Both the position numbers and the translations under genes were made by a program. This document shows, in pieces, positions 1 through 64,000 of a stretch of DNA of 64,000 nt (the stretch's first letter is position 1; every line of letters begins with the position of its first letter). Source of the DNA: Pedobacter sp. (lineage in GTDB: Bacteria > Desulfobacterota > Desulfuromonadia > Desulfuromonadales > Syntrophotaleaceae); NCBI GenBank assembly GCA_050253415.1, contig JBFWJC010000002.1, positions 32,001 through 96,000 of the forward strand, given 5' to 3'. Below the pieces are notes generated by a model, which had not been told where the DNA came from, searched no databases, and was given only the letters and a program-made list of their open reading frames with translations.

Positions 1-1198
1 CACCACGCTCATTCTTTTTTTGACGCTCCGTTTGCTCTGTTTTGCGTTTTTTTATACGCCCAGCAACATGCTTTTGTGTCTCTTCGTTCATAGGGTCCAG
101 ATAATTCAACAAAGGGGAACCGGACTTCCACTTGCGTTTATCAATTATGTAACGGTCATTTACTCCATCCTCTGGGTGCTTCATTGCATGAAGGACGAGG
201 TTTTGTGTATCAGTGCTTCGCCCAGCATGGGTGACTATTATTTGGGGATCGAACCCAGCAAGATTTGCTGCCGTCTTGAGAATAGTAAGGAAATTGCTGT
301 AACTAACAGCCTTGCCTTGGTGTTTTTGGTGTCGTTTTAGGTTCACGAAGAAAGGAACCAGAAGCCGCCCTAGGCGCTGTTCTAAAGGAGTTCTTTCGAG
401 ATTGATATAGTCTTGCAGAATGCGTGCAGTATCCGGGTTACTAAAGTGGACCCAACCAATTTCGCTCTGAGTCACCTTTCCCTTTGACCGTGTTGGCCGA
501 ACCTTTGCTTCATAGGGGTCGAACCCGTCAGCTTCAATGCTAAGGACTTCGTCTATTCGTAAGCCCTCCAAAGTCAAGGCGAAGATGGCCCTGTCTCGCA
601 ATGTCCGAAAGCAAGCCATAATGCCGTTGACCTGGTCTTGGCTATAGTGCTTGAGTTTTTTATGCTTGGGTGGGTCAGGTAAACCCAAGAGGTTAATGTT
701 ATCAAGGTATTGATTGGTCTCGATTTCCCAAATTTGGCCATAAACATAACTCTGCTTTGAGCGCTTATAGCCTTTTGCTTCGCGGGTTTTTCTAGATACA
801 GGCTCGTTTTCGTCAATATTACCGTCCATATGCTTGTAAAGCTCCTTCAGGACAGTAATGTATGTCTTTAGGGTGGGGAGGTCGACCTGTGGATTAAGGG
901 ACACCACCTGTTCTTTCAAGTCAGCCCCCATGCCGATGGTTCGCAAGTATACGTTGACATCCTTCTTGGTGGCATCAGTAAAAGTCTTGTTGCGCCCAAG
1001 GAGAAAATTCAACCATGGAACGATAATGTTGCCGTAAGTACGGGCGGTGCCGATAGACCTCAGCGCCTTAGATATGAGAAATGAGTTAATCTCAGCTACG
1101 AGCATAAGGTCGGGGTCTTCCACAATGCAGACCTCAACCTCCCTCTCTTTTATCGAGAAAACAGCGTTCACCAATCTATACCTACCCTTGTTACTCAC
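1..1198 (-). CDS. Tyrosine recombinase, Tn554 TnpA-like; 3' end runs off the window edge
   Basis: Hand translation (not in ORF track): GTG at 1198 after RBS GAGGAGGAG, open to position 1 (~399 aa). Motifs RDRAIFALTLEGLRIDEVL (Arg box), RSKGK (Lys), THAGR (HxxR), KWKS (H/W position), LNYL (Tyr). N-terminus IVEDPDLMLVAEINSFL..SIGTARTYG resembles the TnpA N-terminal region. Confidence 0.9.
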   Translation of the reverse strand, partial: MSNKGRYRLVNAVFSIKEREVEVCIVEDPDLMLVAEINSFLISKALRSIGTARTYGNIIVPWLNFLLGRNKTFTDATKKDVNVYLRTIGMGADLKEQVVSLNPQVDLPTLKTYITVLKELYKHMDGNIDENEPVSRKTREAKGYKRSKQSYVYGQIWEIETNQYLDNINLLGLPDPPKHKKLKHYSQDQVNGIMACFRTLRDRAIFALTLEGLRIDEVLSIEADGFDPYEAKVRPTRSKGKVTQSEIGWVHFSNPDTARILQDYINLERTPLEQRLGRLLVPFFVNLKRHQKHQGKAVSYSNFLTILKTAANLAGFDPQIIVTHAGRSTDTQNLVLHAMKHPEDGVNDRYIIDKRKWKSGSPLLNYLDPMNEETQKHVAGRIKKRKTEQTERQKKNERG

Positions 1199-1296
1199 GC
1201 TCTCCTCCTCGTTCCGTTTCCCGAGGGTAAACATTAACCTTCTGCAATAAACCAACAAGACTTCTTTAACACAAAAATTCACGATAGTAAACAAAA

Positions 1297-1322
1297 AAGG
1301 TGCCTATAAATACAGGCACCTT
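1297..1322 (-). terminator. Intrinsic terminator inside the element end, between the pncB fragment and the integrase
   Basis: Minus strand AAGGTGCCT-gtatttat-AGGCACCTT followed by further Ts. Confidence 0.65.
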
Positions 1323-1330
1323 CAGGATTA

Positions 1331-1374
1331 TTTATTGTGAAATTGGTTTATTGTGAAGAGTTTATCAACTAAAC
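1331..1374. repeat. Element-end repeats (candidate recombinase binding sites)
   Basis: TTTATTGTGAA at 1331-1341 and 1347-1357; GTTTA-tcaac-TAAAC at 1360-1374; CAATAAACCAA (1245-1255) is the exact inverse of TTGGTTTATTG (1343-1353). Confidence 0.6.
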
Positions 1375-2052
1375 ATGAGCCATGGTGCCGACCGGTGGCA
1401 AACCCAGTTGGCGGGCCAGGTGCATGTTGCTGGTTCCCGCCAGGTAGTCCGGAATTTCACGGTTGAGGATATCCAGTACCCGTTCCTGCCACTGGCGGTT
1501 GAAGCGGCGGCGGGTGCCGAAGTCGATAATCCGCAGTCCGTCCAGCTGGCCGCGCTGCTGCAACAGTGCGATCTTTTCGAAAAGGCGCCGCTGTCCCGTA
1601 GCATAATCGGGCCGGGGGTAGGCGGCTCTGGTATGGACCTCGTTGATGATCGACAGGCCGTAGATTTCAAAGAGGGTGACCTGCAGCAGGGGACCGTGCA
1701 GGCGCAGCTCGATGTTCTCGCTGTCAGGGCGCAGCGAGAGGTGGTTCATCTCGAGACGCACCGTGGCCAGATAGTCCAGGAAATCAGGTTTGAAATAGCC
1801 CAGGGTCGCCAGGTAGCGAATTTCGTCGTCTTGAAAGCGTAGCGAGCACAGATGCTCGAATTGGCGACGGATCTCCGGGATCAACCGCCGGAGTTGCTTG
1901 TTTTCGGGATTCCGGCACTTGAATTTCCATTCGGTGTCAGCCCCCTCGAATGCACTGCAGTGGTAAAAGGCCTGCAACATGGTGAGCTTGTACAGGTCCG
2001 TATCCAGCAGGGTCTCGATAATCCAGGGCATGTTTTGTGTCTGTGCGGTCAT
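1369..2052 (-). pseudogene. pncB: Nicotinate phosphoribosyltransferase, 5' fragment truncated by insertion
   Basis: LLDTDLYKLTMLQ, DFGTRRR, GTSN and PVGTMAH motifs; stops two codons after the conserved His (GTMAHV*), ~227 aa against roughly 400 aa for a full-length enzyme. Likely ATG 2052 after GGAG. Confidence 0.9.
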
Positions 2053-2266
2053 TGTCATCTCCGGAAGAGGTGAACTGAACGTTACCATATCCTTTGCAAG
2101 GGAAAAACCCGTTTTGCGCAAAAAGGTCCGGAGCGCAGCTAGTGGACGGGGCCAAATTTTTAAGGGACAATGGCTTATGAGAGAAAGACCAAGGGGATTT
2201 CGAAGTTCGGCTGGTATCGGTCCGGGCGCATTCATGGAATAGGCATTTCATCCAGGGGATTTTATC

Positions 2267-2575
2267 ATGGTAAGAGTTTATAGCTCGCAAATACTTGCTT
2301 TAGTGGAAAATATGAAGAACCTACTCGCGATTCAAGGCATCGGTTCCAAGATCACCAATCAATATTTGAGCGCAGCGGTTGGCGAAATCCCCCCTATCGA
2401 AGCCTGGCCTCAATTGTGGGTCTCGGATGAAGACGCCGATCTTGCAAAAAAGATCGTCGAAGATGCCCTCAAGGATCACCCTGAATACAATGAGGTCCGG
2501 ATCTGCCCCCATTGCGGAGAGGAAGTCGAAGGCCAATTCGCCGAGTGTTGGAATTGTGGAACAAGGCTGGATTGA
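2267..2575 (+). CDS. DUF2007 domain protein with C-terminal zinc ribbon
   Basis: L..GI..I.NQYLS.AVGEIP..E.WP.LWV pattern plus CPHC..CWNC. Confidence 0.75.
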   Translation: MVRVYSSQILALVENMKNLLAIQGIGSKITNQYLSAAVGEIPPIEAWPQLWVSDEDADLAKKIVEDALKDHPEYNEVRICPHCGEEVEGQFAECWNCGTRLD

Positions 2576-2775
2576 AGGTTGGATTCCGAGAGGTGTAGGT
2601 CGGAAACGAGGCCGGAGGGGGAGGTCGAAAGGTGCAGCGGTACCCCTGTCATTGGTGGATCTAAATAAAACTTGTGAGAATTAATGAAGATACCTAATAT
2701 AGGACATGGTGCGCGGCGCAATGAGATGCGGCCGCACCCGGTTTCTCCGTTTTATAAAGAATAGAGGTTTGCAAC

Positions 2776-3372
2776 TTGCCATCCGCTATAAATCATGCCG
2801 TCGTCGGCATTTCATTGGGCCTGGCGATCTCAAAGGGTAAAGCTCCCAAGCGATTTTGGGTATTGTCGATAATTTGCGCGATGTTGGCCGATCTCGATGT
2901 CCTTACGTTTAAGTTCGGGATCTCCTATGCCAGCCTTTGGGGACACAGGGGCTTCTTTCATTCGATATTTTTCTCGTCCTTATTTGGTTTTTTAATCGCC
3001 ACTGTCTTTTTTCGAAAACATGGGATGTTTTCAAAAAGATGGCTGGTTTATTCGCTGTACTTTTCGGCAGTGACATCGACCCACGGCGTGCTCGACGCCT
3101 TCACCAATGGCGGACTCGGCGTCGCTCTTTTATCCCCCTTTGATGATAAACGTTACTTTTTTTGGGCTACTCCCATTTCGGTTTCCCCCCTGAGTGTCAA
3201 AGCTTTCTTCGCTGGAAGAGGTCCGGGGATTCTAAAGAATGAATTTATGTGGGTTTGGTTACCCTCCCTTTTCATGGCGCTAATCGGCAAGTTAAGCTTT
3301 TCGCACAGCGGGTTGGACGACAGTGACCCCGGTGGAATGAGTCGGCCGTCAAAGGCATCCATGCAAAAATGA
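2776..3372 (+). CDS. Membrane-bound metal-dependent hydrolase (YdjM-like)
   Basis: N-terminal His, LADLD, GHRGFFHS and HGVLDAFTNGG motifs; TTG start. Confidence 0.85.
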   Translation: MPSAINHAVVGISLGLAISKGKAPKRFWVLSIICAMLADLDVLTFKFGISYASLWGHRGFFHSIFFSSLFGFLIATVFFRKHGMFSKRWLVYSLYFSAVTSTHGVLDAFTNGGLGVALLSPFDDKRYFFWATPISVSPLSVKAFFAGRGPGILKNEFMWVWLPSLFMALIGKLSFSHSGLDDSDPGGMSRPSKASMQK

Positions 3373-3503
3373 AAAGCAGTCCCGAAACTCGGTGAGCATC
3401 TGGCCGGTCGTTTGTGGCCCATCGGTCCGGGGCGTATAGCGGGGTTCGCAGAACTCTATCCGGCGGTATTATCGCAGATCTTTTATCTTCATCAGGAGTC
3501 CAT

Positions 3504-3734
3504 GTGGAAACGGAATTTCTCGCTGCATCCATCATTAATCTCGTCATAAATCTGCTTTATACCCTTTTGGCATTGGTGGTCGGGGTCTATGCTCTATTGT
3601 GGATCGATAAGAAGCTGCTGAAAAACATTGATTTCGAAGAAGAGTTGAAAAAAGGCAACCTGGCCGTGGCCGTATTTGTTTCGACGATTTTAATTTTTAT
3701 AGCGATTATGATCGCTTTTGGCTTCCGTGGCTAG
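3504..3734 (+). CDS. DUF350 family small membrane protein
   Basis: GTG at 3504 after AGGAG; two TM segments around IDFEEELKKGNLAVA. Confidence 0.75.
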   Translation: METEFLAASIINLVINLLYTLLALVVGVYALLWIDKKLLKNIDFEEELKKGNLAVAVFVSTILIFIAIMIAFGFRG

Positions 3735-4572
3735 AAAGAGATCGACAGGCCGGCGGGCGGGAATCTTTTTCCTCTTATGTATTATTTTGTGGTTCCTGGC
3801 CTTTTTAAATTCGATAAAACGCGAGTGGGAGTCGGATTTTGAACTGAACCGGAAGATCGATGCTTCCCTGTCGGCGTTAAACGGGCAGGATCTGGGCCTG
3901 AAGGACGGCGCATTCAGTCTTGAGATCTTGCCGGGTAATGGTATGAAACGCACCGCTCGTCAGATAGAGCTGATGTTGCGTGCTACCGGAGACCGGAGCG
4001 GGACCTTTACCTTTGAGGATAGGATTGCCGGAATCTTTACCATGTCGGCCCAGGCGATCGATCGGCGACAGTATCTGGTAAATGCCTTTCTGGAAGGGTA
4101 TGAACCCTTCAGGGTTGATAATGTGATACTCCCTTTGTATGTCCTGGCGCAGCGCAAGAGCTATCAGTTGGACGTGGAGCAATACGCGGGTCGGGAAGAG
4201 GTATGGCAGTCGAGTCGACAGGCCTATTTTTATCCACGGGGGGATTGCGAAGACCACGCGATTTTGCTTGCCGATTGGCTGATTTCCATGGGAGAAGACG
4301 CCCGGGTTGTCGTCGGAGAGATGCGGGGTGGTGGTCATGCCTGGGTCGTTTTGTTTAAAAACGGCAATGAATATTTGCTGGAAGCGACGACAAAGAATGG
4401 GATTTCGCGCCACAAACCTTATCCCCTGGCGGCTCTATTTGCCGGATACTGTCCCGCATATATGTTTAACCGGGAGTCCTTTTGGGAAAACACCGGCATG
4501 AAATTCACCACCAAATATTCAGGCAAGCACTGGGTGCGGAAAAGTTTTCTGCGATTTGAGGCGGAACCTTAA
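3718..4572 (+). CDS. Transglutaminase-like cysteine peptidase with N-terminal membrane anchor
   Basis: GDCEDHA (Cys), GHAWV (His), LLEAT; hydrophobic N-terminal segment. Confidence 0.8.
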   Translation: MASVARKRSTGRRAGIFFLLCIILWFLAFLNSIKREWESDFELNRKIDASLSALNGQDLGLKDGAFSLEILPGNGMKRTARQIELMLRATGDRSGTFTFEDRIAGIFTMSAQAIDRRQYLVNAFLEGYEPFRVDNVILPLYVLAQRKSYQLDVEQYAGREEVWQSSRQAYFYPRGDCEDHAILLADWLISMGEDARVVVGEMRGGGHAWVVLFKNGNEYLLEATTKNGISRHKPYPLAALFAGYCPAYMFNRESFWENTGMKFTTKYSGKHWVRKSFLRFEAEP

Positions 4573-4770
4573 GAACGCAAACGAGGCGTTGAAAGAATAA
4601 GTAAAAGCAGGTCCACAAAAATAAGGAAATAAGATAAAGGTTATTTTATGGAAGTGTATGCGAAGTCAATTGGCGACAGACTTGATAGGGTTTTTAAAAT
4701 TATCGCGTGAACCTCTTAAATTTTAGGTAATCAAATAGGTAATGAATACAAGCAAATAAGGATATTTTCG

Positions 4771-5223
4771 ATGATGCGTTTTGATGGTGTACTTGGTTCA
4801 ATCATGATTTTTTGGAGTGAAAGTTTTCACTATATCTTTACATATTCCATTTATGCACTAATTGTGTGCAGCATCATTTTATTTGTTGAAATTAAAATTC
4901 CAAGTAACGATGTCGGGTTAATAAAGTTGGCATTATCAAATTTAATTATGGCAACTATATCAGTTGTGTTAATAACTCTATCAATGCTCGCAGTCGGTTG
5001 GTTGCCGTGGAGTTTAGGTGGAGAGTTGGGGAAACTTATTTTTACCGTAATTTTTATGTTTGTAGTGCTTTTATTTGTAAAACTTTATATTGTAAATAGT
5101 TGTCGTATCCCATATTCCCTCCCGTTTTTATCTAGTGTAGTAACGACATTGTTCCTGTTAGCTCCGTATATAGCCTTTAATACTTTTGTATTTATGCTGG
5201 GATCCGGAGGTTGGCAGAATTAA
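4771..5223 (+). CDS. Hypothetical AT-rich membrane protein (about 4 TM)
   Basis: 150-aa hydrophobic ORF after AAGGA in a low-GC patch; family not recognised. Confidence 0.55.
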   Translation: MMRFDGVLGSIMIFWSESFHYIFTYSIYALIVCSIILFVEIKIPSNDVGLIKLALSNLIMATISVVLITLSMLAVGWLPWSLGGELGKLIFTVIFMFVVLLFVKLYIVNSCRIPYSLPFLSSVVTTLFLLAPYIAFNTFVFMLGSGGWQN

Positions 5224-5499
5224 AAGTGTAAGGAACTTGTCTGGCAGGGTGCACTAACGATGAAAAGAAAGTGCCGTTGCAGAGGGGATGATGGTGCTGA
5301 ACGTGCCTCTTCCGATTATCGACTGTTTCGCTTGGGCCTGATTCACGTGGCACCGGTGGCGGGAGATTCCACATATAACACCGGAATCATCGAGCGCTGT
5401 ACCGAATGGGCTGCGTCTCAAGGGACCCTCGGCCAGGGGGCGGTCAAAAGGCGCTCTGCGCCGTTCGCCTCGAAACCGGTTCTCCATGTTATATTTTCG

Positions 5500-5660
5500 A
5501 AGCAGGTCTTCCGCCTGCCGGCTCAAACCTACTCGCCACGTTTTCGTGCAGCAATGCTGCATAGGCTTTTGGTGGCTTTTGCAGCCGGTCACGCGGCGGG
5601 TGCGCTCCCGGTTTGCAGGGCATTCCCTTTATCGCCTTTCTTATAGGTTATTTGTTCCGA
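5500..5660 (-). promoter_or_regulatory. Degenerate cobalamin (B12) riboswitch
   Basis: Minus strand AAAGGGAAtgccctgcaaaccgggagcgcaCCCGCCGCgtgaCCGG..AAAGCCAC..CGTGGCGAGTAGG..gaGCCGG..GAAGACCTGC follows the order of cobalamin-riboswitch blocks with several substitutions. Confidence 0.7.
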
Positions 5661-5771
5661 ATTTAGGATGTTTGGCAAATGACTTATATTCATGTATATC
5701 TTTAATATGTCATTCATGCCAGTTAACCTCTGAAGCTAATGCGTTGCTATAGCTGAGAAAAGGAGTTCATC

Positions 5772-6203
5772 ATGCCGACTATCATGGAAACCATTGCCGC
5801 CGATCCCTCCTTGAAAACCCTCAAAAAAGCGTTGGGAATTGTCGGAGGAGTTCGTGAGAGGTTGGAGAGAACTGGAACCTTGACCTTTTTTGCTCCCAAC
5901 GATGAGGCCTTTGCACGGCTTAACATGGAACAGATTCTGGGCGATACTGCCAAATTGACGGATATTTTGAATTACCATCTGGTGGGGGAAAAGCATTTTC
6001 AAAAGGAGATGGATGTGAAAAATCTGGATTCCCTGGTGACCGAACTGGGCAAGAGTCTTTCCATCTATCTGGATGAAAACGAGATCATGATCGACAATGC
6101 CCACCTCATCACCACCGATATCGAGTGCAGTAACGGCGTGATCCACATCATTGACAATGTCTTTTTACCGCAGCATTCCGGGTGGTATGAAACCCTGGCC
6201 TGA
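5772..6203 (+). CDS. Fasciclin (FAS1) domain protein
   Basis: TFFAPNDEAF, ILNYH and SNGVIHIIDNV motifs; RBS AAGGAG. Confidence 0.93.
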   Translation: MPTIMETIAADPSLKTLKKALGIVGGVRERLERTGTLTFFAPNDEAFARLNMEQILGDTAKLTDILNYHLVGEKHFQKEMDVKNLDSLVTELGKSLSIYLDENEIMIDNAHLITTDIECSNGVIHIIDNVFLPQHSGWYETLA

Positions 6204-6221
6204 GAGCAGGGGACATCATAT

Positions 6222-6254
6222 AAAAAAAGGGCGGCTTTTCAGCCGCCCTTTTTT
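6222..6254. terminator. Bidirectional intrinsic terminator
   Basis: A-tract GGGCGGCT-tttc-AGCCGCCC T-tract between convergent genes. Confidence 0.85.
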
Positions 6255-6269
6255 ATATTTGTTATATGA

Positions 6270-7067
6270 TTACTTGCCCCAGGATTTAAGTCGCTGTTTG
6301 GCGGTCTGGGCTTCCTCGGACAAGGGGAAACTCTTAGTCAGTTTTTCCAGTATGGCAATGGCGCTTTTGCGGTCGCCCAATTGCTCAAACGTCAGTCCTT
6401 GTTTGAGATAGGCCGCAGCGGCTTTTGGGTGTTCCCCGTAGGTTTGGATGACTTCCTCAAATTGCAGGATGGCTTTTTCATATTCTTTTTCGCCAAGGTA
6501 CGATTCCCCTATCCAGTAAGCGGCATTCGATGCCAGGGCATGTTTGGGGTTTTGTTGCAGGAAACCTTCCAGTTGTTTACGGCCGTTGGCATATTGCTTT
6601 TGTTTGCGAATCATGTCCACGGCTTGCAAATAAACGGTCTCAGGCTGCGTTGCGGTTGCAACTGAGGTTTGAGCGGCACCGGTGGTGCTGACCGCAGCGG
6701 GTGGCTGCCCTTCCAGGGCACTGATGCGTAGACCCAGATCGTCGCGAACCAGGGCCAGTTCTTCCTGCAGTTCATTGCGCTGCTGCTCGATATCGGCAAA
6801 GCGGCCGTTGACGCTCTGCAGTTCGAGGCGCAGGTTGTCCAGGTCAGCCTGGGTCTTTGCCTGTTGTTGCGTGAGGGTATCCAGGCGTTGGCGCGTTTGC
6901 CCGACCCGGTCGGACTGCTGAGAGGCAAGCTCGCGTTCGGTCGCGGCCAGGCGGCGTTTCATTTCTGCCAGATCACGTCCCATGGCCAGTTCCTGCTGGG
7001 AGGCGATGCAACCCGGTAAAAGGGTGAGTACAGCCAGAAGCAACACAGCAAATTTAAGATTTTTCAT
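6270..7067 (-). CDS. cpoB: Tol-Pal associated TPR protein YbgF/CpoB
   Basis: Lipoprotein signal, coiled coil, TPR NAAYWIGESY; last gene of the tol-pal cluster. Confidence 0.9.
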   Translation of the reverse strand: MKNLKFAVLLLAVLTLLPGCIASQQELAMGRDLAEMKRRLAATERELASQQSDRVGQTRQRLDTLTQQQAKTQADLDNLRLELQSVNGRFADIEQQRNELQEELALVRDDLGLRISALEGQPPAAVSTTGAAQTSVATATQPETVYLQAVDMIRKQKQYANGRKQLEGFLQQNPKHALASNAAYWIGESYLGEKEYEKAILQFEEVIQTYGEHPKAAAAYLKQGLTFEQLGDRKSAIAILEKLTKSFPLSEEAQTAKQRLKSWGK

Positions 7068-7136
7068 GACAATCGGTCCTCATTTTTTGAGGGTGGCGGG
7101 TCGGTTTGGCCGACCCGCCTTGGACATAATGCTAAA

Positions 7137-7700
7137 TCAGGGGATGATTTTGAATTCTGCACGCCGGTTCATGGCGTAAGCGGCTTCATTCTGGGCCGGA
7201 TCAAGAGGCATTTCCTCGCCGTAGGAAATCACGCTCAGGCGATCTTTAGCGACTCCCAGGGACTCAAGATAGTTCTGAGTAGCCAGGGCGCGACGCTCAC
7301 CGAGAGCCAGGTTGTATTCATCCGAACCGCGCTCGTCGCAGTAACCTTCGATACGAATTTTCTGCTCGGAGTTGGCTTTGAGGTAATTTGCATTATTGAC
7401 CAGAGTGGCCTGAGCTTCGGGGCTCAGGTCGTAACGGTCAAAGTTGAAGTAGATGCGTTCCAGGGAAGAAACGGCTTGGGGCATACCCATGGCGTTTTCA
7501 TCGCCAACCATGCCTTCGCCAATACCTGTTTCCCCTGCGCCCATCTCTTCAACACCCTGTGTAACCTGTTGTGCTCCTGCCTGATCTGCTGCTGTTGCAG
7601 TCGTTGCGGCTGGTTTTTTGGCGCAGCCTACGGCCAACATGGCAGCAAAGACCATCATCAACAACACCTGCATAGAATTCCTTACACCTGCGCGCTTCAT
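7137..7700 (-). CDS. pal: Peptidoglycan-associated lipoprotein
   Basis: LAVGC lipobox; IYFNFD, EGYCDERGSDEYNLALGERRA, NRRAEF. Confidence 0.95.
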   Translation of the reverse strand: MKRAGVRNSMQVLLMMVFAAMLAVGCAKKPAATTATAADQAGAQQVTQGVEEMGAGETGIGEGMVGDENAMGMPQAVSSLERIYFNFDRYDLSPEAQATLVNNANYLKANSEQKIRIEGYCDERGSDEYNLALGERRALATQNYLESLGVAKDRLSVISYGEEMPLDPAQNEAAYAMNRRAEFKIIP

Positions 7701-7866
7701 GGTTTTGCTCCTTTAACTTTGTTGACAAAAAGGGGTTGAAGACAAAGAACAACTTCGGGAACACCCCGAAGATTTAGAAACCGTCCTATTAAAAATTAAC
7801 TAATGGTGCAACTTGCGGCACATTATACTTAAACGTCAAAAAAAAAAATAGGGGTATTTAAATGGG

Positions 7867-9159
7867 TCAACGCTGCCGGGACCACGCCGGGTGCTGGCTT
7901 TGTCCGCCGGTGGCGGAAATGCGCTGCATGCCTGTACCGTCCGCCCGCATGATATAAATTCCTCTGCTGCCATCCTGATCCGAAGAATACACCAGGAATC
8001 TTCCGTCCGGACTCCAGCGCGGATGTTCCTTGTTGCCCGGTCCGAAAGTCAGCCGCCGTTCATCGGTGCCATCGGGCCGAATGGTATAGATATCGAAAAC
8101 GTTGCCCTCCAGGCGGGTGAAGGCGATGCGGTCGCCATCGGGGCTCCAGGCCGGGGTGGCATTGTATTTACCGTTGCCGCTGATCCGCTTGGTCTGGCCG
8201 CTGAGCAGATCAAGCACAAAAATGTGCGGGTTGCCCTGCCGGTCGGAGACAAATGCAAGTTTATCGCCGGCTGGACTCCAGCTCGGATCGACATCGATGC
8301 CCCAATGGTTGGTAAGGCGTCGACGCTGACTGCCGTCGGTACCCAGCAGAACCAGTTCCGGATTGCCGCTTTCCGATTGGGTTAATGCAATTTCCCGACC
8401 GTCCGGCCGGAAACGTGCGGAAATATTCAATCCTTTTTTAAACGACAAGCGGGCTTCCTGGCCTGTGCCAAGGTATTTTCGATAGAGATCGGGGTTGCCG
8501 GGACGATAGGAAGTGAAGATCACTTCCCGGCCATTTGGCGAGAAGTCGGGGTTCAGGACGATGGAACGATGGTCCGTCAGGCGCAGCGAATTGGCCCCAT
8601 CGGTGTCCATCAGGTAGAGTTCCTTGTGTCCGCTGCGATTGTCGATGTAAGCGATACGTGAGCTGAATGGGCCCTCTTTGCCGGTAACGCTCTTCAGTAT
8701 CAGATCGGCAAATTTATGGGCCATGGTGCGCACGTCGCCTTGATAGCCGGAGTAACTCCGACCGGTAAGGAGTCGTCTGTGGATGACATCGAACAGGCGG
8801 AATTCAACCAGCAGACGGTCCCCCTGCATGCGATAACCGCCCTTGATAAGGATCTCTGTTCCCAAGAGGGACCACTGATTAAAATCGACCTGGGTGCTGG
8901 TCAGGCCGAGTCGCTGTGCATCATCCAGAAACGATGCAGGATCCAGCTGGCGGAACAGCCCCGACATGTCGAGATCATGGCTCATGACCTCGTGCAACTC
9001 CCTGGCTACGGCGGGTAACGGGGGCCCGGAAAGGGGCAACATCTCCGTATTGGCCACGGCAACGGTTTGCTGACCGGGGGCGCGAACTTCCACCTGTGCC
9101 ATGGCGGCGGTCGCCGACAGGCACAGCAGGGCAAACAACAGGCTTGCGAAACGGCGCAT
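7867..9159 (-). CDS. tolB: Tol-Pal beta-propeller protein TolB
   Basis: Repeated P.WSPDG (PD40) units; signal peptide from ATG 9159. Confidence 0.95.
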   Translation of the reverse strand: MRRFASLLFALLCLSATAAMAQVEVRAPGQQTVAVANTEMLPLSGPPLPAVARELHEVMSHDLDMSGLFRQLDPASFLDDAQRLGLTSTQVDFNQWSLLGTEILIKGGYRMQGDRLLVEFRLFDVIHRRLLTGRSYSGYQGDVRTMAHKFADLILKSVTGKEGPFSSRIAYIDNRSGHKELYLMDTDGANSLRLTDHRSIVLNPDFSPNGREVIFTSYRPGNPDLYRKYLGTGQEARLSFKKGLNISARFRPDGREIALTQSESGNPELVLLGTDGSQRRRLTNHWGIDVDPSWSPAGDKLAFVSDRQGNPHIFVLDLLSGQTKRISGNGKYNATPAWSPDGDRIAFTRLEGNVFDIYTIRPDGTDERRLTFGPGNKEHPRWSPDGRFLVYSSDQDGSRGIYIMRADGTGMQRISATGGQSQHPAWSRQR

Positions 9160-9163
9160 GGGC

Positions 9164-10000
9164 TTAATCCATAAGGTCTTTAAGGTTAAATACAACATCG
9201 AACTGCAGTAGCTTGCCGGGCTTGAATGGCAGGACTTTGGTCTTAAGAATAGCTTTTTTGAGCGAATCGTCAAAGGTCGCATCGCCGGAGGACTCGACAA
9301 ACCGATAGTTGGTCAGCGTGCCGTCGGCGCTATAGCTCACATGCACGGTGGCTTGCAGGTCACGGCGGGAAACCTGGTATTTGGAAAGACTCCAGTTTTC
9401 TTTGTAAAAGGCCTGCAGCCAGGTTTGCTGGTCCACGCCTATTTCATCCCCGCTGCCATCGGGCATGCCCAGGGGGGCACCGGAACCGTAGCTTTTGCCG
9501 GTGGGAGCGTCCCCTGATAATGCAGCGATTTTGTTTTTCAGGTCGGCCAGTTCCTGCTGCCGTTGCTGATTCTGGCGCATGGCGGCAATTTTATCCTGAA
9601 CGCTCTGCTCTGCATGCTGGACCGCCTCGGTCGGTTTGGCAGGTTTGCTGCTGTCTTTCACAGGAGCAGGTTTCGTCACGGCTGGTTTGCTGGCGACCGA
9701 TTTTGGTTTTGATGTGCGCGGCTCTGGCTTGGGGGCCGGCTGAGGAGCAGGTGCCGCTGGTTTCGGCTTGGCGGCCGGTTTGGCTTTCGGCGCAGTCCCG
9801 CCGTCAGGGCGTCCGGCCTGGGGATTGAGGACCGGCATTTTGCTCAGGTCCACATAATAGACAGGCCGCTTGTCGATGTGTGTTCCCCCGAAAAAAACGC
9901 CGGAAAACAGCACGAAAACCACGATGTGCAGGGCCAGGGAGATAACCAGCAGCCAAAACAGACTTGGTTCATTGCGGGAGTATAACGGTGGTGTTGTCAC
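9164..10000 (-). CDS. tolA: TolA/TonB-like energy transducer
   Basis: SLALH TM anchor, Pro/Lys-rich linker, C-terminal SSGDATFD; lies between tolR and tolB; start approximate. Confidence 0.8.
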   Translation of the reverse strand: MTTPPLYSRNEPSLFWLLVISLALHIVVFVLFSGVFFGGTHIDKRPVYYVDLSKMPVLNPQAGRPDGGTAPKAKPAAKPKPAAPAPQPAPKPEPRTSKPKSVASKPAVTKPAPVKDSSKPAKPTEAVQHAEQSVQDKIAAMRQNQQRQQELADLKNKIAALSGDAPTGKSYGSGAPLGMPDGSGDEIGVDQQTWLQAFYKENWSLSKYQVSRRDLQATVHVSYSADGTLTNYRFVESSGDATFDDSLKKAILKTKVLPFKPGKLLQFDVVFNLKDLMD

Positions 10001-10043
10001 AGTCGTATCGGCCTTTGCGGCATGGCAAGGTGCAAGTAAATGT

Positions 10044-10478
10044 TCAACGGCGTTTGGCCGGTTCCGGGGGTTGCGAAACCATCCCCAATTTGTCGATGCC
10101 GGCACCCTTGATGGCAGCCATGACCTGCACAACCTTGCCGTAAGCGACGTCGCGGTCGGCCTGCAGAAAGACTTCCTTGTCTTTGCGGCCTTCCATGATC
10201 TGGCGCAGTACCGGCATCAGCTTGTCGGGGCCGGGGATGCTGGTTTTGCCGATGGAGATGGCGCCACTTTTATCGACGGTGACCACCAGCGGTTCCTTGC
10301 CCGCAGCTAACCCGGGGGCGTCGGATACTTCCGGCAGGTTGACTTCCACGCCTTGCTCAAGCATCGGAGCGGTAACCATGAAGATGATCAGCAGGACCAG
10401 CATGACGTCAACCAACGGGGTGACGTTGATTTGCGACAAGGTGGAGCGTGCCGAGCCGTTGCGTTGGCCTACTTCCAT
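10044..10478 (-). CDS. tolR: TolR
   Basis: INVTPLVDVMLVLLIIFMVTAP and ADRDVAYG. Confidence 0.93.
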   Translation of the reverse strand: MEVGQRNGSARSTLSQINVTPLVDVMLVLLIIFMVTAPMLEQGVEVNLPEVSDAPGLAAGKEPLVVTVDKSGAISIGKTSIPGPDKLMPVLRQIMEGRKDKEVFLQADRDVAYGKVVQVMAAIKGAGIDKLGMVSQPPEPAKRR

Positions 10479-10479
10479 G

Positions 10480-11151
10480 TCAGCTCCTTCGCAGCATGCG
10501 GCCGACGATATTCAGGAACTCCTGGCAGAAGCTGTCCATATCGCCGGTCAGGACGTTGACCTTGCTGACAAAGTGGTTGTAGGCAACAACCGCGGGGATG
10601 GCGGCTACCAGGCCAATGGCGGTGGCAACCAGTGCCTCGGAGATGCCGGGGGCGACGACCGCCAGGGAAGCGCTGCCGGTTTGGCCAATACCGTGAAACG
10701 AATCCATGATCCCCCATACGGTACCGAACAGACCGATAAACGGCGCAGTCGAACCGGTGGTGGCAAGAAACGGCAAATACCGCTCCAGACGCTGAGTTTC
10801 CTGGTTGGTGGCGCGCCGCAGGGCTCGGGCGACATTGTCCGCCTGGCCCATCTCTGCGCTGAACGGGGTCGGCTCGTCGCCGTTGTTCTCGCGCTGGTTG
10901 CGCATCAGTTCCTGATAGCCATCCCGAAACAACACAGCAGTCGGGGCATGGGGGAAATCCTTCAGGTTTTTACTGATGGTGTCGAGGCGGCGTTTGTTCC
11001 AGAAGAATTGCTGAAATCGCCCGGAGTCGCCGATCGCGCTATAGATAACCCGAAACTTCAAAAAGATGATTGCCCAGGAAAGCAGGGAAAACCCGATAAG
11101 TATAAGCAGAACCAGTTTGACTACCAGTCCGGCGCCGGAAATCAGCTCCAA
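10480..11151 (-). CDS. tolQ: TolQ
   Basis: LATTGSTAPFIGLFGTVWGIM and VAPGISEALVATAIGL; TTG 11151 after GGAGG. Confidence 0.93.
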   Translation of the reverse strand: MELISGAGLVVKLVLLILIGFSLLSWAIIFLKFRVIYSAIGDSGRFQQFFWNKRRLDTISKNLKDFPHAPTAVLFRDGYQELMRNQRENNGDEPTPFSAEMGQADNVARALRRATNQETQRLERYLPFLATTGSTAPFIGLFGTVWGIMDSFHGIGQTGSASLAVVAPGISEALVATAIGLVAAIPAVVAYNHFVSKVNVLTGDMDSFCQEFLNIVGRMLRRS

Positions 11152-11344
11152 GGTGTTACCTCCATGCGTGGGGAAGAAATCTGAAAGTTGTTTCCTCAAG
11201 TGAGTTTATCGTGGAAACGCGTAGATTATTCATGAACCTTTGATGCAAGTCAACTGGCATCATCGCAGTGTCCGGTGTGCATGAGCACGGACTTGTGTCT
11301 TCTGCCTGAGTCGATATGCTCATAGAAAAAGCAAGGAGGATGCC

Positions 11345-12556
11345 ATGCTTGCCTTGACGCAGATTCGGGAAGCGGCAGCTGCGCTGCGGGGCAGGTTCTG
11401 TCGCACGGAACTGATTCATTCCCACTATTTTTCCGAACAGATCGACTTGCCGGTCTATTTCAAGTGTGAAAACCTGCAGCGCTCCGGATCGTTCAAAGTG
11501 CGGGGGGCTTTTAATTTTATGAGTCGGCAATCGGCAAGCCGTCTTGCCGCGGGTGTCGTAACCGCTTCCGCCGGCAACCATGCCCAGGGGGTGGCCCTGT
11601 CGGCGGCGCGTCTGGGCGTGTCCTCGACGGTGGTGATGCCCGAAAATACGCCTTTGGCCAAAATGCAGGCCACGCGTGCTTATGGCGCCGAGGTGGTGAT
11701 GCATGGCACGGTGTTTGACGAGGCTCTGGAGGAAGCTTTGCGTCTGAAAAAAGAGCACGGTCTGTTGTATGTGCCGCCCTTTGACGATTTGCTGGTCATG
11801 GCCGGCCAAGGGACCGTGGGGCTTGAGATTGTTGAGGACCTGCCCTGTGTCGATACGGTACTGGTGCCTGTCGGTGGTGGCGGATTGATTGCCGGAGTGG
11901 CAACCGCCATCAAAGCACTCAGGCCTGCTGCGCGGATTATCGGGGTAGAAGCCGAAATGGCTGCGTCGGCCGTGGCTTCGCGTCGTCAGGGGTGTGTTGT
12001 CAGTTTGCCCGCCGCTCATTCTCTTGCAGACGGCATTGCACTGAAGCGTATAGGTGAGAAGACTTTTCCGATCATTGAAGCCTTGGTTGACGAGCTGGTG
12101 ACGGTCAGTGAAGAACGGATTGCCCTGGCTATTGTGGCGTTGATGGAAAAGACGCGACTGGTGGTGGAAGGTGCCGGCGCTGTCGGGTTGGCGGCTTTGC
12201 TGCACGCAGCGCGTCCGCTGGTGCGCGGGAACACTGTGTGTTTGTTGTCGGGAGGCAACATCGATGTGCAGACCATAGCCCGGGTGGTGGATCGGGGCCT
12301 GGTGGCGGCCGGACGTTATCTCAAGTTGCGGGTCGAGCTCAACGATGCCCCCGGATCTCTGGGGCAACTGGCGCATTTATTGGGTGAGTGCCGTGCCAAT
12401 ATCTATCATGTCAGTCATGATCGACACCGGCTCGGTGTGCCGATGGGGCGGGCCGAGGTGCATCTGGAGCTTGAAACGCGCGGGCCGGAGCATATTCGGG
12501 AGATCCTGGCAGCGCTGGAAAAGGCCGCCTATCGGGTGGGGCGGATGGAAGGCTGA
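11345..12556 (+). CDS. ilvA: Threonine ammonia-lyase with a single C-terminal ACT domain
   Basis: KCENLQRSGSFKVRGA (PLP Lys), SAGNHAQG, VGGGGL, LSGGNID. Confidence 0.9.
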   Translation: MLALTQIREAAAALRGRFCRTELIHSHYFSEQIDLPVYFKCENLQRSGSFKVRGAFNFMSRQSASRLAAGVVTASAGNHAQGVALSAARLGVSSTVVMPENTPLAKMQATRAYGAEVVMHGTVFDEALEEALRLKKEHGLLYVPPFDDLLVMAGQGTVGLEIVEDLPCVDTVLVPVGGGGLIAGVATAIKALRPAARIIGVEAEMAASAVASRRQGCVVSLPAAHSLADGIALKRIGEKTFPIIEALVDELVTVSEERIALAIVALMEKTRLVVEGAGAVGLAALLHAARPLVRGNTVCLLSGGNIDVQTIARVVDRGLVAAGRYLKLRVELNDAPGSLGQLAHLLGECRANIYHVSHDRHRLGVPMGRAEVHLELETRGPEHIREILAALEKAAYRVGRMEG

Positions 12557-13206
12557 CCAGACACGGTTTCATCAAGCAGTTGGGTTGCCAATTGGGCGGT
12601 GACGCTGTCGGGCGATCGCTGCATGAGTTGTCGCAGACTGGCGACATCGTCCACATCGTGCCACTCGGGGAGTTCGAGGCAGCTTAACTGCATGTCTAGC
12701 ATCCGTTTACGGGTTGCAGTCAACACCTCGCCGGTACTCCAGGGGATGTTCCGGAAAAGGTCCGGGGCGGGGTGGCGCAAGCCGATAAGGACGTAGCCGC
12801 CATCGCCTGCCGGTGCCAGGACTGCGTCATGATCGTTGAGCCCGGCAAAAGCCTGCCGGATGATAGCTGCAGGCAGGTCGGGACTGTCGGAGCCGATGAT
12901 CACAACCTGTCGAGCGCCGGAGGCAAAGCGTGAGGCGAACGCCTGTGCCAGGCGTTCGCCGAGATCGTCGCCGGTTTGTTCCGCCAGAGGCAAGTCCGGA
13001 AAGTTTCTGTCGAAGAACCGGCGATCCCCCTGGTAAAACAGCACCGTGCGCCAATCGCCCAACCCCGCCAGGTGTGCAGTCTCCCGCAGACTGCATTGGT
13101 ATAATCGGGCGGCCAGCTCAGGTGTCAGCGGGGGACATAGCCGGGTTTTCACCTGGCCTGGGATCGGTTGTTTGGCAAAAATACCCAGTACCGCTGTTGC
13201 TGTCAT
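12529..13206 (-). CDS. DUF2064/TIGR04282 GT-A fold transferase (CofC-like)
   Basis: FAKQPIPGQVKTRL, QTGDDLGERL, IGSDSPDL, DGGYVLIG, WHDVDD; start overlaps the folE2 stop. Confidence 0.85.
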   Translation of the reverse strand: MTATAVLGIFAKQPIPGQVKTRLCPPLTPELAARLYQCSLRETAHLAGLGDWRTVLFYQGDRRFFDRNFPDLPLAEQTGDDLGERLAQAFASRFASGARQVVIIGSDSPDLPAAIIRQAFAGLNDHDAVLAPAGDGGYVLIGLRHPAPDLFRNIPWSTGEVLTATRKRMLDMQLSCLELPEWHDVDDVASLRQLMQRSPDSVTAQLATQLLDETVSGQPSIRPTR

Positions 13207-14012
13207 GGCACCACGGGGGACTCTGTGTCTTCGGCACGGGGCGGAAATTCGACCATGGCGTAAGCCGAATGGTTGTGGATCGATTCGAAGTTTTCGCATT
13301 CCACCCGAAACCAGGTGATCTCCGGCGCCGATTTCAGTTTGAGGGTGACTGCCCGCACGATGTCTTCCACAAACATGGGGTTGTCGTAAGCCTGCTCGGT
13401 GACGGCTTTTTCATCCTCACGCTTGAGCAGTGCATAGACCGGGGCGCTGCCACATTCTTCGACCCAGCTGATAAGGTCCTCGATCCAGATGAATTTGCTC
13501 ATGCGAACTTCCACCTTGACCGCGCTGCGCTGGTTGTGAGCGCCGCGTTCGCTGATCTCCTTGGAACAGGGGCACAGGGCGGTCAGCGGGACTTCCACCG
13601 CCAGCACGAAATCCTTTTCTTCCGCCAGGGTGCCGCGCAGGCAGCAGCGATATTCCATGAGACTGCGGGCCTTGGAAACCGGTGCTTCTTTTTCGATAAA
13701 GTAGGGGAAATCCATTTCGATGTGGGCGCAGGAAGCGTCGAGGCGGTCCTTCATCTCCTGCAGCAGGCCACCCATGTTGCGCATGGTGATTTCGCCCCGA
13801 TACTGGTTGAGTATCTCCACGAAACGGCTCATGTGGGTGCCCTTGAAGTGATGGGGCAGATCGACGTACATGTTGATGCGGGCCACCGTGTGCTGCTGGT
13901 CCTTGTTTTTATCCATGACCACGATGGGATAACGGATATCCTTGACGCCAACCTTGTCGATGGCGACGTTACGCGTATCGCGCTCCATCTGCATATCGCG
14001 CATGCGGCTCAT
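13203..14012 (-). CDS. folE2: GTP cyclohydrolase IB
   Basis: [31 protein letters not shown]. Confidence 0.95.
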
Positions 14013-14701
14013 CGGGACACCTCCTTGACGTAAGCGGCGGGATCGGCAATCCCCACTTCGGCAAAGCCTTTCAGACGCAATTGGCAGGAGTCGCACAATC
14101 CGCAGGCCAACCCCTCCGGGGTGGGGTCGTAGCAGGAATGTGTCAGGGCGTAATCGACACCCAGGTCCAGTCCGCGCTGAATGATCTGTGCCTTGGTCAA
14201 ATGCAGAAGCGGCGCATGAACGCGGTATTGGCCTTGCCCCTCAACGCCGGCTTTGGTGGCGAGATTGGCGAGCTGCTCGAAGGCACTGATGAATTGCGGC
14301 CGGCAGTCCGGGTATCCGGAATAATCGAGGGCGTTGACCCCGATAAAAATGTCGAACGAGCCCAGCACCTCCGCCCAGCCCAAAGCAAAAGACAGGAAGA
14401 TGGTGTTGCGGGCCGGTACGTAGGTTACCGGGATGGCCTCGTCGATTTGGCGCCCTTTAGGCACTTCCTGGTCGGAGGTCAGGGCACTGCCACCGATACG
14501 GCGCAGGTCGAAATCGATAATCATATGGTCGGCGGCGCCGACTTGGGGAGCGTAAATGCGGGCTTTTTCCAGCTCCACCGTGTGCCGCTGCCCGTAATTG
14601 AAACTCAAGGCATAGGGGGTAAAGCCGGCCGCACGGGCTTCGGCCATACAGGTTGTGGAATCAAGGCCTCCGCTGTATAGAACAACTGCTTTTTTGCTCA
14701 T
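14009..14701 (-). CDS. queC: 7-cyano-7-deazaguanine synthase
   Basis: [27 protein letters not shown]. Confidence 0.96.
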
Positions 14702-14750
14702 GGATGGTATTCCTTGTTGAAACGGTGTGTTCAGGATCGTCTGATGACGA

Positions 14751-16220
14751 TCAGTTGATCTCGTAATATTTGCCGGTGCCCAACTGGTGCACCTTCATCA
14801 GATTGGTCGTTCCGTAGGCTGCCACAGGGCTACCCATGGTAATGATAACAATATCCCCTTTTTGCAGCACTCCCGCCGCCAGCACGGCCTCTTCCACCGA
14901 ATGAATCTGCGATTCCGTATCCCCGGCAAAATCAACCCGGATCGATTGTACCCCGGAATAGAGGGACAGTCGTCGGCGTACTTCACGCGACGGTGTCACG
15001 GCATAAATGGGGATCTCCGGACGAAACCGCGAAACCATGGCTGCCGTCGAGCCGGTCTGGGTAAACGCCAGGATGGCTTTTGCCCCGACATGCATAGCGG
15101 TGCGGCAGGCGGCCTCGCCGATGGCATCGGACAGTCGCCGCGGGCTGCCCTGGAGTTTGGGGAAGCTGTAAAACAATTGCTGTTTGAGCAGGGCATCGCT
15201 TTCAACGCTGCGCGCCACCCGGTCCATCAAAGCGACCGCTTCGACCGGGTACTTGCCCGTGGCGGTTTCGCCCGACAACATGACCGCATCGGTTCCATCG
15301 AGAATGGCGTTGGCCACATCCGATGTTTCAGCTCGGGTCGGACGCGGGTTGTAAATCATGCTTTCAAGCATCTGGGTGGCGGTAATCACAGGCTTGCCCA
15401 TTTCATGGCAGCGCCGAATAATATGTTTCTGTATCAGAGGCACGCGTTCCGGGCTGATCTCCACTCCCAGGTCGCCACGCGCCACCATGATGGCGTCGGA
15501 CTCTTCCAGGATAGCATCAAAATCCTCGACAGCCTGGGGTTTTTCGATTTTGGCAACCACCGAAATGGTGCTGTTTTTCGTATGCAGTAAAGTTTTTAAT
15601 TGTTGCACGTCGGTTGCTTGCCGCACAAACGAAAGAGCCAGGTAGTCGAAGCCCTGGTCTACGGCAAAAGTAACGTCGTCTCGATCTTTATCTGTCAAAG
15701 ACGGAACGGACAGTGCTGCTCCGGGTAGATTGACGCCTTTGTGATCCTTCAAGGTTCCGCCGGTAAGGATGCGGCAGCGAACAGCCGTCGGCGCTGTGTC
15801 GAGGACCTCGAGTTCCAGCAATCCGTCGTCCAGCAGAATCCGGTCGCCACTGGCCACTTCCGAGGCTAGCTCCGAATAGGTCACGGGGATGCGACTGGCT
15901 TCGCCTTCGGTATCGTCGGAGGTCAGGATAACCGTATCGCCGGTTTTAAGCTGAACCATGCCGTTTTGCATGCGCCCGGTGCGGATTTTTGGTCCTTGCA
16001 GATCCCCGAGAATAGCTACCGGGATCTGGTGCTGCTTGGCCAGATCGCGGATGCGTGTGACGATCAGGGCTTTATTTTTCTGGTCCCCGTGAGAAAAATT
16101 CAAACGAAAGAGATCGGTTCCTGCTTTTATCAGCCGCTCGATGCATTCCCGTGAATCGCAGCCCGGTCCGATGGTAGCGATGATTTTGGTATGGCGGAAC
16201 ATGTTTGGATGGTCCTCCAT
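14751..16220 (-). CDS. pyk: Pyruvate kinase
   Basis: [41 protein letters not shown]. Confidence 0.97.
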
Positions 16221-16289
16221 TAAAATGCAAGAGACAGCCGTAAATGAAAGGACCCTGACTATCGAAGTCAGGGTCCCGAACCTGGCGGT

Positions 16290-16610
16290 TTAGTGGTGGT
16301 AGCGTCCGAGACGTTCCGTATGCGCCCGACTTGGTCCTTTGTGGCAGCGGAAGCAGGGTTCGCCCTCGACTTTCTGCTGCTGTATGGGAGACACATCGGG
16401 TGGCAGAACCGAGGTTTCCTTTTGCCAGGATTCGCGACCGTATTCGTCGGACAGGGTGACGGCTGTTGCCCGTACTTCCCAGTTGGCACTGATCGGTACG
16501 CTATGGCATTGGTCGCAACCTCCCGGGGGTGGGATGGCTTTCCATGCGCCCATCATGGCACAACCGCAAATCACAGCAGCCGGTAATAGCATCCAAAGGA
16601 ATTTTTTCAT
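16290..16610 (-). CDS. Small dihaem c-type cytochrome lipoprotein
   Basis: Two CxxCH motifs (CDQCH, CFRCH); signal peptide ending ICGC; hairpin at 16250-16277 downstream. Confidence 0.8.
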   Translation of the reverse strand: MKKFLWMLLPAAVICGCAMMGAWKAIPPPGGCDQCHSVPISANWEVRATAVTLSDEYGRESWQKETSVLPPDVSPIQQQKVEGEPCFRCHKGPSRAHTERLGRYHH

Positions 16611-17085
16611 GTGGGCAACTATCCTCTCTCGGGAAGTTTCTAAAATCGCAGCAACTATACCATAGCCTCCGACCAAGGCCAATGCGAAATAACGGCCCTT
16701 TCACGTCGGTTTGTAGCTGTCGGAGCGGCGTGTTTTTCGATTCTGCTGGTAAGGGTGAGCTTTGACCGGGGAAAATCCTCCGGAGGCATTGCCTGTTAAG
16801 CAGGCATCCCGTCGTCGCCGATTGGGAGGTAAATTTCCTGGCTGGCGAGACAAAATCGAACACCGTGCTATTATGTTGCTAAGTGAGTGAACTTGGAAGG
16901 CTTTACGCGTTGCCCTTGAAGGGTGCGTGAGGGTGGAAGTTGTGTCACAACGGAGCGTATGCGAAAAAAGTGAGACATATTGATCCGTAATGAATTACTT
17001 AAGGATGAATAACTGGGGGTCTGCACCAGTCTGTACTTCGGCCGATAGGCTGTGCCTGTCGAAGCATTTTTCCTGAAAGCTGTTA

Positions 17086-17100
17086 TGGCATTGAAATTGC
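17086..17100 (+). promoter_or_regulatory. Sigma54 (-24/-12) promoter
   Basis: TGGCATTGAAATTGC = GG-N10-GC; imperfect inverted repeat TGTGTCAC..GTGAGACA at ~16941-16977 is a candidate enhancer site. Confidence 0.7.
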
Positions 17101-17541
17101 GTTAAGGTAAAACACTGGTTTATTGATATGTGATCTTTTGGTTGAAATGTTTGGAACCTCTCTGTGTTGTGTGGGCCATATGCTGAAATTATTGGGTTTT
17201 TACGTTGTTGCCCAATTTGAAAAGACGTTCATCTTGGCTGAAAGTTTTCTCTGGAAGCAAGTTTAATGGCGCCTGTAGTCATACCGAACCGCAAACGGCA
17301 TGTTTAGCCGCGCTTAGGGTAGGAGCGCACACCCGGCTTACCGACGATTGTTCCCGCTGCATCGGGAGTTCGGTAAGAAGGGGGCAACTATGGCGGTTGC
17401 AGTTAAGTCCGAGCGAAAACCGAATGGCGGCTTCCGCTATTTTGTTTTCTGTTTCGGGCATCCCCGTGGCTAGAGGCTTTTTGGCAAGACCCGAGTTGGG
17501 TAAAAAAGAGGATTTTCAAACTTCAAAGGAGGAGTACAAAG

Positions 17542-18036
17542 ATGACCCTTGCAATTCTCATTGCTATTTCCTTAATGTGGGTACCCGTAGCCCTGTTGTT
17601 TCTTGGTTTCGGTGAAGCAAAAGGAACCGGCGCCATTACTGCATTTGTCGGTGCCTGCGTTGTAGTCAGTGCTTTTGTCCTTGCTATCCAAGGGGACGCT
17701 TTTACCGCCGGTCTGCTGTTTGCCCATGGTCTGCTGTACTGTACCGTTGCTTATGCCCTGCTTGCCGGTCTGGAAAGCATGGCTTCGGTCGGTAACGTCA
17801 GCCTTACGGTTGCCATTGTCTCTTTTATCTACATGGTGCTGTTCTACACCGTTAAGGGCAGCGGTTACTTCGCATTTGCCTGCGCCGGGTACACGGTTCT
17901 TACCCTCGAGGTGTGGTTGAACGCTTACGGCAAGTTCTCCGCCAAACTGCTGGCCTTCTCCCTGCTCATCTGGGCCGCAGTCGGATTGTACTACCCTGCT
18001 TTCATGCTGTTGGCCGGCAAGGAATTGCCTTTCTAG
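17542..18036 (+). CDS. AmiS/UreI-like small-solute channel
   Basis: 164 aa, about 6 TM; GLLFAHGLLY..VGNVSLTVA resembles the AmiS/UreI pattern; strong RBS AAGGAGG. Confidence 0.65.
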   Translation: MTLAILIAISLMWVPVALLFLGFGEAKGTGAITAFVGACVVVSAFVLAIQGDAFTAGLLFAHGLLYCTVAYALLAGLESMASVGNVSLTVAIVSFIYMVLFYTVKGSGYFAFACAGYTVLTLEVWLNAYGKFSAKLLAFSLLIWAAVGLYYPAFMLLAGKELPF

Positions 18037-18057
18037 CAGCTGCCAGAATTAAGAATG

Positions 18058-18097
18058 AAAAAAAACCGGGAGCGCAATCGCGCTCCCGGTTTTTTTA
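18058..18097. terminator. Bidirectional intrinsic terminator
   Basis: A-tract CCGGGAGCGC-aatc-GCGCTCCCGG T-tract. Confidence 0.85.
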
Positions 18098-18150
18098 TAA
18101 TTACCGAGTCTTGTGCTTTGGAGATAATCTCCGGCTACTCAGTCCGCTTA

Positions 18151-19140
18151 CTACAAACGAAGGATACTGGAACCCCATGTGAAACCAGCCCCGAAGGTAA
18201 CCAGGCCGATCAGGTTGCCTTCGCTGAGGCGACCTTCACGGCGGGCCTCGTCCAGGGCGATGGGGATGGAGGCAGCCGAGGTGTTGCCGTAGCGGTCGAC
18301 GTTGACATAGGTCTGCTCATCGGTCAATTTCAAGCGTTTGCCGAGGGCTTCGATAATACGCAAGTTGGCCTGGTGGGAAATAACCAGGTCCAGGTCTTCA
18401 ATGGCCACGCCGGAAAGTTTCAGGGCCTTTTTCATGGCTTTGCTCATACAGACCACCGCATGGCGAAAAACTTCGCGACCTTCCATGCGCATGGTATGAA
18501 GCTTTTGCTGAACATTTTCGACCGTAGGCGGATTGAGGGAGCCGCAGCCGAGATTGTAGAGCAGATTGCTATGGGTGCCATCGGCGCCGATATGGGTAGA
18601 CAGGATGCCGCGCTCTTGCTGCGAGGGTCCCACTACCACGGCTCCGGCGCCATCGCCGAACAGTACGCAGGTATTGCGGTCTTCCCAGTCGACCATGGAG
18701 GTGAGAATTTCTCCCCCGATCAGCAGTATATGCCGGTGCGTGCCGGAGCGAATCAGACTGTCGGCCAACTGCAGACCGTAGATAAAGCCGGAACAGGCAG
18801 CGCTGATATCGAAGGCTGCCGCATTACTCGCTCCGATAAGGGTCTGGACAAAGCAGGCCGTGGCGGGGAACTTCATGTCACCGGTGACCGTGGCCATAAT
18901 AATCAGGTCGATATCGGTGGCAGCAAGGTTGGCGTCTTCAAGTGCCTTTTTCGCCGCATCGGCGGCCAGACTTGAAAGGGCGGTTCCCGGTTCGACGATG
19001 TGGCGGGTGCGAATGCCGGAACGTTCAATAATCCAGGCATCGTTGGTGTCCACCATCTTTTCCAGATCTGCGTTGGTCAGGATCTTTTCGGGGATGGCGC
19101 GGCCGGTACCGAGGATCATGGCGCGCTTGCTGTTGTCCAT
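18151..19140 (-). CDS. fabH: 3-oxoacyl-ACP synthase III
   Basis: AACSGF (Cys), LFGDGAGA, HQANLRII, YGNTSAASIP. Confidence 0.96.
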   Translation of the reverse strand: MDNSKRAMILGTGRAIPEKILTNADLEKMVDTNDAWIIERSGIRTRHIVEPGTALSSLAADAAKKALEDANLAATDIDLIIMATVTGDMKFPATACFVQTLIGASNAAAFDISAACSGFIYGLQLADSLIRSGTHRHILLIGGEILTSMVDWEDRNTCVLFGDGAGAVVVGPSQQERGILSTHIGADGTHSNLLYNLGCGSLNPPTVENVQQKLHTMRMEGREVFRHAVVCMSKAMKKALKLSGVAIEDLDLVISHQANLRIIEALGKRLKLTDEQTYVNVDRYGNTSAASIPIALDEARREGRLSEGNLIGLVTFGAGFTWGSSILRL

Positions 19141-19304
19141 ACGGGTCTCCTCCTGATCTAGTAGGAAATAAACGAGCACAAAATAGCATGTTTAGCGTGA
19201 GGTCTCAAGGTATTGCGCAACGCGCATCCGTTTATCGGCGTTTAAAACGTCAACGGAACCACCCTGCCTCGCCCATTCTTCTGCAAGTGAATGGCCAACT
19301 TCGA

Positions 19305-21722
19305 TTAAGGCGAACTTTTCCTTTGGTCGGATGTATTCCATTCCTGAAGGACGGTCGCATCTACCGAGCGCAGGTGCAGATCCCGTTGCGGGAAGGGAAT
19401 TTCGATCTCTTCTTCGCGAAAACGCCGGTCGATGTATAGCAACAGGTCGTTTTTGATGATCAGGCGTTCGGCCACAGACTTTGCCCAAACGCGCAGTTCA
19501 AAATCGAGGGAACTGGCACCAAAAGCTGTAAAAATAGCCGAAGGTGGGGGGGTGTCAAGGACGTCGGGGTGGGTTTGAGCCGCGCTGTACAGGATTTTCA
19601 GAACCTTTTCAACATCGCTGCCGTAAGCTACCCCAACCGGGACAACGATGCGGCACTGTTCATTGGAGAGAGTCCAGTTGGTGACTTTTTCGGATACCAG
19701 CAGCGAGTTGGGTACGATAACTTCCGATTGATCAAAGGTTTCAACGGTGGTGGAGCGCAGGCCAATTTTGCGCACCGTGCCCCATTCGTTGTCCAGAACC
19801 ACCAAGTCCCCGATTTTGATGGGGCGTTCAAACAGCAGAATAAGGCCACTGACAAAATTGTTGACGATATTTTGCAGTCCAAAGCCGATACCGATACCAA
19901 GCGCTCCGGCCAGTACCGCAAAATTTTTCAATTCGATGCCGGCCAGACTCAGGGCCATGACTACACCGAAGGCCAGAATGGCATAGTGAAGCAGTTTTTT
20001 AATGGAATCACGCACCCCCCTGTCCATCTGCCGGCGCGGGAAAACCTCCTCTTCCAACAGGCTGCGTAACAGCCAGGAAACGAGGATGGCCGTGTACAGG
20101 GCAGCGAGTGCGATCAAGAGCATGTTTGCGGAGACGGTTTTGTCGCCCAGCACTATTCCCGTGGATACGATGGTATGCCAGGCTTCGCCAACGCTGTCAA
20201 ACAGGCGCCAGATCACCATCAGGTGCAAAGCGGTATAGACCATGATGGCAATCGGGACAAGGTGCCAGATGCGGGTTTGTAGTTCCTGTCCATGCCGACG
20301 GAAAAAACGCTGTCTTTTAAACATTCTGAGTTTTGCCAGCGTCAGCAATGCTGCGTGCAGCAGGCGTAACGTCAACACTGCAAGCAGGCAGATGAAAACG
20401 GTCTTCAGTCCCGCAAAAATAAAATGCTCAGCCAGATTGCCATAACCTCCCACCTGCGCCATGGCGGAAACCCCGAGCAACCCCATCCCGAGTTTCAAAA
20501 GATTGCGGAACTGATGCTGTCGGTCTGGCCTGGCCTGCAGCGAGGAATTTTTTATACGCCACAGCACGCATATGCCGGCCAGACATATCCCTGTCAGATA
20601 GAGACTGTAGAGAGGTGCGGGGAGTGACAGGCTTTGCAGAATTCGCGACAGAATATAAACGTAGGCCAGCACGCGAATAACCAGTCGTTGCCGGGGACTA
20701 TCAAACAGTTCGACGCTAAGGGGCACCAGGGACAGGACCGCCCCGGTTGTGAGGATCAGAATCCAGCCTGAAGGCGCATGGCCGTAAAAAGGAGCCAGCA
20801 CGATGGTCGACAGAAACAAGCTTGCGGAGAAGGGATGGCGCAGGGCGAATAGCAGATCTTCCTCATCCGCCAAACGCTTACCTCGAGATCGCAACATGCC
20901 AACCAGAAAAACGACCAAAAACACATGCAAAGCGACCAGTCCACCGCGGTTTTTCCAGAATAGACTGTTGAGAAGATCCAGCTTGCCGAGTCCGGCAGGG
21001 ATGGAAGAAAACAGGGTGCTGTCGAATTGCCGATAGAATTCCGGATTGAAAACGGAAGGTTGATTACGCGCCAGGAGTTGTACGCGACTGACGGCCAGAA
21101 GCTGTTCAATCTGGCCGATTTGTTGGGTAATCCGCGTTTGCAGGGCCGTGACTTTCTGCTGCAGGGCCACAAGGGGAGGCGATAGCTCCTCGAGTTGTTG
21201 CAGGGATTGCTCAATGGTTTGTCGTGCCTGGATGAAAACTTCCGGAGGTGCAAGTGGGCTGGGGGTTGGGAATGATTTCTGCCATTGCTGCCAGAACTGT
21301 TTTTGGTCCTGCCATTTACCGCGCAAGGCCTCGATCTGTGCCAGTCGCAGGAAGAGTTCGTCCAGCAGTTGCGTGGTTTTATCCTTGTGACCCAAAAGCG
21401 TGGTTCTGGACTGCTGCAAATTGTCGAGGGGCCAATTCTGAATCGGACCCATGTTATTTTCACGTTCGGTCCATTGGTCCTGCCATTGTTGAAGGGAGGT
21501 CAGGGTCAGGTTAATAGCGTCGAGATTGGCAAGAGCGTTTAGCTGGTTATCCAAGGCGCTCTTTTCTTCTGTGAGTTTAGCCAATCGGGGATAAATCTCA
21601 GCCACGCCGGGTAAAGGTGCCGGTTCCGCGGATTCCGGGGTGGCGGCAGGCTGATCGGCATGGACCGTCACAGCCATGGACAACAGAAGTAAAACAACAC
21701 AGCAGGTCAGCAGACGTTTCAT
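19305..21722 (-). CDS. Large MscS-family mechanosensitive channel (MscK-like)
   Basis: GIGFGLQNIVNNFVSGLILLFERPIKIGD, VGVAYGSD, IPFPQRDLH; periplasmic coiled coil. Confidence 0.92.
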   Translation of the reverse strand: MKRLLTCCVVLLLLSMAVTVHADQPAATPESAEPAPLPGVAEIYPRLAKLTEEKSALDNQLNALANLDAINLTLTSLQQWQDQWTERENNMGPIQNWPLDNLQQSRTTLLGHKDKTTQLLDELFLRLAQIEALRGKWQDQKQFWQQWQKSFPTPSPLAPPEVFIQARQTIEQSLQQLEELSPPLVALQQKVTALQTRITQQIGQIEQLLAVSRVQLLARNQPSVFNPEFYRQFDSTLFSSIPAGLGKLDLLNSLFWKNRGGLVALHVFLVVFLVGMLRSRGKRLADEEDLLFALRHPFSASLFLSTIVLAPFYGHAPSGWILILTTGAVLSLVPLSVELFDSPRQRLVIRVLAYVYILSRILQSLSLPAPLYSLYLTGICLAGICVLWRIKNSSLQARPDRQHQFRNLLKLGMGLLGVSAMAQVGGYGNLAEHFIFAGLKTVFICLLAVLTLRLLHAALLTLAKLRMFKRQRFFRRHGQELQTRIWHLVPIAIMVYTALHLMVIWRLFDSVGEAWHTIVSTGIVLGDKTVSANMLLIALAALYTAILVSWLLRSLLEEEVFPRRQMDRGVRDSIKKLLHYAILAFGVVMALSLAGIELKNFAVLAGALGIGIGFGLQNIVNNFVSGLILLFERPIKIGDLVVLDNEWGTVRKIGLRSTTVETFDQSEVIVPNSLLVSEKVTNWTLSNEQCRIVVPVGVAYGSDVEKVLKILYSAAQTHPDVLDTPPPSAIFTAFGASSLDFELRVWAKSVAERLIIKNDLLLYIDRRFREEEIEIPFPQRDLHLRSVDATVLQEWNTSDQRKSSP

Positions 21723-21868
21723 AAATCACCCATGGGGACAGGAATTTCTTATTTTTCGACAGGCGCAAGTCTACCATTTGCCCGCTGGTTTGCCACCTTT
21801 TTTAAACAACAACCAACACAACCGGTTGGGGTTCGGGGGACGATAGGGAAAAGTCTGGTAAAATTTGA

Positions 21869-23696
<1,828 letters not shown>

Positions 23697-23700
<4 letters not shown>

Positions 23701-24065
23701 CCGATGAAAAGGATAAGACGCCCCGCACCGGGCAACAGTCGCGCGATGAATTGCGGCGCCTGCTGGCGGCCAAGCAGGCACGCAAGCTGCGGGCCATGGA
23801 ACAGCGAGGGCGCAGCGCCTGGTTCGGTCTTGGCATGTTTGGCCTGGTCGGTTGGTCGGTGGCCATCCCGGCGGTGGCGCTTACGGCTCTCGGAGTGTGG
23901 ATCGATGCCCGCCACGCCGGCCCTTATTCCTGGACCCTGATGCTGTTGGTGATCGGAGTTGGTTTGGGCTGCGTCAATGCCTGGATCTGGATCAGTCGCG
24001 AACGCAGGGATATCGAAACCGAGCGTCGCGAACCGCCACAGGATGATGCGCATGACCACGACTGA
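23697..24065 (+). CDS. atpQ: N-ATPase AtpQ (AtpZ/AtpI-like)
   Basis: WFGLGMFGLVGWSVAIP..G.WID..SWTL..GCVNAW; ATG overlaps the atpC stop. Confidence 0.88.
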
Positions 24066-24357
24066 ACTCAGCCGACTGGCGATGTCCCTGGTGGCCGGAG
24101 GTCTGTTGGGTGCAGGTTATTTCGGCGGACTTTACCTGACCGTGAAACGTGTGGGACGAGTGTCGTCTCCGCAGTTGTTACTGGTCGCCAGCTTTTTGGT
24201 TCGGCTGCTGGTGGTGCTGGGGGCTTTTTACCTGCTATCTTCCTGGGGAGCTTTGGCCATGATGACCGGCATGGGGGGATTTTTAATCGCGCGGATGGCA
24301 TGGCTGCGGTCCCGGTATGGACGTGGGGGGGTAGGCTCAAGGTCCGGCACAAGATGA
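24052..24357 (+). CDS. atpR: N-ATPase AtpR
   Basis: GLLGAGYFGGL, SFLVRL, GFLIAR with Arg residues in TM segments. Confidence 0.85.
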   Translation: MTTTELSRLAMSLVAGGLLGAGYFGGLYLTVKRVGRVSSPQLLLVASFLVRLLVVLGAFYLLSSWGALAMMTGMGGFLIARMAWLRSRYGRGGVGSRSGTR

Positions 24358-24485
24358 AAGGAGCCAGTGATTAGTGATTGGTAACGGCCTGTCGCCTTTG
24401 CTTCCCCCTTTGATGCCGGTACAACCCCGCGGTCCTGGCTTTCCGGTACCGGTCATCGGGTTTTGAGTAATGAGGATTAATATTT

Positions 24486-25178
24486 ATGGAAATTACACCA
24501 GACATCTTCATCTTCTGGCAATGGCAGGGGCTCAAGGTTAATGCCACCATCGCCATAACCTGGTTCAACATGTTGATCCTGGTTATGGGGGCCTGGCTGG
24601 TGACGCGGCGCCTGCGCCGGGAAGGGCGTTTGTCACGCTGGCAGAACCTGCTTGAGGTGCTGGTCTCCGGCATGGAAGAGCAGATCAACGACATGGGGTT
24701 GGCGCCGCCACGGGAGTTTCTGCCGTTTCTAGGCAGCCTGTTTTTGTTCGTGTTGTTTTCCAACCTGCTGGCTGTGATTCCCGGTTATGTCGCGCCGACG
24801 GGATCGCTATCGACGACCACTGCCCTGGCCATCTGTGTGTTTATATCCGTGCCGCTGTGGGGCATTCAGCGACGCGGTCTTATCGGTTACTTGCGGATGT
24901 ACATCAAGCCTTCGGTTTTCATGTTGCCTTTCAACATTATGGGTGAGGTGTCCCGCACCCTTGCTCTGGCTGTGCGCCTGTTCGGCAACGTTATGAGCGG
25001 CAGCATGATAGCCGGCATCCTGTTGTCCATCGCTCCCCTGTTTTTCCCGGTGCTGATGCAGCTTCTGGGACTGATTACCGGAGTCATTCAGGCTTATATC
25101 TTTGCGGTGCTGGCGGCGGTTTATATTGCCGCCGGCGCACAGATGGAGCAGCAAAGGGAGCAACAGGTCCAAGGCTAG
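24486..25178 (+). CDS. atpB: N-ATPase a subunit
   Basis: SRTLALAVRLFGNVMSG, IQAYIFAVL. Confidence 0.95.
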   Translation: MEITPDIFIFWQWQGLKVNATIAITWFNMLILVMGAWLVTRRLRREGRLSRWQNLLEVLVSGMEEQINDMGLAPPREFLPFLGSLFLFVLFSNLLAVIPGYVAPTGSLSTTTALAICVFISVPLWGIQRRGLIGYLRMYIKPSVFMLPFNIMGEVSRTLALAVRLFGNVMSGSMIAGILLSIAPLFFPVLMQLLGLITGVIQAYIFAVLAAVYIAAGAQMEQQREQQVQG

Positions 25179-25231
25179 TAGCACTTGTAAGTTTACAATG
25201 ATGTTTTCAGGCTGATTGAAAGGAGTCCTGC

Positions 25232-25516
25232 ATGGAAAGTCTTACATGGGTTGCCGTGTCGTCCATCTTGTCGGCGGGCATCTGCATCGGAATCGGAGCT
25301 ATCGGCCCGGCTCTCGGCGAGGGGCGGGCGCTTGCCCAGGCCCTGGCGGCCCTGGCACAGCAGCCGGACGAAGCCAATACCATCACCCGCACCCTGTTTG
25401 TCGGGTTGGCGATGGTCGAATCCACGGCGATTTACTGTTTCGTGGTTTCCATGATCCTTATTTTTGCCAATCCCTTCTGGCGGTTCTTTCTGGCCCGAGT
25501 CGGTGAAGGAGGCTAA
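25232..25516 (+). CDS. atpE: N-ATPase c subunit with Na+-binding signature
   Basis: GPALGEG, QQP loop and ESTAIY. Confidence 0.96.
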   Translation: MESLTWVAVSSILSAGICIGIGAIGPALGEGRALAQALAALAQQPDEANTITRTLFVGLAMVESTAIYCFVVSMILIFANPFWRFFLARVGEGG

Positions 25517-25519
25517 TCG

Positions 25520-26299
25520 GTGCTTATCGACTGGTTCACTGTTGCGGCCCAAGCGGTCAATTTTTTGATTCTGGTGGCTTTGCTCAAGCGGTTTTTGTAT
25601 GGACCGATCCTGCGCGCCATGGATCGCCGTGAGGAACGCCTGGCTGTCTGTTTTGCCGAGGCCGAGAGCAAGTTGGTCGAAGCGGGGCAGCTCGAAGAGC
25701 AATACCGCGGTCTGTTGCAGGAGCTCGAGGAAGCGCGCGGCGTCAAGTTGCGTCAGGTGGAGGAGGATGTTGAGGAACAACGCCGTAAGCTGATCGCCGC
25801 CGCCAAGGAAGAAGCTTCCGAGGTCCGGCGGGCCTGGGCCACGGCCATTCGTGAGGAACGGGAATCCTTTTTCACCGAGCTTAAAAAACGCGTGGGTGGT
25901 GAAATGTTAAAAATCGCTCGCAAGTCGCTCGGGGATTTGGCCAATACCGAACTGGAGCAATTGATGGTTGCGCGTTTTAACGAGCGACTGGCGGAACTCC
26001 GCAGTGACGAGCGGGAACAGGTCGCTTTGGCGGCCTGCGATCGCGGGGTCCTGGTTCGAAGTCCTTTCGCCCTGCCCGAGTCGCTACGCCAGCGTCTGGC
26101 CGAAGGCGTACAACAGGCACTGGGGCAGCCGGTGGCGTTGCAGTACCAGGATCAGGCAGTGATGCCGCTCGGCATCGAATTGACCGTGGGAGGGCTTAAG
26201 TTGTCCTGGGGCGTCGACAGTTATTTTGAGCAGTTGGAGCAGGAGGTAGCAATCCTTTATGACGGTCAGGCCAGCATCTCGGCAGAGGGCCACCTATGA
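25520..26299 (+). CDS. atpF: N-ATPase b subunit (long form)
   Basis: [30 protein letters not shown]; extended C-terminus; no separate atpH. Confidence 0.93.
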
Positions 26300-27864
26300 A
26301 CGATCCCAGCCCCTCACTGACTTCGGTGCTAAAGAGCGCTTTTGATACTCTCGATCAGGCGGTGGAAGGATTCTCACCGGTACTGGCGGTGCAACATGTC
26401 GGCTGGGTGGAGTATGTCGGCAAGGGCATTGCGCGGGTAGGGGGGCTGCCGGGGGTACGCTGCGAGGAGTTGCTGGCCTTTCCGGGTAATTTGTTGGGAC
26501 TGGCGCTTGATGTCGCCGAAGAGCAGGTCGGGGTGGTGCTGCTGGGCGATTACGGTCATCTGCAGGCCGGGGACGAGGTACGGCGTACCGGGCGGGTGTT
26601 TGATGTGCCGGTAGGTGACGGCCTGATCGGGCGGGTGGTTGATCCTGTCGGGCGTAGTCTCGATGGCGGCAAGCCTGTGACCTTTCAGCGTCGACTTCCG
26701 GTGGAACGCCCTGCCCCGCCGATTATGGATCGTCTGCCGGTAACTCAGCCGCTGATGACCGGTATCAAGGTCATCGACGCTCTGATTCCCATAGGACGTG
26801 GACAGCGCGAATTGATCCTCGGCGATCGGCAGACCGGCAAGACGGCTATCGCTATCGATGCCATCATCAATCAGCACGATCAGGATGTGCTGTGCATTTA
26901 CTGCGCTATCGGGCAACGTGCCTCCAGTGTTGCCGGGGTGGTCTCCGAATTGCGCAACTGCGGCGCCCTCGACTACAGCATCGTGGTGGTGGCGGAGGGG
27001 GACGCGCCGCCGGGCCTGCAGTATATTGCCCCGTATGCCGCGACCAGCATGGCTGAGCATTTCATGGAACATGGTCGCGATGTGTTGATCGTTTATGACG
27101 ATTTGACTCACCACGCCCGTGCTTATCGCGAGATTTCCCTGCTATTGCGCCGGCCGCCGGGCCGCGAAGCTTTTCCCGGCGATATTTTCTACGTTCACTC
27201 GCGGCTTCTGGAGCGCGCCACGCACCTCTCTGAACCGCGAGGTGGCGGCAGTCTTACGGCTTTGCCTATTATTGAGACCGAGGCCCAGAACCTGTCGGCC
27301 TATATTCCGACCAACCTGATTTCCATTACCGACGGCCAGGTCTACCTGTCACCGGAGCTGTTCCAGAAAGGGTTGTTACCCCCCGTCGATGTCGGCAAAT
27401 CGGTCTCCCGTGTCGGAGGCAAAACCCAGTTGGCCGCCTACCGGGCGGTAGCCGGCGATTTGCGCCTGACCTATTCCCAGTTCGAGGAACTCGAAGCCTT
27501 CGCCCGCTTCGGTACCCGCCTGGATGAAGAAACCCGTCAGGTTCTGCACCGTGGTCGCCGGGTGCGCGCTATCCTTAAGCAGCCGCAGTTCCGGCCGCGT
27601 ACCGCGCCTCAGCAGGTATTGGTGTTGCATGCGCTGAACAACGGGGTTTTCGATAAGGTCGACGAAGCAGATCTTTTCGAGGTGGAGCAGGCGGTTTGCT
27701 CAGCGGTGCCTGAATTGCCTGAAATCGTAGAGAAAATTTTACGCGGAGAGGCTCTGTCGAGCGAAGATCTTATCGCCATGCTGGACGCCGCCACCCGCGC
27801 GGTGCGACCGTTTATCAAGGTCGGGGAGGACGAGGATGCCGGCGCTGCAGGAGTTGCAACATAA
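26296..27864 (+). CDS. atpA: N-ATPase alpha subunit
   Basis: [27 protein letters not shown]. Confidence 0.97.
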
Positions 27865-28732
27865 AATCAAAAGCGCCTCGGACCTGCACATGGTGGTGCG
27901 CACCATGAAGGCGTTGGCGGCGGTCAGCATCCGTCAATACGAGGATGCGGTGCGAGCCCTCGATGGCTATTATGACGCCGTTGAGCTGGGGCTGCGTGCG
28001 GTGTTGCGCGATCGCCCTCTCACCGGCCGCGCGCGACCTGCCGGGGATACCGTGGCGCTGATTCTCGGTTCGGATCAGGGCATGGCGGGGCGCTTCAACG
28101 ACGCCATGCTCGAATATGCGACGGGCTGGCTGCAGCGCGATGCCGATATCAAGGGTGCGCCAGAGTGTTGGGTTGCCGGGGAAAAAATCGCTGGCGGCGT
28201 GGAAGAACGTTTTGGCGATGTGCGGGAGCTTTTTGCCCTGCCGACCTCGGTACAGAGTATCACCGCCACCGTGCAGGAGGTGCTGGTGCGGTTTGAGCGC
28301 CGCCGAAGTCACAGCGAGTGCCGGCTGCTGTTATTTCACAACCGGCCACTGGCCGGGGCGGCCTATGAACAGCAGTGCGTATTGCTGCTGCCCCCCGATG
28401 AGCGTTGGTTACGACACATGGCCGGTCAAAAGTGGCCCGGCCGTTGCCTGCCCATGGTTGCAGCTCCTTGGGAGCAGTCTTTTCCCGCCTTGATCAGCGA
28501 ATACCTGTTCGTCACACTGTTTCGCGGTTTTGCCACCTCCCTTGCGGCGGAAAACGCCGCCCGGCTGGCGGCCATGCAACGTGCCGAAAAAAATATCGAG
28601 GAACTCCAGGCCGATCTGCAATCCCGCTACCACGCGCTGCGGCAGACGGTCATTACCGAGGAGCTGTTCGACATTATTTCAGGTTTCGAAGCCCTCGGCG
28701 GCAACGACGACCGGGCCGGGCGCTATAAGTAA
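27836..28732 (+). CDS. atpG: N-ATPase gamma subunit
   Basis: [41 protein letters not shown]. Confidence 0.94.
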
Positions 28733-28743
28733 AGTCGGAGTGT

Positions 28744-29052
28744 TTATTTTATTCCAAGTTTCTCCATGAGTTCCTCCACTTCTTCCGCCCCTTCGTCGTA
28801 GAGTTCTTCCTCCTCCGGCGCCAGATGCTTGAGCAACCGCAAGAACTCACCGGCATGCACCCGTTCCTCATCGGCGATGTCCTTGAGTACCTCGATGGCC
28901 AGCTCATCGTCTGTCGATTCGGCCAGTTGCATGTAAAGCTGCACCGCTTCGTATTCGGCAGACACCATATATCGGATGGCGCGGATCAGCTCCTGCTTGG
29001 TCAATTTGCGATCGCAGGCATTACCGGCAAAGGGATTGGCGAATTCAGGCAT
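28744..29052 (-). CDS. Small ferritin-like di-iron protein
   Basis: AEYEAVQLY and DIADEERVHAGE (ExxH). Confidence 0.85.
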   Translation of the reverse strand: MPEFANPFAGNACDRKLTKQELIRAIRYMVSAEYEAVQLYMQLAESTDDELAIEVLKDIADEERVHAGEFLRLLKHLAPEEEELYDEGAEEVEELMEKLGIK

Positions 29053-29180
29053 GACGGTTTCCTTTCGATTGGGAATGGGCAGGATGGTGCCACGTGGATT
29101 CTTTCGACGCGGCTTTATTCTATGCTGGATATCCTATGGGAGAGGGTAGTCAAGGTAGTGGCAGTGGAAAAGGGTGTTTT

Positions 29181-29477
29181 CACCACGAAGAGCACGAAGG
29201 ACACGAAGAATGGATTAAGCGTACTGACAGAGCAAGAGACTGATCCTGCGATATGTTCTTACCCTTTAAACCTCTGACCTTGAATTTCCTCGTGCTCTTC
29301 GAGTCCTTATATATGTTATTCGTTGTCCTCTGCAATCTTGCTTTTACAGGGATGTGCAGGATGATCAGGATAACCCCCTAAACTCAGGGCCGATGGTTCT
29401 CATCCTGTCCATCCTGTATATCCCTGTTCGTGGTGGCGTTGTCGTTATCGAAACTTCTTAGTGTCCTTCGTGGTAAA
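29181..29477. repeat. Composite nested inverted-repeat element, copy 1 (9-bp CACGAAG-type arms, inner CAGGAT-type arms)
   Basis: CACCACGAAGAGCACGAAGGACACGAAG (29181-29208), inverse arms at ~29288-29307 and ~29454-29474, inner ACAGGGATGTGCAGGATGATCAGGAT / ATCCTGTCCATCCTGTATATCCCTGT. Confidence 0.85.
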
Positions 29478-29558
29478 AAAATTAATGCATCGGTTCATTA
29501 GGTTATAAGGGGTTCCCGGCAGGAGTGGTCAGGGGGTATCATAGGTCTGAGGCTTATT

Positions 29559-30725
29559 ATGACCAAACCATCGACCACTCAGCCACCGGATTGGCATTTC
29601 GAACAGGGGCCCATCCGGCCGCCGAGCGAGGCCCGCAGCCTTTTACTACGGGTCAGCCGCAACTGCCCATGGAACCGCTGTACCTTCTGTCCGGTTTACA
29701 AGGGGCGCAAGTTTTCAATGCGGTCCGTTGAGGAGGTATGCCGCGATATCGATGCGGTCGCCCGGCATCTTGACCTGCTGCGTCGGAACCTCCGCGACGT
29801 CGGTGTTGAAACACAGGGGTTGTTGCAGCTATTGCATGACCGGTTGCCGCCTGAAGAGCAGACTTCGTTTCGGGCTGCGGCGCATTGGCTGGTCGGGGGC
29901 TTGCAGTCGGTTTTCCTGCAGGATGCTGACGGACTGGTCGTTGGACCCAAACGGCTGAGTGTTATCCTTGCGCATCTGCAGGCAACTTTTCCGTGGACGT
30001 TTCGCATTACCGCCTACACCCGTTCGCAAACGGTCCTGCGGTTTAGCCAGGAGGAATTAATTGCTCTGCGGAAGTCGGGCCTGACGCGGTTGTATATCGG
30101 TCTGGAGTCCGGCTGCGACGCGGTGCTGGAAAAGGTTTGCAAAGGTGCGACCCGGGCGATGCACATCCAGGCCGGCCAGCGTGTCAAGCAAGCGGGGATC
30201 GAACTGTCGGAATATGTCATGCCCGGCCTGGGTGGCAGGGCGTTATCGGAGCGCCATGCTTGTGACTCCGCCACCGCGCTGAATGCTATCCGCCCCGATT
30301 TTATCCGCCTGCGCACCTTGGCCCTTCCGGAGGGCACGCCCCTGCATGCGGAGTGGCTCAGCGGTCGGTTCGAGCCCTGCACCAGTGTCGAAATTGCCGG
30401 GGAGCTTTTGCTTTTTCTGCAAACCCTGGATGGGATTGCTGGTGAACTGGCCAGCGATCACGTGCTGAATCTGTTTGAAGATCTGGCCGGAATCTTGCCC
30501 GGCGATCAACCACGGCTGGTGGCCATGGTGCAAGCGTTTCTCGATCTGACTGAGGAGCGGCGCTGCGTCTACCTGGTCGGCCGCCGAGGCGGTGTGTTGC
30601 GCGGCCTGCAGGATCTGAACGATCCCGATAAGGAAGCTGCCGCCCAGGCACTTTGTCTGCAACTTGGGGCCAATCCGGATAACGTCGAGGATATTTGCCG
30701 CAGGCTGATGCAGCGCTTTATCTGA
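29559..30725 (+). CDS. Radical SAM protein, function unknown
   Basis: GPIRPPSEA, CPWNRCTFC (CxxxCxxC), GLESG, SDHVLN. Confidence 0.9.
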   Translation: MTKPSTTQPPDWHFEQGPIRPPSEARSLLLRVSRNCPWNRCTFCPVYKGRKFSMRSVEEVCRDIDAVARHLDLLRRNLRDVGVETQGLLQLLHDRLPPEEQTSFRAAAHWLVGGLQSVFLQDADGLVVGPKRLSVILAHLQATFPWTFRITAYTRSQTVLRFSQEELIALRKSGLTRLYIGLESGCDAVLEKVCKGATRAMHIQAGQRVKQAGIELSEYVMPGLGGRALSERHACDSATALNAIRPDFIRLRTLALPEGTPLHAEWLSGRFEPCTSVEIAGELLLFLQTLDGIAGELASDHVLNLFEDLAGILPGDQPRLVAMVQAFLDLTEERRCVYLVGRRGGVLRGLQDLNDPDKEAAAQALCLQLGANPDNVEDICRRLMQRFI

Positions 30726-30747
30726 ATTGAAAGGAGATCGTTTCGCT

Positions 30748-31281
30748 ATGATACGCACTTGCACCATCGATACCCCTTTGGGGCCTATGACGGCTGCGGC
30801 TTTGAACGGCAAGCTTATCGGTTTATGGTTTGTGGGCCAGAAACACTATCCGGCCGCTGCGCAGAGCTGGGCGTCCCAGCCCGATTATCCTGTTCTGGTA
30901 AATTTACGGGCATGGATCGAGGAATACTTTGCGGGGAAGGGTGAAAGATTTGATCTGCCATTGGAGCCGCAGGGGACCCCTTTTCAAAAAGCCGTCTGGA
31001 AAATCCTGCTGCAGGTGCCACCGGGAAAAACCATCACCTACGGAGATATTGCCAGACAACTCGCGGCTGTACGCGGTGTGCCTTCCATGTCGGCCCAGGC
31101 CGTGGGAGGCGCTATCGGGCGCAACCCCATTTCCATCCTGATCCCCTGTCATCGAGTGATCGGGGCCGACGGTAGTCTGACCGGCTACGCAGCGGGCGTG
31201 GATAAAAAACAGGCGCTGTTGCAGTTGGAAGGGGCTGGCAGGAACCCGGATGCAGTGCCGGGTTCATTACCAAATAGGTAG
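30748..31281 (+). CDS. ogt: Methylated-DNA-[protein]-cysteine S-methyltransferase
   Basis: GTPFQKAVW, AVGGAIGRNP, PCHRV. Confidence 0.95.
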   Translation: MIRTCTIDTPLGPMTAAALNGKLIGLWFVGQKHYPAAAQSWASQPDYPVLVNLRAWIEEYFAGKGERFDLPLEPQGTPFQKAVWKILLQVPPGKTITYGDIARQLAAVRGVPSMSAQAVGGAIGRNPISILIPCHRVIGADGSLTGYAAGVDKKQALLQLEGAGRNPDAVPGSLPNR

Positions 31282-31294
31282 AAAGGGCATTATT

Positions 31295-31412
31295 ACCACG
31301 AAGGACACGAAGTGCACGAAGACAGACGTAAAGGCAAACCTTTATGTGCTTTTTAAAATACCTAAAGAAATGGTTTTGGTTTTTCTTCGTGTCCTTCGTG
31401 CTCTTCGTGGTG
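31295..31412. repeat. CACGAAG-type 9-mer inverted-repeat element
   Basis: ACCACGAAGGACACGAAGTGCACGAAG ... CTTCGTGTCCTTCGTGCTCTTCGTGGT around an AT-rich spacer. Confidence 0.85.
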
Positions 31413-31457
31413 AAAATCTAAATAAAAACTTCTATCTCTTATCCTCAATTGTCCCGC

Positions 31458-34400
31458 CTATCCCTGAAAATCCTTGAAACTCACCCTGAAAAATAAGCTG
31501 TAGAGCACCGGCACGACACCCAAAGTCAGTACCGTCGCGAAGATCAGACCGAAAATGATGGCGATGGCCATGGTCTCCCACAACGGGCCGCCGCCGAGCC
31601 ACAGAGGCAGCAGGCCGCCGACGGTGGTGCCTGTAGTCAGCAGGATCGGTCGTAATCGGCGCATGGCCGATTCGAGGATGGCCTGGGCCGGTGGCAGGCC
31701 GTTCTGCTCGATTTCGATATTGATGCGGTCGATGAGCACAATGGCATTGTTTATGACGATCCCCGCCAACGATATAATCCCCAGCAAGGTCATGAAGCCG
31801 AAATAACTGCCGGTCAGCAACAGGCCGATGGTGACGCCGATCATGCCCAACGGGATGGTAAGCAGGATGATCAGGGGGCGTCGCAGAGAGTTGAATTGCC
31901 CCACCAGCAGCAGTACCACGATCAGTCCGGTAATCGGCAGGTTGACAGCGATCGACTCGTTGGCTTTGCCCGAGGTCTCCAGCTCCCCGCCCATCTCATA
32001 CTTGTAACCGAAGGGCCACTTTTTCTGAGCGTTTTGCAGCCAGCTATCCATTTTTTCGGCGATGGCGATGGGGTTGCCGGTCTGGTCGATGCCCGCTTCG
32101 ACGGTCACGGTGCGGCGGCGGTCGCGGCGCAGAATTTTAGCCGGTTGCCAGGCGATTTCGATATCGGCTACCTGTTTAAGGGGGACGGACTGGCCGGTGC
32201 GCTGGACATAGATGTTGTGGGTTTCCAGCTTGCCGAAATCCTGCCGGTCGGCGGCGGTGGAGCGCAGGGTGACCGGAATGACTTCATCCTGTTCGCGGTA
32301 TTCGGTGGTGGTGATACCGCTGAGGATCGTTTGCAGCGACACCGCCACGTCACGACTGGTAAGGCCGGCCCGAAGGGCACGGGGCTGGTTGACGCGCACC
32401 ACCAGTTTCTTGGTGCGAGCTCCCCAGTCGTCGGTGATGTTGAGGATGCCGGGCATGCCGGCCAGGTGCTCCTTAACCTCGTCACCGATGGTGAAAAGTT
32501 TGTCGCTGTCTTTACCCGACAGGCGGATTTCCACCGGGTTGTCGATCGGCGGGCCAAGGTTGAGGGGCCGGATACGCGGGGTCAGGTCAGGAAAATGGCT
32601 CTGGCAGAAGGCCTCCAGGCGCGGCAGCGAGACCTCGAGATTGTGGCGCCGGGAAGTGCCGTTGATCAGCACATAGGCGTATTCCGGGCTGGGCGGCTCC
32701 GGTTTGTAGGGGAGCATGTAGCGTGGGGCACCTTCGCCGATGAAGGCGACCCAGTCGGTGATCCCTTCGCCACCCTCCTTGCGCACCAGATCTGTGTGCA
32801 TGAAATCCTCGATCTGCTGCACCACGGCCTCGGTACGTTTCAGAGGGGTGCCCATGGGCAGGCGCAGCTCCGCGTAAAAGATAGCTTTCTCGTTGGCCGG
32901 AAAAAACGATTTGGGGACCATCTGCAATCCGGCCATGGCGGCGATAAATACCACGACGATACCGGCCATACTTACCCATGGATGCTGCAGCAGACCCAAT
33001 AGTACCCGGCGGTACCCACGGTAAAAACGGGATTGAAAATTAACCGCTCCAGCCTTGCTGTCAGGGTGCAAAAAATGGGTGCACAGCAGCGGCGTCATGG
33101 TTAACGACAGCATCCAGGAACAGAGCAGCGTAATGGTGACCACCTTGAACAGTGGCGCGGTGTATTCGCCGGTGGACGATTTGGCCAGAAAAATCGGCAA
33201 AAAGGCGACGGCGGTAGTCAGCGACGAGGTCAGCAGAGGGATTTTCAGTTCCTGCGCTGAATCGATGGCGGCCTGCCGGGCCGGTTTGCCGTCGGCCATC
33301 TGCACCATGATCGATTCGCTCATAACGATGGCGTTGTCGACCAGCATGCCAAGTGCGATGATCATGGAGGCCAGTGACATCTGGTCGATGCCGATATTCA
33401 AAAATCCCATGACCATCAGCGACATGATCATCGCCATGGGGATCAGGCTGGCCACCACCAGGCCGGTACGCAGGCCTAGAAATAGCAGCATCATCACCAG
33501 CACGATGAGCATCGACTGCAGCAGGTTGTTGACGAACTCGTTGACCTTGCGTTCGACGTGCTTCGGTTGGAACGCAACCAGGTCGAAGTTGACGCCGATG
33601 GGGTAGGCTTGCTCAAAGCGGACCAGGGCTTGCTGGACTTCTTCGCCGAGCTTGAGGATATCGCCCCCTTCACGCAGATGGATGGCCAGGGTTAAAGCCG
33701 GCTGTCCGGCGTAATGAACTTTAGCCTTGGGCGGATCGATGTAACCGCGATGGATGGCGACGAGATCCTCCAGGAAAACCACATTCTGGCCGCCGGGAAC
33801 ATTGATGACGGTGCGCTTGAGGTCCTCGACCGAATCGAAGTTGCCGGTCGGCTCCAGCACGATCTGCTCTTTATCGGTGAAAATTTCGCCGCCGGGGATA
33901 ATGATATTACGCGCTTCGAGGATGCTTTTAAGCTGCAGGGGGGACAGGCCCAGTTCGGCCAGTCGGGCATTGTTGTACTCGACAAAGATCCGCTCTTGCT
34001 GCACACCCTGGATATCGACCTTGGCGATGTCGTCGCTGAGCAGCAGTTCGTTGCGGCAGTCGTCGGCGATTTTCTTGAGCTCGGCATAGCTGAAGTCCTT
34101 GCCGGTGATAGCGATGAGGGTGCCGAAAATATCGCCGAATTCGTCGTTGACGAAGGGGCCAACCACCTCCTCGGGAAGCTCGCCGGTAGCGCGTTGCACC
34201 TTGCGGCGTAAATTATCCCAGATGGGGCGCATGTTTTTATAACGTTCGAGGATGTTGACGAAGATGACCGACACGCCCGGCTTCGATTCGCTATCGATGT
34301 AATCGATTTCAGGGATTTCCTGGATGATCTTTTCCAGTTTGTCGGTGACCAGTTGCTCGACCCGCTCGGGGCTGGCACCAGGAAAATAGGTCAACACCTG

Positions 34401-34535
34401 GGCGGTGCGCACCACGAACCCCGGGTCTTCGTCGCGGGGCAGGGATTTGAAGAAGAACAGCCCCGCCAGCGCTACAACAGCCAGGGCTACATAGGTGATG
34501 CGGGTTTTGTCGAGGGCAGCGCGGGTAATATTCAT
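31458..34535 (-). CDS. RND efflux permease (AcrB/AcrD/AcrF family)
   Basis: 1025 aa; FPGASPERVE, ALGMLVDNAIV, RLRPILLT. Confidence 0.96.
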   Translation of the reverse strand: MNITRAALDKTRITYVALAVVALAGLFFFKSLPRDEDPGFVVRTAQVLTYFPGASPERVEQLVTDKLEKIIQEIPEIDYIDSESKPGVSVIFVNILERYKNMRPIWDNLRRKVQRATGELPEEVVGPFVNDEFGDIFGTLIAITGKDFSYAELKKIADDCRNELLLSDDIAKVDIQGVQQERIFVEYNNARLAELGLSPLQLKSILEARNIIIPGGEIFTDKEQIVLEPTGNFDSVEDLKRTVINVPGGQNVVFLEDLVAIHRGYIDPPKAKVHYAGQPALTLAIHLREGGDILKLGEEVQQALVRFEQAYPIGVNFDLVAFQPKHVERKVNEFVNNLLQSMLIVLVMMLLFLGLRTGLVVASLIPMAMIMSLMVMGFLNIGIDQMSLASMIIALGMLVDNAIVMSESIMVQMADGKPARQAAIDSAQELKIPLLTSSLTTAVAFLPIFLAKSSTGEYTAPLFKVVTITLLCSWMLSLTMTPLLCTHFLHPDSKAGAVNFQSRFYRGYRRVLLGLLQHPWVSMAGIVVVFIAAMAGLQMVPKSFFPANEKAIFYAELRLPMGTPLKRTEAVVQQIEDFMHTDLVRKEGGEGITDWVAFIGEGAPRYMLPYKPEPPSPEYAYVLINGTSRRHNLEVSLPRLEAFCQSHFPDLTPRIRPLNLGPPIDNPVEIRLSGKDSDKLFTIGDEVKEHLAGMPGILNITDDWGARTKKLVVRVNQPRALRAGLTSRDVAVSLQTILSGITTTEYREQDEVIPVTLRSTAADRQDFGKLETHNIYVQRTGQSVPLKQVADIEIAWQPAKILRRDRRRTVTVEAGIDQTGNPIAIAEKMDSWLQNAQKKWPFGYKYEMGGELETSGKANESIAVNLPITGLIVVLLLVGQFNSLRRPLIILLTIPLGMIGVTIGLLLTGSYFGFMTLLGIISLAGIVINNAIVLIDRINIEIEQNGLPPAQAILESAMRRLRPILLTTGTTVGGLLPLWLGGGPLWETMAIAIIFGLIFATVLTLGVVPVLYSLFFRVSFKDFQG

Positions 34536-35635
34536 GGCGCCTGCTCCTTTTCCGCCAGCAGTTTGACCTGCTGCCCATCGTGGATAAGTGCGACGCCGGC
34601 AGTGACAATGCGATCACCGTTGTGCAATCCGGTGAAGATTTCCAGACCCTCTGCGGTAAGTTCGCCGATGCCCACAGGTTGGCGGCGGACTTTACCCTGC
34701 TCGGTATCTTCCGGTTCAACAATATACACAAACCGTCCATCGCGATCTTCGCCCACCGCTTCGGGGGGCACGACAAAACGGCTGCCACCGCTATCCCGTT
34801 GTGGAAAAGTAAAAGTGACCTCTGCTGCCATGCCGGGGCGGATAGCGCTATCGGCGCGATCGAGCCGCACCGTGACGGGGTAGGTTGTGGCATAGGTGGT
34901 GGCCGCTACCCCGACTTCGGTAACGCTGGCAGCAAAGGTACGCTGTGGCGAGGCATCAAAGCGAACCACAACCCTGCTGCCCCGCTCGATCCCGGTGATA
35001 AGGCTTTCGGGGACGGCGACGATGACTTCCGGCATGGCCCCGGCGGTCAGCTCCGCTACTACCTTGCCGGAGGCGACATTTTCCCCCTCCTCGACCGGTA
35101 CGCTGGCGATGGCCCCGTCGGTCGGCGCAGTCAGGCGCGTATAGCGCAGTTGCGAGCGGGCCAGTTCCAGTCTGGTTTCGCTGGCATGCACGGCGGCAGC
35201 CGCTGACTCGCTGGCGGCGCGGGCGGCGTCGAGATCGTTGCGTGAAGCATTACGATTTTCGTACAGCGCCCGTACGCGGGCATAATTGGCTTCGGCGTTG
35301 CGTGCCTGGGCGCGGGCTTTGGCCAGGGCGGCCTCGGCTTCCTGTTTTTGCAGTTCATAGTCTGTAGCATCGAGACGGGCGATCAGTTGGCCGGACTTCA
35401 CCCGGTCGCCGACCTTGACGGCGATTTGCTGTACGGCACCCGGCACGCGAAACGACAGCCGTGATTCCTGGCCGGCTTTGGCAATGCCGGAAAAAGCCCG
35501 GGCCGTATCGCCGCTGACCGCTTGTACCGTCTGGGAGCGCACCGGCCGCAGTAGAGGTTCCTGCGTCGGAGCGTTGTCACGGCAGGCCGGCAGGCAAAGA
35601 ATTATCGTCAGGACAGCAAGGTATCGGAGGCGCAT
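34532..35635 (-). CDS. RND periplasmic adaptor subunit (lipoprotein)
   Basis: LPAC lipobox from ATG 35635; LSFRVPG, VGDRVKSGQLIARLD, LTAPTDG, RPGMAA. Confidence 0.93.
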   Translation of the reverse strand: MRLRYLAVLTIILCLPACRDNAPTQEPLLRPVRSQTVQAVSGDTARAFSGIAKAGQESRLSFRVPGAVQQIAVKVGDRVKSGQLIARLDATDYELQKQEAEAALAKARAQARNAEANYARVRALYENRNASRNDLDAARAASESAAAAVHASETRLELARSQLRYTRLTAPTDGAIASVPVEEGENVASGKVVAELTAGAMPEVIVAVPESLITGIERGSRVVVRFDASPQRTFAASVTEVGVAATTYATTYPVTVRLDRADSAIRPGMAAEVTFTFPQRDSGGSRFVVPPEAVGEDRDGRFVYIVEPEDTEQGKVRRQPVGIGELTAEGLEIFTGLHNGDRIVTAGVALIHDGQQVKLLAEKEQAP

Positions 35636-35639
35636 GGGG

Positions 35640-38105
35640 CTACTCCCTGGCGGAAAGCCGGTCAGATTCAGAGGGGGTGATCGGGGCGGATTGCAGGTAA
35701 AGCTCAAGTCGCTGAAACCATTGCTCGCGGTCGTCGGCACTGAGGAAAAAGTCGAATTGGCCGACCGAGCGCTGCACGGCCATAAGATCGAGCAGAAAGT
35801 CGAACACGGCATTGGCTGCGGTCTGCTCCGCGGTCAGCGCGGCATTCTGGGCATCGAGTAAATCGAGGATGGAAACCACGCCGCGCGAGTAGGCATCCGT
35901 TACCAGCTCAAGGTTTTTACCGGCGGCTTGCGCTCCCTCGCGGGACAGGCGAATGCCGGTGTGAGAGGCGCGGCTTTTCTGCAGGGTGGAACGGATGCGC
36001 TGTTCCAGTCTTGCGGCAAGAGCTTTGCGTTCCAGTTGGAGCTGTTCAAGCTGCCGCTCGGCCTGCAGCATGTCGGCCCAGCGGGAGCCGCCGGAAAACA
36101 ACGGCAGGGAGAGCCGCAGGCCCACATTCCAGCTGGTATCGTCAGCCTCGGTAATGTCGACAGGGATGAGGCCCTTGAGACGGCTGAAGGGGGAGTCGAC
36201 GCCCTCGCCTTCTTCGCCCAAGAGTTGAGTGATACCTGCTTGCAGCGACAGTTCAGGAACCCAGAAAGCCCGCCGCGCGGCGGTTCTGGCTCGCTGTTGG
36301 GCGGCAATGGCGGCGTCCAGTCGTTGTAATTCGGGGGCGATCTTGAGCCCCTCTCGGACCATGAAGTTGCGGAACCGGGCAAACGCCGCAGGGGTGGAAA
36401 GCTGCGCGAACATGCGCGGGTCGCTGGCAAGCAGCGCTGGGTCGTCCTGCCCTTGACCCAAAGTGGTAAAAGTTTCTTCAAGTGGCCGATGCAACACGCG
36501 ATTGAGAGCGATTTCAGCTTGAGTACGGGATACATCGGCATCGATAAGGGAGCGCCGGTCCCGGGCCAGCTGATTTTCCCAGCGATACACTTCGGCAGGG
36601 CTGGAAAAGCCGACTTCGCGACGGGTGCGGGCCAAATCGAGGTTGGAGCGAGTCAGACGCAGGTTGTTTTTCTGCACGGTCTGCAGGGTTTTGGCGCGCA
36701 AGACGTTAAGGTAGCTGGTAGCAGCTTCCTGGATGACATCGAGGCGCAGTTGCCGCAATTCTTCCTGGCGGCCTGTTTGCTGAAGCTTCTGGATATCGTA
36801 ATTGGCCCAGGCAGGTTCCGAGTAAAGCGATTGGCGCAGTTCCAGCGAGGTGCTCAGGCTGCGTTCGGCCTGGGTACCGAAGCTCGCTGCGGCGCGATCC
36901 TCATCGATCATGGCGCCGGTCGCCGAGAGGCCAAGTTGGGGCAGCAGGTTGGCGCGGGCCTTGCGAATATCTTCCAGGCCTGCGGCCACTTTGCGGTCGG
37001 CAGCAGCCAGATCGAGATTGACAGCGATGGCTTCCTTGACGACCGACTCCAGAGACCAGTGACGCATAGCGTTAACCGGTTCGGCGAACAGTTGCTCCGC
37101 CTCGATCAGGGTGTTCCAGGTAGGAGAGAAGCCGATGGCGCGGGCCGTGGCCATATTGAGGGTCAATCGTTCGTCACGCGCGATGGTGGCCGGCAGGTTG
37201 GCGGCATCCTCACCCAACAGGATACGTTGCAGGTTGAGCGCGGTACGGCGTGCCAGACGGGCGAAGTCGGTAGCCGGCGCGGCGCCCGCCAGAATGCCTT
37301 TTTCGACTTCTTCGTAACCCAGGTAGGAGAAAGTCGGCAGTTTGCGGTCGATAAGCCCTTTGACCAGGAGATCGAACTCCGTCGCCGGCAGCAGCAGAGG
37401 GGTCAGGTAAACAGCCTCGGTATCGTGTGGCAGGGCGGCCAGAGCCGGAGCGGCCTGTCCGTCCAGTGGAATGACCGTCAGGTCGATGCCATCTGCGGCA
37501 AGTTGCTTTTTAAGGTTGCGGGCGATCTCCGGGATCGCTTCATGGTAGGCGCGAAGGCTCAGGATAACCAGCTTTCGGTAGGGGATCAGTTCGTGAAACA
37601 GGCGCAGGTCGCGCAACAGAGGATTTACCGAAGCGATGTAGGTGAAATTATGCATGCCGCTACTGCCGTTGCTGGCAGGTAGCTGCTGGGCAGACCGGTC
37701 TGTAGCATAAGGGGCGATACAGGGCTTGGGCATAGGGCCGCGGCGGGCAAGATCCTGTCCCGACAGAATACCGAGGGCGAGGACGATGTCGACCTGGGGA
37801 TCGTTAAGTAATTGACCGACGCGGAGGTGAACGCTGTCCTTGCTCCAGTCGGCCGTCAGGATCGCGCGCTCAGGGAAACGTATGTCGAACTCATCCTTCA
37901 GAAGTTCGTTGATTTCCGATTGAAACAGGCGCATCACGGAGTCATTGCCTTCCCACGGGCCATCCAGAACCACCCCTATTCGCACCGGTTGGGCGAATGC
38001 CATGAGAGGGAAGGCCAACGGGATCAACACGCCGAACAGCAAAACAGCAACTCGGCGGTGGAAGGAGGAGCTGTTCGGGGGGGAGCCGTGGTTCGCCATG
38101 GGCAA
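35640..38105 (-). CDS. TolC-family outer-membrane factor fused to an N-terminal substrate-binding-like domain
   Basis: 821 aa; C-terminal ~470 aa has OEP motifs (LLPQL.LS, LSLPLFSGG, YSRG..SILDLLDAQ); N-terminal ~340 aa (IGVVLDG..EAVYLTP..LTLNMATARAIG) resembles ABC substrate-binding proteins. Confidence 0.85.
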   Translation of the reverse strand: MPMANHGSPPNSSSFHRRVAVLLFGVLIPLAFPLMAFAQPVRIGVVLDGPWEGNDSVMRLFQSEINELLKDEFDIRFPERAILTADWSKDSVHLRVGQLLNDPQVDIVLALGILSGQDLARRGPMPKPCIAPYATDRSAQQLPASNGSSGMHNFTYIASVNPLLRDLRLFHELIPYRKLVILSLRAYHEAIPEIARNLKKQLAADGIDLTVIPLDGQAAPALAALPHDTEAVYLTPLLLPATEFDLLVKGLIDRKLPTFSYLGYEEVEKGILAGAAPATDFARLARRTALNLQRILLGEDAANLPATIARDERLTLNMATARAIGFSPTWNTLIEAEQLFAEPVNAMRHWSLESVVKEAIAVNLDLAAADRKVAAGLEDIRKARANLLPQLGLSATGAMIDEDRAAASFGTQAERSLSTSLELRQSLYSEPAWANYDIQKLQQTGRQEELRQLRLDVIQEAATSYLNVLRAKTLQTVQKNNLRLTRSNLDLARTRREVGFSSPAEVYRWENQLARDRRSLIDADVSRTQAEIALNRVLHRPLEETFTTLGQGQDDPALLASDPRMFAQLSTPAAFARFRNFMVREGLKIAPELQRLDAAIAAQQRARTAARRAFWVPELSLQAGITQLLGEEGEGVDSPFSRLKGLIPVDITEADDTSWNVGLRLSLPLFSGGSRWADMLQAERQLEQLQLERKALAARLEQRIRSTLQKSRASHTGIRLSREGAQAAGKNLELVTDAYSRGVVSILDLLDAQNAALTAEQTAANAVFDFLLDLMAVQRSVGQFDFFLSADDREQWFQRLELYLQSAPITPSESDRLSARE

Positions 38106-38197
38106 TGATCCTTGGGATTATTTGGTGATGAAGCGTACCAGCTCAGGGGGATTTGCTCCGGTCGCCGGCGTTGGTTATTGCATACGTCCGAATGTTC

Positions 38198-38617
38198 TTA
38201 ATGTAATGCCTTTTCCATTAAACTCACCAGTTGGTCCAGTTCACTGGCGCTCAAAGCGCGCGCCATGCCGTCGACGTATTCACGGCAAGCCTCTTCGTAG
38301 GCATCGGCGACCTGTTTGCCTTCCCGGGTGAGGTGGATGAAATAGACACGGCGGTCGCTATCGGATTGGCACTTGGTGACATATCCTTGTTCGATCAGCT
38401 TGTTGACGATACCCGTGACGGCCGGTTTGCTGAGGTTCAGGGTTTTTGCCAGGCCGGTGAAGGTCAAATCCGTACAGTGATTGATGGCGTTGATATATTG
38501 AAATTGGGTGATGTTTATTTCTCGCGCCCCGATTTTACGCAGTTTCTGCGCCTTGGCGTTGACCAGAGATCGGGAAACGATCTCGAATATTTGCATGATG
38601 CGTTGCTTGTGATCCAT
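38198..38617 (-). CDS. MarR family transcriptional regulator
   Basis: LAKTLNLSKPAVTGIVNKLIEQGYV..SDRRVYFIHLT. Confidence 0.93.
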   Translation of the reverse strand: MDHKQRIMQIFEIVSRSLVNAKAQKLRKIGAREINITQFQYINAINHCTDLTFTGLAKTLNLSKPAVTGIVNKLIEQGYVTKCQSDSDRRVYFIHLTREGKQVADAYEEACREYVDGMARALSASELDQLVSLMEKALH

Positions 38618-38634
38618 GAAATAAAGTTGACCTC

Positions 38635-38688
38635 TGTTAATTGGTTAGTTCGGTTAACAAAATATATGAGGTTTTAAGGTTTTGTCAA
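38635..38688 (-). promoter_or_regulatory. Sigma70 promoter and candidate MarR operator
   Basis: Minus strand TTGACA-N16-TATATT; inverted repeat TGTTAA..TTAACA (38635-38659) just downstream. Confidence 0.55.
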
Positions 38689-38945
38689 TTCCGTATACGG
38701 AATCATGGGTTGAGGCTAAAGAAATATTCATAAGGAATCAAGGGAGGGAAATTCTGCGGATGCGAGGCTTGGAGTAATCGCATTTCGTACGAAAGGAAAA
38801 CAAAGGGAAAACGCCGCTGGGTCATGGCATGGCACAAACCGGCAGTTCTTGATCCATGGTAATCAGGGTTGGGCAGTCTGGCGGAATTGAAACGGCCGCC
38901 GGGACATTTACCCGGCGGCCGTGGCAGGTTTGAATGAGCCCGGTA

Positions 38946-39872
38946 TCAGGGTGGGCAACAGGCGCAGGTGGAGCGGAACAGGGTGGTGCTCAGGTAGCGG
39001 TCGCCGCGATCCGGCAACAGGGTGACGATGATGCCGCTCTCCATGCCGCGGGCCACTTCCAGCGCGCCGGCGACGGCCGCGCCGCTCGACATGCCGGCGA
39101 ACACACCCTCGCGAATGGCTAAAACGCGAGCTGTCTCGAAAGCCGTATCGTCATCGATAACGAGTTTGGCGTCCAGATTCTCCGGCTTGTAGATATCCGG
39201 TACGATGGCTTCCTTCATGTTTTTCAGGCCCTGCACTTTGTGGCCGATGACGGGCTCGATGCCAACGATACGGATGGCCGGGTTTTGTTCCTTGAGATAG
39301 GCGCCGGTGCCCATAAGGGTGCCGGAAGTTCCCATGCCGGCCACGAATACATCGATCTTGCCTTCGGTCTGGGCATAGATCTCCGGGCCGGTCGAGTAGT
39401 AGTGCGACAGAGGATTGTTCGGGTTGGCGTACTGGTTCGGCATGTAATAGAAATCGGGCTTTTCCGCCAGGATACGGTGTGCCATGCGGATGGCCCCATC
39501 GGTGGCCTCGGCCGGTGGCGACAGGATGACTTCGGCGCCGTAAGCTTCCAGAACGGCGCGGCGTTCCATGCTGACACAGCCGGGCATGACCAGCTTGACC
39601 CGGTAGCCCCTGGCTGCCCCGATCATGGCCAGGGCAATGCCGGTATTTCCGGACGTCGGTTCCAGGATCGTTTTACCCTTGGTCAGGGCGCCGGATTCTT
39701 CGGCTTTGCGGATCATGTGCCAGGCTGGGCGGTCTTTGACCGAACCGCCAGGATTGTTACCTTCGAGCTTGGCGAAAATGCGAACCCCCGGATGGGTGTT
39801 GAGCTGAGTCAATTCTACCAGAGGGGTGTTGCCGATAGCGTTGGTCAAGCCGAAAGCGGGGTTGGTTTTCAT
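38946..39872 (-). CDS. cysM: Cysteine synthase (CysM-like)
   Basis: AKLEGNNPGGSVKDR, EPTSGNTG, GMGTSGT, PDRGDRYLST; ends CACCPP. Confidence 0.9.
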   Translation of the reverse strand: MKTNPAFGLTNAIGNTPLVELTQLNTHPGVRIFAKLEGNNPGGSVKDRPAWHMIRKAEESGALTKGKTILEPTSGNTGIALAMIGAARGYRVKLVMPGCVSMERRAVLEAYGAEVILSPPAEATDGAIRMAHRILAEKPDFYYMPNQYANPNNPLSHYYSTGPEIYAQTEGKIDVFVAGMGTSGTLMGTGAYLKEQNPAIRIVGIEPVIGHKVQGLKNMKEAIVPDIYKPENLDAKLVIDDDTAFETARVLAIREGVFAGMSSGAAVAGALEVARGMESGIIVTLLPDRGDRYLSTTLFRSTCACCPP

Positions 39873-39963
39873 GAGGTTTTTGCCCTTGCTAAGATGTTGG
39901 CGTAATAAAAAGGGTAGGCTGGCTCGCCATGTAATGAGGAAGTTGCCAAATTGAGATTTTTAT

Positions 39964-40068
39964 CACCACGAAGTACACGAAAGTAGAGCCAAAAAGGTTT
40001 AAGTATTCAACAAAATCGAGCGTTAAGTATAAAGTCTTTCTTCGTGCTCTTCGTGTCCTTCGTGGTGA
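39964..40068. repeat. CACGAAG-type 9-mer inverted-repeat element
   Basis: CACCACGAAGTACACGAA ... CTTCGTGCTCTTCGTGTCCTTCGTGGTG. Confidence 0.8.
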
Positions 40069-40184
40069 TAAGCCAGCCCTTGTTACTCTTAAGTGAATGA
40101 CACAGATAAACTGGCCGGCCCGGAGTTTTTTATACTACAAAAACACCCATACCGAAGACAACAGCCTTTTTATGCCCATAGTGT

Positions 40185-42026
40185 TTACAGGATTCCGTGT
40201 AAGGGGCCGCCCGGTGCGGCCAGTGCTTCGATACGCCGCACGGTGGCGGGATCGTCCTCCAGGGGGGTGGGATGATGCGGTTTAAGTCGTGCATCGAGTA
40301 CCAGGGGCCCGGCACACCCCCAATGTTTGAGATGCGTGCTGGCGTCGATACCGTAGAGGTCGGTGGCGGGATCGGATCGGGTAAAGGCGATCCACAGAAA
40401 GTTATCCAGGTGCGCGGCAGCAAAGTCGCTATCGTCGACCAGCGTCACCCACGGGAATTCACGGATGGGGTGGCCTGGGGCGAATGACGTACAAAAATCC
40501 TCAACGGCAGGATCGCACTGACCGCGTATGCCCGTGGCGGGTGGTGCCTGGATGGCCAGCAATCCGGGCAACACCAGGCGGGGGGCGGTGAATCCCCCCG
40601 GCAATGTCAGGTCTGCGGGTAATTCCGTGGGCAAGGTACGTATCGGCGGGCCGGCGGCGGCGATGACGACCTTGGATCCCTGATGCATGGCGGGGCCGCT
40701 GTAATCGAGAGTGTCGATGCTGGTGCGGGTCTGGAAATGCAGGTCCCGTCGCCAATCGACGCGTTCCAAAAGGTGTCCCAGGAACGCACCGACATCGTGA
40801 ATGTCCAGGTGTGGCGCGTCTTCGCCAGCGACCATCAGCAGATACTTGGCCAAAGACAGTTGACCAGTGCCGAGCAGCGCATTGGCCTGGGTCAGCATTT
40901 CCCTCGGTTGGCGATGCGGCTCGTAGGGAAGGTAGCGTTCGCTGCCGATGGCCAGCAGCAGAGGGTGTACGCCGGCTGCATCGACCGCATGCACGGCCCG
41001 AACGCCCTTGACCAGACTTGGCACCAGAGGGCCGGTCAATTCGTGAATAAAGGCACCGAATACGCTGTCTTCCTGAGGGGGGCGGCCGACGCTGGTAAAC
41101 GGCCAGATGGCATCGGGGCGATGGTACACAGCATCTACTGCCAAAACGGGAAAGTCGTGCTCCAGGCTGTAGTAGCCGAGGTGGTCGCCGAACGGTCCTT
41201 CCGGTAGCAATTTGTCGGGAATGATGGTGCCGCAGATGCAAAAATCGGCCTGGGCAGCGATGGCCGGGCCATGCTCCGGGCGCGAAAATTCCATGCGGCG
41301 TCCACCGAGAAGGCCGGCGAAACACAGCTCCGGCATGTCTTCCGGCAACGGCATGATGGCAGCCAGCGTAAGGCTAGGCGGGCCGCCGACAAAGATGTTG
41401 ACGCGCAGCGGTTGCTGTTGTTTCAATGCTTCGGCGTGATGTATGCCAATGCCGCGATGAAGTTGGTAGTGCAGGCCGATTTCCCGGTTGATTGCATAGC
41501 GATTGCCGGCAAGCTGAACGCGGTACATGCCGAGGTTGGCATGGCGCAGTCCAGGTTGTTGCGGACTTTCCGAGTAGACCAGAGGCAAGGTAATGAAGGG
41601 GCCTCCGTCCTGCGGCCAGGAGACCATCTGTGGAAGTTGGTCGATCGTGGTGCGGCAGCGCGTCACCGCCGGATGACGAACGGATTGCGGCCACATATGC
41701 CAGGCGCTGCGCAGGGCTCGGGGCCAGACGGTTGGATGCTTGAGCAGTGCCAGGGGATCGGTGCCTGCTTGCAGCAGGCGCTGGACCGTATCGAGTGTGT
41801 CGCGGAACAGGAAGCGGGTGCGCTCCATGGTGCCGAACAGGTTGGCCAGCATGGGAAACCGGCAGCCTTTGACGTTGGTAAACAGCAGAGCCGGACCGCC
41901 TGCCTGGCAGGCACGTCTCTGTATAACCGCCGCTTCCAGTCGGGCATCGATTTCGTGATCGACGCGAATCAGCTGGCCGGTTCGTTCAAGGTCGCGGACA
42001 CATTCGGTGAGATTTCGATAACCCAT
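40185..42026 (-). CDS. ubiD: UbiD-family decarboxylase (long form)
   Basis: PALLFTNV, NLFGT, NLGMYRVQ, EGPFGDHLGYY, TSVGRPPQED. Confidence 0.88.
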   Translation of the reverse strand: MGYRNLTECVRDLERTGQLIRVDHEIDARLEAAVIQRRACQAGGPALLFTNVKGCRFPMLANLFGTMERTRFLFRDTLDTVQRLLQAGTDPLALLKHPTVWPRALRSAWHMWPQSVRHPAVTRCRTTIDQLPQMVSWPQDGGPFITLPLVYSESPQQPGLRHANLGMYRVQLAGNRYAINREIGLHYQLHRGIGIHHAEALKQQQPLRVNIFVGGPPSLTLAAIMPLPEDMPELCFAGLLGGRRMEFSRPEHGPAIAAQADFCICGTIIPDKLLPEGPFGDHLGYYSLEHDFPVLAVDAVYHRPDAIWPFTSVGRPPQEDSVFGAFIHELTGPLVPSLVKGVRAVHAVDAAGVHPLLLAIGSERYLPYEPHRQPREMLTQANALLGTGQLSLAKYLLMVAGEDAPHLDIHDVGAFLGHLLERVDWRRDLHFQTRTSIDTLDYSGPAMHQGSKVVIAAAGPPIRTLPTELPADLTLPGGFTAPRLVLPGLLAIQAPPATGIRGQCDPAVEDFCTSFAPGHPIREFPWVTLVDDSDFAAAHLDNFLWIAFTRSDPATDLYGIDASTHLKHWGCAGPLVLDARLKPHHPTPLEDDPATVRRIEALAAPGGPLHGIL

Positions 42027-42069
42027 GGGGTATCCTGTTGCAGGTTTTTTGCGGGCGATAATCAACAAG

Positions 42070-42120
42070 TTAAAAGGGGAAAAGGGGAAAAGGGGGCATG
42101 TGCCCCCTTTTCCCCTTTTA
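42070..42120 (-). terminator. Long palindromic terminator after SHOCT gene 2
   Basis: AAAAGGGGAAAAGGGGGCA-TGTGCCCCCTTTTCCCCTTTT hairpin. Confidence 0.7.
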
Positions 42121-42140
42121 AGGTCGTTCACTACAGAAAA

Positions 42141-43085
42141 TCAGATACTGTCGAGAATTTCCTGTTTTTTGGAACGGAATTCATCGTCGTTGATAAGACC
42201 CTTGTCTTTGAGTTGCTGCAGGATCTGCAGGCGCTGCTCGATTTTATTCAGTCCCATCGGTTCTGCCGGTGCGGCGAGCGGTGCGCCGGAAGCTGAAGTC
42301 TGCTTCATCTGTTCGATAGACTGTTCCATTTTCTGGATTTTCTGCTGAATTTTCTGCTGCTCTGATTCGAATTGAGCGCTGTCTTCCCAGATCTGTGCCG
42401 CTTCACGGAAAGTGTCCGGGGTCGGATTCAATATCAGCCAATCGTATCGCGTGACAACATCGCTGGTGATAGCGCCGTTGGTTTTATATTTCATGCCGAT
42501 CCGGGGCGCAATCGTCCAGTTGGTTGTGCGACGAGTATATTTGCGGCTTCCCGGTACGAGGGGATGCCTGCTCCGGTCAATGTTTTCAGTATGTTTTTCG
42601 TGAAGGGTGCCGATAATCAGGTTGAGTCGATCGTTGTTGATAAACAACCGATAGGTGGACATCTCCGGGGCCGTTTGCCCTTGGTGAATACCGGCAGTAG
42701 CGAAGGTGATATCCTCGTCAGGGCCGGCTTGGGCCAAGCCATGGCTGATGGTTTCACCGAGGATTTCCAGTTCTTCAGGGCTGAAGACCGGTACCGGGTT
42801 CTCCTCTCCCTCGAACTTAACCTCCAGGGAGCCGAGTGTCTTGCGGATCAAGTTGGCGGAGAGGTTGGCGGGGTGGTCGTTGGACGCTACCATAATGCTG
42901 TCGCGGTCCTGACTTTCGATACGCACGAACTGGTCTTGATTCGTCCAGATAACCGACTTCACATTGGAGTTTGCACTCTTCTGTAGATTGGCACCGCAAC
43001 CGGCAAGGGACAGAGCCAGGACCGTTGAGATAATCATAACCCCATACAACATTGCAGATTTACCTGAAACAGCCTTGCTCCTCAT
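42141..43085 (-). CDS. SHOCT-domain lipoprotein (paralogue 2)
   Basis: LAGC lipobox; C-terminal RLQILQQLKDKGLINDDEFRSKKQEILDSI. Confidence 0.85.
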   Translation of the reverse strand: MRSKAVSGKSAMLYGVMIISTVLALSLAGCGANLQKSANSNVKSVIWTNQDQFVRIESQDRDSIMVASNDHPANLSANLIRKTLGSLEVKFEGEENPVPVFSPEELEILGETISHGLAQAGPDEDITFATAGIHQGQTAPEMSTYRLFINNDRLNLIIGTLHEKHTENIDRSRHPLVPGSRKYTRRTTNWTIAPRIGMKYKTNGAITSDVVTRYDWLILNPTPDTFREAAQIWEDSAQFESEQQKIQQKIQKMEQSIEQMKQTSASGAPLAAPAEPMGLNKIEQRLQILQQLKDKGLINDDEFRSKKQEILDSI

Positions 43086-43221
43086 TGAAATCTCCTTCGA
43101 TCGAATGGATAAGTAGTCGATTGCGATTTCGTGATAATAGGATTGAAACGGTAAGAGGTCAAACAGTTTTTGGGCTTTTGGTACTTTCTGTATACGCCAT
43201 AGCGCGGAATGTAAGGGTTTG

Positions 43222-43343
43222 GAACAGAAAGATGGTTTGCCTGTCTGGTTGCCCGGCTCTGATAGTCGGAAGTTTCCAGTCGGGTATCGATTTTATATCG
43301 ATGCGAACCAGTGTTACAGAACCTTCAAGGCTGTGAACACATG
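43222..43343 (-). pseudogene. Decayed duplicate of the 5' end of ubiD
   Basis: Aligns by eye to 41881-42003 (TTCCAGTCGGGyATCGATTT, ATCGAyGCGAAyCAG, TTCAAGG, ACACAT); translation LACVHSLE..LVRID vs LTECVRDLE..LIRVD. Confidence 0.75.
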
Positions 43344-43432
43344 CAAGCACCTTGCAAAAGGCCCCTGTACAAAAAAAGGAAAGGGGGCTGTTGCCCCCTT
43401 TCCCGGATGGTGCGCGAATGTATTTTGATAGC

Positions 43433-44440
43433 TTAGAGGTTGTCGAGAATTTCCTGCCTCTTGGCCTGGTATTCGTCTTCGCTGATAAGCTCTTCGTCTC
43501 GCAGGTCCTTCAGCCGGCGCAGGCGGATTTTGATGGAATCCGTTGCCTCGGTTTGGGCCGGTTGCACAATGGCGGGAGCGGCGGACGGAGCCTGTTTCAT
43601 GGACTTCATGTCTTGCTTCAAGGCTTCCAGTTCAGCACGCAGACGCTCCTGTTCGGCGCTGACCTGGGCGCTTTCCTGACGTACCTGGCTGGCTTCCTGG
43701 AAGGCTGCCTTGGCCGTTTCTTTGGCGGCCTGTTTCTCGGCACGAACAGCTTGCCAGAGTTTAGGGTTGGGATCCAGGATAAGCCAGTTATAGCGTTCGA
43801 TGTCGCCCTGTTTTTTTGTTTCAACGCCAGCTTGTTGAGAAACTCCCCAAGGTTCGGCCGGTTCCCAAGAGCGAGGGGCTTTGTATTTACGGCTGCCGGG
43901 CAGGAAAGGATGCATGCGGCGGTCTTCTTCTTCGTCATAGTCTTCGTGTAGGCGGCCCAGGATCAAGTTGAGTTTACCCTGGGAAAAAAAGATCCGGCCG
44001 GTGGTCACGGAACGATCATGGGAGAAAGAGACCAAGCCTCTGTGGATGCCGACAATAGCAAAGGCAACATCCTCTTTGGGGGTCGCTGCAGCCAAGGCCT
44101 GGCTGACTGCATCCTGCAGAATATTCAGCTCTGCAAAGGTAAACAGTGGTTCGCGCTTGTCCCGCCCGGGGTAATTTATTTCCAGGGTGCCAAGCATATC
44201 CCGAATCAGTTCCGGTTTCAGGGTGACCGGATGAGCGTTTTGCTCTGTTGGTTGCTCACCACGATCTTGCGGCTCCAAACGAACATATTGGTCCCGGTGC
44301 TTCCAGAAACTCTTTTGGGTGCCTGCTTGAGCATCGGGCAGTGCGATTGAAACATTTATTATCGCCAGGGCCAAAAACAACGCGGCGAGAGGTTTGACCC
44401 GGACGGCGGCAATCCGCCGAAAAACAGCGTATTTCTCCAT
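43433..44440 (-). CDS. SHOCT-domain secreted protein (paralogue 1)
   Basis: Signal peptide; shares DQYVRLE.QD, N.HP..L, LNLI.G.LHE, HP..PGSRKY with 42141-43085; C-terminal SHOCT. Confidence 0.85.
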   Translation of the reverse strand: MEKYAVFRRIAAVRVKPLAALFLALAIINVSIALPDAQAGTQKSFWKHRDQYVRLEPQDRGEQPTEQNAHPVTLKPELIRDMLGTLEINYPGRDKREPLFTFAELNILQDAVSQALAAATPKEDVAFAIVGIHRGLVSFSHDRSVTTGRIFFSQGKLNLILGRLHEDYDEEEDRRMHPFLPGSRKYKAPRSWEPAEPWGVSQQAGVETKKQGDIERYNWLILDPNPKLWQAVRAEKQAAKETAKAAFQEASQVRQESAQVSAEQERLRAELEALKQDMKSMKQAPSAAPAIVQPAQTEATDSIKIRLRRLKDLRDEELISEDEYQAKRQEILDNL

Positions 44441-44614
44441 TATTTAATCTCCTTGGCAATACATAGGGATAACCATCGAAAAAGCCTCTTCGATAATAGA
44501 ATTTGAGGGCCGGCAGGTCAAACACTTTTTGGTCGGAAGCAAGTCGGGTTTTTACATAAAAAAAGCGGGTCACAGGGTGCGACCCGCTCGATGCCATGCA
44601 TATAAAGTCCAGTT

Positions 44615-44785
44615 TTACTTCGGATGTGCTGCTTCGTAGGATTGCATTCCTTCATCAACGGTAAATTCAACACCGCATGTCGTACATTTGAGCAATGTTT
44701 TTTCACTTACGGTCTTTTTGGCTGGCGTGCAACCCATCATAAGAAGGAGCATTAACAGGCCAGCTAAAGCTATGATTCTACGCAT
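44615..44785 (-). CDS. Small CxxC lipoprotein (56 aa; below the ORF-track cutoff)
   Basis: MRRIIALAGLLMLLLMMGCTPAKKTVSEKTLLKCTTCGVEFTVDEGMQSYEAAHPK*; RBS GAAAGGA; terminator-like hairpin at ~44558-44588. Confidence 0.75.
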   Translation of the reverse strand: MRRIIALAGLLMLLLMMGCTPAKKTVSEKTLLKCTTCGVEFTVDEGMQSYEAAHPK

Positions 44786-44957
44786 GGTATTTATCCTTTC
44801 GACAGAATTGACAAAAGAGTTATTCGAGATCGATAAAACCCATCAATTACAGTTTTATGTTACCAGCGAGAACTCACAAGCTGCAACCACTTGTTTTATT
44901 GCATTACAACTCGGGCCCCTTAAACAACGGGGCCCGAGAGTGCATGGTATTGTCCGA

Positions 44958-46193
44958 TTACCAGACGAAGAAGGTGCCGAGGTTGATCAGGTCGACTTTC
45001 TGGTCGGAACCGTCAAACCACTGGTTTTCGGCAATACTGTACTCGAAAACCAGTTTCAAGAAGGGGTTGATGTCGTGGGAGACCAGGAAGGTCAGCATGT
45101 TCTGCTCTTCCAGTTCGGCATCGCCGCCGCCTGTGCGTACACCTTTTTCATAACTGGTTTCATCCATTTCATTGGCGCCGTAACAGATGCCCAGTTTGGT
45201 TTTGCCGTACGCGTTGTCAAAGGTATAGGTACCCTGCAGCAGGTAGCCCATGCTGTCACGTTCTTCGTTAACCGGGTCAAGTGAATCGGTGTCGAGCATC
45301 AGGGTTGAACCGAGAGCCTGGCCGCCAAAGCCGGAAGCAACCAACTCAAATCCCATGAAACCAACCTGGATACCGCCGCCGTAGCCGTTCGCTTCGACGC
45401 TGTCACCAGTGTCCTGGAACTCGGCTTCCTGGTAGAGGAAGTTACCCCAGACTTTGTAGGTGGTGTCTCCGTAAGCGCCGGCGTAGGACAGTTCGCCCTC
45501 AACGCGCGGGGTTGTGGTTTTTGTAGCAAAGCGGGCTGCGCCATCGCCGATGGCACCGCTGGTACCGATCTGGCTGGGATCGTATATGCCGAGAGCCAGC
45601 TTGAAGCCATGGAAATCGGGGGTGGTGTAACGGACCTGGGCGTTGAACTGGGGATAGATGTAGCCGTAGCCGATGTTGCCCAGGGTGGTGCCGCCGCCGC
45701 CGACTGCGCCAGCGATGCCGGAGCCCATCAGGGACATGGCGGTCAGAGTGTTCTGGCCGAGGAACAGGCTGAGGCCTTTACCTACCATCACCTGACCGAA
45801 ATTGCCGTCCACCGTGAAAAAGATTTCACGAAGGTCGATCTGGGTGCTGAAGCTGTTTTTAGTGTTGGCGTTCTGCGGGTTGGGGTAGAAACCAACACGG
45901 GCCGCCATATCGAGGCCGCCGATGGTCGGAGCCTTGATGTTGAAGGCCAGGATGCCGGGCAAAAAGCCGCTGCGCAGGCGGAAGCCTTCTTGGTCGTCCG
46001 ACAGGGTGATGCCGTTGAGGACACCGGAGGGACGTGCGTCGCCGGTCTGGTAGATGCCGAACAGGTTAACCATGCCGTCGGTGCTGAAGGACCAGCCGTC
46101 GGAGCCGCCTACAACAACAGCGGCCTGGGCACTGCTGGCAAGGAAGAGCAGAGCGGCCAGTACGGCCAGGATATTGAATTTGCGAGATTTCAT
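44958..46193 (-). CDS. Outer-membrane porin
   Basis: Signal peptide (AQA), amphipathic beta pattern, YTTP.F.GF motif, C-terminal aromatic FFVW; RBS AGGAGG. Confidence 0.88.
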   Translation of the reverse strand: MKSRKFNILAVLAALLFLASSAQAAVVVGGSDGWSFSTDGMVNLFGIYQTGDARPSGVLNGITLSDDQEGFRLRSGFLPGILAFNIKAPTIGGLDMAARVGFYPNPQNANTKNSFSTQIDLREIFFTVDGNFGQVMVGKGLSLFLGQNTLTAMSLMGSGIAGAVGGGGTTLGNIGYGYIYPQFNAQVRYTTPDFHGFKLALGIYDPSQIGTSGAIGDGAARFATKTTTPRVEGELSYAGAYGDTTYKVWGNFLYQEAEFQDTGDSVEANGYGGGIQVGFMGFELVASGFGGQALGSTLMLDTDSLDPVNEERDSMGYLLQGTYTFDNAYGKTKLGICYGANEMDETSYEKGVRTGGGDAELEEQNMLTFLVSHDINPFLKLVFEYSIAENQWFDGSDQKVDLINLGTFFVW

Positions 46194-46518
46194 GCGGTCT
46201 TACCTCCTGAATCCAAGAATGAAAAAATTTGTTTCCATCCGCTTACATTAAAACTTGCTGGTGGATTGGGCGCCTTGGGGGCCCGATCCGTAGGTAACCT
46301 CGGCCATTCGATTCTGCCTGATGCGGGTGCCGGAGCGGGTCGGGTAGATCCGGTACGGAGTGGCCTGCATGCCTCCCCTGCCTGCATCATTCGAAAGGCT
46401 TTGGTCGATAAACCTCCCATAGAAAAGCGTAAGGATAAATCCGGGCCTGAAAATTAACGTTTTCACCTCCTTTTGAAGGCCCTATGGTGAAGAAAAATAA
46501 ACAGCCGTTCTATCGAGC

Positions 46519-46533
46519 GCAATTTCGGTGCCA
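46519..46533 (-). promoter_or_regulatory. Sigma54 (-24/-12) promoter of the porin locus
   Basis: Minus strand TGGCACCGAAATTGC matches TGGCAC-N5-TTGC. Confidence 0.8.
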
Positions 46534-47050
46534 TATTAGCTGTGCGACGACGAGGTTTTAAAAACAATTTGTAATACAGTAGCTTATGTAAAATTTGAAT
46601 TCCGTAAACGATAAGCTGCCAATTCAAACTGGCGCAAAAAGTTCCATATTGTGTCTAAGTGTTACAAAATGGCGTTTAAGTTGTTCGTGTGATGGTGAAA
46701 GATTCAGGGGGGATGACCTTTTTTGGCAGCAATGTCTCCCCAAGTCCTATCGCTAAGATGCCGAAAACAGATAAAAACGATAGAAGCAAAAGTAAATTGC
46801 ACATACTGTAACGAGTTTTAGCGGATTTGCAATATGTGGGGTGTAAAGATTTGCTCGAAACTTTGTATCATTTTGTCGCATGCAGATATTTTTTTTATTC
46901 GCTGCCTGTGGTGATTGTCCGCAAAATAATGTTTTATGGATTCGGTGGTTGTCGCGTTTGTCCACAGGCAATGCGAATGAAAGTATTTTCGGAGCGGTCT
47001 GCTATGCTTGCTGGTATCGGTGGCGTGTTTGCGACTTGGAGAAGGGGGCG

Positions 47051-47503
47051 ATGGCTGTGGAAAGTGCGGATGAGTTGAAGGGCCAGATCAATGAGTTATT
47101 GGCAGGGCAGCAACTTGCGGTCCTGGCTACCCGGAGCGATGGCGCACCGCACACCAGTTTGGTTGCCTTTCGGGTCTCTGCGGATCTGCGTCACCTGTTA
47201 TTTGTAACGGGGCGTGCTACGCGAAAATTCAATTTTTTGCAAAGCGACAATCGCGCCTCACTTTTAATCGACAATCGGTCTCATCAATCCTCGGATTTTC
47301 GTCTGGCCATGGCGTTGACGGCCCGTGGGAGGGTCAAGGAGGTTGACGGTAAGGGGCATATGGCGATGTTGACTTCATACGTTGAACGTTTCCCCTGTCT
47401 GGAGGAATTTGCCCGTTCGCCCGGAACCGCACTCATGTGTCTGGAAGTCGACCGGTATTCTCTGGTACGCCGCTTTCAGGACGTGGTGGAGTTGATATTC
47501 TGA
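47051..47503 (+). CDS. Pyridoxamine 5'-phosphate oxidase-like (flavin-binding split barrel) protein
   Basis: LAVLAT..GAPHTSLVAF..F.T.RATRK..L..D.R.SLLIDNR; ATG 47051 after GAAGGGGG. Confidence 0.85.
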   Translation: MAVESADELKGQINELLAGQQLAVLATRSDGAPHTSLVAFRVSADLRHLLFVTGRATRKFNFLQSDNRASLLIDNRSHQSSDFRLAMALTARGRVKEVDGKGHMAMLTSYVERFPCLEEFARSPGTALMCLEVDRYSLVRRFQDVVELIF

Positions 47504-47504
47504 T

Positions 47505-49700
47505 ATGAGCATGGTGGTGGATCTTACCTCAGCGCAGGAGATGTCGCGCAGTCAGATCGGCGGCAAGGCCATGGCTCTGGCGCGATGGCAGTCGCGGGGC
47601 GCGCAGGTACCTGCTGGAGTGGTCGTGACCACCTCGGCATATCACCGCTTCATATCTGAAACCAGGCTGGCCAACGCACTGCATATGGAGTTGGGTCGCA
47701 AAGATTTTGCCCAGATGCGTTGGGAGGAATTGTGGGACGCGGCTTTGCGTATCCGACACCTGTTTCTCGACACGCCTTTGCCCCCCGACCTTGAGGAAGG
47801 GCTTGCTGCATCCATGCCGGAATTTTTGTTGGTGCTGCCGGTAGCGGTTCGATCCTCGGCTCCGGAAGAAGACGGCGGCAAACAGTCGTTTGCCGGTCTG
47901 CATGAATCGTACGTTCATGTGCATGGCTGGCCGGCAGTAAAGTCCTGCATTCAGCTGGTGTGGGCATCCCTGTGGTCCGACCGGGCGCTTTTGTATCGGC
48001 AGGAATTAGGGCTCGGCGTCGAACATAGCGCCATGGCGGTTCTCATTCAGACCCTGGTGGTCGGGCAACGTTCCGGGATCGCTTTCAGCCGTAGCCCCGA
48101 GCATGCCGACGAGGCTGTGGTAGAGGCCGTGTGGGGGTTGAACCAGGGGTTGGTGGATGGAATCGTGGAGCCCGATCGCTGGCGCCTGGACCGCACTAGC
48201 GGAGCGATCCTTGAGCATGTGGCGCCGCACCGGCTTCACCAATTCGTTCCGGTCGGTGAAGAGCTGCAACGCCAGCAGCTGTCAGCATGTCAGGCTAATT
48301 GTGCGCCTCTGGACAAGGACGCGTTGCAGCAGGTATGGCAGCTGGCGGCCAGTGCGGAGCAGGTTTTCGGTTCGCCGCAAGATGTGGAATGGACCCTGAA
48401 TCCACAAGGTCTGTGGGCTTTGCAGGCGCGGCCGATCACCGGTCTGGCAGGGAGTGGTGATGATGAGCGCGGCTGGTACCTGAGTTTGCGGCGCAGTGTC
48501 GATCAGCTGGAGGATCTCCGTCATTGTTTGGAAACCCATCTTTTGCCGGCCATGGGAAAACGCACGGCCTTCTGGCAGGAGGTACTTGGTGCAACGCTGT
48601 CGACGCAGGAGATAACGACTGTCCTGTCGAAGCTGGGTCGCGAGATAGGGCGGTGGCGCAACGCCTATCGGCAGCTGTGTATTCCCATGGCGCACGGCAT
48701 GAGGCTGTTCGGTCAATTTTATAACGATACCGTGCACCCCGATGATCCCTTTGCTTTTGTCTCCCTTCTCGGGGATGAAACGCTGCTCAGTGTGCAACGT
48801 AACCGCGCTTTGCTGGAAATGGCCGAACGGCTGCGCCGTGCGCCGGAGCTGGTTACCCGGCTGAAAAACGGAGGTCGTCTGCCCGAAACGCATCCTTTGG
48901 CTAAGCGCGTGGAGGACTTCGATGCCGATTGGGGCGAGCTTTTGTGGCCGGGCGAGGCTGCTGAAAAGCGAATCAAGGCTTTGTGGCGGTTGTTGCTGCA
49001 GGCTGCGGAAAAAGCAGGGTGTGGCCATAGCTTGCATGGTCTGAATCGGGAAGATTTTATGAACGAGGTGCCCGCCGAGCGGCGCCTGTTTGCCGCGCGT
49101 CTGCTTGAGATAGCCCGTGCCAGTTACCGCCTGCGAGATGACGATAATATCTATCTCGGTCGTCTTGAGGCCTGCCTGAAAACCGCGGCAGCAGAAGGGC
49201 GGAGGCGATTGGCCACGGAGTCCATTCCCGACTTGCAGCGGGCGTTGGCGCAGGTTGAGACCCTGCTGGCAAAAGGTTCGAAAACGCAACCCGTGCAGGT
49301 CAGCTGCCCCGCTCCCTGGCAACAGGTGGTGGCGCGGCAGTTGGTCGGACAACCCGCCGGCCCGGGATTGGCGAGGGGCCGGGCCCGGGTGATCCGGGAC
49401 AATGGGGAGCTTGCAGACTTTCAAAAGGGTGAAATCCTGGTCTGCGATGCGGTTGATCCGGTCATGACCGTGGTGGCGCCGTTGGCGGCAGCGATCGTAG
49501 AGCGACGCGGCGGCATGCTGATCCACGGAGCCATTATTGCCCGGGAATACGGCTTGGCCTGCGTGACCGGAGTGCCGGATGCCACCGACGTCATTCAGAA
49601 CGGGGACCGTTTGACGGTCGACGGGTATCTGGGCATCGTGATACGGCATGGAACAGAGGTATTGGATCCGCATTCCCCCGGTGGGGCAGAACACTTTTGA
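47505..49700 (+). CDS. PEP-synthase-like dikinase with rifampin-phosphotransferase-type domain order
   Basis: N-terminal ATP-grasp (IGGKA, AVRSSA.EED, SFAG, DVEW, LQARPIT), central helical domain, C-terminal His swivel (GGMLIHGAIIAREYG, VDG..G); no pyruvate-binding barrel. Confidence 0.88.
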   Translation: MSMVVDLTSAQEMSRSQIGGKAMALARWQSRGAQVPAGVVVTTSAYHRFISETRLANALHMELGRKDFAQMRWEELWDAALRIRHLFLDTPLPPDLEEGLAASMPEFLLVLPVAVRSSAPEEDGGKQSFAGLHESYVHVHGWPAVKSCIQLVWASLWSDRALLYRQELGLGVEHSAMAVLIQTLVVGQRSGIAFSRSPEHADEAVVEAVWGLNQGLVDGIVEPDRWRLDRTSGAILEHVAPHRLHQFVPVGEELQRQQLSACQANCAPLDKDALQQVWQLAASAEQVFGSPQDVEWTLNPQGLWALQARPITGLAGSGDDERGWYLSLRRSVDQLEDLRHCLETHLLPAMGKRTAFWQEVLGATLSTQEITTVLSKLGREIGRWRNAYRQLCIPMAHGMRLFGQFYNDTVHPDDPFAFVSLLGDETLLSVQRNRALLEMAERLRRAPELVTRLKNGGRLPETHPLAKRVEDFDADWGELLWPGEAAEKRIKALWRLLLQAAEKAGCGHSLHGLNREDFMNEVPAERRLFAARLLEIARASYRLRDDDNIYLGRLEACLKTAAAEGRRRLATESIPDLQRALAQVETLLAKGSKTQPVQVSCPAPWQQVVARQLVGQPAGPGLARGRARVIRDNGELADFQKGEILVCDAVDPVMTVVAPLAAAIVERRGGMLIHGAIIAREYGLACVTGVPDATDVIQNGDRLTVDGYLGIVIRHGTEVLDPHSPGGAEHF

Positions 49701-49742
49701 GGATGTTGGCCCGGGGGCAAACCCGAACAACAGGAGGCGACC

Positions 49743-49961
49743 ATGACCTACGGCAAGGAACGGGTGTATAAAAAGGTGGAAGTCATCGGGGTTTCACCGG
49801 TCAGCATCGAAGACGCTATCAAGTCGGCTTTGCACCGGGCCCATCATAGTCTCGAACGGGTATCCTGGTTTGAGGTGGAAGAGGTGCGCGGGCATGTCGA
49901 CGAAAAGGGCGAGGTCAGCGAATATCAGGTGGTGCTCAAGGTGGCGTTCCAACTCAAATAG
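49743..49961 (+). CDS. Dodecin (flavin-binding)
   Basis: VYKKVEVIGVSPVSIEDAI..WFEV.EVRG..YQV.LKVAF. Confidence 0.93.
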   Translation: MTYGKERVYKKVEVIGVSPVSIEDAIKSALHRAHHSLERVSWFEVEEVRGHVDEKGEVSEYQVVLKVAFQLK

Positions 49962-50042
49962 TTTGCCCTCTGAATGCAGGTCAAACCGGTGATTTGTTTA
50001 ATCCTGTTTTCATGTGGGAAAAGAGTCGTTTCCGGATGAAAA

Positions 50043-50798
50043 CTACCCCAGCAGCAGTTTGACGGCAAACACCGCTACCGCAAGGGACACGACCCGTTTC
50101 ATCCAGGCGTGTCCCTTTTTTACCGCCAGGTGGGCGGCCAGCCATCCTCCGGCGGCGTTGCCGGCGGCCAGCGACAGGCCGAGCTGATAGTTGACCTGTC
50201 CGTGCCGAATGAAGACGCCAAGCGCAATCAGGGTGAAAAAGAACACCACGGTGACCTTGATGGCATTGGTCTGCACCAGATCGAGGCCCTGAAACAGCAA
50301 TCCGGCAATAATCAGAAATCCGACCCCCGCCTGGACGAAGCCGCCATATACGCCGATAGAGAAAAAGCTCGCCAGTAAGACGACAATCTTGCCTGCCGAA
50401 AGCTGCAATGCCCGTCCTTGCAGGCGTTTGGCCGGATCCCACAGCGTAAGCGCCAGTACCCCGAGCATGATTCCCGCCAGCAGTTTCTGGAACAGAGCGT
50501 CGTCGATCTGCACGGCCAGACGCGCACCAAAATAGCTGCCGAGGACCGCCGGTGCCGCGCAGAGCAGGGCCAGCCGCCAGGACAAGACGCCAAGCCGGTG
50601 AAAGCCGGTGATGGCGAACAGGTTCTGCACCAGGATGGCGATACGGTTGGTACCGTTGGCGGTGGCAGCCGGCAGCCCCATGAAGATCAACAGGGGCAGG
50701 GTCAGCAGGGAGCCGCCGCCGGCCAGCACGTTAAGGACTCCAGCCATCACGCCGACCAGCGCCAGTAGCAACATGTGCGGCCACGATGGATCGGTCAT
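50043..50798 (-). CDS. Sulfite exporter TauE/SafE family
   Basis: LAGGGSLLTLP, ANGTNR, YGGFVQAGVG. Confidence 0.92.
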   Translation of the reverse strand: MTDPSWPHMLLLALVGVMAGVLNVLAGGGSLLTLPLLIFMGLPAATANGTNRIAILVQNLFAITGFHRLGVLSWRLALLCAAPAVLGSYFGARLAVQIDDALFQKLLAGIMLGVLALTLWDPAKRLQGRALQLSAGKIVVLLASFFSIGVYGGFVQAGVGFLIIAGLLFQGLDLVQTNAIKVTVVFFFTLIALGVFIRHGQVNYQLGLSLAAGNAAGGWLAAHLAVKKGHAWMKRVVSLAVAVFAVKLLLG

Positions 50799-51553
50799 GG
50801 CGTTTTGGCCAGCAGGGTTTGAATCACGTCGCCGGCCATGGTCAAGCCGAACATCGGCGGAATATAGGAGGAGCTGCCGAGGGTGACACGTTGTCTTGCC
50901 GGTGTCGCTTCCGGGGACGGCGCCGGCAGGTTGGAGGGGACCGAAGGCTCGTCACTGAGGGGACGGTATTCTTCCAGGGAATAGACCACCCGGACGCCCT
51001 TGCGGATACCTCGCCGGCCGAGTTCCTTGCGGATGACGCGGGCCATGCGGCATTTCTGGGTATGGGACAGATCGCCGACCCGGATCAGGCTGGTGTCGAG
51101 TTTGTTGGCGGCGCCCATGGCGGATATGACCGGAATGCCTCGCTGCCTGCAACTTTCGATGAGGTGCAGCTTGGCGGTAATGCTGTCGATGCAGTCGAGC
51201 AGATAGTCGTACCCCTCTGCCAGCAGTTCCGCGTCGGTGTCGGCGCTGTAAAACACATGCCGGGCGCGCACATCGACTTCGGGGTTGATGGCCAGACAGC
51301 GCTCGGCCATGACATCCACCTTGCGGCGTCCCACGGTGTATTCCAGAGCGTGGATCTGGCGGTTGATGTTGCTCGGCATGATGGTGTCGAAATCGACCAG
51401 GGTCAGGCGTCCGACGCCGGCACGGACCAGCGCTTCGGTAGCATAGCTACCGACTCCGCCGACCCCTATCACGGCAATGGATGCGCCGGCCAGAGATTGC
51501 AGACCGTCGCTGCCGATGAGGCGTTCCAGGCGGGAAAAGCGATGTTCTTGCAT
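50795..51553 (-). CDS. tcdA: tRNA threonylcarbamoyladenosine dehydratase
   Basis: GVGGVGS, SNINRQIHA, DCIDS, SAMGAANK, VVYSLE, GSSSYIP. Confidence 0.9.
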   Translation of the reverse strand: MQEHRFSRLERLIGSDGLQSLAGASIAVIGVGGVGSYATEALVRAGVGRLTLVDFDTIMPSNINRQIHALEYTVGRRKVDVMAERCLAINPEVDVRARHVFYSADTDAELLAEGYDYLLDCIDSITAKLHLIESCRQRGIPVISAMGAANKLDTSLIRVGDLSHTQKCRMARVIRKELGRRGIRKGVRVVYSLEEYRPLSDEPSVPSNLPAPSPEATPARQRVTLGSSSYIPPMFGLTMAGDVIQTLLAKTP

Positions 51554-51585
51554 GGCTGTAAAACCTTTCAAACAGAGTCGTTATT

Positions 51586-52374
51586 TCAATCGGAGCCAAG
51601 CCGCAGCAGGCGCCCGGCATTGGCAGTGGTGATACGGGCGGTCTGGTCCGGGGTCCAATGCCGCAGGGAACCGACCTGTTCGGCGATCAACCGCAGGTAG
51701 CATGGGCGGTTGACTTGCCCCCGGTACGGGGCGGGCGGCAGATCCGGTGCGTCGCTTTCCAGCACGATCCAGTCGGCCGGCAAAGCCTGCAGCACCTGCG
51801 GGGCGCGGCGTGCCCCTGGCCACGTCAACGGCCCACCGAAGGCCAGGCCGAAGCCGAGCTCAATCGCGGCAAGGGCCGTTTCCAGGCTGCCGGAGAAGCC
51901 GTGCCAGATCCCGCCCACGCGGGCTGCCCCTTGCTGTCGCAAAATCTCCAGCAGGCGCCCGGTGGCCTTACGGCAGTGCAGCACCATCGGCAGGCCTGCG
52001 GCCACGGCTATTCGTATCTGATCCCGCAAGGCCTGCTCCTGCATGGCTGCCGGAGGCATGCCGGGCGTGCCGTCCAGACCTATTTCGCCCACGGCTGCGA
52101 CAGCCTCGCTGGAAAGCAGTTCTTCGAGTGCGGCCGCAGCCTCGGGATTCCAGTCGGCGCTCGCCAGAGGGTGTACCCCGGGGGCGGCAAGTGCGCCAGG
52201 TATGGATTCAACCACCGAGAGCAGGGCATGCCAGTCCCGGGGGAGTACGCCCGGCACCAGAAAGTGGCCGATGCCCTTGCGTCGGGCCTGTGCCGCTTCG
52301 GATACGGGGTCCATCTCCGCCGGCAGGCGATCGAAGTGGACATGGGTGTCGAACAGCATCGGATAATTTTCCAT
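51586..52374 (-). CDS. tatD: TatD family hydrolase
   Basis: DTHVH, GVHP, VGEIGLD, LHCR, HGFSG, ESDAP. Confidence 0.92.
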   Translation of the reverse strand: MENYPMLFDTHVHFDRLPAEMDPVSEAAQARRKGIGHFLVPGVLPRDWHALLSVVESIPGALAAPGVHPLASADWNPEAAAALEELLSSEAVAAVGEIGLDGTPGMPPAAMQEQALRDQIRIAVAAGLPMVLHCRKATGRLLEILRQQGAARVGGIWHGFSGSLETALAAIELGFGLAFGGPLTWPGARRAPQVLQALPADWIVLESDAPDLPPAPYRGQVNRPCYLRLIAEQVGSLRHWTPDQTARITTANAGRLLRLGSD

Positions 52375-52545
52375 GGTGCCATTATGCTAGCACACGCACC
52401 GGGCCCGGGGAAGATGCCGCAGTTGCGAAAGAGCAGGCCGGGAGAGTATGCGTCCTCCGGACATTCAAATATTCATATTGTAATATATGTTGCAGATGTG
52501 TTATTTATATCGCCAGCTTATACCATTTTATGACAGGAGATTGAC

Positions 52546-52803
52546 ATGAACATCCGATATCAGACTCAAAATACCTGCGCCCGTCTTATCGATATCCAGC
52601 TTGAAGGTGACGTCGTGACCGGCGTGCAATTTTCCGGCGGTTGTTCCGGCAATGCCCAGGGTGTTGGTGCCCTGGTGAAAAATCGTCCCATGGGCGAAGT
52701 TGTCCAACTGCTGCGCGGTATCGACTGCGGCGGCAAGGGCACCAGCTGCCCCGATCAACTGGCGAAGGCTCTGCAAGAAAAGATGGCGTGTACATCCCGC
52801 TGA
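52546..52803 (+). CDS. Stand-alone TSCPD domain protein
   Basis: TC, FSGGCSGN, LRGIDCG, TSCPDQLA. Confidence 0.92.
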   Translation: MNIRYQTQNTCARLIDIQLEGDVVTGVQFSGGCSGNAQGVGALVKNRPMGEVVQLLRGIDCGGKGTSCPDQLAKALQEKMACTSR

Positions 52804-52828
52804 GACGCGAAATAGTTTAATGCACCAT

Positions 52829-52862
52829 AAAAGCCGGCCCTTACAGGGGGCCGGCTTTTTTT
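52829..52862. terminator. Bidirectional intrinsic terminator
   Basis: AAAAGCCGGCCC-ttacagg-GGGCCGGCTTTT. Confidence 0.85.
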
Positions 52863-52875
52863 ATGGGTGAAAAGT

Positions 52876-53133
52876 TTATTCTGAAGTGCCACCGGTGGTC
52901 CGTGAGTAAATCAGCCAGTAGAAGACCGGAATCACCAGCAGGGTAAAGAGGGTCGAAGCGAACACGCCGAAAATGATGGACCAGGCGAGTCCGGAAAAGA
53001 TCGGATCGAGGGTGATGATCCAGTTGCCGAGCATGGTCTCCACGGCATCGCTCAGAACCTGTGTGAGATCAACGGCTTCTGCATGCAAGCTAAAGGGCAG
53101 GAGAACCAGAAACAGTACCATCCAGGGTGTCAT
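52876..53133 (-). pseudogene. Chimeric remnant: signal-peptide N-terminus fused to the last two TM helices of an RND permease
   Basis: MLGNWIITLDPIFSGLAWSIIFGVFASTLFTLLVIPVFY matches RND TM11-TM12; preceded by the signal peptide MTPWMVLFLVLLPFSLHA. Confidence 0.7.
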
Positions 53134-53533
53134 GACAGCAGCCCTTCTGGGCGATGCGGCAGGTGATCGTTTGCGGAAGAGTTATCGGTATAAGTAAGGG
53201 TTTAATAGTGTTTTATAATACCTGTCCGGAAACGGATTGCCACGCAGGTTTGTGTGTTTATGTTTCAAGGGTAGAAGATTTATTCCCTGGGTTCGTAACG
53301 CGGGTCATTCTTTTATGTACGGACAATGCTCGAATATATGAATCTGTTTGTGGAAGGAGGGTTCAGGTTGGAAACGGTATTTGGTAATGGATGATTTTGC
53401 CTTGATTTCCCTGAGTGTGGCAGATAGACTCCCGAAATCTTCATAAAACGCAGAGAGTGGTCTCTGATCGCGGATCATACAGTTTAAAAATGTCGATGCA
53501 GGATTTCTGAAACAGGTTTCTTGGGAGGAGCGT

Positions 53534-54625
53534 ATGAAAAAAATCGTGATGATGGCTCTGTTGGTGCTGTTTGTCGGCCTCGGTGGGCTCGCCGGATGCG
53601 GCAAGGATCAGGAACAACAGTCGCCTGCAGCGGAGCCTGAAACCGCTGCCCCGGCCAAAAAGGATCCCCTGGCCGGATGGCAACCGCAGTTCGATCCCTC
53701 CGCGGCGGAATATACCTACCTTCTGTCCAATCTGTCTCATCCGTCTATCGAAGGAGTTGCGGTCGGTTACCATATCCGTGACAAGGTCTGGGAGCGCAGC
53801 GGCGGTCGGCTGTACGTCGATTACCGGCCTCTGTCGCAGCTCGGTCAGGAAAAAGGTGTACTGAGCAAGCTCAAGCTCGGAGCGGTGCAGGGCGTGCTCT
53901 GCTCGTCGGTGGCGGCGGCCAATATCGCCGATACCCTGGGCATCGTCAATCTTCCCTTTGTCATCGATAGCGCAGAAAAACTGGAAAAATTCCGCAACGA
54001 TCCGGAACTGTTCGACGAATTCCGTAACAGCGCTCTGCAACAGAAACTGATGGTGGTCGATATCAGCAGCTACGGTTCGTACGGCTGGGCCACCAAAACC
54101 CCGGTACGGACTCTTGAGGATGCCCGTCAGGTCAATTTCCGTATTGCCGAAGCGCCGGTTAACGCTGATACCTATCGCGCCTGGGGGATGAAATTCACGG
54201 TTATGCCCTGGGGAGACGTGCCCCAGGCTCTGCAGACCGGGGTAATCGATGGACTCGATCATACGCCGACAGTTTGCAATATCAGTCACAAGTTCGAAGT
54301 GGCACGCTACTTTACCCGGGTCAATTACGCTCAGGGACTGTTCATTCATCTCATGAACAAAGCCTGGTTCGAGCGGCTTCCCGAAGACCTGCAACAGATC
54401 CTGCTGGAGGTCATCACCGAGGAGAGCGCCGCCGCCCGCCAGCGTGACCAGGTGCAGCAGCAGGAGCAGATTGCCGCCGCCGAAGCCGACGGTGTGCAGT
54501 TTTTGGAGCTGACCCCGGAGGCTCGTGCGGAACTTATCAAACGCAGCGCGTCTGTGTATGAAACCTGGGGCGCAAAAGTGGGGCCGGAGTACCTGGCCAA
54601 AGTTCGCCAACGCCTGGCCCAATAA
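53534..54625 (+). CDS. dctP: TRAP transporter substrate-binding lipoprotein
   Basis: LAGC lipobox; SQLGQEK, NLPF, FRIA (conserved Arg), ALQTGVIDG. Confidence 0.92.
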   Translation: MKKIVMMALLVLFVGLGGLAGCGKDQEQQSPAAEPETAAPAKKDPLAGWQPQFDPSAAEYTYLLSNLSHPSIEGVAVGYHIRDKVWERSGGRLYVDYRPLSQLGQEKGVLSKLKLGAVQGVLCSSVAAANIADTLGIVNLPFVIDSAEKLEKFRNDPELFDEFRNSALQQKLMVVDISSYGSYGWATKTPVRTLEDARQVNFRIAEAPVNADTYRAWGMKFTVMPWGDVPQALQTGVIDGLDHTPTVCNISHKFEVARYFTRVNYAQGLFIHLMNKAWFERLPEDLQQILLEVITEESAAARQRDQVQQQEQIAAAEADGVQFLELTPEARAELIKRSASVYETWGAKVGPEYLAKVRQRLAQ

Positions 54626-54637
54626 TCGCTGGATGTC

Positions 54638-55153
54638 ATGACCCGACGCATACTTGAAAAATTTGATCGTTTGCTGGGCGGGATCGAGGATTGGTCGCTG
54701 TTTTTAAGTGTCATCCTTGCCCTGCTGGTGGCTTTGGCCAACGTTGCCTTGCGCAAGCTGTCGCCCATCAGTCTTTACTGGTCGGACGAGGTGGTGCGCA
54801 AGACGATTTTCTTTTCGGCTTTTATCGGCTGCAGCGCCGCTGTGCGGCGTCGCGCCTTGATCCGCATCGACGCTTTGCCCCAGATGCTGCCGGTGCTGAA
54901 AAAGCCACTGACATTATTGAGTCATCTGGCCGTTTTGACTTTCGCCACAGTGATTATAATCCTTGGCTGGAAGTTTACCGTTGCCGCTTTTAACGATCCC
55001 TTCGCCCGGACTTCGACGCTGCAGATCCCCGAATGGTGGTTTTACGCGGTTTTCCCGACGATGGGGGTGTTGCTGGTGGTGCATACTCTGCTGGTGATGA
55101 TCGAAGACTGGTGCGGCAAGCGCGACGGTTCCGATCCCGATACGGTCGACTGA
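54638..55153 (+). CDS. dctQ: TRAP small permease
   Basis: WSDEVVR, IRID, STLQIP.W; 4 TM. Confidence 0.9.
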   Translation: MTRRILEKFDRLLGGIEDWSLFLSVILALLVALANVALRKLSPISLYWSDEVVRKTIFFSAFIGCSAAVRRRALIRIDALPQMLPVLKKPLTLLSHLAVLTFATVIIILGWKFTVAAFNDPFARTSTLQIPEWWFYAVFPTMGVLLVVHTLLVMIEDWCGKRDGSDPDTVD

Positions 55154-55169
55154 CCAGGAACAGGTATTT

Positions 55170-56453
55170 ATGGAGTCTCAGGTTCTTATCGTCCTGGCAT
55201 TGCTGATCGGCAGCCTGGCGGCTACCGTGCCGGTGTTTATCTCGCTGTTTTTTGCCGGGATGGCCGGGCTTATGCTGGCCGGTATCGATGCGCAGATCGT
55301 GGTCGAAGTGTTGTATGGCAGCATGGACAAATTCGCGCTGATCGTGGTGCTGTTTTTTGTGCTGTGCGGCAATATCATGACCAGCGGCAGCATCGTTCAC
55401 AAGCTTATAAAGACGGCCGATGCTCTGGTCGGTTTTCTACCCGGCGGACTGGCTGTGGCCGGTGTGCTGGCGTGCGGCTTTTTCGGCGCCATCTCCGGTT
55501 CGACAGTCGCGACGGTGGTAGCTATCGGCGGGTTCATGATTCCGGCCCTGATCAAGCACGGCTACGATCCTGAATTCAGCGTCGGCCTCATGACCACCGC
55601 GCCGGTACTGGGTGTGGTTATTCCCCCGTCCATTTCGATGATTCTGTATGCAATGATTTCCAACGATTCGCTGGAGTCGCTGTTTCTTACCGGTTTCGTG
55701 CCCGGGGTGTTGATCATCGTTGCCATGTCCATCTATGCCGGGCTGTTTTGCCGCAACCGAGGCCAACAGACCCGCAAGCGTCCGACGGTGAAAGAACTGC
55801 TGGCGGTGCTGCGCGAAAGTATCTGGGCGCTGCTGTTGCCGCTATTGATCTTTGGCGGCATCTATTCGGGCATTTTCACCGCCAACGAGGCGGCGGTGGT
55901 CGCTTGTTTTTACGCATTCATCGTGGAAATATTCATCCACAAGGATATGCGTCTGCGTGATGTGAAAAATGTCGTGGTATCGTCGGCGATTACCTCCGCT
56001 ACCCTGCTGGTGATCGTATCCGGGGCGTCGGTGTTCGGCGAATACCTGACCTTTGAGCGGATTCCCGACCAGATCGCCCAGGCGGTCATGGGCAGTGTGC
56101 AAAGTCCCTGGGTGTTTCTGCTGGCGGTCAATGTATTGCTGCTGGTAGTCGGGATGTTCATGGATATTATCTCCGCCACCCTGATACTGACGCCGATTTT
56201 CCTGCCGCTGCTCAGCCGCTTTGGTATCGACAGCCTGCATTTCGGTTTGATTATGACGCTGAACCTCGGCATCGGATACTGCACCCCGCCGCTGGGGGTG
56301 TCTCTGTATATCTCCGGAGCGGTGGCGGATCGCAATCTGGTTTACGTTTCGCGGGCGGTGCTGCCGTTTCTGGTGATCCAGGTAGCGCTGTTGCTGTTGC
56401 TGACGTATGTGCCGGATCTGGTGTTGTGGTTGCCGCGCTTGGTGTACGGATAA
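55170..56453 (+). CDS. dctM: TRAP large permease
   Basis: FGAISGST, VIPPSI, GIFTANEAA, TPPLG. Confidence 0.95.
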   Translation: MESQVLIVLALLIGSLAATVPVFISLFFAGMAGLMLAGIDAQIVVEVLYGSMDKFALIVVLFFVLCGNIMTSGSIVHKLIKTADALVGFLPGGLAVAGVLACGFFGAISGSTVATVVAIGGFMIPALIKHGYDPEFSVGLMTTAPVLGVVIPPSISMILYAMISNDSLESLFLTGFVPGVLIIVAMSIYAGLFCRNRGQQTRKRPTVKELLAVLRESIWALLLPLLIFGGIYSGIFTANEAAVVACFYAFIVEIFIHKDMRLRDVKNVVVSSAITSATLLVIVSGASVFGEYLTFERIPDQIAQAVMGSVQSPWVFLLAVNVLLLVVGMFMDIISATLILTPIFLPLLSRFGIDSLHFGLIMTLNLGIGYCTPPLGVSLYISGAVADRNLVYVSRAVLPFLVIQVALLLLLTYVPDLVLWLPRLVYG

Positions 56454-56475
56454 GAGCCGTACAGGGAGGAACGTC

Positions 56476-56898
56476 ATGAAGATTCTTCTGCCCATCGATC
56501 GTTCGGAAGTCAGTGCCCGCCTAGTCACAGGGATCGTTGAGCGCACCCACTGGTTGCCTCCGGGAACCTTGACCCTGCTTCACGTGGTCGATATGGATCG
56601 GCTCGCTTACCGCATGATCCCCGATTTCCAGCTGGAGATGGTTTCGGCCAAGGCCACTGAGGCCGGTGCCGCATTGCTGGAGGAGCAGGCCACCGTGTTG
56701 AGGGATGCCGGGCTGAAGGTGGAAACCCGATTGGAAACCGGCGCACCCCGCGAAGTGATCCCACGCGTGGCCAACGATGAGCGGTTCGCTCTGCTGATTC
56801 TGGGGCGTCGTGGCATCGGCGAGGTTCGCGACGTGCTGTTCGGCACAGTAACCAACCATGCCCTGCATCGGGTGCGCTGTCCGGTGCTGTTGTTCTGA
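56476..56898 (+). CDS. Universal stress protein
   Basis: KILLPIDRS, LLILGRRG....LFGTV, CPVLL. Confidence 0.92.
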   Translation: MKILLPIDRSEVSARLVTGIVERTHWLPPGTLTLLHVVDMDRLAYRMIPDFQLEMVSAKATEAGAALLEEQATVLRDAGLKVETRLETGAPREVIPRVANDERFALLILGRRGIGEVRDVLFGTVTNHALHRVRCPVLLF

Positions 56899-56988
56899 AC
56901 CTTGCCTCCTGCAGAGCTTTTTGAGCAGCCGTCTTTCCATGTGGAAGCGGCTGTTCTGTTTTTTGGGCGGCAAAATTCCAAAGACATT

Positions 56989-57598
56989 CATCGCAGAGCG
57001 CGCAGAGGGCGCTGAGAAAATCAAGAAAAGAGAACCGGGGATTTGCAAATTTTCAATTCTGGTGATGCACTTGGCTCCAGTGATTTGTTTTGCCCTTCGA
57101 TCTTTTTGCACATTTGTGGTCCTTTGGGACTCTGAGGCAAAAAACACAGAATCTAAAAGCTTGAACCACGAAGATCACGAAGGACACGAAGAAGTTCCGA
57201 TAACGACAAAGCCATTACGAACAGGGATATTCAGGAGAGACAGGATGAAAACCAGAGGCCTTGGGTTTAAGGCTTTATCCTGATCATCCTGCATATCCCT
57301 GTAAAAGCAAGATTGACAAGGAGAACGATCATTAGCATATAAGATCACGGAGGACACGAAGGGAAAAACTAAGGCAAGAGCCAACCATAAGGGTCTGTTT
57401 TGTAAGTATTACTTCGTGCTCTTCGTGCCCTTCGTGGTGAAAATTCTATTTGGTTGTCCGCTTCACGCTGGCGGTGCAGCGATTTTTGAAGATTTGGGGC
57501 AACTTGAGAATAGTGCATAAACAGATTTTCAAAAATCACCAACAAACGATCCCTTGGCAGATCGGTATTTATCTGGGATCTCAGTTCTTTCCGCGGTT
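56989..57598. repeat. Composite nested inverted-repeat element, copy 2 (inverted relative to 29181-29477), inside an outer CGCAGAG-type pair
   Basis: CACGAAG arms at 57164-57191, 57345-57362, 57412-57440; inner CAGGAT arms ~57221-57302; outer CGCAGAGCGCGCAGAGGGCGCTGAG (~56992-57016) with a degenerate inverse at ~57575-57598. Confidence 0.8.
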
Positions 57599-57733
57599 AA
57601 ATGCATGGCCTTTCGCAGCTTCAGGATCAGGAATAACTATTCCCAAATAGTTTGTTTTCCCTTATGTTGGTCAGGCTACGACGTGAATCCGGCAATCCGG
57701 AACAATGGGTTGCCCTATGCTATGGAGGGTATC

Positions 57734-58327
57734 ATGGAACGATTGGCGAACGCCGATGGCCTGGTGGTTAGTCAGAAAAAAGAGTGGGGCGAGATTCTTA
57801 CGGGATTCGAAACCCGCAATCGGTATAGAATATTGGATACGCAGGGGCAGGAACTGTTCCTGGCGGCCGAAGAGGGCGGCAACCTGCTGCTGCGCTGGTT
57901 TCTGAAGGCACTGCGCCCGTTCACGGTACAGGTCCGGGGCATGGACGATGTAAGTCTGTTGCGGGTAAAAAGACCCTTCCGGTTCTTTTTTCACGAAGCG
58001 GTTGTCAGCGATGCCGCAGGTCGGATGTTAGGCACCATACGTCGCCGCTTTGCGTTGCTGAGGCGCATCTATACGGTGACCGATAGTCACGGGCAGGAGA
58101 TTTGTGAGCTGTTCGGCCCGATTTTGCGCCCCTGGACCTTTGAAATGCGCCAGGGGGGCATTGCGCAGGGCAAGATATGTAAAAAGTGGAGCGGCCTGCT
58201 CAAGGAAGGCTTCACCGATGCGGATAATTTCGGCGTGACTTTTCAGTCCGGCTGGAGCGACGAGCATAAGGCGTTGCTGCTTGGCGCGGTATTCCTCATC
58301 GATTTCGTTCATTTTGAAAAACGCTGA
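57734..58327 (+). CDS. Phospholipid scramblase-related (tubby-like) protein
   Basis: QKKEW.E..TGFETRNRY, RPF, I.KKWSG..KE.FTDADNF, KALLLGAVFLIDF..FE. Confidence 0.85.
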   Translation: MERLANADGLVVSQKKEWGEILTGFETRNRYRILDTQGQELFLAAEEGGNLLLRWFLKALRPFTVQVRGMDDVSLLRVKRPFRFFFHEAVVSDAAGRMLGTIRRRFALLRRIYTVTDSHGQEICELFGPILRPWTFEMRQGGIAQGKICKKWSGLLKEGFTDADNFGVTFQSGWSDEHKALLLGAVFLIDFVHFEKR

Positions 58328-58343
58328 AACGGGCGGAGATAGC

Positions 58344-59339
58344 GTGCAGAGTAATCAGCCTTTGAAACGATGGCAGTGTTTGATCCTGGCTGCTTGTCTG
58401 GGGCTGTGCGGTTGTGCCTCGGCGCAGGTGGCTGCACCGTCCGCCGCCGCGCCCGTGACGCGGCAATCTGCTGCCTATGCTACGGCCCTGGGCATCGGGC
58501 ATCTCGAAGCGGGCGGGTTAACCGAAACCTCGGGCCTGGCCGCCTCCCGGCAGACCGACGGTGTGCTGTGGGCGGTAAATGACAGCGGCAATGCACCTGA
58601 ATTGTTCGCCCTTGGCAGTCGTGGCAAGGACCGTGGTACGGTACGCGTTGCCGGGGTGAAAAATATCGATTGGGAGGACTTGGCGTCCTTTACCTGGCAG
58701 GGCAAGGCCTATCTGTTGGTAGCGGATGTTGGCGACAACCGGTCGGTGCGTCCCGAAGTGCTGCTGCATGTGGTGCCGGAACCGCTTCCCGGTAAGGATG
58801 GACGCTTTTCCGGCACGGTGAAGCCGGCCTGGAGCATTCGCCTGCGCTTTGAAGACGGCCCGCGCGACTGCGAAGGGGTGGCGGTGGATGAACAGGACGG
58901 GCAGATATGGCTGATGAGTAAACGTACCGATTTGCCGATCCTGTACCAGGTGCCCTTGCGTCCCGCCCGACCGGAACAGTTGCAGACCGCCCGCCGCGTC
59001 TTTGAAGTAAGCAATCTTCCTGCTCCTACCAGCGGCGATCTGTCGCAGGTCTACGGGCGTTTTCGCTCCTGGCCCACGGCCTTCGATATGCAGGCCGCTG
59101 GCCGGGCAGCAGTGATCCTTACCTATAAGGACGCCTATCTTTATGTGCGCCGGGGCAGCGAGCCCTGGACGGCAACCCTGGCACGTTCGCCGCAGATTCT
59201 GCGGTTGCCGGCCGCCGAAATGTTGCCGCAGCGCGAAGCGATTTGTTTTACACAGGATGACGCCTTGCTGGTGACTTCCGAAGGGCCGGGGGCGGCTCTT
59301 TTCAGACTGTCTGCCGGTACGGGGAATCCCCCGTTCTAA
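58344..59339 (+). CDS. Hypothetical beta-propeller lipoprotein
   Basis: Lipobox-like CGC; ETSGLAAS, NDSG, DWED, ADVGDN, DCEG, QREAI, VTSEG blades. Confidence 0.75.
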   Translation: MQSNQPLKRWQCLILAACLGLCGCASAQVAAPSAAAPVTRQSAAYATALGIGHLEAGGLTETSGLAASRQTDGVLWAVNDSGNAPELFALGSRGKDRGTVRVAGVKNIDWEDLASFTWQGKAYLLVADVGDNRSVRPEVLLHVVPEPLPGKDGRFSGTVKPAWSIRLRFEDGPRDCEGVAVDEQDGQIWLMSKRTDLPILYQVPLRPARPEQLQTARRVFEVSNLPAPTSGDLSQVYGRFRSWPTAFDMQAAGRAAVILTYKDAYLYVRRGSEPWTATLARSPQILRLPAAEMLPQREAICFTQDDALLVTSEGPGAALFRLSAGTGNPPF

Positions 59340-59361
59340 AGCCGGAAAAGGTGCCACATCG

Positions 59362-59865
59362 ATGCATGACATGAAATATCTCACCGGTTATCCGGAAAAA
59401 GTAGCCGGTCAGGTTGCACAGTTGATCGCACAGGACAAACTCGGCGCGTTTTTGAAAGGCAAATACCCGGTTGCCCACGAAATCACCACCGACAAGGCCC
59501 TGTACGACTTTACCGTTGAGCTCAAAAACCGGTTTCTACGTAAATCACCGCCGTTGAGCAAAGTCGTCTATGACGGCAAGATCAACGTGATTCATCAGGC
59601 CTTGGGGGTGCATGCCTTTGTGTCGCGGGTGCAGGGGGCGAAGCTCAAGGCGAAGCACGAGATCCGCATCGGTATGGTTTTCAAGCAGGCGCCGTTGGAG
59701 TTTTTGCAGATGATCGTGGTTCACGAATTGGCCCATATGAAAGAAAAGGACCACAACAAGGCTTTTTACAATCTCTGTGAATACATGGAGCCGAACTATC
59801 ACCAGCTGGAATTCGATGTGCGCTTGTACCTGACGCAGTTGGAGGTCTTCGGCAGTCTCTATTGA
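59362..59865 (+). CDS. ygjP: YgjP-like zinc metallopeptidase-fold protein
   Basis: KYL.GYP, DKALYD, VHELAH.KEKDHNKAFY.LC..MEP.YHQLEFD. Confidence 0.9.
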   Translation: MHDMKYLTGYPEKVAGQVAQLIAQDKLGAFLKGKYPVAHEITTDKALYDFTVELKNRFLRKSPPLSKVVYDGKINVIHQALGVHAFVSRVQGAKLKAKHEIRIGMVFKQAPLEFLQMIVVHELAHMKEKDHNKAFYNLCEYMEPNYHQLEFDVRLYLTQLEVFGSLY

Positions 59866-59909
59866 TCAGAGGGACATGCCGGGGAAAACCTTGGCATGGG
59901 GAAAAAACT

Positions 59910-59943
59910 GAGGCAGCCATCCGTAGGGATGGCTGCCTCTTTT
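59910..59943. terminator. Intrinsic terminator between convergent genes
   Basis: GAGGCAGCCATCC-gtag-GGATGGCTGCCTC-TTTT. Confidence 0.8.
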
Positions 59944-59967
59944 CGTTATGCGCAGCTCAGTATCGGT

Positions 59968-60813
59968 TCAGGCTTCCGTGGCGCGTCGCACCTGCCACCA
60001 GCGCCACACGCAGACGCCAATGGACGATGCAAGGTAGGCCAGGCCGGTGAGCAGTACGGTAGTGGCGCCGGACGGCAGATCGTACTGGTAAGAAACCGCC
60101 AGTCCGCCGGTGGTGAAAAAGGCTCCCAGCACGGTGGCCAGCAACATCATGCGGCTCAGGGAGTGCACAAACTGACCGGCGATGGCCGCCGGCAGCGCCA
60201 GCAGGGCGATGACCAGAATCAGACCGACCACCTGGATGAGGATTACCACGGTCAGGGCGACCAGGCAAAGCAGCAGCAAAGAGAAGAAATCGACCGAAAC
60301 CTGACGTAGACGCGCGAATTCCTCATCGAAGGATACCACCAGCAGTTGCTTGAAAAACAGCAACACCAGCAGCACGATGCCGACATCCAGCCAGAAGATC
60401 AGGGTCAGGTGGCCTTGCGGGATCATCAGGATATTGCCGAACAGGTAGCTCATCAGGTCGACGTTGTAGCCGGGGGTGCGGGCGATGAGCAGCACCCCTA
60501 CGGCCATGCCGACCGCCCACAGGGCACTGATGGTGGTGTCTTCCTGTTTTTTCCAGCGGATGCTGACCCAGCCGATGATCAGCGCGGCAACCAGGGCCGC
60601 AACGATGGCTCCGCCAAAAGGACTGCGACCCAGGAAGTAGGCCAGCCCCATGCCCCCAAGGACGGCATGGGCGATGCCTCCGGCGATATAGCCGATGCGT
60701 CGCACCACCACGTAGGATCCGGCTACGCCGCAGGCGACGCTGGCCAGCAGGCCGCCGAGCAGGGCGTTTTGCATGAAAGGCTGAGAGACGAGGGCTTCCA
60801 GAAAAGTATTCAT
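59968..60813 (-). CDS. znuB: Zn/Mn ABC transporter permease
   Basis: GIAHAVLGG, YLFGNIL, FDEEFA, VVGLILVIALL. Confidence 0.92.
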   Translation of the reverse strand: MNTFLEALVSQPFMQNALLGGLLASVACGVAGSYVVVRRIGYIAGGIAHAVLGGMGLAYFLGRSPFGGAIVAALVAALIIGWVSIRWKKQEDTTISALWAVGMAVGVLLIARTPGYNVDLMSYLFGNILMIPQGHLTLIFWLDVGIVLLVLLFFKQLLVVSFDEEFARLRQVSVDFFSLLLLCLVALTVVILIQVVGLILVIALLALPAAIAGQFVHSLSRMMLLATVLGAFFTTGGLAVSYQYDLPSGATTVLLTGLAYLASSIGVCVWRWWQVRRATEA

Positions 60814-60821
60814 AGATATTC

Positions 60822-61565
60822 TCAGTGGGTGTGAAGGATCGTATCATGGTGCACGGCCCGCAACGGAGCGCCGTACAACTGTTCGATCATCTCGCCGGTG
60901 ATTTCCGAGGTGGCATGGCATACCAGGGTACGGTTAAGACAGGCGACCCGGGTGATGTAACGGGAGATGAAACCGATGTCGTGGGAGACGACCAGGATCG
61001 TAAGTCTCTGGCTGAGCCGCTTGAGGAGTTCGAAGACCCCTTCTTCGATTTTGGGATCGATGTGAGCGGTCGGTTCATCGAGGATCAGCACATCCGGTTG
61101 GCAGGCCAGGGCGCGGGCGATAAGGACGCGTTGCAACTGTCCGCCGGACAGGGCGGTCAGGGGGCGCTGAGCCAGGTCGGCGAGTTCCACCTCTTCCAGT
61201 GCCTGCATGGCCAGTTGGTGATCCTCGCGACGATAACCGCCGATCAGGCGTGTTTTTCCCAGTCGCCCCTGCAGTACGGTTTCCCGCACGCTGATGGGAA
61301 AGTTGCGGTCGAAGGTGGCGAATTGAGGCACATAGCCGATGCGCAGGCGCGCTTCGGACGGTGATGTACCGAATACCCGGACCTGTCCCTTTTGCGGCAC
61401 CAGTAATCCAAGGATGATTTTAAGCAAGGTGCTTTTGCCGCTGCCGTTAGGGCCGACGATGCCCAGGAATTCCTGTTCGTGGACCGTCAAGCTGACGTCC
61501 TGCAGCACCATGTGTTCTTCGTAGCGGAACGAGACGTCTTCCAGAGATATGATCGGTTCACTCAT
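60822..61565 (-). CDS. znuC: Zn/Mn ABC transporter ATPase
   Basis: GPNGSGKS, LSGGQLQR, LDEP, VSHD, His-rich tail. Confidence 0.93.
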   Translation of the reverse strand: MSEPIISLEDVSFRYEEHMVLQDVSLTVHEQEFLGIVGPNGSGKSTLLKIILGLLVPQKGQVRVFGTSPSEARLRIGYVPQFATFDRNFPISVRETVLQGRLGKTRLIGGYRREDHQLAMQALEEVELADLAQRPLTALSGGQLQRVLIARALACQPDVLILDEPTAHIDPKIEEGVFELLKRLSQRLTILVVSHDIGFISRYITRVACLNRTLVCHATSEITGEMIEQLYGAPLRAVHHDTILHTH

Positions 61566-61566
61566 G

Positions 61567-62475
61567 TCAGTTTTCCAGTGAGGTGAAAAAGGCGTTGGCG
61601 GCCTTGCGCAGATTGTCGATATAGTTCTCCGCCAGTGGGTCGATAGGCACGACCTTTCCGCCGATAGCGCGAGCTACGGTATTGGCAGTGGTACGGCTGA
61701 ACTGCGGCTGAACAAAAATAACATGGATGTTTTCCTGCCTGGCAAGGGCGATGATCCTGGCCAGACTACGGGGACCCGGCTCTTTGCCGGAAGCCTCGAT
61801 GGCGAGTTGCTGCAGGCCGTATGTATCGGCAAAATAACCCCACGAGGGGTGAAACACCAAAAATTTCCGATGCTGGATCCTGCCAAGGCGGCTGCGCAGT
61901 TGAATGTCGAGGGCTGTCAGATCTGCCGCCAGAGAATCGAAGCCGGCCTGGTAATCTTTGGCGTGCGCCGGGTCGACCTTGGTCAGGGTTGCACGGATGT
62001 GATCAGCCATGGAGCGGGCCAATACAGGGCTGGTCCAGATGTGAGGGTCGAGAGTTGCATCCGAAGGCTCTTCAGCATGGTCTGTCCCGCTATGTTCCCC
62101 CTCGTCGTGGTGATCTTCGATTTGCCGCAGGCGTATGCCGTCGCGCAGGTCGACGATGCGCAGCTTCGGATTGAGTGCCGTGATGCGTTTCATCCAGATC
62201 TGTTCAAAGGTCACACCCACCCGGAAGTATATTTGCGCCCGGCTCAGTTCCGTCATCTGGCGCGGAGTCGGCTCATAGGTGTGGGGGCTCTGGCCCGGTC
62301 CGACCATGGCCTGGGTGTTTACATGGGAACCGCCGACGCGTTCGACCAGATATTTCATGGGCAGAACGCTGACGAATACCCGAATTGGCGCATTGCCCGG
62401 TTGTTTGGCCAGGCCCGGGGTGGCCAGTGAAAGTGCAATCAGCAGGGGTGCCAGTATGCGTGTCCATCGGGTCAT
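61567..62475 (-). CDS. znuA: Zn ABC transporter substrate-binding protein
   Basis: SPHTYEP, His/acidic loop EDHHDEGEHSGTDH, DPHIW, FHPSWGYF. Confidence 0.93.
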   Translation of the reverse strand: MTRWTRILAPLLIALSLATPGLAKQPGNAPIRVFVSVLPMKYLVERVGGSHVNTQAMVGPGQSPHTYEPTPRQMTELSRAQIYFRVGVTFEQIWMKRITALNPKLRIVDLRDGIRLRQIEDHHDEGEHSGTDHAEEPSDATLDPHIWTSPVLARSMADHIRATLTKVDPAHAKDYQAGFDSLAADLTALDIQLRSRLGRIQHRKFLVFHPSWGYFADTYGLQQLAIEASGKEPGPRSLARIIALARQENIHVIFVQPQFSRTTANTVARAIGGKVVPIDPLAENYIDNLRKAANAFFTSLEN

Positions 62476-62581
62476 AAGGTCAAGCTCCGGTTGGTGACAG
62501 GTCCCTGGCATGAACAGCCGTGCCTGGGAAACTTTACGAATTATAACATGTTGCCGGCGACGTAAGGCTCATGGCGGGTCT

Positions 62582-63208
62582 TTACGCGGCCTTTTGCAGA
62601 AGCTCATGCAGAAAACCGGTCAGCCCGTGCATGGTTAGCGAAACGGCCTTGGCCGCCAGGAAAATATAAAGAATCCGCGGGATGATCATGGCGGCATAGC
62701 CACCGATAATTCGCATCAAAGAATGGGATCCGCAGGCAATCAGGTAGACGATCAGACAGCTGGCGACGGATACGGTCAGCATGTGCAGCGGGGTGCGGTT
62801 TTGGGCCAGAATGATGGTGACCGCCAGGGTTCCCGGTCCGACGATGATGGGAAAAGCCAGGGGGAAGATGGCGCGGGTACGGAAATCCTCGGAGAGCAGA
62901 TTGTAACTGAGAGAACCGCTCATGACGCCACGCACGGCGACGATAAACAGTAAGATTCCACCGGCGATGCGGAATTCATCCAGGGTGACCTCGAACAGGT
63001 GGGTCAGGCTCCAGTCACCGAGCAGGGCAAAGCCGATGATCATGGCCCCGGCGGTCAGGACGCCCAATCGGATGACGACCAGGCGCTTGGGTTTATCCAT
63101 GCCTGAGGTCAGATCACGGTAAACGGGAATATTGCCAAGCGGATTGATAACCGCGAGCAGCAGCAAAGTGTCATGAAGAAGCGTGGTAAAAGTTCCGAGG
63201 TTGTGCAT
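62582..63208 (-). CDS. marC: MarC family membrane protein
   Basis: INPLGNIP, FRIAGGILLF, PLAFPIIVGPGT. Confidence 0.9.
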   Translation of the reverse strand: MHNLGTFTTLLHDTLLLLAVINPLGNIPVYRDLTSGMDKPKRLVVIRLGVLTAGAMIIGFALLGDWSLTHLFEVTLDEFRIAGGILLFIVAVRGVMSGSLSYNLLSEDFRTRAIFPLAFPIIVGPGTLAVTIILAQNRTPLHMLTVSVASCLIVYLIACGSHSLMRIIGGYAAMIIPRILYIFLAAKAVSLTMHGLTGFLHELLQKAA

Positions 63209-63418
63209 GCCGGACTCCCTGGGGCGTTGGGGCGAAGAATTTCACCTTGAAAAGGTAAGACGGATGAAACTCTGACGCTGTTTCGGGCGGCTGTACGCGA
63301 AGTTTAGCATAGCCCAATTCTCATTACAGCAATATATTTGAACGGTGGTTGTTTGCGGGGCGCTTCGCGGCAGGGAAATGAGGGCTATGCCCAGTTGGTC
63401 CCCACGGGGACATCGTGC

Positions 63419-63447
63419 TTGACATGCCAGGGGCAAAGGGCTAGAAA
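63419..63447 (+). promoter_or_regulatory. Sigma70 promoter
   Basis: TTGACA-N17-TAGAAA. Confidence 0.55.
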
Positions 63448-63577
63448 AAAAGAGCCTTTAGGTGCCGAAAGGGTGCTCGACCGTTTGCTCTGCAGCCCTT
63501 GGCAAACCGTTACCCCGGCTCGGGGCACAGGTCGAACGCACCTGGTCCCCGGTTGTTTTTGGAGGTTCGACAGCAGC

Positions 63578-64000
63578 ATGCTTGAACAGGACGCGCAACA
63601 ACTCAACCAACGGTTTTCCAGTCAGATCCCCATGGCCCGGCAGATGGGGCTTCGCATCACGGCCTGGGACGGATGCAGTCTGCGCATGGACGCGCCGCTG
63701 GCTCCCAACCTCAACGACAAGGGCACGGGATTTGCCGGGTCGATAGCGACGCTGGCCACCTTTGCCGGTTGGGCGGTGGCAACCTTGCTGGCAGAAAAAG
63801 TGGTTGGGACGCATTGTGAGGCGGCGGTATTCGAGAGCGAGATAAGTTATCGTGCTCCGGTTACCGGAGATTTTTACGCGCTGGTTCCGGTGCCCTCAAC
63901 AGAGGACATGCAAGCTTTCGAGGCGTCTCTCGCAGAACGGGGGCGCGCCAAGTTGACCCTGACCGCCACTATCTTCCAGGACGGTGTAGGAAAAGTCCGC
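63578..64000 (+). CDS. YiiD C-terminal-like hotdog thioesterase domain protein; runs off the window
   Basis: Hand translation MLEQDAQQLNQRFSSQIPMARQMG..APLAPNLNDKGTGFAGSIATLATFAGW; RBS GGAGG. Confidence 0.85.
   Translation, partial: MLEQDAQQLNQRFSSQIPMARQMGLRITAWDGCSLRMDAPLAPNLNDKGTGFAGSIATLATFAGWAVATLLAEKVVGTHCEAAVFESEISYRAPVTGDFYALVPVPSTEDMQAFEASLAERGRAKLTLTATIFQDGVGKVR

Follow-up and report, generated by a model that had tools for sequence, protein, structure and literature searches.

The pncB gene of the source genome is split by inserted DNA that is, very probably, an integrative island of GInt type with kinship to Tn554, which entered pncB site-specifically at the hexamer CTCATG. The sequences directly show the two junctions, the core, a conserved block of four genes and, in relatives, the empty site. 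By this reading, a tyrosine recombinase would have performed the crossover within the CTCATG core in the Ala-His-Glu codons of pncB. The engine would be the row of genes adjoining the junction, namely int1, int2, int3, a DUF6262/TnpC-like gene and the genes for a RecD2-like helicase and a 159-aa coiled-coil protein. Excision within the identical cores would then restore pncB exactly.

The split pncB gene and its junctions

Coordinates refer to the window, by which we mean the whole 64,000-nt stretch of contig C2 that was analysed, or to C1, C2, C3 and C5, which are contigs of the source genome G000 (4.1 Mb). G005 is a congener, X2, X3 and X5 are metagenomes and L-numbers denote recombinase loci. 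The features are as follows.

Window 1..12, minus strand: start of int2 (TnpB/GinB-like, 647 aa), with its ATG at window 12, running leftwards to C2:30069
Window 1..1198, minus strand (full ORF C2:31993-33198): int1, TnpA/GinA-like tyrosine recombinase, 401 aa, GTG start
Window 1199..1373, minus strand: int1-proximal element end, non-coding, 175 bp, 64.6% A+T
Window 1278..1286, minus strand: 9-mer TATCGTGAA, candidate recombinase-binding site
Window 1296..1323, minus strand: terminator-like hairpin of 12 pairs, then a run of T, lying between the stump of pncB and int1
Window 1333..1357, minus strand: two TTCACAATA repeats (1333-1341 and 1349-1357), approximately the inverse of the far-end TATCGTGAA
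Window 1374..1379, minus strand: core CTCATG (CATGAG on the plus strand), 6 bp, presumed crossover region
Window 1374..2052 (C2:33374-34052), minus strand: pncB 5' fragment, codons 1-227, ending GTMAH
Window 2053..2117, strand not given: 65 bp upstream of pncB that retain their likeness to G005
C1:128-380: far end, 253 bp, A+T-rich, abutting the pncB 3' half
C1:381-927, at the start of contig C1: pncB 3' half, picking up at the Glu codon

The first-pass annotation held that pncB is cut at GTMAH directly after GCT CAT G, at the catalytic histidine codon, and that composition becomes AT-richer from there; both points stand. Translation of window 1369..2052 on the minus strand gives 227 NAPRTase residues up to GTMAH, followed by a V and a stop, the reading frame being continued to window 1369 by GTT TAG supplied by the element. 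The profile matches also stop there, the stump matching NAPRTase_N and positions 2-54 of the 239 in PF04095, and covering positions 3-218 of the 398 in NF003704. GC content changes from 0.57-0.61 within pncB to 0.41-0.46 to its left. The 3' half, predicted to resume at the Glu codon, does so on C1.

When compared with the intact pncB of G005, the two halves align with a 6-bp overlap at 92% and 87.5% identity, and no pncB base is lost or duplicated outside the 6-bp core. CTCATG is found at both junctions, once in the intact G005 gene (attB) and once in the intact-pncB contigs of two other metagenomes; it lies in the Ala-His-Glu codons GCT CAT GAA. Beyond it, attL and attR have 4 of the 7 following bases in common, giving the imperfect direct repeat CTCATGnnTnGTT, identical at 10 of 13 positions. 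In the intact-pncB contigs of X5 and X3 the 3' half runs directly into the 5' half (L005:15374 and 15376). These contigs carry SNPs (15 in 866 nt in X5) and therefore belong to other strains; neither an excision product nor a circular form was seen among the contigs. An assembly artefact does not account for the cut, since a contig of X3, an independent metagenome, spans the junction by 36 nt with no differences. At window 2118 the resemblance to G005, and to the abundant X3 strain, stops.

The 9-mer TATCGTGAA is repeated in the same orientation 21 bp inside the far end (C1:352-360), in a portion that reaches 74% A+T (C1:285-380). The genome holds 28 copies, three of them within the element. 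The closest relative, L015, has the sequence ATCGTGA at each of its ends; read by eye, it also shows a hairpin and T run similar to the one here, in the corresponding place beside int1. Among 47 distinct regions upstream of int1, ATCGTGA occurs in this element and L015 only, so that no family-wide end motif was found. The inverse relation of TTCACAATA to TATCGTGAA is weak, because 28% of shuffles reach its score, and a terminal inverted repeat is not significant; TATCGTGAA and TTCACAATA are putative binding sites. An Rfam search of the island core and the start of C1 at E<=1 returned one chance miRNA match and nothing else. A 140-bp repeat present in three copies matched no Rfam family, and its alifold structure displays little covariation among just three sequences.

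These details bear on whether some unrelated rearrangement or IS insertion might simply have disrupted pncB, the integrase genes being adjacent by chance. An IS copy does lie 253 bp from the pncB 3' half, and the surroundings of pncB differ in arrangement between G000 and G005. We nevertheless consider such a coincidence barely credible, given the exact preservation of pncB outside the core, the presence of the same 9-mer inside both ends, and the spacing of 175 bp from junction to int1, which is matched in relatives that split rtcB and AIM24-family genes.

The insertion had also been expected probably to inactivate nicotinate salvage. That expectation is weakened by a second, full-length NAPRTase gene at C1:1456543-1458054 (NF006695, 661 bits where the cut-off is 469), with which salvage is probably retained. 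For annotation, pncB is here a split gene whose function is probably covered by the second enzyme.

Recombinase genes and their relatives

The tyrosine recombinase first described as about 399 aa with a full catalytic set proves to have 401 aa. Its translation in window 2..1198 (minus strand) is free of stops and GGAGGAG stands ahead of the GTG start. R214, K239, H324, R327, W357 and Y366 are invariant in an alignment of 30 homologues, although the Pfam Phage_integrase score is 18.4 bits, under the cut-off of 27.1; 48 homologues were found at E<=1e-5. A further gene had been suspected at window 12, and a second recombinase and a small TnpC-like gene had been predicted to the left of the window. 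All are present. The ATG at window 12 opens the 647-aa ORF of int2, overlapping the end of int1 by 20 nt; int2 scores 41.4 bits with Phage_integrase, has a four-Cys cluster at its C-terminus and keeps R346, K375, R470 and Y503 in 38-42 of 42 homologues. A third recombinase, int3 (603 aa), is encoded between the TnpB-like and TnpC-like genes and, like int1, scores below the curated Pfam cut-off. Across int3 and its 36 homologues, R211, K239 and Y467 are kept in 37/37, H457 in 36/37, and H431 and R434 in 31/37. The fourth gene encodes a DUF6262/TnpC-like protein of 171 aa (PF19776, 30.6 bits against a cut-off of 29).

These four genes share one strand with overlaps or gaps of at most 20 nt, int1 beginning 175 bp from the pncB junction. 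After the DUF6262 gene come a RecD2-like SF1B helicase (728 aa) and the 159-aa coiled-coil protein. Judging from their residues, all three recombinase-like proteins look catalytically complete and may be active, which makes the element a testable case. Both elements of G000 carry a RecD2-like helicase; the two helicases are 30% identical and the recombinases barely align. In both, the helicase travels with the module.

Relatives of int1 were collected at 135 loci, 55 in genomes and 80 in metagenomes. In every genome locus that reaches far enough, int1 is followed by int2 and int3, and DUF6262 comes after int3 at 30 of 36 loci. Of the metagenome loci, 70 have int2 and 64 have int3. None of the 135 lies in pncB, and many different sites are occupied instead. 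The proposal that the pncB motif serves as the attachment site therefore holds for this element but not for its family. In one relative (L015, genome G031) rtcB is split at GTLGS|GGNH, its halves lying 23 kb apart on one strand, and a separate copy of rtcB is carried between int2 and int3. In L047 an AIM24-family gene is split into halves 17.7 kb apart, and in L055 an SSF transporter gene has its halves on two contigs. As in pncB, the break lies near int1 in the rtcB- and AIM24-splitting relatives.

A sample of 400 other genomes of the host phylum did not contain the element. A scan of the phylum with the 613-aa integrase of the element on C5 gave matches of XerC/D size only (about 300 aa), which are uninformative. 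When int3 was compared with plasmids by tblastn, the only matches were in Bacillus (14 records) and Sphingobium (one record).

Comparison with known systems

Tn554 is a small resistance transposon of Bacillota whose target is radC, and the element had been described as Tn554-like and TnpA-first. The TnpA-, TnpB- and TnpC-like genes bear this out, whereas the four-gene core with its third recombinase has instead the ginABCD layout. A canonical Tn554-family transposon, with tnpA, tnpB and tnpC only and pncB in place of radC, is nonetheless worth weighing. A Tn554-type core on Staphylococcus aureus plasmid NZ_CP028164.1 comprises genes for proteins of 361 aa and 637 aa and a third, DUF6262 gene. 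Here, too, an ordinary and a large recombinase accompany a DUF6262/TnpC protein (labelled TnpC in Table 1 of PMC11947258), and insertion is site-specific within a gene. The match of int2 to the Tn554-type plasmid TnpB has an E value of 1e-7 with only 21% identity. The 6-bp core, too, is as described for Tn554 in Idola et al. (PMC10214605), and neither junction shows a target duplication exceeding it. Tn554, however, has no third recombinase, while the core here extends beyond three genes to a 603-aa recombinase whose catalytic set is conserved and which persists in every relative locus that is long enough. The plasmid-borne Tn554-type units examined are also several-fold smaller than the island. 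We therefore regard this alternative as improbable.

The closer counterpart of the pncB island is the GInt, a genomic island with three integrases encoded in the arrangement ginABCD (Bardaji et al. 2017, PMC5385486). The likeness drawn here is one of gene layout and published descriptions. Both kinds of element have three tyrosine-recombinase-like genes and a small TnpC-like gene at one end, beside the junction, then cargo and a short A+T-rich far end. The small fourth GInt protein is related to Tn554 TnpC, as is the DUF6262 protein here. Imperfect direct repeats of 10-17 nt at the borders correspond to CTCATGnnTnGTT, and a 6-nt crossover, high site specificity and cargo from related bacteria are further shared features. 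GInts are described as leaving the chromosome in circular form, a process for which all four of their genes are required.

There are differences. GInts target an ABC-transporter gene's 5' end, the ends of ssb, the end of the RNR alpha gene and helicase genes, the last in Firmicutes members (PMC5385486, Table S3), whereas here the target is a catalytic codon in the middle of pncB. GinC is described as lacking the first Arg (Bardaji et al., PMC5385486) and, by Idola et al. (PMC10214605), the RHRY motif; int3 keeps all its catalytic residues including the invariant Tyr, and so does not show the degeneracy described for GinC. A RecD2-like helicase following the operon is a further difference.

Two other systems resemble the element less. 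According to Idola et al. (PMC10214605), SEs are strand-biased circularizing integrative elements with the order intA-tfp-intB-srap. They share a four-protein module (ordinary and large recombinases, a third protein of recombinase fold and a small TnpC-like protein) and a 6-bp footprint. Their third protein, Tfp, lies between the two integrases, in contrast to the order of ordinary integrase, large integrase, third protein and small protein seen here. That study found SEs in Gammaproteobacteria only, and Tfp is without catalytic residues. RITs (recombinase in trio) also have three adjacent tyrosine recombinase genes. As described there (PMC10214605), their proteins are of 315-410 aa, they have terminal inverted repeats of 34 bp and they lack a TnpC-like gene; the present element has proteins of 401, 647 and 603 aa, an inverted-repeat score no better than that of 28% of shuffles and a DUF6262 gene.

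The kind of element is thus already known by its GInt layout, and the pncB target is new. A literature search by title or abstract found no paper on integration into pncB, and 'nicotinate' and 'pncB' are absent from one supplementary file of the GInt paper (PMC5385486). The present case supplies a defined attB, attL, attR and 6-bp core for these little-studied multi-recombinase islands, outside a Proteobacteria-centred literature.

A broader reading may be offered tentatively, and as a whole. Islands with three recombinases and DUF6262 may home systematically into conserved catalytic or metal-binding motif codons of housekeeping enzymes, a sub-lineage may have recruited a dedicated RecD2-like helicase, and integration might serve to turn a gene off reversibly. 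Two motif-codon cuts are resolved, at GTMAH|E of pncB and GTLGS|GGNH of rtcB. Much as for inteins and homing introns, the DNA of such codons hardly varies from phylum to phylum. The helicase in both elements of G000 is a hint of a replicative (copy-out) step. Since the cores are identical at both ends, excision would restore the gene, and insertion could switch it reversibly.

Extent of the island and its cargo

If C1 and C2 join through an IS copy, the island would comprise C2:128-33373, that copy and C1:128-380, some 35 kb in all. Two IS head/tail pairs have 4-bp duplications (CTTC and CTTG). With these assigned, the left ends of C1 and C2 make up the third pair, in the required orientation. 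The adjacency is one of elimination, because the IS copy at the join has no target duplication and its body is absent from the assembly. From its TG..CA ends, 4-bp duplications and short terminal peptides, the IS is presumably of the IS3 family. A related fragment at C3:355094-355217 is a solo head, offering no body for Pfam typing.

A smaller mobile unit of about 14.5 kb, made up of C2:19104-33373 and C1:128-380, is a possible but less likely alternative. The 19 kb of C2:128-19103 would then be chromosomal or accessory DNA brought between the pncB halves by IS recombination, or the halves would not be adjacent, and the element would be rearranged and possibly immobile. The absence of a target duplication at the join is compatible with this, but a deletion between two direct IS copies would leave the same trace. 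GC content steps from 0.53 in C2:128-19103 to 0.45 in C2:19104-33373. In X3 the abundant strain has this DNA as far as C2:19103 and diverges beyond, which suggests that the original unit may be the shorter one; the zero-difference X3 contigs begin at L005:1170, and two 24-nt loose-end motifs of X3 contigs, representing the abundant strain's flanks, have no match in G000. Contigs drop rare variants, however, so that the X3 boundary may mirror the abundant strain only. In X2, moreover, sequence identical to G000 extends leftwards past C2:19103, in record 1 and in half the depth at L005:330-361.

The cargo that had been predicted takes the form of a nitrite and nitrosative-stress gene block between the pncB halves, its placement within the island following from the proposed join. 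Identity of the block (C2:2025-16171) with G005 amounts to 84-95%, against only 75-80% for the backbone; in G005 the block is flanked by genes that adjoin each other in G000 at C1:565.8-568.4 kb. No int2 match was found in any of six congeners, so the block in G005 is without such a recombinase, as the 14.5-kb alternative would have it. Against this, GInts reportedly acquire large syntenic blocks that originate in related bacteria (PMC5385486). The island, whether of 35 kb or less, carries or adjoins a nitrite and nitrosative-stress block that moves between congeners.

An interrupted pncB and its empty counterpart

The 5' part of pncB occupies positions 1369..2052 of the window on the minus strand and encodes the first 227 residues of NAPRTase as far as GTMAH, after which the frame continues with a valine and a stop codon. 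The first-pass annotation had placed a cut here together with a shift in composition, and both are borne out by the translation, by profile matches and by a fall in GC from about 0.6 to about 0.45. It had also expected the 3' half to resume at the glutamate codon. A profile search of the genome located that half at the start of contig C1 (PF04095 positions 53-237, E 6.6e-53), where the sequence reads CAT GAA TGG and onwards (H E W F Q A W). The histidine of GTMAHE is presumably the phosphorylated residue of NAPRTase.

An intact pncB is available for comparison in the congener G005, the sole match among 30 other relatives at E<=1e-20. C1:381-931 and C2:33374-34117 (C2 being the contig that contains the window, at 32001-96000) together cover this gene end to end, with an overlap of 6 bp. 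The overlapping hexamer, CTCATG, is found at both element-pncB junctions and as a single copy in the empty site of G005, ...GGCACCATGG CTCATG AATGGTTCC... Beyond it, four of the next seven bases are identical between the two junctions.

The junction was also assessed in contigs of four independent metagenome runs, compared with C2:18001-36000. In runs X2, X3 and X4, contigs with no differences span the element to 29-36 nt past the junction, the 36 nt being reached by record 14 of X3. Other contigs, at a depth of 225 in X5 and of about 1000 in X3, join the pncB 3' half to the 5' half exactly at the junction position. The intact contigs carry SNPs and thus represent other strains rather than excision products; in the uninterrupted X3 gene the histidine codon is CAC.

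The suggestion that the insertion probably inactivates nicotinate salvage does not follow from the split, since a full-length NAPRTase of another type is encoded at C1:1456543-1458054.

When G005:C1:211495-215989 is compared with C1:381-1771 of the host, the segment C1:1130-1771 is seen to lie 3' of the pncB 3' end in the host, but G005 has it, in equal orientation, upstream of the 5' end. This rearrangement, along with the presence of pncB in only one of 30 other relatives, indicates that the pncB locus is itself variable. To the right of the pncB stump, the 3.6 kb at window 2118-5700 lack synteny in G005 and most congeners; they encode DUF2007/zinc-ribbon, YdjM, DUF350, transglutaminase-like and low-GC membrane proteins, and the conserved backbone starts again near window 5700.

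The recombinase gene row and its affinities

The genes likely to drive the element lie mostly left of the window, all on one strand.

Gene row of the element, in order
int1, C2:31993-33198, window 2..1198 (-), 401 aa: first gene; weak Phage_integrase match, XerA
int2, 647 aa, same strand: overlaps int1 by 20 nt; Phage_integrase, 41.4 bits
int3, 603 aa, same strand: 17 nt after int2; SAM-like N domain and end of catalytic domain
small protein, 171 aa, same strand: overlaps int3 by 8 nt; DUF6262, 30.6 bits against a cut-off of 29
helicase, 728 aa, same strand: 9 nt after the small gene; TIGR01448 RecD2, E 2.5e-109
coiled-coil protein, 159 aa, same strand: overlaps the helicase gene by 28 nt; no domain match

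Within the window the int1 frame stays open at the left edge; it has a GTG start preceded by GGAGGAG. Its integrase domain is weak in Pfam (18.4 bits, below the 27.1 cut-off) and is matched by XerA of NCBIfam at E 7.9e-8. A protein search gave 48 homologues at E<=1e-5, the closest non-self one at 43% identity. The full catalytic set first read from the sequence holds up, R214, K239, H324, R327, W357 and Y366 being invariant in an alignment of 30 homologues, and the ATG at window 12, rightly taken for the start of the next gene, opens int2. In the int2 alignment R346 and K375 are conserved in 42 of 42 sequences, R470 in 38 and Y503 in 39, and the C-terminus bears four conserved cysteines. For int3 the corresponding figures, of 37, are 37 for R211, K239 and Y467, 36 for H457 and 31 for H431 and R434. 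With these residues kept, all three recombinases look catalytically complete.

The original description of a Tn554-like element stands in part. The Tn554-type core of an S. aureus plasmid consists of genes of 361 aa and 637 aa followed by a DUF6262 protein, the family labelled TnpC in the accessible text of PMC11947258. Our small gene belongs to the family of that third gene, and int2 matches the plasmid's TnpB at E 1e-7 with 21% identity, so that the homology is real. The four-gene content, however, departs from the three-gene definition of Tn554 and corresponds to the ginABCD layout of GInts, as given in the available parts of PMC5385486 and PMC10214605; a B. cereus plasmid is annotated with the same four-gene row. 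Unlike GinC as published in those parts, int3 has a complete catalytic set. The gene order does not match that of SE elements, nor do the protein sizes match those of RIT elements. The element is predicted to work in a GInt-like manner and is in part homologous to Tn554. As a target, pncB is absent from the accessible portions of the GInt paper's text and supplement (PMC5385486), and a literature search for pncB or NAPRTase as an integration site found none.

The host genome contains a second element built in the same way, at C5:70592-79008 (locus L158, positions 592-9008) on the minus strand, directly after an intact dut. Its integrases measure 376, 613 and 632 aa, its DUF6262 protein 134 aa, its coiled-coil protein 147 aa and its RecD2-like helicase 720 aa. 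The two helicases share 30% identity over their full length (E 2e-84), while the recombinases scarcely align.

Extent, cargo and ends

An IS present three times in the genome stands at the start of both contigs: C1 opens with its head and C2 with its tail. Heads are found at the left of C1, the left of C4 and the right of C8, and tails at the left of C2, the left of C3 and the right of C1. Since 4-bp duplications match C4 with C3 (CTTC) and C8 with the right end of C1 (CTTG), the left ends of C1 and C2 remain as the third pair; their orientation is as needed, but without a 4-bp duplication. A join here would place about 35 kb between the two halves of pncB, made up of C2:128-33373, the IS and C1:128-380.

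The left 19 kb encode three metalloproteins or flavoproteins of the RIC/ScdA di-iron, flavodiiron and hybrid-cluster types, an efflux pump of MacAB type together with an outer-membrane factor, and a regulator that reads in translation as TetR-like. They also encode an HPP protein, a nitrite reductase in which NirB and NirD types are fused, a PAS histidine kinase and a GGDEF protein. Here C2:2025-16171 is 84-95% identical to G005, against 75-80% for the backbone, and its G005 counterpart lies between genes that are adjacent in the host at C1:565.8-568.4 kb. The different location marks it as an accessory block found at different loci, a placement in keeping with what the accessible part of PMC5385486 reports on the cargo of GInts. 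Entry through IS-mediated recombination would agree with a GC step at C2:19103, the very point at which X3 begins to diverge; we regard this route as the less likely of the two, yet as a live alternative.

Also left of the window, a low-GC protein of 579 aa is encoded at C2:19519-21258 (-). Its N-terminus holds a nucleotidyltransferase domain of RelA/SpoT type (PF04607, E 1.2e-10), its tail is long and repeat-like, and it belongs to the cargo of the segment found with no differences in three metagenomes. At C2:22831-23541 (-) the island encodes a protein of 236 aa whose antitoxin domains (Xre/MbcA/ParS) are of the kind that goes with RES toxins. For the latter, NAD depletion is reported in the accessible part of PMC11535050, making this a curious neighbour in an island within an NAD-salvage gene.

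The int1-proximal end (175 bp) contains two TTCACAATA repeats, a terminator-like hairpin and one TATCGTGAA. The last recurs in the far end, 21 bp from the core, and has 28 copies in the 4.1-Mb genome, three of them within the element. In the closest relative, L015, ATCGTGA is present at both ends; the remaining 45 distinct upstream regions among the relatives lack it. Such end motifs are putative binding sites.

A repeat of some 140 bp has three copies in the genome (82-85% identity), all inside the island or at its end, and left of the window:
C1:145-284, repeat copy
C2:22447-22583, repeat copy
C2:24877-25011, repeat copy
Rfam gives no match to it, and one copy falls in an 89-aa ORF after an XRE-type HTH gene.

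Relatives in other genomes

A pattern scan with one genome per species yielded 55 related loci (26-36% identity), mostly in Clostridia and other Bacillota, with some in Nitrospirota and Campylobacterota and one in an alphaproteobacterium. In every locus long enough, int2 and int3 follow int1, those without them stopping at a contig edge. Of 36 ORFs that follow int3, 30 match DUF6262, and all six non-matches are from Campylobacterota. Among 80 further metagenome loci, int2 is present in 70 and int3 in 64. None of these 135 loci lies beside pncB. The element stands out as unusual in the lineage of its host: int2 has no match in six congeners, nor, at E<=1e-8, in a further 400 genomes of the phylum.

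The genes upstream of the relatives vary, including conjugative-element genes and peptidase M23 among others. Gene splitting as in pncB was resolved for three of them. In L015, the best int2 match, rtcB is cut at GTLGS|GGNH, profile positions 1-152 adjoining int1 and 152-426 lying about 23 kb off on the same strand. An additional RtcB-like ORF of 394 aa sits between int2 and int3 (C5:26743-27819 of that genome, G031) and may replace the interrupted gene. In L047 the halves of an AIM24-family gene are separated by 17.7 kb, and in L055 those of an SSF transporter gene lie on two contigs.
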